Source of the DNA: Hypanus sabinus
Lineage: Eukaryota
Direction of reading: 5' to 3'
Assembly (NCBI RefSeq): GCF_030144855.1
Contig: NC_082714.1
Span: 93,496,001 to 93,560,000 of the forward strand
DNA length: 64,000 nt
The first letter of the stretch is position 1; every line of letters begins with the position of its first letter. A program made the translations under genes and the position numbers. Under the pieces are notes generated by a model. The model was not told the DNA's origin and searched no databases. It saw only the letters and a program-made list of their open reading frames with translations. Positions 1 to 64,000 of this stretch are shown here, in pieces.

Positions 1-499
1 TCCGGAGTTTGCAGGGTATATTTTAAAATGACAAGTTGTTTCACATTTGTCAGTAAAAAGGTAATAGAAGATAGTAGGGGGCGGGGGTGGTTCGCAATTG
101 TGCTCGAAGTTCGGCTGGTGAACAGGTGGTGGCGGTAGAGAATTATTGATGATCGGAGTCGGTCCTAACCTGCCAACGCGGCGTCGGCAACGCAAAATAG
201 AGTTAGATTTGCATTTCGATGTCGCCTATCAAAATTTCATCAGCACAGCAAGAGCTTTACACTAATTATTTCATTGATGTAGTCATTTCTGTAATATATT
301 AAACAGGGTATCATGTGCCTAACCGGGTGATCTATTTTGCTAAAGTTTTTGTGGGATCGTTGTTAACACTGGTCGCAATGCTCTACTTTCGTTAAGGCTT
401 CAGTGAGATAGGAATTATATTCTTGCACCTTACACATATAAGGTTAAGAGATTCATTTGATATTTAGATACACAGCTGAATGAAGATGAAAAGTTCTCT

Positions 500-700
500 A
501 AGTGAATGTGATCGGAATGATTGGTGGTGCCAGATGGAGCGGTTCGGGTACTATATCTTGGAAACCGCTGCTGCTTGGAATTTTCACGCACAACTGTTAC
601 TAGAGTTTACAGAGAATGATGTGAAAAACAATTAAACAGTTAAAGAAAAACATCCAGTGAGCAGCAGTTCTATGGGCTAAAACATCTTGTTAATGAGAGA
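500..700 (+). mobile_element. Tc1/mariner transposase remnant (5' part)
   Basis: ggaatgattggtggtgccag...ggaattttcacgcacaactgttactagagtttacagagaatg...aaaacatccagtgagcagcagttctatgggc...cttgttaatgagaga resembles fish Tc1-like transposase sequence as I recall it; cut at its 3' side by the L1 starting near 707. Confidence 0.6.
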
Positions 701-706
701 TGTCGT

Positions 707-721
707 GTTCCGGTGACGTCA
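707..721 (+). promoter_or_regulatory. ETS+CRE motif at the L1 5' end (putative internal promoter)
   Basis: GTTCCGGTGACGTCA, identical at the start of both L1 copies (707-721 and 46181-46195). Confidence 0.45.
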
Positions 722-3700
722 TCGTCCAGAATGTCAGCTTGTCAATAGCTCCTGCGGATAAACGCATATTTTGCCCCGTTAATCCATCAAATATAAGATC
801 TTCCGAAAATATCTGAATTGATAAGCGGGGTAAGAATGAGGAAAAAGAATGGAAATTAAAAAAAAAAGAACACTGCGGAGTCTGTAGACAAGAGGGGTGC
901 AGCGAGCGGCTCTCCTACCCGTACGCGTGGTCGGGAGGCTGACGATGGGCCTCGTTCAGGCGATACGCCAAATATGATAAGAATTCTGGAAGAGAGACGG
1001 AGAATCCAAAAAAGATATAAAAGAACAAATAAATGATATAAAGTCAGAACTCTCCAACGTCAATCAAAAATAGTAGAGGCAGAGACATGAATTGAGAAGG
1101 TGGAAGATCGCGTGCACAACATGGAACGGAGATTAAATAAGACTACAATAATATTAAATCAACAAGAAAGTTAATTGCTTGACCAGGAAGGAAGATCACG
1201 GCGGAAAAATATTAGTATATGCAATGTTCCAGAAGGAGCGGAGGGGTTTGTCTATGATGGAATTTGTTGGAAAGTTGCTGTGGGACGCGCAGGGTATACC
1301 TTCGACAATGGGGCTTGAAATTAAGAAGGCGCATCGTGCGCTCGCTCTGCGGCCTACTGGAGACAGAGAAGATAAGCCACGCTGAATACTAATTAGATTC
1401 CTTCGATACAATATCAAGGCGGAGATTTTACGAAGGGCCTGGGGAAAGAAAAGTGTGTTTTTTTTGGAAGGGAAGTTAACATATTTCAAGATTACCCCCC
1501 GGAGGTCCTGCAGAAACTTAAAGAATACTCTGAAGTAAAGCGAATATTAAAGCAAGGAAAGATGAAATTCAAATCTCATGTCCCTGCTAATCTGCGAGTG
1601 TTTTCTGAAGATGGGATCCAACTGTATCAGACAGTGGAAAATGCGACTACAGACATGAAGGCCAGACGTTGCCGTCAGCGTGATCAAACCGAGGGAAAGC
1701 CTGGTTGAGCAGTTATCCCACTGTGCTTGGGAAATAGTGAAAGATTCGAGAAAGCAGGGTACAGGATTTAGCCGAGAGAAGTATACCAGGGAGAGATCGT
1801 GAGTTTTCCGCAGACAGTTTCAGCCTCTAGAGAAGAGCCATAAGGTTTAGCCAACTTCAGAAGTGTTGATAAGTTAAACAGAAGCAAAAATATAGGGTGC
1901 TATACCTATCTCAAGAAATACTTAACAACATGTGGATTTTATATTACTCAATTTTTATTTTTATTCATTCATTCATTCACTACATTTTTCTCCACCTAAA
2001 GGGGAAAAATATATATAGGAGGAATACACTTTACTTACTGGGTAATGGATATAGATTTGTTCACTTACTTTTATGGGTTCCTCAACTGACAGGCAGGAGG
2101 GGCTATCCCCAACAGCTAGACGTTTCCTCTAGCTCAACCCAGGGTCATCTACTAGAGACCCTGGAATCACATCTTCGTTGACCTTTTTATTATTCGGGTT
2201 TCTTGGTTCTTAATTGTTCAGGGAGGAGTTCAGTTAAGTTTTATTCTGCTAATTTCAATGATTTATTGACAGATAATTACACATGGCTATGGACAAAGTA
2301 AAATTATTTTCTTTTAATGTCAATGGGATGTTAATTCCAATGAAACGCGGTAAAATTTTGTCCAAAATGAAAAATAAAAAGCACAAACGCATCAGTATAT
2401 TTACAGCAAACTCACTTCAGTGACATTTAGCATGGAAGTCGAAAGAGAATGGGCTTCAGTAATTTGTTTTTCTCATATAAATCAGGAGAGGAGTTACTTA
2501 TCTCAAACAAGCTAAAATTTTAAAAATTATTCGGAATGGGTGATATATTCTGGGCAGGTATATTCTGGTTAGGGGGAATATAGGCGGAAAATCAGGCACT
2601 CTACTGAATATGTATGCAGCCCCAGAAAGTGATATTAGTTTCTTTCAGAAAATTACGAATATTATGGTAACGGAAATAGGTCATCTGATACATGGGGGAG
2701 AATTAAATTTACAATTACAACCAAAGTTAGACTCTTCCAATAGAAAAACCTATGAAACAAAATCCTTACATTAGAACGTTAATACACTTTTTGACGATGT
2801 TGGCCTAATGATATATGGAGGGACCATTTCCTCAACAAAAGGGATTACTCTCATTAATCTGCCCCCGATTCTGTAAGTACAAGAATAGACTATTTCATGA
2901 CATTTGGTAAAAACAAAGACGAAATAAACACCTGTGGAGCTGGGACAATAGATGTAAGTTACCAGGCACCTATATATATATCTGTATGTATGTATACCCT
3001 ACAACCAAAGAATACTATTTTGAAACAAAATTCAAGTCTACTCAATGATACCTACTTTAAGGAACAAAGTTAAAATGAAATTGGTCTTTATTTAGAATTC
3101 AATGATAATGGAGAAGTTTCACCTCTCATTCTATGCGTTATTTATAGCGGAAATAGAGGGAAAATTATAGCGATATCTTCATATAAGAAAAAAAAAGAAT
3201 AAAACATTAGAGGAATTACAAAATAGGCTGAAGGAACTAGAGAAAAAACAAATTAAATTAGGCACAGGATACATTAGAGGGAATTAAAAACAGATTGAAA
3301 TTAATAGTTTAGCTACGCAAGAAATCAGGAAAAAATTAATGCTCTGAAACAGAGACATTTTGCAAGTTGATATAAGTCTATGAAAATACTTGCGTTGAAA
3401 CTGAAAAAAAGATAGTAGATAATACAATTCATAGAATTAGGGATGCAAGAACAAAAATTATATAAAAAATAAGCTAAGTGAAATTCAAGAAGCTTTTGAA
3501 ATGTTTTACGAAACTCTAGATTCCAAAATTTCAGAGGGAAGCATAACCCAAACTGGCACTTTCCTGAATTCTTAGAATTACCCACTTTAAGCGAAGAACA
3601 AAATAGAACGATGACTGCTGACATAACTGAAGTTGAACTAAAAGCTGCAATTAGTAGTCTTAAATTAAAAAAGTCACCAGGATCAGAGGGTATTAAGCAG

Positions 3701-6230
3701 AGTGGTACAAGTAATTTTAAAATCAGTTAATTCTTGTCTTACTCCCCATACTGAATTGGGCTCTAAAAAAGGCACAAATGCAACCCAGTTGGAAAGAAGC
3801 GATAATCTCAGCTATACCGTAAGAAGGCAAGGATATAATAGAATGTGGGTCATTTAGACAAATATCCGTTCCTAATGTAAATTATAGATTATTTATCTCC
3901 ATCATGGCAAACGAATGGAAGAGTTTCTACCCATACTGATACATAACGATCAGACAGGTTTTATACAAGGCCAAGCACAAGACAATATTTGAAGGGCACT
4001 TCACATTAATCGATATTTTACGAAAACAAAATAACATCGATGCAGAATGATAAGAGCCGACACTGAAAAGGCATTTGATTCGGTTAATTAGAATCTTCTT
4101 TACCGAGTTTTACATAGATTTGGTTTCCATGACACAATTGTTAAAACTATACAGGCAATATATGACAACCCTACTGCTAGTATTAAAATCAATGGATATT
4201 TATCAAACAGTTTTACCCTACCCTTGCATTGTATCTGGAACCATTAACTCAATACATCAGAAAAAAATGAAGATACGAGGGGAATTAGTATTACAGGGAC
4301 AGAGCATAAATTGGCCTGTTATGCAGATGACATTTAGATCTATCTAGGGCAACCAACATACACTTTACCTAAATTGATTAATCCTTTGAACAATATGGTC
4401 AATTATCAGGATACAAGATCAACACAGATAAAACCCAATTACTTTCATATAACTATAGCCCATCAAGACAAATTGTATGTACATATCCCTGGGCATGGCA
4501 GAGTTTTTCAAATATTTGGGCATCATTATGCCAAACGATTCGGCAAAAATATAAGAATGCAATTATCAGCCTATATATAAAAATAAGGAAGATATAACAG
4601 GATGGAACGTATTCCTTTTGTTTAGTCTCAGTTTAAGGATTGAATCTATTAAAATGAATATACAGCCCAGACTATTATATGTCATTCAGACCTTACCAAT
4701 AGAGATTAATCAAAATCAATTCAATAAATTGAACAAAAATATCAAGACCTATCTTTGGCAAGGTAAAAGGAGAAGTGTTCGCCTCAAAACTTTGCAATTG
4801 TCTAAGGAAAAAGGAGAATGGGGCTTAGCTTCTCTTCGAGATTATTATCTTTCAGCACAGCTGAGAGCTGTAATATGTTGGTGCAAACCATCATATGATG
4901 CTCGATGGAAAAACACTGAGGAGGGGATACTTCCCATCCCCATATAGGCAGTTTTGGGCGATAACAACCTACAAAAGTAAATAAATACTATTGATAACCC
5001 TTGGGTGAAATGGACTCTTAAAATATGGAAAACTATTATAAAGGAATATAATCTAGCGGGAGAAATTGCAATTCCTAAATGGTGTGCATATGACTCGGAT
5101 TTTACGCCGAATAAACTGGATGCTAGGTTTAAGAACTGGACAGCTAAATGTATAACAGTTCTTTGCAGTATAATAATAGAAGGAATACTGTTCAGTTTTG
5201 AAATGCTTGAAGAGAAACACTTATTAGAAAAACAAGAGTTTTATCGGTATTTACAGATGAGACATTAGGACGATTAAAAATGAAACCAAGGCAAGTACAT
5301 GTTTTATAGAGCTATCTAGAAAAGCATATTATTGAGATAACGGTATTAAAATCATTTCAAGCTTGTATAAGGGTTTGTCAAATCTTAAAACGTGTTCGAT
5401 TTCATACATTAAAACAAAATGGGAGAAGGCAGGAGGGATAATTATATTTGAGGAAGAATGGACAATAATATGAAGGTATCAATGGAAGTGAACCAGTTCA
5501 CATAAAGGGAGGGAGTTCGGATGGAAAAATTTGATAAGGTACTTCATTACACCCCCTCAAAAACCCATTATGATAGTAACCTCTCTGTTTGCTGGAGAAA
5601 TTGTGGAAATCAAAATACAAACCATTATCATATTTTCTGGGAATGCCTCTTTATCAAAGACTATTGGAGCGGGATACACAATGCCCTACAAGGCATCTTT
5701 AAATGTGAAATACCCTTAGAAAGTAAGAGCATGTATGTTTGGTATATACCTCATGAATGGTTGAAAAGGGATAAATATTTAATTAATATACTGCTGGTGA
5801 CTGGTAAAAAGACTCTTACTGGGAAATGGTTATAACGGGAGAGCCCAACCTTAAATGCATGAATGGAAATTAGAATGGACATTTACAAAATGGAGAAGTT
5901 AACAGCATCTATTAACCATAAATCGGAACAATTTGATTCATAATGGTAGAAATGATTTAACTACGAAACAACGCATAGGCCTGATCTTATCTTCACAAAT
6001 CAATATTTAGTAAAAAAAATGATCTCTCTGTACTTGTATATAGATTTCTCCTTTCGCGTGTCCTTTCCTTCCTCTCTTTTCTGTAAGTGTATACCTCAGA
6101 TAAATATTATGTAGAGATTTGTGGCATAGATGACTGCATGATATATACGAAAAACATTTGAAATACATCTTATGGAAATGTTTGTTTGATGATGAACTTC
6201 AATAAAAAAAAACAAATTTCAAGAAAAAAT
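707..6230 (+). mobile_element. Near full-length, degenerate L1-clade LINE (copy 1)
   Basis: ORF1 fragments (LEIKKAHRAL, 1179-1385). ORF2 has an APE-like start near 2305, RT fragments (4075-4947) and a C-terminal CWRNCG...HIFWEC motif (5521-5835). AATAAA at 6201 followed by an A-rich tail. Many stops and frameshifts. Homologous to 46181-55810. Confidence 0.9.
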
Positions 6231-6289
6231 AAGAGAGATCCAACACGGATACATAGATCCGAAGACAAGTAGTAGATATGTTTAGCAAC

Positions 6290-6480
6290 CTACCAGAGGT
6301 AGTGGAAGAGGGATGTAAAACTGTGCAGTCTGAAAGGCATCCGGGCAGTAAGACGAACATTAAAATTTCTTGTTGACACGAGTCAAATACATTCAAATGG
6401 GTTGAGCGCAGTTAGGCAACATGGCCGGCATGGTCAATTTGGGCAGAAAGGTCCTTTTCTGTGCTGTATAACTCTGTAAG
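6290..6480 (+). mobile_element. Short CR1 3'-end fragment
   Basis: ccagaggtagtggaagaggg... and ...gggcagaaaggtccttttctgtgctgtataactctgtaag resemble the 3' ends of the other CR1 copies in the window. Confidence 0.5.
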
Positions 6481-7399
6481 TCTAAATGTCGCGGTTGTCA
6501 GGGACTGGAAATTAGTGTCATAGTTGGTTGCCAGTGAGGCTCAACATGCACCTTTCCCGGGGCTTCTAATAAATATTATTTATTGTAGGGACTGAAATGT
6601 AAAGACAAAATATGTTTTAAATTGGTAACAACGAATAAAACTAAGGATTAATGATATCTTTCGCAGGTTAATGACATGCAATTACAACAAGCTGTGAGGG
6701 AGATAATGTTGTCTTTTTCTAAGGAGTCTGAGGAAGGGACATTTTGGCTGGATGACAATTGTTCAGTAAATGATACAGGTGTGTATTCGCATCGAATAGC
6801 CCAAGGCTGATCTTTCTCTGTGGAGGAAAGAACTGACTGGTAATGGTAGACTAGGAGAGGGAAACCAAACAAGTTCGGGGAACTGAAAGGTGAATACACC
6901 GAAAGACAAGACACTGATTGGACTACAAAGAGGACGTAAAATCTCTTTCCGCTAGATGGGCGATGGGGCATAGGATGAACAACGATGACGTGACCCAATT
7001 CAGTCAGGGACTGTCAATATTCCCTCCAAGTGCCACGTGCATTTTTCGTCGCCGACCATAGTCCACGACAGGATGGATAGATGTTTGTGAACAACGTGAT
7101 TCAGCGCTGCGGATATCGGCTGAGTAGTGCTGGGGATATGACCATTTCAGATCATGGATAACAGCGAAGCAGGTGCGCGAGGTCCATGCGTAATTTTACA
7201 TATTCCCTTATGTGTCTTGTACTGAAACATTTATCGGGTTCCTCAGATTATGCTGTGGGTTGGTTCAGAGATGGAGAGAGATACTGATCCCATGATCACC
7301 CTCTCAAACCCTCATGCTCCTCAATAAGTTTTCTGTTGCCTCCTATCAAAGTTACACATTTATTATGACGTAGCTGAGAGAGTAATCATCTCCTCCACC

Positions 7400-7400
7400 C

Positions 7401-7456
<56 letters not shown>

Positions 7457-7770
7457 GCACAGACTCCTTCCCCTCGCTCCTCGCAGATTTCTCGCTCTTC
7501 CCCCTCCCTCCTCTCTCTCTGGCTTTCTCTGCTGCCTCTATCTCACTCTCTCCCCTCTTTCCGTCCCTCCTCTCTGTTTATCCCCATCTCTCACACCCAC
7601 TCTCTCCGCTCATATTCTTATCTTACTCATTCTGCCTTACTTGCCACTGATTTTTCTTTCACTCCATCTCTCTCCCTCCTCGCTCTCACCGTCTCACCCT
7701 CTGTTTTTTCTGTTTCCCATAACTCATTCTACCTCTCTCTTTCCTTGCTCCTTTCTCTCCCTGTTCATCG
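7400..7770. repeat. (CT)n(CA)n microsatellite followed by a pyrimidine-rich low-complexity tract
   Basis: Direct inspection. Confidence 0.95.
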
Positions 7771-7798
7771 CTTGTTACAACTAATTCTAATTGTGTAA

Positions 7799-7826
7799 CG
7801 TTTTTAAGATTTAGTTTTTGAATGTG
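7799..7826 (-). other. Degenerate 12-bp-spacer RSS candidate
   Basis: Heptamer CACATTC (5/7 vs CACAGTG), exactly 12 nt spacer, nonamer TTAAAAACG (6/9 vs ACAAAAACC), directly after the decayed V 3' end. Confidence 0.4.
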
Positions 7827-7844
7827 CTTCTTCCCAGTATTGCA

Positions 7845-10286
7845 GATTGGAATTCCCATACTGTTAAAGGTCTAGATGGGTTAGAGTTGAGTTCGTAAAA
7901 TGAGTTCAGGGAAGTTTTCTAAATTATATATAGATGTACCAACTAGGGAGGATGCAATATTAGATCTCCTATTAGAAAAAGATTTAGGGCAGGTGACGAA
8001 AGTGTGTGTAGGGGAATAATTTGGTTCCAGTGATCATAACGTCATTAGTTTCAACTTGATCATGGATAAAGATAGATCTGGTCTTCGGATTGAAGTTCTA
8101 AACTGGAAAAAGGCCAAATTTGAAAAAAATGAAAAAGGATCTAAAAAGCGTAGATTGGGACAGGTTGTTCTCTGGCAAGGATGTGATTGGTAAGTGGGAG
8201 GCCTTCAAAGCAGAAATTTTGAGAGTGCAGATTTTGTATGTTCCTGTCAGGGTAAAAGGCAACATGAATAAGAATAAGGAACCTTGGTTCTCGAGGGGTA
8301 TTGGAACTCTGACAAAGAAGAAGAGAGAGATGTATGACATGTATAGGCAACAGGGAGGAAATAAGATGCTTGAGGAGTATAAAAAGAGTAAGAAAATGCT
8401 TAAAAAAGGAATAAGGAGGGCAAAAAGACATGAGGTTGCTTTGGCAGTCAGGGTGAAGGATAATCCTAAGAGCTTCTACAGGTATGTTAAGAGCAAAAGG
8501 ATAGTAAGGAATACAATTGGTCCTCTTGAAGATCAGAGTGGTCGGCAATGTATGGAACCGAAAGAAATGGGACAGATATTAAATGGGTTTTTTGCATCTG
8601 TATGTACTAAGAAAACTGGAATGGAGTCTATGGAAACAAGGCAAACAAGTAGGTCATGGAAATCATACAGATTAAAGAGGAGGGGGTGCTTGCTGTCTTG
8701 AGGCAAATCTGTAGATAAATCCCCAGGACCTGACAGGGTATTCCCTCGGACCTTGAAGGAGACTAGTGTTGAAATTGCAGGGGCCCTGGCAGAAATTTTT
8801 ATAATGTCGATATCCACGGGTCAGGTGCCGGAGGATTGGAGGATAGCTCATGTAGTTCCGTTGTTTAAAAAAGGCTCAAAAAGTAAGCCGGGAAATTATA
8901 GGCCGGCAATTTTGACATCGGTGGTAGGTAAATTATTGGAAGGAATATTAAGAGATAGGATCTACAAGTATTTGGAAAGACAGGGACTTATTAGAAAAAA
9001 GTCAGAATGGCTTTGTGTGTGGTAGGTCTTGTTTATCCAATCTATTACAGCTTTCGAGGAATTTACCAGGAAAGCGGATGAAGGGAAAGCAGTGGATGCT
9101 GTCTACATGAACTTCAGTAAGGACTTTGACAAAGTTCCGTATGGGAGGTTAGTTAGGAAGATTCAGTCGCTCGGTATACATGGAGAGGTAGTAAATTGAA
9201 TTAGACATTAGCTCACTGGAAGAAGCCAGAGAGTGGTAGTGGAGGATTGCTACTCTGAGTGGAAGCCTGTGACTAATGGTGTTCCCCAATGAGCAGTGCT
9301 GGGTCCATTGTTATTTGTCATCTATATCAATGATTTGCATGACAATGTGGCAAATTGGATCAGCAAATTTACTGATGATACACAGATTGGAGTTGTAGTG
9401 GACAGTGAGGAAGGTTTTCAAAGCTTGTAGAGGGATTTGGACCAGTTGGAGGAAAGGGCTGAAAAATGGCAGAGGGAGTTCAATGCGGACAAGTGTGAGG
9501 TATTGCACTTCGGAAGGTCAAACCAAGGTAGAACATACAAGGTAAATGGTTGGACACTGAGGAGTGCAGTAGTGCAGAGGGAACTGGGAGTACAGAAACA
9601 TAATTCCTTAAAAGTTGCGTCACAGGTGGATAGGGTCATAACGACAGCTTTTGGTACATTGGCCATTATAAATCAAAGTATTCAGTATAAGAGTTGGGAT
9701 GTAATGGTGAGGTTGTATAAGACATTGGTGAGACCGAATGTGGAGTATTGTGTTCAGTTTTGGTCACCTAATTACAGGAAAGATATTACTAAGTTTGAGA
9801 GAGTGCAGAGAAGCTTTACAAGGATGTTGCTGGGACTTGAGAAACTGAGTTATCAAGAAAGGTTGAATACGTTAGGACTTTATTCCCTGGAGCGTAGGAG
9901 AATGAGGGGTGATTTGATAGAGGTATTGAAAATTATGATGGGTTATAGATAGAGTGAATGCAAACAGGCCTTTTTCACTGAGGCTAGGGGAAAAAAAAAG
10001 AAGTCATGGGTTAAGGGTGAAGGGGGAAAAGTTTCAAGCGAACATTGGGGTGTGGGATGCTTCACGCAAAGAATAATGGGAGTGTGGAATGAGCTGCCAG
10101 ATGAAGTCGTGAATGCGGGCTCACTTTTGATATTTAAGAAAAACTTGGACAGGTATGTGGATGAGAAGGGTTTGGAGTTCTATGTCCCAGGTGCAGGTCA
10201 GTAGGACTCGGCAAAAAATGGTTCGGCATAGCCAAGAGGGCCAAAAGGCATGTTTCCGTGCTGTAATGTTCCATGGTTCTATGGTT
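7845..10286 (+). mobile_element. 5'-truncated CR1 LINE (ORF2 fragments)
   Basis: ORF fragments 8120-8701, 8753-9025 and 9437-9952 with CR1 RT motifs (KGSKSKPGNYRP, EYCVQFWSP); TTCTATGG-type tail near 10270-10286. Confidence 0.92.
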
Positions 10287-10823
10287 TCTCCGATTGAGAG
10301 AATTTTTAAAATGATTAGTCGGATATCACATCAACACCCCCCCCCCCCCCACCGTCCCGGGACGTAGAGACCGCGCCACCTGCACCACTTCATAAACAGG
10401 ACAGAAACAGCAGAAATTTGTGTAACTGTCGCTAAATAAAGGCTGTGCAAACCCGTCCCGATCCCCATGGGGAAATGACGCGGTCCGCAGCTGCATCATT
10501 GCTGCTCACAACACAGACAGTTCGACCCTTTTCATCTGTACATCCCATCCTCGACTCTGGTGAGCGGCCAAACAAAATCATGGGGCCCTGGGAAAGAAAA
10601 TTGAAAGACCCTGACTGATTGAGGGAGACGTTAACTGGACTGACCAGTGTCCTGCGTACAGGAGAATTATCATATCCCATGTTATGAACGACATGTATTC
10701 TAAATTTAATCACCATCTCCAATTATCTAATGAGTAGTAATCGATAGAACAGGCCTTACGCAACCCTAACTAAAGGATATTAAACAATAACATTTCACAA
10801 ATTAAAAGAAGCCAATGTTTCAC

Positions 10824-10831
10824 ATTTGCAT
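10824..10831 (-). promoter_or_regulatory. Ig-type octamer (ATGCAAAT on -)
   Basis: Perfect octamer 130 bp upstream of the ATG (10694) of the putative V relic. Confidence 0.45.
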
Positions 10832-11139
10832 AATTAGATAAATGTTGATACCCTGTATCACATTGAGTCGAACTTTTGCTTGTATGAAAGATCCTCTCAT
10901 CTAGTACACAGTACCGAAAAGATCGTGGCAGAGTGAAGGCTGAGTGGTGATAAACTAAATCCTGGACAAGAGAAGGGAGATTTGATGTCCTACATGTGGC
11001 TCACTGTTAATCACATCCTTCATCAGAGTGCGGATCAGCATCAGAATCATGAATAATATCAGAGCCTTATGTCGTTAAATTTGCTGATTGTATTCCAGAG
11101 GCTGAGGACCTGATAAAGAAAAACATGGAATGCCAGAAA

Positions 11140-11440
11140 GTAATAGAGCACCACAAAATCAAATCAGACCTTTCGGTCCATCTAATCTGTTCCGAATTAT
11201 TAATATGGTTATTCCCGTCATTCTGCACCCGGACCAAATGCCTTCATACCTCCAGATCCAAATTTCTCATAAATTTTGAAATCGATCCTCACCCATCACA
11301 TTCGCTGGTAACTCTTTCTACACTCTCACCATCCTTTGAGTGAAGACGTTTCCCCCAATGTTCCCTTTAAACATTCCACCTTTTACCCTTATGTCATATC
11401 TCTAGTTGTAGTCTCACCCAATATCAGTGCAAAAATAGCC
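11140..11440 (-). mobile_element. CR1 3'-end fragment
   Basis: Reverse complement resembles the CR1 3' UTR and tail seen in other copies. Confidence 0.55.
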
Positions 11441-11734
11441 TGATAATATTTTACTCTTGCTGGAAAAGCGTAGTAGGAGTCTTAAAGAACCAATACTGCT
11501 ATATTAAGAATGTAAGAAAAAGTTTAAAGCGGAATGGTTAATTTGTATCAATTTCACACTGAGAATGGAAACACCAGAAAATAAACAAATAAAGCGTCAG
11601 TGAAATTATACACATGTATGAGAAGGAAAGGAATTCATCCGGATATGCATCGGAACGACAGGCCGCCGTGACACTCTATCACACTATGCAGGCGGCAAAA
11701 TGAAGTAAGTGTTTTTGACCAAGGAAAGACACCG

Positions 11735-11887
11735 NNNNNNNNNNNNNNNNNNNNNNNNNNNNNNNNNNNNNNNNNNNNNNNNNNNNNNNNNNNNNNNNNN
11801 NNNNNNNNNNNNNNNNNNNNNNNNNNNNNNNNNNNNNNNNNNNNNNNNNNNNNNNNNNNNNNNNNNNNNNNNNNNNNNNNNNNNNNN
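11735..11887. other. Assembly gap
   Basis: Run of N. Confidence 1.
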
Positions 11888-11914
11888 GATGCCGCATTCT
11901 ATTATTAAGACCAC

Positions 11915-14900
11915 AAGGAGACCATAAGACTATAAGACATAGGAGCAGAATTAAAAGTCTGCTCCTGCATTTAATAATGGCTGACCCTGCTTTAATAGCT
12001 CCTCCTCAACCACAGTTCCCAGACTTCTCCCCGTAACCTTTGATGTTATGTGCAATGAAAAACCTGTCAATCTCTGCCTTAACTACACCCAACGATCCGG
12101 CCTCCACAGCTGCATGTGACAACAAATTCCACAAATTAAACACCTTTTGGCTGAAGAAATTTCTCCGCATCTCTGTTTTGAAAGGGTACCCGTGTATCCT
12201 GAGGCTGTGCCCTCTTGTCCTCGATTCTTCCACCATGGCAAACTTCGGTTGCACTCTGTCTAGGCCTATTAACATTCGAAAGGTTTCAATGAGACGACCA
12301 CGCCCCCCACCAACTCCGCGCATCCTTCTGAATTCCAAGGAGTAATTCAGAGCCAATAAACTTTCGTTGTATTATAATCTTTTAATTCCAGGAATCATCA
12401 TTGCGAACCTCTTCTGAAGCCTCTCCATGCCAGTACAACACTGTTAAGATGTGGGGCCCAAAATTGTTCACAATACTCAAGGTGAGGACTCACAAATGCC
12501 TTAGAAAGCCTCAGCATCACATCTGTGCTCTTGTATTCTAAACCTCGAAATGAATGCTAACGTTGCATTTGCCTTCCTCACCACCGACTCAAACTGAAAG
12601 TTAAACTTCAAAATGTTCTGCACAAGGGCTTCCAAGTTTCACAGCATCTCAGATTCCTTAATTTTCTAGCCGCTTAGAAAATAGGCCACAGATTTATTTC
12701 TACTATCAAACTGCATGACCACGGATTTTCCAACATTGTATTTCATTTGCTACTTTCTTGCCCATTCTCCTAACCTGTCTAAGTCCTTTGCTCCAACACT
12801 ACCTGCCCCTTCACCAATTTTGGTATCATCTGCAAACTTGGCAACAAAAGCATCTATTCCATCATCTAAATCATTTATATAAAGCATAAAAGGTAGTGCT
12901 CCCAACACCGACCTTTGTGGAACACCACTAGTCACTGGTAGCCAACCAGAAAAGGATGCTTTTATTCCCAGTCACTGCTTCCTACCTATCAGCCAATGCT
13001 CTAAACATGTTATTAAATTTTCTGTAATACCACTGGCTCTTAACGTGATAAGCAGGCTCATGTGTGGTTCCGTGTCAAAGTCCTTCTGAAGGTCCAAATA
13101 TACACTACATCCCCTTTATCCCCTTTGTAATCTCAAATAATTCCTATAGATTCGGCAGACAGGATTTTGTACTATGTTGTCCTGTGTCAAAAAGTAGTCC
13201 ATCACTTCATCCTTAACAATTCACTCTGACATCTTCCCAAACAGTGAGGTCAGGCCAACTGGTCTACAATTTCCTTTCTGCTGCATTCCTCCTTTCTTAA
13301 ATAGTGGAGTAGCATTTGCAAATTTTACAGTCGCTTGGTACCATGCCAGAGTCCAATTTTTTTCGAAAGATCATATCTCATGCCACCGCAGTCCGTAACG
13401 CTCCCTCTTTCAGAACACTAGGGTACAATTCCTCCGGACTGGGTGACTTATATACATTTAGCATCTTCTCTCTTCCTTCACACACTACATCATCACGCAT
13501 ACTGCTTGTGTCTTCCACAGAAAAGACTGACGCAAAATGCTTATTTAAATCTTCAGCAATCTCCTTGTCTGCCGTTAAGATTTCTCCTACCTCGCTTTTA
13601 GCAATGCTATATCCACTCTCAGTTCTGTTTTATTTTTAAGACACTTGAAAAAAACTTTTACTATCCACTTAGCTATTATTTGCTAGCTTGATTTCATATT
13701 TCATCCTTTGCCTTCTAATTAATTTTTAGTTGCTCTTTGCAAGTTTTGTAAAACTTCCCAATCCTCTATCTTCCCACTGATTTTTTTCATTGTTGTATGC
13801 CCTTTGCTTTGCTTTTACAATAAGTTTGACTTTCCTTGTCAGCCATGGTTGCAATAGATTATCATTTTAGTACTTCTTCATTTTTGTAATACAAATGTCC
13901 TGCAGCTTCCTCATTTCCCCAAAACGTACGTTATTGCTGCTCTACTGACATGCTTGCCAGCAGCTCTTTCCCATTTACTTTGGCTAGCTCCTCTCGCATA
14001 CCACTGTAGTTTCCCTCACTACAGTGAAATACTGCTATATCAGAATTGACATTCTCCCCATGAATTTCAAGTTGAACACAATTTTATTGTGATGTATATT
14101 TCCTCAGGGTTCTTTTACCTTAAGCTTCAGAATCGCCTCCGCTTCGTTACATAACACCCAATCTAGTATGGCTGATCCCCTACTAGGCTCAACGAAATAC
14201 TGCTCTAAAAAGCAATCTATGAGACATTCAACAAGCTCACTCTCTTCAGATCCATTACCAACCTAATTTTCCCAATCGACCTGCATGTTAAAATCTCGCA
14301 TAACTGCTATAACCTTGCCTTTCTATTTCCTGTTGTAAAGTGTGATCCCCTCTCAGCTTCTGTTGGGACGCCTGTATATAAGTGCCATGAATGTCCTTTT
14401 ACCTGTGCAGTTTCTTAACTCAACACATAATGGTTCAACTTCTTCTGATCCTATGTCATATTTAATTTGATGCCGTTGTTTACCAGTAGAGTCTCTACCT
14501 GTCTTCCTATCCCTCTGGTATAACGTATAACCTTGGACATTGAGCTTACAACTACAACCATCCTTCAGCCACGATTTTCTGATGGACACAACGTCATAAC
14601 GGCAATCTGTAATATTTCAACAAGATTATCCACAGTATTTATTATACAACGCGCATTTGGATACAACATCTTGAGTACCGCATTTGCGATCCTTTCTGAT
14701 TCTGCATCCCCAATGATTTGCCACTCAGCCTGCTGGCTCTGAATCCCATCACCTGCGTGCCTTTCCTGACAATCTCACTGCATGCTATTTTCATACTTTT
14801 ACCATTCGTCCTATTCGGATTTCGTTCACACCGTTTTCCACCAACCAGCCAAGCTAGTTTAAACGCTACCCAACCGCCGTAACAAACCTGTTCGCGAGAA

Positions 14901-15098
14901 TATTTGTCGACCTCGGATTCAGGTGCAACCTATCACTTTTGAACAGGTCAATCCTCCGTCAGAAGAGGTACTAATTATCCAAGAACCTGAAGTCCTGTTC
15001 GCTGCATCAGCTTCTTAGCCACGTATTTTTCTGCCAAATAGTCTTGCTTTTACCTTCACTGTCGCGTGATGCAGGCAGCATGTACCAAGAAATTTGGC
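11915..15098 (-). mobile_element. Degenerate CR1 LINE (tail, ORF2, end of ORF1)
   Basis: Tail gaccataagactataagacatagg; RT fragments 12006-12356 and 12750-12935 ([15 protein letters not shown]); endonuclease fragment 14353-14589; runs into a gap. Confidence 0.9.
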
Positions 15099-15298
15099 NN
15101 NNNNNNNNNNNNNNNNNNNNNNNNNNNNNNNNNNNNNNNNNNNNNNNNNNNNNNNNNNNNNNNNNNNNNNNNNNNNNNNNNNNNNNNNNNNNNNNNNNNN
15201 NNNNNNNNNNNNNNNNNNNNNNNNNNNNNNNNNNNNNNNNNNNNNNNNNNNNNNNNNNNNNNNNNNNNNNNNNNNNNNNNNNNNNNNNNNNNNNNNNN
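15099..15298. other. Assembly gap
   Basis: Run of 200 N. Confidence 1.
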
Positions 15299-17355
15299 AA
15301 ATTTTGTCCTGAGCAGTCTACCCAGCTACTCGGCCTTCCTTCAACTGCGGGTTATTACTTCCTTATAACTTTGATGAATTGTAGCCCCGCTGTGCTCACA
15401 CGGATGGTATAATGCCTGCAGATCACCCGGGAAACAGGGATAGAAAACGTGACCAGCAAATCTCTTGGTAGTTGTGTCATCGCTTACGCAAACCCAATTT
15501 CCCTCGGGACCAATAAAGTATGTCTGTCTGTTTGTCTGTCTGTCAATGAGACGACGCGGTGCATGTTTGTTGTCTGCAGGCCGCTGGTTCAGTGAGTCGC
15601 AAGAGTTAGCTGAAAAAGAAAATCCAGTTGTTCACAATGTACATCCAAACATTTGGACAAGGGCACGAAGAGCAATATTGCTTTGTTTGTTGATTATCAG
15701 GGTTATCAGGACAGTGCAGATTGACTCAGCTGATGTTCACTGTTTACCAAAACAGGCAGTGATACAAAATATTGAATAAAATGTGGAGAAATGTGAGGTC
15801 ATGTGTAGAAAAATGTTCAAAATTGGAGTCTCTTTCAATGGCGTAAAGGTGAGGGCATGTGTGCAAGTTCATGTTGAAGTTTATTGCCAGTTAAACATAC
15901 ACATGTACACAAACGGAACACCCTGCCTCTGAGGGCAAGGTGAAAAACACAGTAGATAAAGCAAGACACATAAGGTACATTAACGCTCTGACGCATGCAG
16001 TCAGAAAATAGATATTGGCACAAGGGTCTGAGTGGCATGGCCTGAAGATATACCGGTTGACATGAAGTGTGAAGTGTATGTTTATGTAAGGTAAAGTAAT
16101 GTTTATTTATCCATCTACTTATGTATGTATTTATTTACGTTCACAGCTGGTCTTATTTTGCACATTGGTTGTTTATCCGTCTGAGTGTTTAGCTTTTCAT
16201 TGCTTGATTCGCATTCCTTTCTATCTACTAAGAATGCCCGCAAGTCAATGAATCCCCGGGGTTGTACAGTATGTGATGACTTACCGCACTTTGATAGTAA
16301 ATTTATGTTGAACTTTGAATTTTGTAATCCCAAGCCTGATACTCCGGTCTAACATATAAGCCTCAATTTGGTCAATCCAGTGGTTTCTGATCACTGGTCC
16401 ACCCCGCCCCCCTACCCCGGATGTTGATGGCGAAGTAAGGTCGTGGAATGTCAAAGGCTAGTGGTCAGATCCTTTCCGGCTGACAGTGGCCATTGCTGGA
16501 ACTAATGTAGTCAGACTGCTGTTTGCTCCTACCAGCTCTGTCTGACTACTTTGGAGTCTTGTTCCATGCCTCAATATCTCACTGTCGGAAAATTACATGA
16601 ATGGGGTTTCAGAGGAATGTTCTCGGACGTAAGTGGCGACTGTCTATTTCCCGGCATAGATACTGCCAGACCCGTTCAGTCCTTCCAACTCTTTCTCAGT
16701 TGCTCCAGATTCCAGCATCTGCAGCCGTTTGCATCACCGGTGCAATTATTACTAAAGATCCATAATTCCCATCTGATGATACCCGGACGATTCCCTGTCT
16801 AGAGGAGCGCTCCTAATGCCCTGCTGCGTTGATTGCGTTCCACTGCAACCCCTTTGCACAATGACTGACCCCAATGTCTGACGTTAAGTGAAATTCTGCC
16901 CAGTCCCGCTTGAGTGACTATAGATGAAAAAAAAACACTTGTCGTTTGGGAGTTACGCATTTCAGTGACAACCTTTAGTCCCTCACAAGCAAAGCAGCGA
17001 CTCGTTTTCTGCAGAAATGACAGATTCTCAGATAAGAACCGATGCATTGTAGAGGTAATTCTGGGATGGCATCGAGACTTTGTAGAAATTTGATGTGACC
17101 TTGAAAGGTTTTGTTCTCAGTAGCCATTCTGAGCTGAGTCAAGGGGCTGAGTGCCACTACCACCCACACCTATTGTTCCTGAGGGAAGCAGCAGAAACAA
17201 TGTCTGAAATCAGTTTAGCCTGATAATTCTCCGATGTTCTACAAGCCTGGATATGTGATACAACTGAAGATAAAACAATCTTGAAATTAGTGGTGAAGGT
17301 TTTAAAAATCAGCAAGGTGGCCATTCAATGGTTGCGAAGGTCAGCAAGTCAATCT

Positions 17356-17409
17356 CCGCCCACCTTCTTTCCGTGGCGCCGCCCACTCATTTACATCCCA
17401 ATTAATAAA
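17356..17409 (+). promoter_or_regulatory. Putative IgL promoter: two GC boxes, variant octamer, AT-rich box
   Basis: CCGCCC near 17356 and 17379; ATTTACAT at 17389-17396 (1 mismatch to ATTTGCAT); ATTAATAAA at 17401-17409; octamer about 129 bp upstream of the leader ATG. Confidence 0.55.
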
Positions 17410-17524
17410 CAGACCCGGAGACCCCAGTTTGTAGAATCTGGAACTGGAGAGGTTACCGAAGTTTGCAGAATAACGCATGGTTCGGTCGGAATTTTTTTTG
17501 CATTGTCTGCACCTATCCGGAGGA

Positions 17525-17573
17525 ATGCCTCCAGCGTTGCATCTCCTGTGGGTTCTGCTGGACCATTTACCAG
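17525..17573 (+). pseudogene. Ig light-chain leader exon
   Basis: MPPALHLLWVLLDHLP+G, 49 nt, phase-1 donor GTGAG at 17574; 106-nt intron to ttatttaAG at 17678-17679. Confidence 0.9.
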
Positions 17574-17679
17574 GTGAGAGTTGGATGGCCCACGCACGGA
17601 CTATCCGTTTAAATTGGGATTACTGCTGATCTTTATTTTGCTCCAAATCACCCAGTGGTTTTATTGTGCTTTATTTAAG

Positions 17680-18033
17680 ATATCCACGCGGCCCCAGAGC
17701 TCAATCAGACCCCAATGTCCGGACCTGTTTCCGCCGGATAAACTGTCCGCTTGGAGTGTCGGATACAGAACGGTAATGTTGGCAGTTTCCACATGAACTG
17801 GTACCGACAGCGTCCCGGGGAGAGACCGCAGTGGGTGATGGTACATGAGACGGACAATGATATATACCGAGGGACGGGGATCACAGACCTTTTTCAACCG
17901 TCCAGAGACACCTCCAGCAACAGTCACATCCTGACCATCAGCCGTTTGGAGTCCGGGGAGTCCGCTGTCTATTACTGTGCAGCGTGGGATAGTGGAGTTA
18001 TCATCGGTCCAGGCACCATCCTGGATATTAAGA
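17680..18033 (+). pseudogene. Fused (germline-joined) V-J exon of an Ig light chain, type I/NS5 (sigma-cart)-like
   Basis: Reads (D)IHA-APELNQTPMSGPVSAG*TVRLEC...WYRQRPGERPQW...SRDTSSNSHILTISRLESGESAVYYCAAWDSGVIIGPGTILDIK. Cys at 17757 and 17976. V and J are contiguous with no RSS. In-frame TAA at 17739-17741; donor is AT instead of GT at 18034. The isotype call is from recalled sequence similarity (about 0.7). Confidence 0.95.
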
Positions 18034-18429
18034 ATAAGTGACTCCCTCTTTCTGTTACGAACAATTCAGACTGCAGCCACTCTCATTCCCCACAGCCGGA
18101 TAAAAGCCCTTACGGGGAAAGCCTGGAAGAGGTTCCATTCGTTTCTGTCTGGCACAAGGGGCTGTTAATCCCATCGAGTCAGCCCCAAACAATCAGATTT
18201 ATGTTCGTTTGACCTCTGAACAATTTTTTTGGATACTTTTGATCTATTTCAGTTGGTGTAGCAAAATTCAATACTTTCCGACATCCCTTTTCTTTAACAT
18301 TTTAGGCCTCGTCGAATGAGAAGGATGTAGATTTTGATGTCAATCGTCCATCTTATCGTATCAGAGAACCATTCAATAATCTTATTACAGCGGCGCCTCT
18401 ATTGTGTCAAATTAAACCAAACCCTGCTC

Positions 18430-18660
18430 TCTACAAATACTCCATATCCCTCCATTCTAGGCACACTCATGTGTCCATCTAGCAGTTTCTTAGACTCCCC
18501 TATCGAATCTGCCTCCAACCTCATGCACCCTTCACTCTGAATAAAAGTAAACATTCACCGAACTTCTCCAGTAAATTTCACTCCTCTTAGCTTCGATTTC
18601 TGCCATGGGGAAAAAATCTTGACTGTCGATCCTATCGCTCTGTCCCATGCTGTCTTGAAC
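18430..18660 (-). mobile_element. CR1 3'-end fragment in the J-C intron
   Basis: ccatatccctccattc...catgtgtccatctagcagtttcttag...ctgcctccaacc matches the reverse complement of CR1 3' ends. Confidence 0.6.
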
Positions 18661-19568
18661 AATGTTCATACATAATTTGGGGAAATGATCGATACCACAA
18701 ACATGGGATCTACCCTTCCCTCTTCATTCACCACCTCTGAGAACATGTTTGTCGCGAATATTCCATAATATTTCTGGGTGCGGTAAATATTGGACCACAG
18801 GGCAGGATGTTCACAGTTTCAAGTTAACGCAATTCAGAGTCTGTGATTAGGAACCGCGTCAATATGATTGTATAAAACACAGGAGAAGAACATCAAACTT
18901 TAAAAATAATACACACTAGGGGAAGGAGCTATGTAGAAAACAGGCTGGTCACAGAGTAAAGCGGCAATAGACCGGGTAACCAGGGGTTCGAAATGCAATC
19001 AGAGTCTGAACGAGTAGTTTCACCTCTTACCGCTTCTCACTGGTTCACAGGTCTGTTCTTTTTTCCATCATTTCCTCTTCAGTCACTGGATACCGAGTCT
19101 TGGATATTCACTGAGCTTTCCCGACCTCGGGACATCCCAAGGAGCCTTCATTCTGTTAACAACTGAAGGTGTAGTATTCTCAGTTACTGTCCTAAGAGTT
19201 CAAGATTTGGGTAGTTATTGGAGAACAACAAAGAACTGGTCTGACTAAAGAGACCAATCATATGGACAAGGTGTGGGGTTTAGCGAAGAGTTTGAGTAGT
19301 GTTGAAGTTATCTTTTAATATAATGTAATGCCGAGAGCAGAGTGGATTCAAAAAAGGTTTTATTTTGAAATAAATGATGTCACCTCGTAACCGCACAAGG
19401 CTGAGAATAATCCTGCAACTCTTCACTCAAAGATTTGTACCCGAGGGGTCAAATGTGCCGTATAGTGCGTCCCAACGTCTGTGTTAATTCCGGCGCTGGT
19501 GTTTCTATCTCTGAACAGTCTATGAAGTAATATTGTTTCTATTCCTCTCCGTCTGCTCTTTACAACAG

Positions 19569-19890
19569 GTAGCGATTCCCGGAAGCCGTCGGTTCTCCTC
19601 CTCCCTCCTTCTCCGGAGGAATCGGGCACGGGTTCGGCCACTCTCTCCTGTCTGGTGAGTGGTCGGGCTTGGTAGCGCTACGCTGGACCGTGGATGGAGT
19701 CGAGACGGAGAGCGGGGTGACGACAGGCGCCAGGTCCCTGGACACCGACCAGATCTACAGACTGAGCAGTTACCTGCGGGTTCCCGTCGCTGCCTGGAAC
19801 AAGGGCTCGAGCTATTCCTGCAGCGTGAGCCACAGCTCGCTGAGCTCGCCGCTGCGCAACACCATCTCTTCGTCCGCCTGTGCGCAGTGA
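19569..19890 (+). pseudogene. Ig light-chain constant exon with frameshift
   Basis: Acceptor ctctttacaacAG, then (S)SDSRKPSVLLLPPSPEESGTGSATLSCLVSG. The reading then shifts frame (TAG at 19673-19675 in the original frame) into LVALRWTVDGVETESGVTTG...YRLSSYLRVPVAAWNKGSSYSCSVSHSSLSSPLRNTISSSACAQ*, with the penultimate-region Cys for the interchain bond. Confidence 0.95.
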
Positions 19891-20049
19891 GAGTGTGCCG
19901 GCTGGCAGCACACGCGGGTTGTTTGTTCTTGTTTAATGCAGTGAAGCAATGACTGGGTCTGTATAGCAGCCCATTGCAATGTAATTGTGTAGTAATGTTC
20001 GCTTATGGAAACAATCAGAATGTTTAATAATTTCAGGACAGTTGGCAAT

Positions 20050-20186
20050 AATAAACCATCTTTTGTGACGGATAATTCTGTGTACGACTGTCCCCAGTGT
20101 GCTGTATCTGAACTACCACTGTGCGTAGAATCAGGAGCGATCTCCTGTGCTGTGATTGGAACTTGTGTAACACAACTCTAAATAAA
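20050..20186 (+). terminator. Candidate poly(A) signals of the IgL gene
   Basis: AATAAA at 20050-20055 and 20181-20186 downstream of the C stop codon. Confidence 0.55.
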
Positions 20187-21709
20187 AGTGGAAACAGCGA
20201 TAGATCTACCATGTCTTTTCTTTACTCGGCCTCTGGCAGTACGTTAGGGGGAATGGTCGCCAAGAGCCTGAATCAGAATTATAGTTAAATCGACTCCGAC
20301 TTCTTATTCCACTTTTCAGAGCGTTCTTAGGCCGTCGGCACTCACCTCCCACCACCCCCTTCCCCCGCCTCCGCCAGCACCAGCACCTTCTATTCCTCGT
20401 CGTCCTGCACGTCTGCACTTCATTTACAACCATCCCTGTGGGAGGGAGATCAACATTCTCAGTTTGTTTCGGCCAAGACTTCTCACCATTGGGAGAGTGA
20501 CATTGCAGGGATGTTTCCCCGTGACTTGACCATTCTCTCCATCGCTTCCGTTTGTTCCTGAATGACGGTCATCGGTCTCAATTCCCGCCCTGACACCACC
20601 GTCACCACCCACCACACCCACACATTAGTTTCTGTAACTCATGGTTATCTTCAGAGTTGAAGGTAAATTTGTTATCGAAGTATGTGCACATCTTCATAAG
20701 TGACTATGGGTTTCATTTTCTTACAGGTTTTCACAGTAGAATAAAGAAATACAATAGATGCGGTGAAAAATTACACACAAAGACAGAGAAGCACAAAGAG
20801 AAATAGACACGAATAAAAAAATGGATAGATACACAAATACACAGAGAAATAAATAAAACTTGCATGAATGACAAATCAATTAAATTCAATCAATCATAAA
20901 TAAAAAACAAAGGTATAAAGGGATAATGGATAAATACATAAATAATACCGAGGACATGAGTTTGAAAGTGACTCTGCAGATCGTGGAATCAGTTCAGAGA
21001 TGTGGTGATTAAAGTCAAGAGTTTAAAAGATTAAAGAGTTGCTGAAGCGTAAAAAAAGTGTAAGATGACTACAGAGACCCGTTTAATTATGTTAAAGGTT
21101 TATATTGGCTGATGAATAGCGTAGTCTTTATGGAGAGTGTGACTGATAAGACGACTGCCTTAGCTCCACACACACACACACAGCGACTTAAGTAACATTT
21201 CACACAAATTAATTGCGGTTGCCTGACCGGCTGATCTTTTTCAAGAATTTGGTGCAGAAATCCTACTTCGTCATTAATGAGGTTTTTATGTTGGTTGAAT
21301 GGTGTCAATCTTTTCCTGGGCTGGATAATCACTCTATTTTTAGACTATACAGAGCAACGTGCGCGACATTAGAGAAAATGATTCCTGTGCATAAGATAGA
21401 AGTTATTTGAACAATCGGGCAAATGACTCCCGCACTTGGTTTACTGGAACAATTAACATGTGAAACATCTTTAAAACCTCTTTGAAAATGCTGGAATAGT
21501 CAAGCGCATTATAAAACACTAAAACAGAAAAATCAATGAACATAAAATAGAATACATTAAATATTATTAAATATTTGTTCTATATGGCACACGTAGAAAC
21601 AAGCATACAGCTCCATTTGCATCAAATCAAATCAATAAGGATTGTGCTGGGGATAGAGCGGAATTGTTAGCACGCTTTCGGCGACAACACGTATTTATTT
21701 GGTGTTTAC

Positions 21710-21850
21710 GCATTTACCTATCTATCTGTCTTTATATCTATCTATCTAACTGTCTGTCTGTCTACGTATGTATGTATACATCTACCTATCTATCTACCTA
21801 CAGATTTATTTATTTATGTATTCATTCATTCATTCAATCATTCACAGATA
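21710..21850. repeat. Compound tetranucleotide microsatellite (TATC/TGTC/ATGT/ATTC)
   Basis: Direct inspection. Confidence 0.85.
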
Positions 21851-22216
21851 CAGTGCGTAACAGAACATTCTGGCCGAACGAGCCGCACCACCCAGCAGCT
21901 CACTGTTTTGACCGAAGCGCAATCACAGGACAATTTACAATAACAAACTATCCTACTACGTCATGTTTGTTTTCATGCCCCATTATTCCCTGCCCCAGCT
22001 CCTGCCCTACTCCGGCCCCTATATTACTGAGTACTCTGCCTCTCACCTGTTTCTCGTTATTGCCTGTTTTGTTGCCGCTTCTGTCTTATTTTGCCCCACC
22101 TATCTTCTGCCTCGCTGTATATTAGTCAGTGAATTTTAGTCTTGTGTTTTCGCCTGTTTGTTGCCACATCGTTCCAATGAATTTTCCTGAGCTTTTCTAG
22201 CATTTATATCTACACG

Positions 22217-25200
22217 TAGAACCATAAAACCATAGAACATTATAGCACAGAAACATGCCTTTTGGCCCTTCCTGGCTGTGCTGAACCATTTTTCTGCCGA
22301 CCGACCTGCACCTGGCCCAGATCCCTCCATACACCTCTTATCAATGCACCTGTCCAAGGTTTTCTTAAACATTAAAAGTGAGCCCACATTTAACACTTCA
22401 ACTGGCTGCTCATTCCACACTTCCACCACTCTCTGTGTGAAGAAGTTCGCCCCCACCCCTAATGTTCCCTTTACCCTTTTCTCCCTTCACCCTTAACCCA
22501 TATGAACTGTTTCTCTTTCTCATCTTACTTCAGTGGAAAAAAAACCCTGCTTGCATTCATTCTGTCTATATCCATCATAATTTTATATACCTCTATCAAG
22601 TCTTCCCTCATTCTTCTAAGCTCCAGGGAATAAAGTCCTAACCTATTTCAACCTTTCCCGGTAACTCAGTTTCTGAAATCCTGGCAACCTCCTTGTAAAA
22701 CTTCTCTGCTTTCTTTCAACGTTTTTAATATTCTTCATGTAATTTGGTGACCAAAACGGCACACAATACACCAAATTCGGTCTCACCAATGCCTTATACA
22801 ACTTCAACATAACATTCCAACTTTTATACTCAGTACTTTGATTTATAAAGGCCAATGTACCAAAAGCTCTCTTTGCTACCCTAACTACCTCTGACGCCAC
22901 TTTTCGGGAATGTTGTATCTGCATTCCTAGATCCCTCTGTTCTATTGCATTCCTCAGTGCCCTACCATTTACCTTGTATGTTCTATCTTAGTTTTTCCAT
23001 CAAAATGCAATACGTCACACTTGTCTGTATTAAACTCCATCTGCCATTTTCAGCCCATTTTTCCAGTTGGTCCAGGTAGCTCTGCAAGCTTTGAAAACCT
23101 TCCTCACTGTCCACTACACCTCCAATCTTTGTCTCATCAGCAAACTTATTGATCCAATTTACCACATTATCATCCAGATCATTGATATAGATGACAAATA
23201 ACAATGGACTCAGCATGGATCCTGTGGCCCATCACCAGACACAGGCCTCCACTCAGAGAAGCACTACCACTCTCTGACTTCTCCCAGTGAGCCAATATCT
23301 AATCCAATTTACTAACTCTCCATGTATAACCAGCGACTGAATCTTCCTAACTAACCTCCCATGCGGGACTTTGTCAAAGGCCTTACTGAAGTCCATGTAG
23401 ATAACAACTACTGCCTTCCCTTCATCCACTTTAATTGTAATCTCCTCGAAAAAATCTAATAGATATGTTAAACATGACCTACCACGCACAAATCCGTGTT
23501 GACTCTCCCTAATAGTCCCTGTCTATCAAAATACTTGTAGATCCTATATCTTAGTACTCCTTCCAATAATTTACTTAGAATGGACGTCAAAGTTACCGGC
23601 CTATAATTTTCCGGATTACTTTTCGAACCTTGTTTAAACAACGGAACAACAAAAGCTTTCCTCCAATCCTCCGGCTCCTCACCCGTAGATAACGGTATTT
23701 TAAATACATCTGCCAGGGCCACTACAGTTTCGAAACTAGTCTCCTTCAATGGCCGAGGGAATACCCTGTGAGGTCCTGGGGATTTATTAACTCTGCTTTT
23801 CCTCAATATAGCAAGCATCTCTTCCTCTTCAATCTGAATAGGTTCCATGACCTCACTACTTGTTTGACTTATTTCTGTTGACTCCATGCCAGTTTCCTTA
23901 GTAAATACAGACGTAAAAACCCATTTAAGTTCTCCCCCAGTTATTTTGGTTCCATACGAAGCCGACCACTTTGATGTTCAAGAGGACCAATTTTATCCCT
24001 TATTGCTCTTAATACACCTGTAGAAGCTCTTTGGGTTAACCTTCACGTTTATTGCCAAAGTTACCTTATGACTTCTTTTAGACCTCCTGATTTCTTCCTT
24101 ATTTTTTGAACTTGTACTCCCCGGGTACCTTATTTGCTCCCTGTTTCCTATACGTGTCATACATCTCTCTCTTCTTCTTTATTAGAGTTCCAATATCGCC
24201 AGAGAAGCAAGGTTCCATATCCTTATTTACTTTGCCTGTAATCCTGACAGTAAGATACAAACTCTGCACTCTCGGAATTTCTCATTCGAAGGCCTCCCAT
24301 TTACCAACGACATCCTTGCCAGCGAACAACCTGTCCCAATCCACGCTTTTTAGATCGTTTCTCATTTCTTCAAATTTAGCATTTTTCCAGTTTAGAAACT
24401 CAACCCGAGGGCCAGATCTACCTTCATCCATGATCAAGTTGAAACTAATGTTGTGATTACTGGAATTAAAGTGCTCCCCTACACACACTTCCGTCACCTG
24501 TCCTAACTCGTTTCCTAATAAGAGATCTGATATTGCATCCTCTCGTCGGTATCTCTCTATAGTGATTTAGAAAATTTTCCTGGACGTATGTTACAACTTT
24601 AACCCGTCTAGGCCTTTAACAGTATGGGAGTCCCAATCAATACGTGGAAAATTAAAATCCCCAACTATCACAAATTTATGTTTTCTGCAGTTGTCCTCTA
24701 TCTCTCTGCAGATTTGTTCCTCCAATTCTCGCTGACTATTGGGTAGTCTAAAATACAACCTCATTAGTGTGGTCATACCTTTCCTGGTTCTTAGCTCCAC
24801 CCATATGTCCTCGGTAGACAGGCCCTCTAATCTGTCCTGCCTGAGCACTGGTTTAGCATTTTCCCCGACTAGCAATGCTACCCACCCACCCTTCATCCTT
24901 CTGCCTCTGTCACGTCTGAAACTTCGGAAACCTGGAACATTAAGCCCCTCCTGCCCCTCCTGCAGCCAAGTTTCACTAATGTCTACAATGTCATATTTCC
25001 ACGTGTCAATCGACGCCTTCAGCTCGTCAGCCTTCCTCAAAATACACCTCTTAAGATCATTACCACCACACGCAACCCTGCTATTTGTGACTTCGCATGA
25101 AACATTAACATCATTTATTTTCATCCCCGCTCCACTATTTACTCTGGTACTCCCCTGCAAATCTAGTTTAACCCTCTCTCACCCCCAATAGCACTAACAA

Positions 25201-25900
25201 ACTTCCCTGCAAGGATATTGTTCCCCCTGTAGTTCAGGTGTAACCCGTCTCTCTTGTACAGGTCCCACCTGCCCCAGAAGAGATCCAAATGATCCTGAAA
25301 TCTGAAACCCTGACCCCAACACCAGTTCCTCAACCACGTGTTCAGCCTCCAGAGCATCCTATTCTTACCCTCACTGGCACCTGGCACAGGTAGGAATCTT
25401 GAGATTACCACCCTCCGGGTCATGCTTTTTAACTTCCTACCAAGCTGTCTATACTCACTCTTCAGGACCTCCTCACTCTTTCTTCCTACGTCATTAGAAT
25501 CGATGTGCACCATGAGAACTGGCTGCCCAAACTCCCATTTCAGAATGTTGTGCACGTCATTAGAGACATCCCTGACCCTGTCACACAGGAGGCAACAAAC
25601 CACGTGGCAGTCTCTGTCGCGACCACAGAACCTCCTGGCTGTACCTCTAACTATTGAGTCTCCCATCATCACCGCTCTCCTCTTCTTCACTCCTCCCTTC
25701 TGCACTGCAGAACCAGACTCAGTGCCAGAGATTCGGCTTCTGCAACTTGCCCGTCTGAATATCGACTCCGCCTGTTTCCCGATTCTAGATTTTGGATTTC
25801 TCTGGATGTTTTGATCTCTGCCTGAACTTAACGCCGACTTAGTTTACACCTCGGATTTGCTACTCAATTAATTTCACTGTGTGCACAGTACTGGATCTGC
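22217..25900 (-). mobile_element. Near full-length CR1 LINE with ORF1 esterase and ORF2
   Basis: Tail agaaccataaaaccatagaac; RT fragments 22643-23887; APE fragment 24591-25160 (ISETWL, GDFNFP); ORF1 fragment 25163-25705 with SGNH-like motifs GDSIVR, HIDSND and DGLHLN. Confidence 0.93.
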
Positions 25901-26089
25901 GATTGGATCCCTGCTCCAGAGTCCTGATAGCACGTTAAACTCTATAACTGTAATGTGGGTATTGTAGATAATTAGAAAATTTCATGAAAAAATTCATGAC
26001 CTTTATTGAAAAGCGCCTGACATATACACACAATAAGCAATAAGCATTTAAACATTATGGTTACTACATGACGAATAGTACTGGGTATA

Positions 26090-26600
26090 AAACCTTAAGA
26101 CTGCCCATTGGAAAGGTGAACAGTAATAATGTAGTGGCAATAGTAGACAGCCGTGCACCGGGATGCACTCTGTAAACCATATTCAACAACGAGAGCATGG
26201 TGATGTGCGCTTTCCTACAACGCCATAAGACAGGAAGTACCACAGCGTTAGGACAAGGACTGTTTGGATGGGGAACAACTTCTTCTCCTTGGACGTGAGA
26301 CTTCTGAACACCCTGCGACCACCCAGGTCTCATCTCCTCTGAAGTCTCGATAGCATTATACAGCTTGCTTCCGACCTGTGTCATAAATGCTCCTTATGGT
26401 GAATGTTCATTTTCTTGATTATATGTCATTCAGTGTTTTTTTGTGTTAAGTTATTTGTGGTAATATCAGTGTTAAGTTATTTGTGGTAATATTATTTTCT
26501 GTGTTGCTTGTGAGTCGTATACACCTTGTTGTGCACCTTGGTCTGGAAGAACAATAGTTCGTTTAATTGAATGCCTATGAATCTGAACTTCAAGACGTAA
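26090..26600 (+). mobile_element. Rex1/Babar-like LINE 3' fragment
   Basis: ggaacaacttcttctccttggacgtgagacttctgaacacc resembles the 3' end of the element at 50548-53774 (aacagtttcttcccccaagctatcagacttcttaatacc). Confidence 0.5.
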
Positions 26601-26904
26601 GTGAAGGTAAATATATTTAGCCCAATGAGGGTTATAAAGTGGAGTAATCAGTTTTCAAGATGGCCTCAGATGGCGTGTCTTTCCGAGCATCTGCGATGGG
26701 AATGGTGAAAAAATCCCAATTAGGTCTGCTACAGCTGAAATCCATAGTTACTGGTGCGTCACCAAGTAACATCGGCGAACTCCATTGCAGCTGCTTGATC
26801 CTCCGAGTGTGCCCAGCATTCTCTACTTCTCTTGATGTTTTATATTGTTTGCAAAAATCACTTGCATTACAATATAGTTCTGGACATTTGGTGGGTGGAG
26901 ATGT

Positions 26905-29900
26905 ACATAAGACCATACGACCAGAAGAGATATGAACAGGAGTAGGCCATTCGGCCCATCGAGTCTGCTCCGCCATTCCATCATGGCAGATCCCGGATCC
27001 CACTGAACCCCATACACCTGCCCTCTTGCTATATCCTTTGATGCCCTGACCAATCAGTAAACTATCAACTTGCGCCTTAAATGTGCCCATGGTCCTGGCC
27101 TCCACTGCAATCTGTGGGAGAGCATTCCACGGATTTACTACTCTCTGTTTTTACTTCTGTTCTAAATGGTCGCCTTTTTTGAGACTGTGGCTTCTAGCTC
27201 TGCATACACTTACCGTAGGAAACATCCTCTGCACATCCACCATATTTATTCCGTCCAACGTTCGGTTGGCTTCAATAAGATCACCTCCCCCGCAATCTTC
27301 TAATCTCCGGAGAGTACAAGCCCAAAGCTGCCAAACTTTCCTCATATGTTAATCCCTTCATTCCTGGAATCATCCTCCTGAATCTCCTCTGGACTCTGTC
27401 CAATGACAACGCATCCCATCGGAGATATGAGGCCCAAAATTTCTGTCAATACTCCAAGTGCGGCCTAACTAGTGACTTATAAAGGTTCAGCATCATTTCC
27501 TTGTTTTTATATTCTATTCCCCTTGAAATAAGTGCCAACATTGCAGATGCTTTCTTTACCACAGACGCAATCTGTAAATTAATGTTCTGCGAGTGTTGCA
27601 GGTCGACTCCCAAGTCACTGATGTTTGAACCCTTGCCCCATTTAGATAATAATGTTCATTTTACCAAAATGCAGTATCATATATTTCCCAACATTATTCC
27701 ACTTGCCAAGTTTTTGCTCATTCTTTCAGTTTGTCTCAATCGTGCTGCAAATAACATTGCTTCCTCAGCACTACCTAACCTTCAACTATCTTCATCTAAT
27801 CTGCAAACGTTGCCAAAAAGCCACCGATTCTATTATCGAAGTCATTGACTAACATTGTGAAAACTAGCGGTCCCAGTATTGACCCCTGACACGGGCAGTC
27901 AATTAGAAAAGGCCACTTTGAATCACATTGGTTGGCTCCTGCCTGTCAGCCATTCCTCCATCCATAATAGTATCTTTCCTGTAACCCTGTACGATGACAT
28001 TTTATTAAACAACCTTATCAAACGCTTTCTGAGAATCCAAGTAAATGGCATCCACTGCCTCTCCTTTGTCCACACTGCTTGTTGCTTCTCCGAAGAACTA
28101 ACAGATCTGTGCAAGACTTCCCCTTGCTGAAACCATGCTGACTTTGACTTATTTTATCATTAGTCTTCAAGCACCTCGAAACCTCATCCTCAGTAATAGC
28201 CTCCAACACTTTCACAACCACTGAGGTTAGACTAACTGGCCTATAATGTCCTGTCTTAAAGAATGAAGTGAATTTGCAAATTTCTAGTCCTTCGGACCAC
28301 GCCAGAATGAAATGATTGTTGAAGGATCACGACTAATGCATCCGTTAGCGATTCAGCAACCTTCTCAACCACTTTATGATCTTTCAGATTGCCTACTACT
28401 TTTACCTTTGTAATAGCCATGACACTCACTACTATACCATGACACTCAAGGAACTCTGGCACACTGCTAGTGTCATACACAGTGAAGACAAATGCAAGAT
28501 ACCCATTAAGATCATCTGCCATTTATTTGTTCCCCATTACTATTCATTCCAGTGGTCCAATATCAACTCTCACTTCCCTTTTACTTATCATGGAACGGAA
28601 ATATTTTGGTATCCTGCTTTATATTATTGTCTAACCTGTCATCATAATTCATTCTTTCTTTTCTTATAGCTTTTACGTTTTAGCTTTTTCGATTTTAAAA
28701 GCTTCCCAATCATCCAACTTCCCATCCACATTTACTATCTTATGTACCTTTTCTTTGGTTTTTATGCAGTCCTTAATTTCCTTTGTCAGCCACATCTGCC
28801 ATTTAAAAACTTCGTCCTCTGTGATACATATCTATTCCGTGACTTGTGAAATATTCACAGAGAATTCAGCTAACTCTGCTCTGCCGTCATCCCCTCCAGT
28901 ATCCCTTTCCAATCCACCTCGGCAAGCTCCTCTCTCATGCTTCTTTAATTCCCTTTATTCCATTGCGATGCCGATGCGTGTGAGTTAGACTTCTCCCTCT
29001 CAAATTGCAGTACGAATTCAACAATATGATCACTGTCTCCTTTGGGTTCCCTTACGTTAAGCTACCTAATAGGATCTGGGTTATTGTACAACGCCAACTC
29101 TAAGATAGCCTTTCGGCGAGATAGGATCAAGCGCAAGTTGCTCCAAAAAGCTATCTTTTAGGCACCAACAAATTCCCTGTCTTGCCATCTGAAAGAACTT
29201 GAGTTTCCCAATCTCAATGCATATTGAAATCTCTCATTAAAATTGTGCCATTGACCTAATTACATGTTTTTGCAATCTCAATCCCACCTCCTGGCTTCTA
29301 TTTGGAGGCGTATCTATGATTCCCAGAATACCTATATATGATTCCTATAATGTTATTTTTTGCCCTTGAAATTTTTTAACTTCTACAACAAAGATACAAC
29401 GTTCCCTGACCCGATGTCAACTATTTCTAAAGATGTAATTCCATCCCTTAACAACCGAGTCACACCGGCGCATATGCCTTCCTGCCCATCATTTAGATAC
29501 GAATTATATGTCTTGATGTTAAGCTTCCAACTCTAGCCTTCTTTCAACCACGACTCTGTGATGCCTACAACGTCATATCAACAAATCTCTAATTGCGCCG
29601 CGAGTTTGTCCACTTTGTTCCGAATGTTATGCGCATTTAAATACAACACCTTCATTCCTGCATTTTCGCCCTTTTGAATTTTGCCTCTGTACAATATAAC
29701 TCTTTGTTCTGTTTGCGTTTGTAACCAATCATCGGCTTGTAATTCCTTACATTCATGTTACAACCATTATTTATTTGTAAAACTGCTGGCTTATCCTCAG
29801 CTCTCCCACACTGGAACCTATCACCCTGCCATATTAGTTTAATCCTCTTCCATCAGTGCTAGTAAATTTTCTGGAAAGAATATTGGTCCTCCTGGGATTC
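26905..29900 (-). mobile_element. Degenerate CR1 LINE
   Basis: Tail acataagaccatacgaccag...ggagtaggccattcggccc; RT fragments 27083-28522 (SQHGFSKGKSC). Confidence 0.85.
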
Positions 29901-30189
29901 AAATGCAATCCGTCCCTTTTGTAAAGGTCTCAGCTTTACTGAAGAAGTCGCAAATATCCAGAAATATAAGTTCCTGCACGCTCTGCTCCTATTAATTAGC
30001 CACGCATTTATCTGCCTCCATTTTATTTTATTCATATCCTCACTCGCACGTGGCACAGACAGGGATAACTAGATTACTACCTTTTTCCTAGGTTACTGCC
30101 TTTGTGGGCCTCCTTCTCAGGTCCCTTCCTGACTCCCAGTATTCTGTTTACTGGACCTTCTCCCCCTTTCTTCCCGTGTCATTTATACC

Positions 30190-33100
30190 AATATAGAAAT
30201 ATAGAACACCTACAGCACAAAACATGCCCTTCGGCCCACGATGCTGTGCAGATCATGTACTTATTTTAGAAATTATCTCTGGTTACCCAGAGCCCTCTAT
30301 TTTTCTAAGCTCTATGTACCTATCCATTGAAATTACCCTATTGTATTTGCCTCCACCACAGTCACTGGCAGCTTATTCCATACCATTATCACCCTCTGCG
30401 TAAAATAACTTGCCCTGTCATCTCCTCTGTACCTACGTCCACGCAGCTCAAATTCTGTGCTCTCTTGTGTTAGCTATTTTAGCACTGGGAAAAAGCCTCA
30501 AACTATCCACACGATCAATGCCTCTCGTTATCTTATACACCTCCATAAGGCACCTCTCAGCTTCCGACGGTCCAAGGAGATAGGCCAAGTTCGCTCAACC
30601 AATTCTCATAGGGCTTGCTCCCCAATACAGGCAACATCCTGGTATGTCCCCTCTGCATTCTTTCTATAGTTTCCATATACTTCCTGTAATGAGTTGACCA
30701 GAACTGACCACAGAACTCCATTTGGGGTCTGACCAGGGCCCTATAAAGCTGTAGCTGTACCTCACGACTCTTAAACTCAACCCCATGGTTGATGAAAGCA
30801 AATGCACCTTATTCCTTCTTGACCACACAGTCAACCTGCGCAGCAGCCTTGAGCATCCTATGGACTCGGACCCAACGATCCCGCTGATCCTCCACACTGT
30901 CAAGAGTCTTACCATTAATGCTCTATTCTGCCATCATATTTGAACTACCAAAATGAACCACCTCACACTATCTGGGTTAAACGCCATCTGCCACCTCTCA
31001 GCCCAGTTTCGCATACTATTGATGTCCTGCTGTAACCTCGAACAGACCTCCACACTATCCACAACACTTCCAAAATTTTTATCATCACCAAATATACTAA
31101 CTCATCCTATGCACTTCCTCATCCAGGTCATTTATAAAAGTCACGTAGAGAAGCAGTCCTAGATCAGATCCTTGAGGAACACCACTGGTCTCCACGCAGA
31201 GTGTGACCTATCTAGAATCACTCTTTGCCTTCTGTGGGCAAGCCAGTTCTGGATCTACAAAGCAACGTTCCCTTGAATCCCATGCCTCCCTACTTTCTCA
31301 ATAAGCCCTGCATGTGGTATCTTATTCAATGCCTTGCTGAAATCCATATACACTGCATCACCTGCTCTAGCTTCATCAATGTGTTTAGTTACATCCTCAA
31401 AAAAATTCAATTAGGCTCGTAAGGCAGGACCTGCCTTTGACAAAGCAATGCTGACTAGTCCCAATTATATTATGCCTCTCCAAATGTTCATATATCCTGG
31501 CTATTAAGATCTTCTCCAGCAAAGTACCAACCACTGAAGTATGGCTGTCTGGTCCCTCATTTCCTGGGTTATCTCTAGCTCCTTTTTTGAATAAGGGAAT
31601 AACATCTACAACCCTCCAATCCTTTGGAACCTCTCCTGTTCCCAGTGATGAGGCAAAGATCATTGCCAGAATTTCATAAATCTCTTCCCTCGCCTCCCAC
31701 AATAGCCTGGGGTAAATCTCGTCCGGTATCGGTGAGTTATCCAACGATGCTTTCCAAGAAGGACCAGCACATCCTATTTCTTAATGTCTATAGGTTCAAG
31801 GTTTTCAGTCCGCTGCACGTCATCCTGCAATCTCCAAGATTCTTTTCTGCAAACAAAGTATTGTTTTCTGAAACAAAGTATTCTCTAAGTACCTCCACCA
31901 GCTCCTCCGGATCCATAAACACTTTTCCACTGTCACACCTGATTGGTCCTATTCTCTCACGTCTTATCGTCTTGCTACCAACAATATTGTCCGAGAAAAT
32001 CTTATGGAGGTGCTTTGGAAGGATGGATTAGAGAGCTCCTCTAGGGAGGCTATTTGGGTGGAATTGAGGAATGGGAAGGGTGTAGTAACACTGATAGGAG
32101 TGTATTATAGGCCACCTAATGAGGAGCGTGAGTTGGAAGAGCAAATGTGTAAGGAGATAGCAGATATTTGTAGTAAACACAAGGTGGTGATTGTGGGAGA
32201 GTTTAATTTTCCACACGTAGACTGGGAAGCTCATTCTGTAAAAGGGCTGGATGGTTCAGAGTTTGTGAGATGTGTGCAGGATAGTTTTTTGCAACAATAC
32301 ATAGAAGTACCGACTAGAGATGGGGCAGTGTGAATCTCCTGTTAGGGAATGCGATAGGTCAGCTGACAGACGTATGTGTTGGGGAGCACTCCGGGTCCAG
32401 TGATCACAATAGCATTAGCTTCAATATAATTATGGAGAAGGACAGAACAGGACCCAGAGTTGAGATTTTTGATCGGAGAAAGGCTAACTTTGAGGAGATG
32501 CGAAGGGATTTAGAGAGAGTGGATTGGGTCAAGTTGTTTTATGGGAAGGATGTAATAGAGAAATGGAGGTCATTTAAGGGTGAAATTATGAGGGTACATA
32601 ATCTTTATGTTCCAGTTAGGTTGAAAGGAAAGGGTAAAGGTTTGAAAGCACCATGGTTTTCAAGGGATATTAGAAATTTGGTTCGGAAAAAAGAGGGATG
32701 TCTACAATAGATATAGGTAGCATGGAGTAAAGGAATTGCTCGAGGAATATAAAGAATGTAAAAGGAATCTTAAGAAAGAGATTAGAAAAGCTAAAAGAAG
32801 GTAGGAGGTTGGTTTGGCAAATAAGGTGAAAGTAAATCCGAAAGGTTTCTACAGTTATATTAAAAGCAAGAGGATAGTGAGGGATAAAATTGGCCCCTTA
32901 GAGAATCAGAGTGGTCAGCTATGTGTGGAGCCGAGGGAGATGGGAGAGATTTTGAACGATTTCTTCTCTTCGGTATTCACTAAGGAGAAGGGTATTGAAT
33001 TGTGTAAGGTGTGGGAAACAAGTAAGGAAGTCATGGAACCTATGACGATTAAAGAGGTGGAAGTATTGGCGCTTTTAAGAAATGTAAAAGTGGATAAATC

Positions 33101-35560
33101 TCCGGGTCCTGACAGGATATTCCCAGGACCTTGAGGGAAGTTTGTGTAGAAATAGCAGGAGCTCTGACGGAGATCTTTAAGATGTCATTAGAAACGGGGA
33201 TTGTGCCGGAGGATTGGCGTATTGCAAATGTGGTTCCTTTGTTTAAAAAGGGTTCTAGAAGTAAGCCTAGCAATTATAGAACTGTCAGTTTGACATCAGT
33301 GGTGGGTAAATTAATTGAAAGTATTCTTAGAGATAGTATTAATAATTATCTGGATAGACAGGATCTGATTAAGAGTAGCCAGCATGGATTTGTGCGTGGA
33401 AGGTCATGTTTGACAAACCTTATTGAATTTTTTGAAGAAGTTACGAGGAATGTTGACGAGGGTAAGGCAGTGGATGTAGCCTATATGGACTTCAGCAAAG
33501 CCTTTGACAACGTTCCATATGGAAGGTTAGTTAAGAAGGTTCAGTCGTTAGGTATTAATGCTGGAGTAACAAAATGGATTCAACAGTGGCTAGATGGGAG
33601 ATGCCAGAGAGTAGTGGTGGATAGTTGTTTATCGGGATGGAGGCCGGTGACTAGCGGGGTGCCTCAGGGATCTGTGTTGGGCCCAATGTTGTTTGTAATA
33701 TACATAAATGATCTGGACGATGGGGTGGTAAATTGGATTAGTAAGTATGCCGATGATACTAAGGTAGGAGGTGTTGTGGATAATGAGGTGGGTTTTCAAA
33801 GCTTGCAGGGAGATTTATGCTGGTTAGAAGAATGGGCTGAACGTTGGCAGATGGAGTTTAATGCTGAGAAGTGCTAGGTTCTACATTTTGGCAGGAATAA
33901 TCCCAATAGAACATACAGGGTAAATGATAGGGCATTGAGGAATGCAGAGGAACAGAGAGATCTAGGAATAACAGTGCATAGTTCCCTGAAGGTGGAGTCT
34001 CATGTAGATAGTGTGGTGAAGAAGGCTTTTGGAACGCTGGCCTTTATAAATCAAAGCATTGAGTACAGAAGTTGGAATGTAATGTTAAAATTGTAAGGCC
34101 AAATTTAGAATATTGTGTGCAGTTCTGGTCACCGAATTATAGGAAAGATATCAATAAATTAGAGAGAGTGCAGAGACGATTTACTAGGATGTTACCTGGG
34201 TTTCAGCACTTAAGTTACAGAGAAAAGTTAAACAAGTTGGGTCTCTATTCATTGGAGCGTAGAAGGTTGAGGGGGGATTTGATCGAGGTATTTAAAATTT
34301 TGAGAGGGACAGACAGAGTTGACGTGAATAGGCTGTTTCCATTGAGAGTAGGGGAGATTCAAACGAGAGGACATGATTTGAGAGTTAGGGGGCAGAAGTT
34401 TAAGGGAAACACGAGGGGGTATTTCTTTACTCAGAGAGTGATAGCTGTGTGGAATGAGCTTCCTGTAGAAGTAGTAGAGGCCAGTGCAGTTGTGTCATTT
34501 AAGGTAAAATTAGATAGGTATATGGACAGGAAAGGAGTGCAGGGTTATGGGCTGAGTGCGGGTAGGTGGGACTCGGTGAGATTAAGAGTTCGGCACGGTC
34601 TAGGAGGGCCAAGATGGCCTGTTTCCTTGCTGTGATTGTTATATGGTTATATGGTTATATTGTGGAACGCCTTGGAATTTCTTTAATTCTGCTCACCAAG
34701 GCCTTCTCAAGGCCCCTTATGACTCCTAATTTCATTCTGCCGCTCATCCCTGTTAGCCTTATAATCTTCTATATCTCTATCATCACCTGATCGTTTATCC
34801 TTTCACCGGATGTACCAGTACTTCTGGCTAACCACCCTCCCTTTTCAGGATATTACGGATATATTCAGGATTATCTTGGACCCTGGCACCTGCGAGACAA
34901 ACTACCATCCATGTTTCCTTTTTGCGTCCTAGTATCGGCTACCTGTCCTCCTGACCATGGAGTTCCGCATTACTGTTGCGATCCACTTCAGTTCCCTACC
35001 CTTCTGAGAAACAGGGCCAGACACAGTGCCAGAGGCACGGCCGCTGTTGTTTCTCCCAGTACGTCGTTCCCCCCTCAACCGCACACAAAGTGGAGTACTT
35101 ATTTTCTCGATGGACGGCCACATGTGTGCTTACCACTACCTGACGTTCTCCCTGCCCTCTTGTGACAATAACTCATTTATCTTTCTCGTGTAGACTTGGG
35201 GTAACTACCTTCCCGTGGCTTCAGTCTATCATTGTTTTACTTTCACTGACAAGCAGAAGGCCATTAAGCTGCAGCTTCAGTTCCATATCACGGTCCCCAT
35301 GGAGTTATATCTCTATGCACCTGGCGCAGACGGTGCCTTCAGGGAGACTCGGAGTGTTCTGGAAATTTCTAACAAATTCAAGTTCAATAACAACTTGCTT
35401 TTTATTCCAAACACCATCCGACCTTGAACTGAATCCTCAGGCATTCACCTATTCCACCGCCCTTTTGCAGTCAGGTTGCGTTTTCCTCAAAACTTGCTAA
35501 CCTACTTTTCTCAGGTGGTATGCTAAGTGCGAGGAGCAGAGTACAGAAGCACGGAGCCGA
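30190..35560 (-). mobile_element. CR1 LINE (ORF2 and ORF1) split by a younger CR1 insertion
   Basis: Tail atagaaatatagaacacctacagcac; RT fragment 31397-31744; resumes after 34663; ORF1 esterase-like fragment 34929-35123 (VMRNSMVR) and a CxxC-containing segment near 35300-35340. Confidence 0.85.
31991..34656 (+). mobile_element. Younger 5'-truncated CR1 LINE with 7-bp TSD
   Basis: Long ORF2 pieces (33131-33877, 248 aa with YADD; 34072-34635); (TTATATGG)n tail; flanked by ATATTGT at 31984-31990 and 34657-34663. Confidence 0.93.
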
Positions 35561-36879
35561 GGGGCCGAAGACCCGCTGAGCTTTTGCTGCCAAGGACATC
35601 TTTCCCTGTAGCCATGTTTGACTCCAACACGTACCAATCTGGGGAGGAAATAGATCTTGTTAGTCATATGGAACGTGCTGAGGAGGCAGTCCGTGTTTGA
35701 GCTCTGTGGGTTACGCTGGCCGCTCACCATGCCATCCTCTCGGCAAACCTGCGGACGTGGATGTGGTAGCAGCGCAATGACAAACGGTTAATGCGGCTCC
35801 AAATTTCCCCAGATCCTCGCATCGTGAATCCTTGAAACCCGCCCCCTCCAGACCAGGAAACGCTGCGATATGAGATCGACTAACTTATGCCCAAGTTGCT
35901 GCAGATAGAAAATTGTCTGCTTAGTGTTATACTGCTGACTGGATTGTGCTTAATCGTATCCCTGGAGCAGGTCGATGGGAGTTTGGTTAGAAGATTATTT
36001 CAAAACATTGCACGTTCTGTAGTGTAGCACTCCTTCCTCTCTGCAACAATGTTGTGCCCTTCTCTCAGCACCTCCTCACCCATAGCGTGGCCTCCTCCAA
36101 TGCAACTTAAACCCATCAGTTCAAGGCTCTGAATTAAACTCCCAGAAATGAACGAACTATCGCCCGTCAAACTGAAGGCTGGTCAGTAGGGCTGGCCGAC
36201 ATAGTACAATGGAATATGCTCAGGATTAAGAATTATTTGTGGTGATAGAGTTCTCTCTTTTGTTTTTTTTTGTTACTCACAACTAAAGACGTTCCCAGGA
36301 ATATCGGGTGTATGTATCTGATTGTGATGCAAACATGTTTTGTAGTCAGAGAGCACATAACCGGTCCTACAGCTCACAACGTATATGCTGATCATACAAA
36401 ACCCATCCACTGTCGTTCTGTTTTTAAGCAATTGACCTTTAGCCTTCAGCCTTTCCTGCCTTACAGATTGTAGTTCTTGTCTTGATCTGTTTTGTTTCAC
36501 GCATTGATGTCAGTGTGTGAAGTAATTCCCTGTATACAGCATATTAAGAAAAGATACCCGTTTCCTTCGACTTACTTTGGGAACTTGGCGATTGGTTAAT
36601 AGGTGGGGCAACTTTCCAGTTAACATCTTGGAGACCTGTGTAAATATACAGAACCTGTGCCAGATGATCACCGTGGTTGTTGGATGTATCACCTCATCTT
36701 GGCTCCCTCAGCTCCAGAAGTTACCTGCAGGATTCACAGCAGAGATGGGTCAGCACAAAGAACCGGAGCGTGAAGAGTCAAACGGTAAAACAGGTGCACC
36801 CACTCACAAAATAGTATATGCAACAACGGTCATGAGGCAGGATCAGTAGATGGCATTAATCGTCATTGGATCTCGGGAA

Positions 36880-37050
36880 ATACTGTGAGGAGAGGTCGAG
36901 TGAGGGGAAAGAAAGGGAGAGAAAGGTAGGAGAAATGGGTGAGAGAGGGAGAGGCAGATAGACAGACGGGACACAGAATGGATGGGTAGATGGAGAGGGG
37001 GAACTCTGAGTGTGAAACAGGGGTGAACAGAGGGATAGCGAGGGATGCAT
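36880..37050. repeat. Purine-rich low-complexity tract
   Basis: GA/GGA-rich run. Confidence 0.7.
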
Positions 37051-37519
37051 CACAAGTTCTCAATTACAGATGTAGTAGAGAGGGGATCACTGGGGACTGT
37101 GGACAGTGTCCTTGATCTCCAGAATGGTGTTGCCTATTTTTAATGAACAAATATCTGAAATGAGAAACAATAGCAGAAGGCCGACTATACTTGGAGGGCT
37201 AATATGATAAAATTAAGACACAAATGTCTGTATCGCTTTTTTTTATTAAATTTTTTCACTGTTAGGGATATATAGTGAACGATAACAAATTGGTGAGTAC
37301 AAGCCTATAGCCTATATCAAACACTCATCATTCTCCTGGATATAACAATTAAGCTCTCGAAGCGAATCAATAGACTAAGATCGAGGCCTCTGCACCTCCT
37401 TGTGCAACTGGATTCTGGATTTCCTTCCTTTTCCGGTCAGTACGGATTGACAGCAACATCTCTTCCACAATCACCAGCAGCGTGAAATTGTTTCTTGATC
37501 CTAAACTGATTATTATTTT

Positions 37520-38030
37520 CCTAAAATAAGCCATAAGATCATCAGACAAAGGAGCAGAGTCAGGCCATTCTGCCCATCGGTGCAGCTCCACCATTCCGTC
37601 ATTGTTGATTTATAATCATGCTCACCCCGTTCTCCTGTAACCGGTGAAGCCCTCACTAATCAAAAACCTATCAATCTCTGCTCTAAATATACCCAGTGAC
37701 TTAGCTTACGCAGATTCACCAGCCTCTGGCTAAAGTCATTGCTCATCATCTCTGTTCAAAATTGGACATTCTTCTATTCTTCGTCTGTACCTCTATTCCT
37801 AGACTCCCTCACTATAGGAAACATACTCTTTAACAAGACTTTATTTCGGTCTTTCAATATTAGATAGCTTTCAATGAGAGCTCTCCCCCATCTCACTCTC
37901 ATTATTCTAAGCTGCACCGAGTGCAGGCCCATAGCTATCAAATACTCCGCATAGTTTAATCTTTCGAACCCGGGCACATTCTCGTAAACCTCCTCTGCAT
38001 CTTCTCCAATGCCAGCACATCTTTTCTAAG
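37520..38030 (-). mobile_element. CR1 3' fragment
   Basis: Tail ccataagatcatcagacaaaggagcagagtcaggccattc; ORF 37774-37977 resembles the CR1 ORF2 C-terminus. Confidence 0.75.
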
Positions 38031-39163
38031 ATAAGGAAAAATATTCAGAAATGCAAATCAATTCCACAGCTTCTTGTCGGCACCATAGTCATCTTAAAAC
38101 AGGATTCCTTGTTGATTCTATTCCTCCTTTCATGTCCAATGTGGGTGAGTCTAGAACAAGATGGACGTCCATTTAGAACAGAATTGGGGAGGAATTTCTT
38201 CAGTCAATGTGTGGTAAATATGTCGAATTAATTGCCACAGACGCTTGAGGCCATGTAATTGCGTATATTTATAGCAGAGGTTGATTCTTGATTCGGGTGG
38301 GAGTCAAAGAAGGCAGGAAAATGTGGTTGAAAAAAGATGGAATGGCGGAGCTTCCTTATTCTGCTCCTTTGTCTTATGGTCAAAAAACGCACTAAGTGCA
38401 GCAGCCGCACTAAGCATAGCAAGATCTCACAGAGGCACCTCCGAGGTGCTGATTGGTGGACAAGTGTAGAGGAGTCGTGCGAGAGGTTATTCTAACCCTT
38501 CCGCCGTTATTACTGTGTACCGCCCCCACTCCGCTCAATGAGCAGGCAGTAGAGTTGGGGTTTCAGGTGCCATCTTCTCCGGCAGTGGTGTGACCCCCAA
38601 GCTGCCCTTGGTGCTGGCTTAGTGACAGTGGAGTGCCTAGGATTGCCTTCGGAACACCCTGACAGCACGGCTCTCCCTCATCACATCCCTTTCTGCAACT
38701 CATTCCACCCTCTAGCAGTGTGTAGCGCTGTACTTATTGCTCTTCACTCGGAGAGGACGGTGTCCCGTTCGCCCGCTACCCCCTCCCCCACTCCCAGCAG
38801 CAAATGAAGCACTTTCTCAACAGTGGTGCAGAGATGGCTCGGTACTCATTTGGCCACTGAGGGTAATACACTGCAACAATAATTGACGGGCTTCCTCTCC
38901 CAAACCTACTCCTCAATCTGCAGTGGCGAAAGAATCTTACACTATGGTCCTCCCATTCCGAGCCGCGTGGTGCCTGCTCCAACTTCAGCGCGTCTCTCAG
39001 CTTCTACTCTTGCAGCTTGGAATTTACCAGTTCTTTATCCCTGATTTATCTGGACAGCGTTAAATTCATGGGGGCAAGTGAACACCAGCAATATCCCCTT
39101 GGTTCTGATGTGACAGTCTAGATGAAATGAGGATAGCAGATTTACTCCTGATTCATCTCTCTC

Positions 39164-39322
39164 NNNNNNNNNNNNNNNNNNNNNNNNNNNNNNNNNNNNN
39201 NNNNNNNNNNNNNNNNNNNNNNNNNNNNNNNNNNNNNNNNNNNNNNNNNNNNNNNNNNNNNNNNNNNNNNNNNNNNNNNNNNNNNNNNNNNNNNNNNNNN
39301 NNNNNNNNNNNNNNNNNNNNNN
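39164..39322. other. Assembly gap
   Basis: Run of N. Confidence 1.
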
Positions 39323-39889
39323 GAGGGCTGATTGGAGGAAATGTAAAGACGGGGTTCCTTGTTTTTTTTTCGGAGCTGCCGGTGTAGGAGGCAGTTGCTT
39401 AAAGGGGCAATATCCCTCCTCCATCCCAGCCGGTGCACACTGAAAGATTGACTGCTGCCGTTTCAGGTGACAACAAGCACCACTTTGAAAATCCGGCCCG
39501 CATAACATTAAATTGTCACTCCACTGTGTCTGAATCAATGCCCAGTTCAACGATACAGTGTTACCATTTCAGCAAGTCTCTCCTTCTCATGTAAGGGGCA
39601 GGGTCCTCCTTTAGCTCAGCTGAACCCTCACACTTGGCAGATGGACTATCGCAATGGGCCAACGAACGAATACAATCGCTCAGCAGGCTGCCGACCAAGT
39701 CATTGAAGAATGATCCGAGGCAATTTATGAAGGAGCTGGAGGAACTCAGCTATTCAGGTAGTATCCTTGGAGGGAACTGGAGAGTGGATATTTCGTGTTG
39801 CGACCCTTTATCTGTGCTTCCAATGAAGATATGTTGCCCCGAAATATACTGCACCCAGTTTCTCACATGAACACGATAGTATTGAACTT

Positions 39890-40560
39890 AATGAAGTTAT
39901 TATTCAAATATTAGCATTCCCATTGTTTTATTATTGTCATATGCACCAAGATATTGTGAAAAGCTTGTATTACGTACTGTGTAGACTGATCAAATCATTA
40001 CATAATATACTAAGGTGGAATAACGTTAAAAAATAACATTGTAGAATACAGTGTAAGAGTTACAGAGAAATGCAGTTCTGGTAAACAATGAAGTGCAAAT
40101 CATAACGAGGTAGAATCCAAATTCAGGAGTGCATCCATACCAGTGTCTCATAACAGTAGATAGGAGCTTCCCTTGGTCCTGGTGGTGCGAGGTTTCATGG
40201 CTTTTGTGTCTTCTGCCCGTCGGGAAAGCGAAGCAGAGAGAATGTCCAGGGAGGGTGGGGTCTCTGATTATGCTTTACAGAGGCTGGTTTCCGTGGCATG
40301 CTAAGTTATGTCCTCAATTCACTGCCGTTTCTTATGGCTATGGTTATGCAGTTCGCCGCAGACCCGTTTCGACGGTAGGCCAATTGCAGTGAGTGGAGGT
40401 TTTCTGGTAATCTAGAGTAGATTATGATCAGCCTATAGAATACCCTCCTAATGTCAGATGTTGAACCCACAGTGCGGTAGTCTTTAAAACACGTCATTTT
40501 ATTTTTGTTGAGTATCGGATATTGGTCAACTTAAAGCAAGCGGGAATTGCAGCTTGATAT
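39890..40560 (-). mobile_element. Rex1/Babar-like LINE 3' fragment
   Basis: Reverse complement resembles the RT C-terminus and 3' UTR of the 50548-53774 element; strongly decayed. Confidence 0.45.
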
Positions 40561-40599
40561 AGGTGGACGTTAAATATCCCTGTCAGTTGATCCGTACAG

Positions 40600-41070
40600 G
40601 ATCTAATGCCATGGCCAAGGACACAATCAGGGCATGAACTAGAAAATGCTTAATAGATGCTGCATAGATTTGACGAGAGATTGTGCAGACTAGGGGTATT
40701 CTCTGGAACGTTAGAGATTGAAGAGTGACCTCATCGAGATATATAAGATCAGGAGATGAATCAACAATGCGAAAGCATATAGACCTTTTTTTTTCAGATA
40801 GCGCAAAAAAGGGGGAGGTTTAATATCAGAAGCGAGAGATTTAAATCGAAATTCAGGAGCAGCTTTTCGCGCAAAGATTTGGAAGAAGCTGCCAGAAATA
40901 GTGAACAAGACACCTACATTAAAAGAATTTAAAAACCATCTATCAAAGCTGGGTAGGAGCGGTTTAGCGGTCTGTGCGTCAAACGCGGGAAGATGGGACG
41001 AGCTCGCGGACAAAACAGTGGACATGGAGTAGCTGGGCCAAAAGGCCTGTTTCCGCGTGTATGACGTCAC
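40600..41070 (+). mobile_element. CR1 3' fragment
   Basis: ggggtattctctggaacgttagagattgaagagtgacctcatcgagatatataag encodes the CR1 LER-RL-DLIE motif. Confidence 0.7.
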
Positions 41071-41339
41071 GACGGCTTCCGAAAAAGACACGGAAATTGG
41101 TTGTGGAGACCGAGCCCCAGTTACCAAAGATTCAGAACAGGGAACAAAGGGGATTTGTGCAGGAGGTTGTTGGAAGCAGTACATTGCAGAATACAGCACA
41201 GGAACATGCCCTTCGGCCCACAATGTATTCGCCGCACACAGCGGCAAACTAATCTAATTCTCGACTGCCTGAACGTGATTCATGTACTGTATTGTTCATG
41301 TTTTTGTCGAACAGACTCTTAAATGCCTCTGTCATAAAC

Positions 41340-41506
41340 ACCAAAGGTTCTGCAGATGCTGGAAATCCAGAGGACCTCACACAAAATGCTAGACGATGTC
41401 AGCAGGCCAGGCACCATTTGTGGAATAAAATAATTAAACGTTGACTGATTATTCTCCTTCATAGACGCAGCCCGACCTTCTGAGTTCCTCCAGCATTTTG
41501 TGTGTG
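41340..41506. mobile_element. Non-autonomous Penelope-like/foldback repeat
   Basis: Imperfect inverted arms cacacaaaatgctagacgatgtcagcaggcc (from 41378) and cccgaccttctgagttcctccagcattttgtgtg (to about 41506); related to 42169-42330. Confidence 0.55.
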
Positions 41507-41519
41507 TTATTCTTAAACG

Positions 41520-42060
41520 CCATTCTCGTATCAGCTTCCATTATCTCCTTCGACAGCCCATACAAGGCACCCATCACTCTCTGTGTAAATAACCTACCCT
41601 ACATATTCTGCTTAAACTTCCTCCATCTTATCTTAAATCCTCTATCATTAGGCATTGCCATCCTGCGTTCTATTACGTCTCAGCTCTCACTATCTTTCAA
41701 GATTTGAGCGGGTCGTCTCTCACCTTCAGACTCTGCTGAGAAAACAAATAAAATATCCACGCTCTCCATGTGGGTCATGCTGTCTAATCCGGGCAGAATA
41801 CTGACAAACTTTCTCTACACCCTTCCCAAAGTCTCCGCATCCTACCTGTAATGGGGTGACCAGAACTTCACACAATATATTCCAGAACCGCCAACAATAC
41901 ATTAAGCAGCTTAACCAAACTTTAATACAGTTGCTCATATTCTCAATGCTCCGACCAATAAAGGGACGAATTTCATATGCATTATTTACCACCTTATTTA
42001 TAACTGTGGCTACTTTAAAAGAGTTAAAGACTTCGAACACAATATCCCTCTGCAAAGTTA
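41520..42060 (-). mobile_element. CR1 3' fragment
   Basis: ORF 41726-42055 (-) resembles the CR1 ORF2 C-terminus. Confidence 0.65.
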
Positions 42061-42168
42061 GGATTTTAGGTGTCCTGACGTAAGCCGTATAGACTCCCCT
42101 TATATTTCAACATTTCCCATCTGGCAGTGTAAAACCACACAGATTTGCCTGGAAAAAAATCAATCCCG

Positions 42169-42330
42169 AATACAGGAGATTCTGCAGATACTGGAGGACA
42201 CACGTAAAATGATGGAGAAATGCAGCAGACACACACCAACTGCTGGAGGGACACAGCAGCCCAGGCACGTCCATGGAAAAGACTGGAGTCGACGTTTCGT
42301 GCCGAGTCACGTCAGCAGAGACCTATCTTT
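42169..42330. mobile_element. Penelope-like repeat fragment with a decayed hammerhead-like core
   Basis: Same family as 41340-41506; reverse complement of 42288-42315 is CTGACGT-GACTCGGCAC-GAAAC-GTCGAC. Confidence 0.5.
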
Positions 42331-42959
42331 ATGTGTGCATATGACAAGCTTTTCGACCAAAATAACAGATCCAATTAGTGCAATCGTACACTCAATGTAA
42401 TTGATTTATAATTGTACCGATGAAAAAAAAAATCTTTTTCTGCGTTTCATTTATACAGATCATTTTATCACATCAGTATAACTCTTACTGTTTGGTGGCT
42501 GCTCCCTCCGTTCCTTCCTCCTCCTTCAACTCTGTTCAACACTTCACACCTTCCTCTTACCCTCGTACCAAGCTTTTGTTTAGCTTCAATTTTTATGTAA
42601 CTGTCCAGAATGAATCCTGAGAGGCAGGGAGCCGCGGTCCCCACTGAGCCGTCTGCAAGCGAAAAGTTAAACTGACTAGTGTCTATCAATTGCCATTACA
42701 CTGAAAACAAGAGACACCGACCCATCAAGAACAGTCACCATAGCCGATTTGTGGAAGCTTTCTGTGTACATATTGGACGGTGTCTTTTCAACGTTGCAAC
42801 ATTGATTATAAAAACACACCTTGTGTTGGGAAAGGCGCGCAAGAGGCGTGGAACATGTTGGAAGAGTGTGTTCGTCATTGATAAAACTTGTTGGGAAGGG
42901 AGTTCATAAACTCCCTTCGAATGGCTTTTCTTGACTTTCCCTCGTCATTGATTCGCTTC

Positions 42960-43560
42960 CCAGACCATAGCAAACAGGGGCAGGATTAGTCCATTCGGCC
43001 CAGAAACTCTTAAACCATGCCATTATGGCTGACTTACTTTTCCTCTCAAACCCATTCTTCTGCCCTCTTTCATTAACCTCTGAAAACCTTCCGAGTTAAC
43101 AACCATAAATCTTCTCTTTAAGTATACCCAATGACTCGGTTTCTACAGCTGCCTGCGGCAATGAATTCCAAAGAATCACCACCTTCTGGCTAAAGAAATT
43201 CCGCCTCATTTCTGCTCTAAAGGGACACCCCTCTATTCTGAGGCTGCGAACTCTGTTCATAGCCTACCCCATTCTTAGAAACATCCCCTCTATTTAGACC
43301 TTACAATACTCGACAGGTTTCAATGAGAACCCCCCACCCCCCCGATTTTTCTGAACTCCAGCGAGAATACAGGCCCATATTTATCATCGCTCATCAGACA
43401 TTAACTCATTCATTTTTGGAATCATTCTCGTGAACCTCCTAAGGACCATCTCCAACTCCAGGACTTTATTTCGTAGATATGGTTGCTCAGAGCTTCTCAC
43501 AGTACTCCAGGTGATGTTTGACCAATGCGTTACAAAGGCTCAGTATTGCATCCTTGCTTT
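42960..43560 (-). mobile_element. CR1 3' fragment
   Basis: Tail cagaccatagcaaacaggggcaggattagtccattcggccc followed by reverse-complement ORF2 3' sequence. Confidence 0.75.
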
Positions 43561-45379
43561 TTAGTCAGTAGCTTCGGCGTCCATTGCCTCTCGCCTGGTT
43601 CCAACATAAGCAACGGCACCCGGAAACATCTGCACACCCACCCTATTGAAAACTTTCAACATTAACATTAACCCCGATAAGTTCGCCGCCAACACAATCC
43701 ACTCATTTTACTTCTCCGGAGAAACATTTCCTGGTATAATTAGGACTGCTGATGAATCTAATCAGCCTTCTGCTCACAGTTTCCCATCCTAGGTTCAGCA
43801 CTGCGAAAAGTACTCGAAGTGTGATCTGACCAAAGCTAGAAGACGTGCATTTTTAGGTGTTTGCAAACCACCATCTATGTGTACCTGGCTCAGAGTAAAC
43901 AGGAAACCCGCAACGCGCCTCTGCCTGTTTCCAATACAACCAAACATTTATTAATAAGGATTGCGTTTGATTTTCATCAATTAAATAGGATCTCACCCCT
44001 CCATTGCATCGACCGTACAAGGCGATGATTACGCGACTGTGATTAACACCCAGAGTTTAACTCAGTCAAAAACAATGAGCTGCTTGGCGGTCTTCCAGCT
44101 CTCTCACCTACTGCAAGTTTTGCGACCCGAATGTCTTGTGGAAGGGTTTGGGCAGCTAATTCAAAAGGCATAAAAGCAAATTGGTAGAATAAGTAAGTAG
44201 TTTCTAATACCAAAGCTCATATACTTCAAGGGGAAAACGGCTAATTTCAAAGGAGATATGAAGAGCGGGGTTTTACACAGATTGTGGTGGGAGCCTGTAA
44301 TGTAATGGGGTGGTGTGAGAGTGAGACACATTTGGGGCTTTTAAGAGTCGTTTAGTTATGCTTATGGATGTGAGGACAATGGCCTCATGAATGTAGTCAG
44401 GAGTGATTAGACTGGTAGTTAATTATTAATGTAATTGGTTAAGCACAACATTGTGGGCTGAAGGGCCTGTTACTGTGTAACAGTTGTCACGTACACGCAA
44501 CACAGTAAAAGTATCAGCAGCAATAGAACACTGGAGATTGGTTTTGCTGCTAACAAAACTCTATTTCATTAGAACCACGCAATATAGTAACTTAAAGCAG
44601 ATAAATCAAGAGTTAACGGTGTTATGCTTATATAGGCGTAAATATTCAAATTCCCTAACTTTTTCAACTTAGGTGGTAAGTGATACAGTCTTACGGTGGC
44701 ATGTAAGAACGTTCTGTTCAGTTCATAGGTTAATTAATGCGAGATATTTGTAATCCAAAGGCAAATGTTGTGAGAAGGCAATTACGTCGATATTCCACAG
44801 ATTCCACGACATCAATACAAAATAAGAGCAGCAGTAGGGTTTATCTCCGAAGTTGTTCCACTGTACACACGAAGTATAACCGACAGTGATCTTCAACGAA
44901 GTCAGCTATGGGACATCTCAAGGTGGTGGCCACAGGATACTCAAACAGAATCGACGAATGGATTATCAGCAACAGTAGCTTGTCACAAAGGGGACCATCT
45001 TCAAGGGAACTACCATTCAAGCAAGGGTCTACACACTGGTAGATTCCACAAGGTTACCCCCATCACACAACACGTGATAGCCACTTATCCAGTTCCACAA
45101 TATGCGAAATAACTCCAACAGTGATTTGCCACCGGGGTGTCTTCTTCAGTGAACTGCCACACAAAGACACAAGGATAAACACATACGTGGTATTCACAAA
45201 GGTTTTCCTCTCATCAGAGAACCCGGTCCAGTTGATTAACTATGTGACAATCACACTTTGCTATTCGAATGTAAACAACCTCACCCTGATGACGTTTTTC
45301 CTTCCGCAGTTGTTAGCCCTTAAGTGGGTAACAGTCAGGAGAGGGAAGGGCAAGAGTCAGATACCATAGAGTTACCCCT

Positions 45380-45900
45380 GCGGCTGTCCCCCTTAACAAT
45401 AACTACTCCTGTTTGAGTACAGTTGAGGTAGACGGCCTACCTGTAGGAGGCAACAGTGGCCGCGACTCTGGCATAGTCTGGCCATGTGCTTCACAATGGT
45501 AGGGAAAGGAAGAAGGCAGCCGTGATAGGGGACCCCATATTTACGGGGTCAGACAGGCGATTCTGTGGACGCAGCAAAGAAACACGGATGTTAGTTTGCC
45601 TCCCAGGTGCCATGGTCTGGGATGATCGCAGGATTACTGTCGGTGCCACGCGACAGTGAGTATAGGAATAAAGTGAGCTGGAGGATAAATGCGTGGCTGA
45701 AGGATTAGAGCAGGGGGAAGGGATTCAAAATTCTAGATCATTAGGACCTCGTTACGGGCAGGCATTGCATGTACCCTAAGGATGGGTTGCACTTGAATCG
45801 GAGGGGGTCCAATATCCAGGTAGGAAGGTTTGCTCAGCCTATTGGGGAGAGTTTAAACTCGAATTGCTGGGGTTTGGGAACCAGACCCTCCATCCGTTGC
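45380..45900 (+). mobile_element. CR1 ORF1 (esterase) fragment
   Basis: gtgataggggaccccata...gacaggcgattctgtgga...gtttgcctcccaggtgcc and gatgggttgcacttgaat (DGLHLN). Confidence 0.7.
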
Positions 45901-46933
45901 TTGAAATGACAAGGAGAAACTCTGATGTACGGAGATGGAGGTGATCCCGTCAACTAACAGCGGCGAAGTGAGAGAATGCACGAGGGGACGGAGGGTATTT
46001 GAAGACACCATTGTCAATAACTCCACGGTATTGGTCTCCAATTGAAATGATGGGGATTTCCTCTGCTTAAGAAGGCACACAGTCAAATGTTTACAGAATG
46101 TAAACACATTCGGCAAGAAAGACAATGAAACCAGTTTGATTACAGTCAGTCGATCAGTGCTTTAGATATAAAAATATTGGGTTCCGGTGACGTCATCTCT
46201 CAGGATGGCAGTTAAGTCAATAGCTCCTCCGGAAAAACGCATATCTTGCCCCGTTAATCCATCAAATACCAGATCTTTCGAGAATATCTGAATTGATAAA
46301 GGGAGCAAGAATGGGGAAAAAGAATGGAGATTAAAAAAGCGTCACTGTGGAGCATATGGATAAGAGGGTTGCATCGAGTGGCTCTCCTACCCGAACGCGT
46401 GGCAGCGAGGCTTACGATGGGCTTCGTTCAGGCGAAGCTGCAAATATGATCAAAATTCTGGAAGAGATACGGGAGTTCCAAAAAGATATTAACCAGCAAG
46501 TACATGATATCAAGTTAGAGCTCGTCAACGTCAATCAAAAATAGCGATGGCAATCGCGTGCAAAATGTGGAACATATACTAAGTAAGACGATAAAAGTAT
46601 TAAATCAACAAGAAAGTAAACTGATTGACTTGGAGGGAAGATCACAGCGGAAAAATATCCGGATATACAATGTTCTCGAAGGAGCGTAGGGTTTGGCTGT
46701 GACGGAGTTTGTAAAGTTTCTGCGGGACGCTCTGTAGCTTCCCTCGACTATGGAGCTTGAAATTGAGAGGGCGCATCATGCGCTCACCTCGCGGCCTACT
46801 GGAGACAGAGATGATAAGCCACGCTCAATAGTAATTAGATTTCTTCATTACAATACCGAAGGGCCTGGGGAAAGAAGAGGGTGTTTTTGGATGGTAAATT
46901 AATATATTTCGATCAAGATTACCACTCCCCACA

Positions 46934-47540
46934 GAGACATAGAACATAGAACAGTACAGCACAGTTCAGGCCCTTCGGCCCACAATGTTGTGCTGACCCT
47001 CAAACCCTGCTTCACATCTAACCACCCCACCTTAAATTCCCCCATATACTTGTCTAGAAGTCTTTTAAACTTCACTAGTATGTCCGCCCCCACCACTGAC
47101 TCAGGCAGTGCATTCCACGCACCAACCACTCTCTGAGTGAAAAACCTTCCTCTAATATCCCTCTTAAACTTCCCTCCCCTTAACATAAAGCCATGTCCTC
47201 TTGTACTGAGCAGTGGTGCCCTGGGGAAGAGGCGGTGGCTCTCCACTCTGTCTATTCCTCTTAATATCTTGTACACCTCTATCGTGTCTCCTCTCATTCT
47301 CCTTCTCTCCAAAGAGTAAAGCACTAGCTCTCTTAATCTCTGATCATAATCCATACTCTCTGAACCAGGCAGCATCCTGGCAAATCTCGAATGTACCTTT
47401 TCCAATGCTTCCACATCATCCCTATAGTGAGGTGACCCAAACTGGACACAGTACTCCAGTGTGGCCTAACTAGTGTTTTATACAGCTGCATCATTACATC
47501 GCGTCTCTTACAATCTATCCCTCGACTTATGAACCTTGAG
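46934..47540 (-). mobile_element. CR1 3' fragment inserted in L1 ORF1
   Basis: Tail acatagaacatagaacagtacagcacag; ORFs 46899-47414 and 47333-47608 (-) encode the CR1 ORF2 C-terminus. Confidence 0.9.
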
Positions 47541-50000
47541 TGTATGTAACGTACACTCTGAAGTAATGAGAATTTTAAAGCAAAGAAAGATAAGATCTCA
47601 AACTCCATACTCTGCTAAATTTCGGGTGCTTTATGACAATGGGATCCCACTGTATCAGACAGCGGAAGCGGCGACTACAGACTGGAAGGCCAGAGGGTTG
47701 CCCGTCAGTGTGATCCAACCGAGAGAAAGCCTGTCTGAGCAGATATCCCGTTCTGATTGGGAAATATTGCGATAACCGACAAAGCAGGGGTCTGGAGGAG
47801 GGCGAGAGAAATATATCAGTAAGAGACTGTGAGTTTTCCGAAGGCAGCCCTCATCCCTCCTGAAGAGCCAGAAGGTTTAGCGAACTTTCAAAGGGTTGAG
47901 AAGCTAAATGGAAGCAAAAATAGACAGTAATATCCCTATCTCGAGAAATACTTACTATAATGTGGATTTTATATTACTCAATTATTCTTTTTTATTCATT
48001 CATTCATTCCTTTTTTCCCACCTAAATGAGAATATATATATAGGAATATACAGGGAAATCTTATCTGTGTAATGGATATAGATTTGTTTACTTACTTTTA
48101 TGGGTACTGCAATGGGAGCCCTCAACTCACAGGGAGAAGGGGTTATCCCCCAGAGCTGGACTTTTCCTCTAGCTCAACACAGTGTCTTCGATGGAGACAT
48201 CAGCCTTGGAATCACACTTTCGTTCTCTTTTTTAAATTATTATTCGCGTTTCTTGGTTCTTAATTGTCCAGTGAGTAGATCGATTGATCGTTATTCCGCT
48301 AATTTCAATGATATCTTAACAGATAAATACACGTGGCTAAGGACAAAGTAAAATTAATTTCTTTTAACGTCAATGGGCTGTTAAATCCAACCAAACATAG
48401 TAGAATTCTATTCAAAATGAAATAAGAACAAGCCCTTGTAGTATATTTACAGGAAGCTTACGTAAGTGACAATGAGCATGTAAAACTAAAGAGAATAGGT
48501 TTCACTAATATGTTTTTCTCCTCATATAAATCAGGACATAGGAGACGAGTTGCTATTCTTATCTCAAATAAGCTAAATCTTGAAAAAGAATTGAAATGGT
48601 GCTGGGGGGTGGTGACGATAGACGGAAATTCAGTTACTCTATTGACTATATACGCACCCCCAGGAAGTGATATTGGTTTCTTTCAAGAAGTTACTAATGT
48701 TATGATAATGGAAACAGAAGGTCTCCTGATATGTGGGGGAGACTGAAATTTACATTGCAACCAATGTTAGAGTCTTCCAGTAGAAAAAACTATGTAACAA
48801 AATCCTTTCATAAGAAAGTTAATACACATTTTGAGGTTGTTGGTCTAATTGATATACGGAGCGACCTTTAGCCTCAAAAGAAGGGATTACAATCATTATC
48901 CTCCCCCCCCCCATTCTGTATATACAAGAATAGACTATTTCATAACATTTGGAAAAGAGAAAGGCAAAATAAACACCTGTGGAATTGGGACAATAGATGG
49001 AAGTGACCATGCACCTATATATTTATCTGTTGATTTTGACCTACAGCCAAATAATACTATTTAGAAACTAAATTCATGTCTGCTCAATGATCCCTATTTT
49101 AAGGAATAAATTAAAAAAATGAAATTGGTCTTTACTTAGAATGCAATGATAACGGAGAGGTTGCACCTCCTATTCTAACGGATACTCTGAAGGCTGTTTC
49201 AAAACGGAAAATTATAGCGATATCTTCATATAAGTAAAAAAAAGGAACAAAATATTACAGGAATTACAAAATAGGCCGAAGAAACCAGAAAAAAATCACA
49301 AATTGAATTTGGCACAGGATACACTAGAGGAAATTAAAATAATTAGTGATGAAATTATTAGTTTGGCTATGCAAGAAATCAGGAGAAATTTTATGTTTCT
49401 GAAACAGAGACATTATGAAAGTAAATCTAAGTCTATGAAAATACTGGCGTGGAAACTGAAAAAAAAGATAGCAGAAAATACAATACATAGAATTAATAAT
49501 CCAAGAACAAAATGATAAAAAGAAAATAAGTTAAGTGAAATCCAAGAAGCTTTTTAAGTATTTTACAAAACTATATTCCTAAGTTCCAGGGGAAAACATA
49601 ACCCAAATTGACACCTTCCTGAATGTTCTAGAGTTACACACTTTAAGCGAAGAACAAAATAGAACGATGACTGCTAACATAACTGAAGTTGAATTATAAG
49701 CTGCAATTAGTAGGGTTAAATTAAGCGAGTCCCCAGGATCTGATGGGTATACAGCAGAGCCGTACAAAGAATCTAAAAATGAGTTAATTTCTGTCTCACT
49801 CCCCACACTGAACTGGGCTCTAAAAAAAGGATACAAATGCCACCCAACTGGAAGGAAGAGATAATCTCAGCTGTTCCGAAAGAAGTCAAGCATAAAGTGG
49901 AATGTGGGTCATTTAGACCAATATCCGTTCTTAATGTAGAATATAGATTATTTAGCTCCATCATGGTCAAATGATCAGTAGAATTTCTACCCATACTGAT

Positions 50001-53000
50001 TGTTACATACCCCGTGGGTATCTTGTGACTGTGTTATCAAAATGATGTATTTGAGTATCTGGTGGGCATGGTGTAATGGTGTTGTGAAGGTGGAGTGATG
50101 TAATTTTCAGCCAGTTTGAAGTCACGTGATGACCTGTTCCAACAGGTAGAAATGGGAAAGCCTGCTGTGACGCAGGAGATTTTTGTGGTGAGACGTCGTT
50201 AAATACTCCGTTATGCTGCGTATTTGATTGCATGACGCAGTTTCGTTTTAAAATGGAGTCTTAATTTCTACTGTAAGAATCTCAAAGGTTATTGCCGGCA
50301 TTTTCCAAAACGCTGCCAGTTGTGGTTTGATTTAATTTTAGTCTAAGTATTGGAGAGTGAAGATTGTACCGAAGTACGGGAACCCAGAAGGATCCAGTAA
50401 AGTTGGTGTCGTCGGCATTTTAATACAGGATTTATTGGTCTTCCTTACAGGAAGCAGTAAATTGCAACCGAGATAACTCTTGCATTTTAGTAAGAGCAGA
50501 AAGGGTTGGGAGCAGCGTTATTCGTTCAAGGAAAACGTCCTTTCCTTGAAGCCGTTTTTATTGTCCCAAGAGGCGGCGCGGCACGGCAACAGCGGCCTTT
50601 CAGACCGGGTGTTACTTTAATTTAATTTTCGATTTTAAGTTTGATACTCAATTTTCGATCAGGGCACATGGATAACAGAGCGGCTATCTACACTCGCCAG
50701 ATACTTCTACAATACAGAGATCGCCCAAAAACAAACCTCCACAAAGATCTGCTGGCTGAATTACGCGACTACGGCTTGCTGAGCGGAACATTCCTCGGTT
50801 TGCCTGATGCTGGTAGCCGGAGATGGAGACGACAAAAGCGATGTGCGATGAAGCAGAAGCGAGGCCAACGTGCAGGTGTCCGTGCCAGGCTAAAAGCAAA
50901 CCCTAGCCGGCCGGCTCTCCCGTCCATTCTGCTCTCCAATTTCCGCTCCCTGGACAATAAAATGGACTACATCCGACTCCAACGTAATACTCGGCGGGAG
51001 TACAGAGTTTGTTCCGCGACTGTCTTCACAGAGACATGGCTCACTGATGGGATTTCGGACGCTGCCATCCAGATGGAAGGGCTAACTTTGATTTGTTCGG
51101 ACAGAGATGCATCTCTCTCCGGTAAGACTCGCGGTGGTGGCTTGTATGTTTACATCAACTAAAATAGTGTAAGAACTCTGTGCTGGTTTGTAGACACTGC
51201 TCATCTCTAGTGGAGTTTGTGGCAGTTCGCTGCAGACTATTTATTTGCCCAGGGAATTCACCTCTTTCCTTATATTCGGTGTGTGCATCCCCCCGCCCAC
51301 CCCCAGCGCTAATGCTAAAGAGGCGCTCTATGAACTGTACGGGGCTATTAGCACACCTTGATGGTCTGTTTATTGCCACCGGTGATTTTAACCACGCGAA
51401 CCTTAAGTCAGTGCTCCCCAAATTCCATCAGAACGTGCACTTTGGAGCTAGAGGGGAGAACGCGCTGGACCTGGTTTGCACAAACATCCCCAACGCGTAC
51501 CGGGCAGTGCCCCGCCCCCACCTCGGATACTCAGACCACATCTCTGTTATGCTAATCCCAGCATACAGACCACTCATCAGGCGCTCCAGAACTGTTCAGA
51601 AGCAGGTGGAAACCTGGCCAGCAGGAGCCATCTCTTCTCTTCAAGACTGCTTTGATCACACTGACTAGCACATGTTCAGGGAGGCTGCAACCGATGGCGA
51701 CTCTACCAACTTAGGGGAGTACACAGCATCAGTGACGAGCTACATTAGCAAGTGCATTGATGATGTTGCTCTGCCCAACACCGTCACTATACGTGCAACC
51801 AGAAGCCATGGATGACCGGAGAGGTACGTGCGCTGCTGAGCTCCCGCGACTCCAAGGCAACTCTAACAACAGCAAGGGCCAAACTGTCCCGAGCCATCAG
51901 AGGGGCAAAGCGTGCACACGTCTAGCTAACGCACAGCCACTTCCAGGACAGCGGAGATACGCAGCGCATGTGGAAGGGCATCCAGGACATCACCAATTAC
52001 AAGACAACATCACCTAACTGTGCAGGAGATGCCTCGCTCCCTGATGCGCTGAATAACTTCTACGCCCGGTTTGAGGCGGAAATGACGTGGCGGCGAGGAA
52101 GTCCATCCCTCCTACAAATGACCAGGTGCTGAGTCTCACCGTTGGTGGCGTGAGAAGAACCCTGTGCAGAGACAACCCACGGAAGGCTGCTGGACCAGAT
52201 AACATCCCTGGTAGAGTGCTCAGAGAATGTGCAGACCCGCTAGCAGATGTTCTCACTGACATCTTCAACATCTCCCTGAGCAGCGACACCATTCCAACAT
52301 GCTTCAAGGCCGCCACCATCGTCCACGTGCCGAAGAAGTCTTCAGCGTTCTGCCTAAATGACTACCACCCCGTTGCACTTACATCCATCATCATGAAGCG
52401 TTTTGAGAGGCTCATCATGAGGCATATCAAAACCCTGCTGCCCACCTCAATGGACCCCCTGCAGTGGTCCCGTCCCAATCACTCAACATATGAAGTCATT
52501 ACCACCACACTCCAACTGGCCCTAACCCACCTGGACAAAAAATACATATACGTTCGGATGCTGTTCATAGACTTCAGTTCAGCATTCAACACAATCATCC
52601 CTCAGAAACTGTTTGGAAAGCTGAGCCTACTCGGCCTGAACACCTCCCTCTACAACTCGATCCTAGACTTCCTGACTGGGAGACCTCAATCAGTCCGGAT
52701 CGGCAGCATCATCTACAACATGATCACACTGGGCACGGGGGCTCCCCAGGGTTGCGTGCTCAGTCCACTGCTGTTCACTCTGCTGACCCACGTCTGTGCT
52801 GCAACACAGCTCGAACCGTATCATCAAGTTCGCTGATGACACGACTGTGGTGGATCTCATCAGCAAGAATGACGAGTCAGCTTACAGAGAGGAGGTGCAG
52901 CGGCTAACGGACTAGTGCAGAGCCAACAACCTGTCTCTTAATGTGAACAAAACAAAAGAGATGGTTGTTGACTTCAGGAGGGTACGGAGCAACAACTCCC

Positions 53001-54081
53001 CGCTGAACAACGACGGCTCCTCGTTAGAGATGGTAGAGCACCAAATTGCTTGACGGAGAATCTCACCTGGTCCCTCAGCGCCACCACCATAGCAAAGAAA
53101 GCCCAGCAGCGTCTCTACTTTCTGCGAAGGCTGAGGAAAGTCCATCTTCCACCCACTATCCTCATCACGTTCTACAGGGGTTGTATTGAGAGCATCCTGA
53201 GCAGCTGCATCACTGCCTTGTTCGGAAATTCCACCATCTCGGATCGCAAGACCCTGCAGCGGATCGTGAGGTCAGCTGAGAAGATTATCGGGGTCTCCCT
53301 TCCATCGTTCACGGACATTTAAACTACATGCTGAATCCGAAAATGAAACAGCATTATGAAGGACCCAATGCACCTCTCATACAATGTCCTCTCCGTCCTG
53401 CCATCTGGGAAAAGGCTCCGAAGCATTCGGGCTCTCACGAACAGACTATGTAACAGTTTCTTCCCCCAAGCTATCAGACTTCTTAATACCAGAAGCCTGG
53501 ACTGACACCTTGCACTATAGTCCTGTTTATTATTAATTGTAAATGCCTGCACTTGTTTTGTGCACTGTATGCAGTCCTGTGTAGTCTAGTCTAGTCTGCA
53601 GTCTAGTGTAGCTTTCTCTGTGTTTTTTTATCATGTAGTTCAGTCTAGTTTTTAGTACTGTGCCATTTAGCACCTGGTCCTGAAAAACGTTGTCTCATTT
53701 TTACTATGCACTGTACCAGCAGTTATGGTCGAAATGACACTAAAAGTCACTTGACTTTACTTGATTTGACTTGATTTCCTTCGTCGTAAATCCTTCGGGT
53801 AAGACATATTTCGGCTAGAATCAGCAGTAACGTCACGTCGTCGAGGAATTCGTTTAATCAGGAAAGTCTCTCCTAATTGACTGTGTAAATCATTCGGACT
53901 TTCGCATATACCAATTTAAGGAATGTTCGAGTTGCCGTATAACAGTTAACTTCCGGTTAAGTTAGTCAAATTTTACTTGTCATTTTTTATTGAGCAATGT
54001 TTAATTAATATTTAATTTGTTTATAAAAAATCTGTCTCAATTCTATATTTAATGTTGCCGGAGACCTACGATAGCATAGCA
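50001..54081. mobile_element. Solo LTR (about 850 bp) split by a Rex1/Babar LINE; 5-bp TSD
   Basis: Begins TGTTAC and ends TAGCA; CTGAT at 49996-50000 and 54082-54086; the L1 sequence is continuous across the site compared with copy 1 (3931-3960). Confidence 0.7.
50548..53774 (+). mobile_element. Rex1/Babar-clade LINE (APE + RT, frameshifted)
   Basis: [79 protein letters not shown]; (ACTTG)n-type tail 53748-53774; candidate TSD TTTCCTT at 50541-50547 and 53775-53781. Confidence 0.85.
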
Positions 54082-56376
54082 CTGATGCCTAACGATCTGA
54101 CAGGTTTTATACAATAAGGCCAAACACAAGGCAATATACGAAGGACTCTTCACATTATGGATAACATACAAAATCATAAAATCGAAGCAGTACTGATAAG
54201 TGCAGACGCTGAAAATGCATTTGAATCTGTCGATGGGAATTTTGTTTACAGAGTTTTACATAGATTTGGTTTCCATGACACAATAATTAAAACTGTACAG
54301 GCACCATATGACCCACTTACTTTTATATAACTATAGCCCACCAAGAGAAATTGAAAGCAGATATCCCTGGGCATGGCAAACAGAGTCTTTCAAATATTTG
54401 GGCATCTTTATGACAAAAAATTTGGCAGAATTATCAAAATGCAGTTATCAGCATATATATTAAAATAAGGTAGATATAACAAGATAGAACTTAATTATCT
54501 TTTAAAATTTTGGTTCAAGGACTGAATCTATTAAAATGAATATACTGCCCAGACTATTATAACTCTTTCAAACACTATCAATAGAGATTAATCTAAAGCA
54601 ATTCAGTGAATGTAACAAGATGTTATCAAGAAATATTTGTCAAGGTAAAAGGTCCAGATTTCGTCTCAAAACATTGCAATTAGCAAAGGAAAAGGGGGAT
54701 GGGTCTACCTTCCCTCAGAGATGATTAATTTGCAGCACAATTGAGAGCTGTGATGTGTTGGGGCAACCCATCATTTGACGCTCAATGGAAAAACATTGAT
54801 GATGCGGGTACCTCCCATCCCCATACAGGCAATTTTGGCTGATGACAACCTACAAAGGTACATGAATACTACTAATAACACATGGGTGAAATGGACTCTG
54901 AAAATACGAAAAAAGTATTGTAAAAAATATAAATTAGAGAGAGTTATTGCAATTCTTAAATGGTGTGCAGAGGACTCGTGTTTTACGCCGAATAAACTGC
55001 ATGCTAGATTTCAGGACTGGACAGCTAAAGGAATAACAGTTCTTTGCAATATAATGAAAGAAGGAACACTGTTCAATTTTAAAAAGCAGATAATTCAGAT
55101 AACGATAGTAGAATCATTTCAGGCGTGTATAAGGGTTTGTCAAATTTTAAAACACATTCGACTTCATACATTTAAAAAAAACGGGAGAAGGAAGGAGGGA
55201 TAATTATACCTGAGGAAGAATGAACAATAATATGGAGGTATCAATGGAAGTGTACCATTTCACAGAAACGGAGGGAGTTCGGATGGAAAAACTTGATAAG
55301 ATATTTTATTACAAATTCTCAGAAATTCCATTATGATAGTAACCTCCTTGTTTTCTGGAGAAATTATGGAATTCTAAATGCAAACCATTTTTATATTTTC
55401 TGGAATGCCCGTTATCAAAGCCAACTGGAGTGGGATACACAATGCTCTACGACATCAATGGACATTTACAAAACGGAGAAGATAACAACAACTGTTAATC
55501 ATAATTTGGAACAATTTGATTCATACTGGGAAGAAAAAGGTTTAACTACATAAAACCTCATAGGCCTGAATTTATTCTCACAAATCAATGAATATGTTGT
55601 AAAAAATGACCACTCCCTACTTGTACATAGTTTTCTCCTTTCGCTTGTTCTTTCTTTCCTCTCTTTTCTATAAGTGTATACCTCATGTAAATGTTATGTG
55701 GAGATTTGCGGCATATATAACGATATGATATATACGTGGAATATCTGAAATACATCTTGTGCAATTTTTTTTTTGACGATGAACTTCAATAAAAATAATT
55801 TACAGAAAAGAAGTCTTAGAATCTGCTAGAATCAGAACATCAGTGCTAGCCAAAATAAATGAGCCCGTAGAAATCTTGTCAATCCCCGAGCGTCAGGTCT
55901 TGAGTCGTTCAAAGAGTTTCAGGTTGACCCAAGGTTCGGTACGTTTCGATCCAATAAGCTAGAAACCAATCGGATTATCATTTGTGGGCAGAGGAGGATG
56001 CACCTCAAGAAAGGCATGAAGGATCGGCGCTTGGGACTAGAATATATACCAAACATTGTTAATTAAAGTTATCGCACAGCATAATCTACTATTGTTTAGT
56101 GGAGTCCCGATTGTGCCGACCTTCCACTTCGAGGCACCTCCTTAAATAACTCAAGCATATTCATAAAATATGGCTCCCGTTTCATAAGTCTGACTCCGTT
56201 CATACCCATCATTTATGTATCGAATATCAAGTTTGTGCATCTTAGATAGGTGCTCAGAAAGCGTCCGTCCCTGAGCCGTACTGCCGTGTCCCTGACGCTT
56301 TGAGGATTGAGGATTGTGTCCCTGTGTATTGTGTGTGGTTTTGAGCAAGTATGTGTGCATATTTGTGTGAGAGACA

Positions 56377-56591
56377 NNNNNNNNNNNNNNNNNNNNNNNN
56401 NNNNNNNNNNNNNNNNNNNNNNNNNNNNNNNNNNNNNNNNNNNNNNNNNNNNNNNNNNNNNNNNNNNNNNNNNNNNNNNNNNNNNNNNNNNNNNNNNNNN
56501 NNNNNNNNNNNNNNNNNNNNNNNNNNNNNNNNNNNNNNNNNNNNNNNNNNNNNNNNNNNNNNNNNNNNNNNNNNNNNNNNNNNNNNNNNNN
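56377..56591. other. Assembly gap
   Basis: Run of N. Confidence 1.
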
Positions 56592-56689
56592 TTATCTGGA
56601 TAGACACGGAAATTGATGGATGGGCGAAGAAAGGGAAAAAGATAAAGACAGATAGGGACAGAAATTGCCTTAAATACACCCAGCGAATT

Positions 56690-59400
56690 GGGCTCCACAG
56701 CTGCCTGTTGTAATAAAATCCATAAATAGACCACCCTCTGTCTAAAGCAATTTCTCATCAGCTCTGTTTTATATGGACGCCCCTGAGGCTGTGCCCTATA
56801 GCCCAAGACATCCCCATCATGGGAAACATGTCTTCTACATCTTCTTTGCCTAGGCCTTTCAACATTCGAAAATTTTAAATGATATTCCCGCCTCCTCACT
56901 ACCAGTGAATATAGACCCAGAGCGTTCCCCCTATGATAAGCCTTTCATTCCGAGCGTCATCTTTGTGAACCTCACCTAAACTCACTTCAATGCCAGCACA
57001 TTTTTTCTTAGATAAGGAACTGAAAACAGTTTAGAACACTCAAGACATCAGTGCCTTGTAAAGCTTCAGCATCACACCCCTGACCTTGTATTCTGGACCT
57101 CTTGAAATTAATGCTAAATTGTATTTGCATTTCTCATCACGGTCTCCACCTGCTGCTACGGTCCCTTTCGGCAAACGCCCACGTGGTTATTTTCCTCAGG
57201 AATTGGGCATCAATCACCTAGTTTGGTTCCCAATCAGTCCCAGGTTCCACTAACTACAGACACCTGCCTTCCATCAGCAAATGCAGCATAAAAATCCTGT
57301 GACCACAACAAGGATCTGCCAGTTCGCTGGTCGATTCGTGTACGAGCAACCTCGTTCCATGGTTCTTAGGACTATCAGTTCTAAGTCTAGCATCGTTCCT
57401 GAATTCTGTACTAAAACTAAGACTCCGGGTAAAAACTCCTTTGGCACCAATTCCGCGCCCGTCTTCAGCACTTGGGTTCGTTCCACCGCCACGTCCTTGC
57501 AACACCTGCACAGTCATCTTGAGGGTGTTCTGCATAAGGGCGATGAAGTCTCTTTACATATTAGCTTTTGGGATTTTTTCCGCATTTAGAAAATAATCTG
57601 CACAATTATTTCTTCTACATGTCCATGCATTTTTCAGCATTGTATTTCATTTACTCAACACTACCTGCAACTACACCTATCTTCGTAACATCTGCAAAAT
57701 TAGTAAGGAAGTCATCTATTCCATCATCTAAATCATTATTATGGAGCATAAAACGAAGCCTTCCGAATACTGACCCCTGCAGAACACTACTAGTCACTGG
57801 CAGCCAAGGAATAAAAGTTTCCTTTTATTCCCTCTCACTGCCCTTGCCAAACATCCAATGTTGTAATCGTGCCAGTAACCTTTCAGTAATACTATGGGCT
57901 CTTAACTTGGCAAACAGCCTCATGCGTGGCACCTTGTCAAAAGCCTTCTTAAAGTCCAAATATAAAAGATCCACTGCACCCCCGTTATCGATCGTACTTG
58001 TAATCTCCTTAACGAATTTGAACAGGTTGGTCAGGCAAGATTTTCGCTGAAGGAAAGTCCTCTGGCAGCATACCAGAGTTCAATTATTTTTGCAAGATCA
58101 TTACTAATGCCTCCACATTGTCTACAACTACCTCTTTCCGAACATTATGGGGCAGTTCATTTGTCCCGGATGACTTATCTTAGCTGTTTCGGAGCTTTAC
58201 CTTCCCCTTTGTAATAGTAACTGCACTCACTTCTCTTCCCTACACCCTTCAAAAGCTGGCACAGTGCTAGCGTCTTCCACAGTGAGGACGGATGCAAAAT
58301 ACCCATTTAGTTCATCTAGTATATTATTTATCTGCACTCATTTTCCTATCGGTCTTATATCAACTCTCACTTCTTTCTTTTTTACTTATTTGGGGAAAGC
58401 TTTTACTAAACACTTATATATATTTTCCGAGCTTGTTTTTGCAGTTCATCTTTTCTCACCTAATGATAATTTGCATTGCTCTCTATAAGTTTTTAAGAGC
58501 TGCCCAATCGTCTGTCTTCTCACAAATTTTTGCTTTGTGATGTGCCCTTTCTTTTACTTTGACTTCCCTTGGTTATCCCAGGTTGTGCTATTTTTCCAAA
58601 TGACTTTATTTATTGCTGGAATACATCTATCCTCCATCTTTCCCATTTTTTTCCCCAGAATCTCACTCCATTGATGCTCTGCTGGCATTTTTGCCAGCAT
58701 CTCCTTCCAACTTACTTTGGTCAACTCCTCTATCATACCACTGAAATTTCCTCCACTCCACTGAAAGAGTGTAATTTCAGACCATACTTTCTATGTCAAT
58801 TTTTAAGCTGAACTCAGTCATATTGTGATCACTGGCTTCTAAGGGTTCTTTTACCTTAGGCGCCCTTTTCACCTCCAGTTCATTACATAACATCCAGCTG
58901 ATCCCTCAGCAGGTTCAAAAAATAACCGCTCTAAAACTCCATCTCGTATGCATTCCACATACTCACTGTCTTGTGATCCATTACCTACTTCATTTTCCCA
59001 ATCGATGTGCATGTTAAAAGCCTTCACAGCTATTTCTTTTGACACCTCTTTTCTATTTCCCGTTGTAATCTGTGGTCCTCATCCCAGCGACAATATATAG
59101 CTGCTATTAGGGGCCTTTAAAACTTGCAGTGACTTAACATATCCCACTAGGATTCAACATCTTCTGATCCTACACTATGTCACATCTTTCTACTAATTTG
59201 ATGCCATTCTTTACAAGCAGAGCCGCTCCACCTGCTCTGCCTACCTTTATATCACTCCGACACAACCTGTAAGCTTAGTCATTCATCTGCCAACCACAAC
59301 CATCCTTTAGCCACAATTTCAGTGATAGCCAGAACATTATACATGACGATCTGCCATAGTGCAACAAAATCATCTACCTTATTTCTTATCCTCCGTGCAT
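56690..59400 (-). mobile_element. Degenerate CR1 LINE, interrupted by a solo LTR
   Basis: Reverse-complement ORF2 sequence (e.g. ccttgtcaaaagccttcttaaagtccaa = LDFKKAFDK); continuous across 57154-57504. Confidence 0.8.
57154..57504. mobile_element. Solo LTR, 351 bp, 5-bp TSD
   Basis: TGCTAC...GCAACA flanked by CCTGC at 57149-57153 and 57505-57509. Confidence 0.75.
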
Positions 59401-60383
59401 TGTGCCCGGCGACTTCATGTGTTAGATCTGGATATTTCAATTCCATTCAGTGTATGCCTACAACTCACTCGAGGCTGCTGGCTGATTAGGTGAATATTAT
59501 TTTTCTCAAAATAAACTTTACCGTAAATTAAAAAAAAGAAGAATAAACCGTCCAATATCTTCTCATTCTCATATTCTTAATCAATGTTTTCAGTGCGAGT
59601 CTATTACAATCCATTAAAACCAATTGGACTGTGTGCACTTATGTGGCCCCCCAGTGGGTGGTATAGTTCTAAACAAATGAGCGGCTTACTCATCCGATCT
59701 GGGCCCTCTCTCCAGCAGCGGTAGAACCCCACAATGTGGTCCTTCCCTTCTGAGCCCTTGTAGTAACGGCTCCATTTACAGTGTGTCACCTAGCATCTAC
59801 CCCTGCAACCTGATATGCAGTAGTCCATTATTCCGGATTTACTGGGACTGAGTTACTTTCACTGGGGCATTAGAACACCAGCATCTTTCTGCGTCTGTAG
59901 TGACAGACTAGATGAAACAAGGATGGTAGATTTAGTCCCGATTCATCAGTAAACTACGTGAGATCTACGCAAGGCAACCATGGATTCCATTTTAAAATGT
60001 TTGTAGATTTATTTATTGTTCAATAAATTTGAAAACCACACTTGGCTGGAGGGCGTTCAACATCGTGCCTTCGCGGCAGCGGCCGGGCCTAGTAGCTCTC
60101 CGGAACAGATCTAATCACGTGGCACTATCTTGGTTTCATCTGATCATCTGGGCCACTCCTTCTATAGCCTGCTCCAATTATTGCCATCCTGCTCTCATCA
60201 GGATGACTGCGTGTTCCTACCTCGGAAATAATCACATCTATCGCCACGCCCCCTCTGACAAACGTCAAGCAGCCCCTGCCCTCATATCTCCTGACAGCTG
60301 TCACTACAAGAATTGTATCTCTTGTTTCACTTGGGGTAAAGTTTGAAAGTAGTATTGGAGTATAAAAGTTGCATTGTTTGCAG

Positions 60384-60979
60384 TGTAACCAAAACTAGGT
60401 AGTCAGCTTTGTGTTTGCTATTTGCTATGCATGTATCCAATTTAGTAGGAGAATGAAATCTCTGTATTGTCTCTGTACTATTGAACTCATCAATGACTTA
60501 AGAATGTAGCCAAATAAGAAGATAATAGCGTGTCAATGAGAGGCTAGCTGAGAGATGTATGTTATGTAGTTAGCTTTGTGTTTGCTATTTGCTATGTATG
60601 TATCCAATTTAGGAGGAGAGTGGAATCTCTGTATTATCTCTGTACTATTGAACACATCAGTGACTTAAGAATGTAGCCAAATAAGAAGATAATGGTGTGT
60701 TAATGAGGTAGCTAAGAGATGTAGATTAGAACATGATTGAGTTAATGGGTAGAAACAATAGTGGCTGATGTACTAGTGATACGCAACTGTAGACCGATTG
60801 GATATGCTAATGCAACTAAACCAGGAGATTGCTATAAAAATGCTATGTACAAGGATCGGTGGGCAATCAGCGACTAGCTCAATGACTGCCTCAGCTTTGA
60901 TTTGCAAATTAAAGCTTAACACTTCTTGAAGAATCTTCTGCGTCTCCTGGTCGTTTGTGGGGCACGAGAAACCACGACA
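60384..60979 (+). mobile_element. 5' LTR of an endogenous retrovirus
   Basis: TGT...ACA ends (the start could instead be near 60345); ATTGG at about 60797; TATAAA 60833-60838; ATTAAA 60908-60913; PBS 4 nt after the 3' end. Confidence 0.8.
60400..60723 (+). repeat. Tandem duplication (167-bp period) in LTR U3
   Basis: tagtcagctttgtgtttgctatttgc at 60400 recurs as tagttagctttgtgtttgctatttgc at 60567 and stays aligned to about 60723. Confidence 0.95.
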
Positions 60980-60983
60980 AAAT

Positions 60984-61001
60984 TGGCGACCGTGGCAGGA
61001 C
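60984..61001 (+). other. Primer-binding site, tRNA-Arg(TCG)-like
   Basis: TGGCGACCGTGGCAGGAC; 17/18 complementary to the 3' end of vertebrate tRNA-Arg-TCG (...GTCCTGCCGCGGTCGCCA) as I recall it. Confidence 0.75.
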
Positions 61002-61335
61002 CGGAAAGAGACCCGCGGAAAGGAAACGGCAGATTGGGGACGCTTCCCAGTCCTTTAGGGACCCCCACAAGGCTAACAGAATTAAGGGTGCACCCAAACA
61101 AAAGGTAAGCGCTTTTTGCGACAATTTGGACTAAGAATTATGTTGGTTCTGGGGAGGTCTTGGAGTCTCAGAAGTGTGGAACCACAGCCGAAGGGTCTCT
61201 CCGGTCCAAAGAATTGGCAGAATTGGGGCTTAACAGGAGGCTCAGAGGATTGATCAAGAACACTGCAGTGAGGGTAAGTACAAATAAGCTAATAAGAAGT
61301 TAAGTGACGAAGAATTCCACGTGTTGTCGGTAAGT

Positions 61336-61501
61336 CCCTGTGGATACCGCTTCGTATGAACCGAAGGTCTGAACGGGCAGGGAAAGGAAAAATAGAGAAA
61401 ATCCTCGTGGATACCGCCTTAAGAGATAAGGGTCTGAATAGACGAGGTGCATAGAGAAAATCCCCGTGGATCCCGCTCTGAGTAGAGGTCTGTACGGGCG
61501 G
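61336..61501 (+). ncRNA. Three tandem copies of a structured RNA motif in the ERV leader (candidate packaging signal)
   Basis: Units 61336-61382, 61403-61447 and 61462-61501 share TGGAT(A/C)CCGC and GTCTG(A/T)A cores, with sequence-variable but pairing-preserving inner and outer stems. Confidence 0.65.
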
Positions 61502-61645
61502 AACAGAATAGGACACAAGGACAGTCCAATATATAGTTTAAAGCGCTGGTATATAGACGATCGATCAGGAATAGAATTAGAGAAAATAATATTATCCAGT
61601 AAACGAACTGTGAATCTCTGAAAAACCTTAAAAAGAGAGAACAAC

Positions 61646-63983
61646 ATGACCGGTAAAGGAACGGCAGTAGAGATTCTACGCAAAAAAATCCCGGTAAATA
61701 AATATGAGATCACAAAACTTCAGAAAAATGGGAAACAAGAACCAAAAACCTGATCACAAAATGGCCAAGAGAAGGAACGTTTGATGTAAACTTGTGCGAA
61801 GAAATGGAGGCACTAATTAAATATTACAAGCGAAAAGATAAATCTAAGAAAAGAGGGCAAAAAAGAGAACGAGAAATGGAAGTGCTAAAACTTTTCAGAA
61901 CGGAGGGAGAAAGGCTGAGGAGGACAGGTAGAATATTGATTACAAGCGAGGAAGACACTAAGGTGCTGGAGAAACAGCCTGTTAGAGAGAGAGGAAGGTA
62001 CAGTGAGAAGCTGGCTTCAGCTCTGTACCCGGATGTGAATGAAATAGAAAAGCCCCCTACCTTTAATGAGGAAGGAACACCTAAGCAGTGCCCCCTGCTG
62101 ACGGGAACAGTAAACATGCAGGGAAAAGTACAAGGTTCGGATAATGAGGAGGAAAAAAGACAATAGGAGAAGGAAAAAGCGGCGATATGGAAGGAGATAC
62201 AGGCAGAATGTATAAAGGTGGAACAGGCAAAGAGAGAAATGAAAGAAGAGATTGAACGGATGAAATACTTGAGGGAGGAAAAGGAGTATGAGGAGTATCG
62301 GTTATATCATAGAAATGAACAGACTAGAAAAGAAAGTAGCTCATCAGGGCAGGAAGAGATGAGGCATTCAATAGGAAGTCGAATAAAGAAAGGAGATGAG
62401 AGTCTTGGAGAAACACAAGAGAGAAGGGAATCAAGCACGAGTAAGGATCATGAGGAGTCCCTGCCACAGGAGTACAGACACGGACAGGAAGAAAGAGAAG
62501 GTGACTCATTGGAGGAGCTAGAGTTAAATGGAGAGAGAGAGGATGCGAGAATTTGTGGGGAAGAGATGGGAGCCAGAAGCCTAGAAGAGCAGCAGGAGGC
62601 GGTGGGGAAGAGACTTGCGGAAGTAGAGAGAGAGAGAGCTAGATAAGTTACTGAGAGGGGATTGCCAGAGGAGATGCGAAAAATACTCCAGGGGCCAACC
62701 AAGTATTGAATCAGGAGAGAAAGGAAGGACTCCAAAGGGAGACCGAGGGAAGAAGAGGAACCCGGAGAAATTTGTGTGGGAGGCAGTAAAGACATACCCT
62801 GAGACAGGTGGGGAGTCAGGCGAGGAGGAGAGCCAGGGCAGGTGGGAAGAAGGAGGAAGAATGATGTTAGTTAAAGGATCAGGACAAGTGCAGTATATCC
62901 CTTGGGGATCCCAGGACCTAGAAGGGCTGAGAAACACTCTGCCCAATCTACATGAAGGAGCAGGGAAATGGATTAGAGCCTTTGAAGAAGAAACGGTGGA
63001 ACGATTATTGGCAATGGGAGATTTGAAGCCACTATTGATAAGGTTGATGGGAGCCTCCAAATTTAGCAAACTAATGTAAATGGCGGGCATAGTAAACTCG
63101 TACGACCCGAGAACTCATGGAAACGGGTTTGGCAGAGTGAGGCAGAGGGTATGGCAGGTCCTCAGGAAAATTTATCCACCCAAAGTGGACCCCAAAGCCT
63201 TAAAGGGGGATCCACTGGGAGACACTGAAAACCCAGCAGCCTACGTAGAAAACCGGTTGAAAAGCTGGAGACTGGAGACTGAGCAAGAGGTGGAAAATAG
63301 CTTATTTATCACCACACTGTTCCGACATAGCATTTTGGATGCAATGCCTTCGCAAGTAAAATCCAAACTGGAGGAAGTGGTTGGGCTGACGTCAGTGACC
63401 CCACAAGAATTTAGAGACCACGTAGTCCATGCGGTTGAGAAATACCGGAAAGACAAACGAAGGTTGGCTGAGCAGCAGGAAGAGGTGCAAATAAAGTTAA
63501 TACAAATGCAGCTCGAAGAACTCAAAAAGAAGGAAAAAGAGAAAAGCAAAAAGATGCTGCCAGCAACCACCGGTCCGAGTACAGCCAATGAACTGGATGA
63601 AGCACCACTATATGGAGGAACCGATCATAGTGTAAGACAAGGGCCGGAAAACCCCATGCCAATAATTAACGTCTTTGGACGAGCATTCCCACAAATGCCT
63701 TATCAGGAACAGACTAAATTCAAACAGCCCAGACAGTACTGGAAGTCCCAAGGAGGGGGACAGCGCACCTATGGGCAGAGGGGACCAGTGAGGAAACGGG
63801 GGAAAGAGAGTTAGAGAGACTTGCTGGGGATGTAATCAGCCAGGTCACATGAGAAGAGATTGTCCGTTTACACCATGGCCTGTCACACACCAGCAGGAAC
63901 CGATAAGAAGGGAACTAAAGCTTAGCCAAGGACCAGTCTCCACAGGCCCAAGCGGACCTGTGAACCTCTATGCGAGGTATTAG
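61646..63983 (+). pseudogene. gag: Class I (gamma/epsilon-like) ERV gag, with stops and frameshifts
   Basis: MA motif KWPREGTF (cf. MLV WPRDGTF); CA start YIPWGSQDL; MHR-like GDTENPAAYVENRL; single CCHC knuckle CWGCNQPGHMRRDC from 63822; ends TAG-GGG at 63981. Confidence 0.88.
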
Positions 63984-64000
63984 GGGTGCCCCGAGAACTC

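Follow-up and report, generated by a model that had tools for sequence, protein, structure and literature searches.

Tandem predicted RNA hairpins with covarying stems and a conserved core in a class I endogenous retroviral leader of Hypanus sabinus

The leader of an endogenous retrovirus (ERV) in Hypanus sabinus carries a tandem array of small RNA units whose stems change sequence in a paired manner around a nearly fixed core, a pattern that supports selection on an RNA fold. What the fold did for the virus is a matter of probabilities, and we give about an even chance to a reading, drawn from sequence and position, in which the array is a set of modular docking sites for Gag/nucleocapsid and the core of a packaging signal. 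The element lies in the window, a stretch of 64,000 nucleotides from contig NC_082714.1 (assembly GCF_030144855.1, positions 93,496,001 to 93,560,000), and positions given here without another label count from the first letter of the window.

The array and the provirus that carries it

An earlier note on this DNA described three units with changing stems and nearly fixed junction strands, and these are found in the sequence as written (Table 1). The units are 42 to 47 nt long and lie between the primer-binding site and gag, about 140 nt before the gag AUG. In 79 kb searched, the next-best match to our model after the three units scores 13.3 bits; units 1 and 2 were themselves in the training set of the model. 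The outer stem pairs and changes between units, as had been claimed, but has 6 bp rather than 5. Likewise, the linker described as common to units 2 and 3 is so in the window copy and in L002 but is not a family trait; most copies have a distinct, fully paired 5' arm in unit 3, and the linker and arm of the window copy resemble those of units 1 and 2.

Table 1. Features of the provirus and its leader, in window positions
Feature	Positions	Strand	Remarks
4-bp target-site duplication	60349-60352		Beside 5' LTR
5' LTR	60353..60979	+	92-95% identity to 3' LTR at L031:6960-7422
Primer-binding site, tRNA-Arg(TCG) type	60984..61001	+	One difference from commonest form among copies
10-nt palindrome, candidate dimer-initiation site	61086..61095	+	Intact in 89/116 leaders; dimer role inferred
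Donor-like site 1, AAG/GTAAGC	61105..61110	+	Overlaps 8-nt palindrome; strict pattern in 67/116 leaders
Donor-like site 2, AGG/GTAAGT	61274..61279	+	Best conserved, 101/116 leaders
Donor-like site 3, the donor of the earlier note	61330..61335	+	GTAAGT in 71/129 leaders, GTAAAT in 42/129
Unit 1	61336..61382	+	Outer stem of 6 bp, inner hairpin of 5-6 bp, conserved core; model match 69.6 bits
Unit 2	61403..61447	+	Core of unit 1, other outer stem and inner hairpin; model match 60.1 bits
Unit 3	61462..61503	+	Same core as units 1 and 2, shortest inner hairpin; 5' arm atypical in window copy; model match 44.8 bits
gag	61646..64000	+	Stops and frame changes; continues into pro-pol-env past window end
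Single CCHC zinc knuckle of nucleocapsid	63822..63863	+	From translation

"Triplicated", the word used in the earlier note, fits the window copy, but arrays of the family hold 2 to 9 units. Our family sample, which was partly selected by the array itself, comprises 129 distinct leaders with 417 units after removal of duplicates. Arrays of 2 to 9 units are present in 127 of these leaders (2 units in 19, 3 in 81, 4 in 13, 5 in 8, 6 in 3, 8 in 2 and 9 in 1), and one leader each has no unit and one unit. Dropped from the sample were 7 duplicate leaders (5 with the same locus twice, 2 with identical loci), 5 loci without an anchor and 5 false unit calls; duplicates are still counted in the gag-picked sample, the folds in context, the arm swaps, the comparison of stems with core, and the counts based on 438 units or 122 leaders. 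Among copies picked by gag match alone (60 taken from 150 gag matches), 57 have two or more units, the exceptions being one copy without a unit, one with a single unit and one showing none. The order 1-2-3 is the most frequent (68 leaders); unit types are also duplicated, lost and mixed, and units have been shuffled by recombination.

Genome-wide, the core pattern has 892 exact matches, against 31 for its reversed control, in a search by sequence pattern that diverged units could escape. The virus is present in hundreds of copies (677 candidate matches to the array, 40 of these scored). Distant Gag and Pol queries against the same genome return matches within a narrow range of identity, and the 150 candidates scored for each give no hint of another, closer virus family. 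The motif is seen in one virus family, in the window genome and in four related organisms. Gag-based scans found no remote homologs in viral_contigs or genome_contigs and, in metagenome_contigs, two loci, neither with the motif; a tandem pattern run against viral_contigs gave 40 rows, none with both stems, and these were rejected as chance.

Two copies depart from the usual layout. In L039, an insertion of about 220 bp between units, with TATA-like and AATAAA words and duplicated flanking bases, looks like a solo LTR of another element. In L053 (4470-4610, minus strand), the leader is fused directly to the end of env with the array retained; we rejected this deleted copy as a sign of mobilization in trans, as its junction is single-copy.

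The element in the window is a full-length but broken gag-pro-pol-env class I ERV. It combines LTRs, a primer-binding site and gag-pro-pol-env with an MLV-type reverse transcriptase (RT), MLVIN_C and TLV_coat, the features of a class I (gamma/epsilon-like) ERV. Downstream in L031, the domains are RVP, RVT_1, RNase H, integrase, MLVIN_C and TLV_coat (env), and the RT has MLV-type RT as its nearest among solved structures. The nearest named proteins are from bamboo shark for Gag (64%) and from a ray for Pol (74%), with teleosts also represented, which points to a cartilaginous fish as the likely host, and a single CCHC motif is also visible in the Gag relatives P0003-P0006 and P0008. Placement within class I follows domain content and best hits, and the label "epsilon-like" is taken from the accessible portions of fish ERV reviews (PMC4977317, PMC4422223), in which shark ERV lineages II and III cluster with epsilonretroviruses. 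The 5' LTR has a 167-bp tandem duplication (60396-60540 and 60563-60707, copies 92% identical) that is apparently missing from the 3' LTR, and both LTRs apparently open with TA (60353; L031:6960) rather than the usual TG. The env frames are broken by about 850 bp at L031:5343-6189, probably a later insertion.

The genome has a tRNA-Arg(TCG) gene to whose 3' end the commonest primer-binding site among copies is complementary. At least three other types occur in subfamilies with nearly the same leader (L053:5167-5184 on the minus strand, L058, L060, L073, L079, L132 and L187-L198), and these non-Arg types presumably resemble tRNA-Ser types. Such variety among near-identical leaders suggests repeated primer switching. 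Upstream of the array lie four palindromes: the one in Table 1, by its sequence a candidate for the self-complementary dimer-initiation site expected near a packaging signal, and those at 61107-61114, 61261-61270 and 61317-61324, intact in 70/116, 93/116 and 71/122 leaders (the last count with duplicates included) and, in the case of 61317-61324, altered in the window copy.

The G/GTAAGT beside unit 1 was taken for the splice donor in the earlier note, a reading that is not supported: it is the least conserved of three candidates, and its G>A change at 61334 is common in four other organisms. The site at 61274 is, by its conservation, likely the major donor. Whichever of the three donor-like sites is used, the array lies 3' of it and would still be intronic. 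No leader-to-env joint was seen among the 15 of 32 joints listed, in four runs guessed to be RNA, a result that carries no weight as evidence.

Paired changes in the stems and the shape of the core

Evidence for the fold comes from comparison. Applied to 30 natural units picked by hand from 317 distinct ones, RNAalifold recovers the two stems of the earlier note, with two-sided change at 8 of 11 pairs. When three core pairs are included as well, 8 of 14 pairs are two-sided and 97.6% of cells are paired. None of 500 shuffles reaches the paired fraction or the covariation score of the real alignment, and slid controls are 33 to 54% paired, while the number of two-sided pairs alone is within the shuffle range (67/500). 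The cells count copies, not events, and the independent events come to about seven, in one virus family: the four outer pairs between types, the type-specific inner stems, and changes from U-A to C-G in the inner stems of unit 3 and unit 1. The change in unit 1, at pair 61355/61361, has equal depth on both sides and is found in all four other organisms.

Across the family, outer-stem pairs are canonical in 373 to 411 of the 417 units. When the commonest natural units are compared with one another, junction strands differ at 1 to 3 of 18 sites and stems at 8 to 13 of 20 (Fisher p 0.033, 0.021 and 0.004), and changed 5' stem positions face changed 3' positions (a probability of about 0.013 by chance when the outer stem is taken by itself). 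Swapping arms between unit types leaves 0 to 2 of 4 Watson-Crick pairs. The earlier note, which read the pattern as selection on an RNA fold, had looked to homologous ERV copies for compensatory changes; they are present in both stems, and its reading gains support from copies in the four other organisms as well. Where just one side of a pair has changed, the sense strand shows U-G/U-A or G-C/G-U; such changes of the G-U type on that strand point to viral RNA rather than DNA. Decay at CpG sites, similar in stems and core, amounts to 0.14-0.18; elsewhere the figure is 0.03-0.06. Variation is greatest in the cap loops (0.11). Because decay is alike in stems and core, selection appears to have acted while the virus replicated, with the present copies decaying neutrally.

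The core had been described as an internal loop with nearly fixed strands. The strands are indeed nearly fixed, but they probably pair as a non-canonical helix that two bulges interrupt. In one subfamily (37 pattern matches), both core strands carry linked changes and the natural unit folds as a near-continuous helix (11/11 folded, -14 to -18 kcal/mol). With the "internal loop" sealed into a regular helix in this subfamily, the probable shape of the unit is an irregular rod that carries two bulges of 2 nt each, a model that rests mainly on that one lineage. In order, the rod would have an outer stem of 6 bp, two bulged purines of which the last is an invariant G, a partly non-canonical helix of 5 pairs, two bulged pyrimidines and a variable cap hairpin. 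When the 417 units are placed in this register, core pairs 1, 4 and 5 are canonical in 399, 412 and 408 of them, pair 2 is G-A in 386, and pair 3 is A-A, A-U, A-C, G-C, G-U or G-A. The bulges are CC in 347 units, GG in 264 and AG in 138, with the first C kept in 409 and the last, bulged G in 405; AG is typical of the common unit-2 type and partly reflects CpG decay. CUG is present in 394 and UCUG in 363 of the 417, and in one subfamily the UCUG word is GCUG, fully paired.

Other shapes fit less well. A three-way junction, with a third hairpin formed from the 3' strand, is 91.7% paired, shows no two-sided change and has one pair broken in 9 of 30 units; we rank it below the rod, although a minor fraction of molecules may adopt it. 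Readings as a K-turn, a loop-E or a SECIS-like motif were rejected, since key GA positions vary among lineages, and SMAD/FoxH1 DNA sites would leave the paired stem changes unexplained.

Single units are no more stable than shuffles (z 0.31, -1.58 and 0.05), and neither is the whole 201 nt (z -0.52); with stability so ordinary, evidence for the fold is comparative, not thermodynamic. When 45 leaders are folded in context with nearest-neighbor models, the outer stems of units 1 to 3 are paired with mean values of 0.50, 0.10 and 0.06, and for unit 3 the antisense strand pairs more (0.30) than the sense strand. Forcing all outer stems costs a median of 7.8 kcal/mol (15/88 within 3), and in 3 of 6 examples listed the favored structure has the nearest upstream palindrome base-paired to the 5' arm of a later unit. 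That the fold is disfavored in context may be explained by copy decay together with unscored non-canonical pairs, or by leader switching.

A proposed packaging role and its alternatives

A role in packaging is favored by the position in the leader, the paired stem changes, a Gag with one knuckle, and the presence of UCUG and a bulged G. The single knuckle of MLV binds UCUG and an exposed G, and dimerization exposes such sites (PMC7599994, PMC13736810, in their accessible parts). By analogy, the zinc knuckle would bind the G exposed in the bulge and the G, itself weakly paired, of the (U)CUG word, and several units would give avidity for Gag. The stems would act as scaffolds whose mutual incompatibility between unit types confines pairing to within each unit. 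Through splicing, env RNA would lose the array, and competing folds might hide the binding sites until dimerization occurs via the upstream palindromes. Gag binding, dimerization and packaging by the array are all functions that we infer, and UCUG, as a word of 4 nt, is weak evidence for MLV-like binding. Against a packaging role, two teleost-like relatives (Gag identity 44-57%) have no match to the model, although neither locus has a clear primer site. These two relatives, the metagenome_contigs loci mentioned above, share a different conserved upstream hairpin (L054:210-250, L055:595-640).

It is possible, though unlikely, that the array is an element for nuclear export or stability of unspliced RNA, similar to a constitutive transport element (CTE), with a host factor bound at the core and units multimerized for strength. 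Traits of a CTE include variable stems around a fixed loop, a place in the intron and a donor-like site close by, and no accessory gene was recognized among ORFs of at least 90 aa in L031. Duplication of the loop is suggested to have improved the function of the viral CTE (accessible text of PMC4338338), and MLV distributes several export elements along its RNA, according to the accessible text of PMC7551171. However, the gamma-CTE word AAGACA given there is found in 0/417 units, and the core resembles a helix with bulges rather than an open loop.

We consider it distinctly unlikely that the units are rods for RNA-RNA docking, in which two G-C pairs would form between the CC bulge of one unit and the GG bulge of a second, so as to link two genomes or compact the leader. 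Most units have bulges that are complementary to each other, and the kissing dimer of MLV SL-D uses just two G-C pairs (PMC7599994, accessible sections), but the AG bulge of 138/417 units, the common unit-2 type, breaks one pair, and dimer sites are already offered by the upstream palindromes. The docking geometry is a reasoned one. Comparably low is the probability we attach to an array of tunable length that oligomerizes or dimerizes the genome via bulges half a turn apart and so switches on Gag-binding sites. If docking were true, it would represent a packaging architecture unlike any described for retroviruses and a new RNA-RNA interaction motif.

Control of splicing or of Gag translation, by hiding donor-like sites or aiding internal initiation, seems very doubtful. 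Unit 1 begins right after a donor-like hexamer, three such sites exist, and the leader is long and structured; yet the adjacent hexamer is lost in 58/129 leaders, with the units retained, and copy number varies freely.

A new small self-cleaving ribozyme is highly improbable. The earlier note had allowed for a catalytic motif, and two interchangeable stems around a conserved core do follow the plan of lantern-shaped twister-sister (TS)-like ribozymes as set out in the accessible part of PMC11620745, but the loop sizes are 8+10 rather than 5+6, CA is not conserved (130/438 units, duplicates included), and the core is sealed into a helix in one subfamily. Repeated cleavage between primer site and gag would, moreover, cut the genome. 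The hammerhead core word occurs in 1/417 units. An Rfam search of 59000-64000 at E up to 10 matched no family, the gammaretroviral encapsidation signal and ribozymes included, in line with the earlier note, which saw no match to the hammerhead, HDV-like, twister or pistol consensus.

An absence of any RNA function, the units being products of tandem duplication and template-switch repair of quasi-palindromes or a DNA enhancer array, fits with the recombinational shuffling, the fold disfavored in context and the equal CpG decay, but is highly improbable given that outer arms separated by 30-35 nt change in step around an unchanged core, that changes of the G-U type favor one strand, and that nearly all copies keep two or more units.

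Comparison with known systems

GACG tetraloop hairpins are a feature of the gammaretroviral encapsidation signal; here GACG is found in 2/417 cap hairpins, and the UCUG-UR-UCUG Gag sites of the MLV signal in 0/417 units. The MLV signal also differs from the 2 to 9 interchangeable units, fixed mid-stem core and variable cap loops of this array. It is nevertheless the core encapsidation signal of MLV, as presented in the accessible parts of PMC7599994 and PMC13736810, that the array resembles in its leader position 3' of donor-like sites, tandem hairpins, upstream palindromes, single-knuckle nucleocapsid, UCUG and possible register shifts.

With the MPMV CTE, the NXF1 CTE and the MLV gamma-CTE (PMC4338338 and PMC7551171, as far as accessible), the array shares a core set in replaceable stems, duplication and a place near a donor-like site, but besides lacking AAGACA it consists of separate hairpins in a row, whereas the CTE has two loops in one long stem. 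TS-like (lantern) ribozymes of LINE-1 elements also have two stems flanking a conserved internal region in the 5' region of a retroelement (accessible part of PMC11620745); in addition to the differences in loop size and the conserved CA, ours is a tandem array inside a packaged genome.

The gag-pro-pol-env layout is that of the epsilon-like class I ERVs of fish and elephant shark, and the accessible parts of the two reviews covering them (PMC4422223, PMC4977317) yielded no leader structure. The accessible literature gave us no account of an RNA structure that serves packaging or export in class I retroviruses of fish; most subscription work, including the primary descriptions of ZFERV and SSSV, was outside the search.

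The family offers a small repeated unit of 42-47 nt that occurs in compensatory variants, a subfamily in which the fold of the core becomes apparent, and arrays of naturally varying length, from 2 to 9 units. It is thus suited to studying how a nucleocapsid with one knuckle selects its genome, and whether packaging strength is set by the number of binding sites. Compared with known systems, the unit fails the tested features of the gammaretroviral encapsidation signal, the CTE and known ribozymes, and yet it most likely works like a packaging signal.
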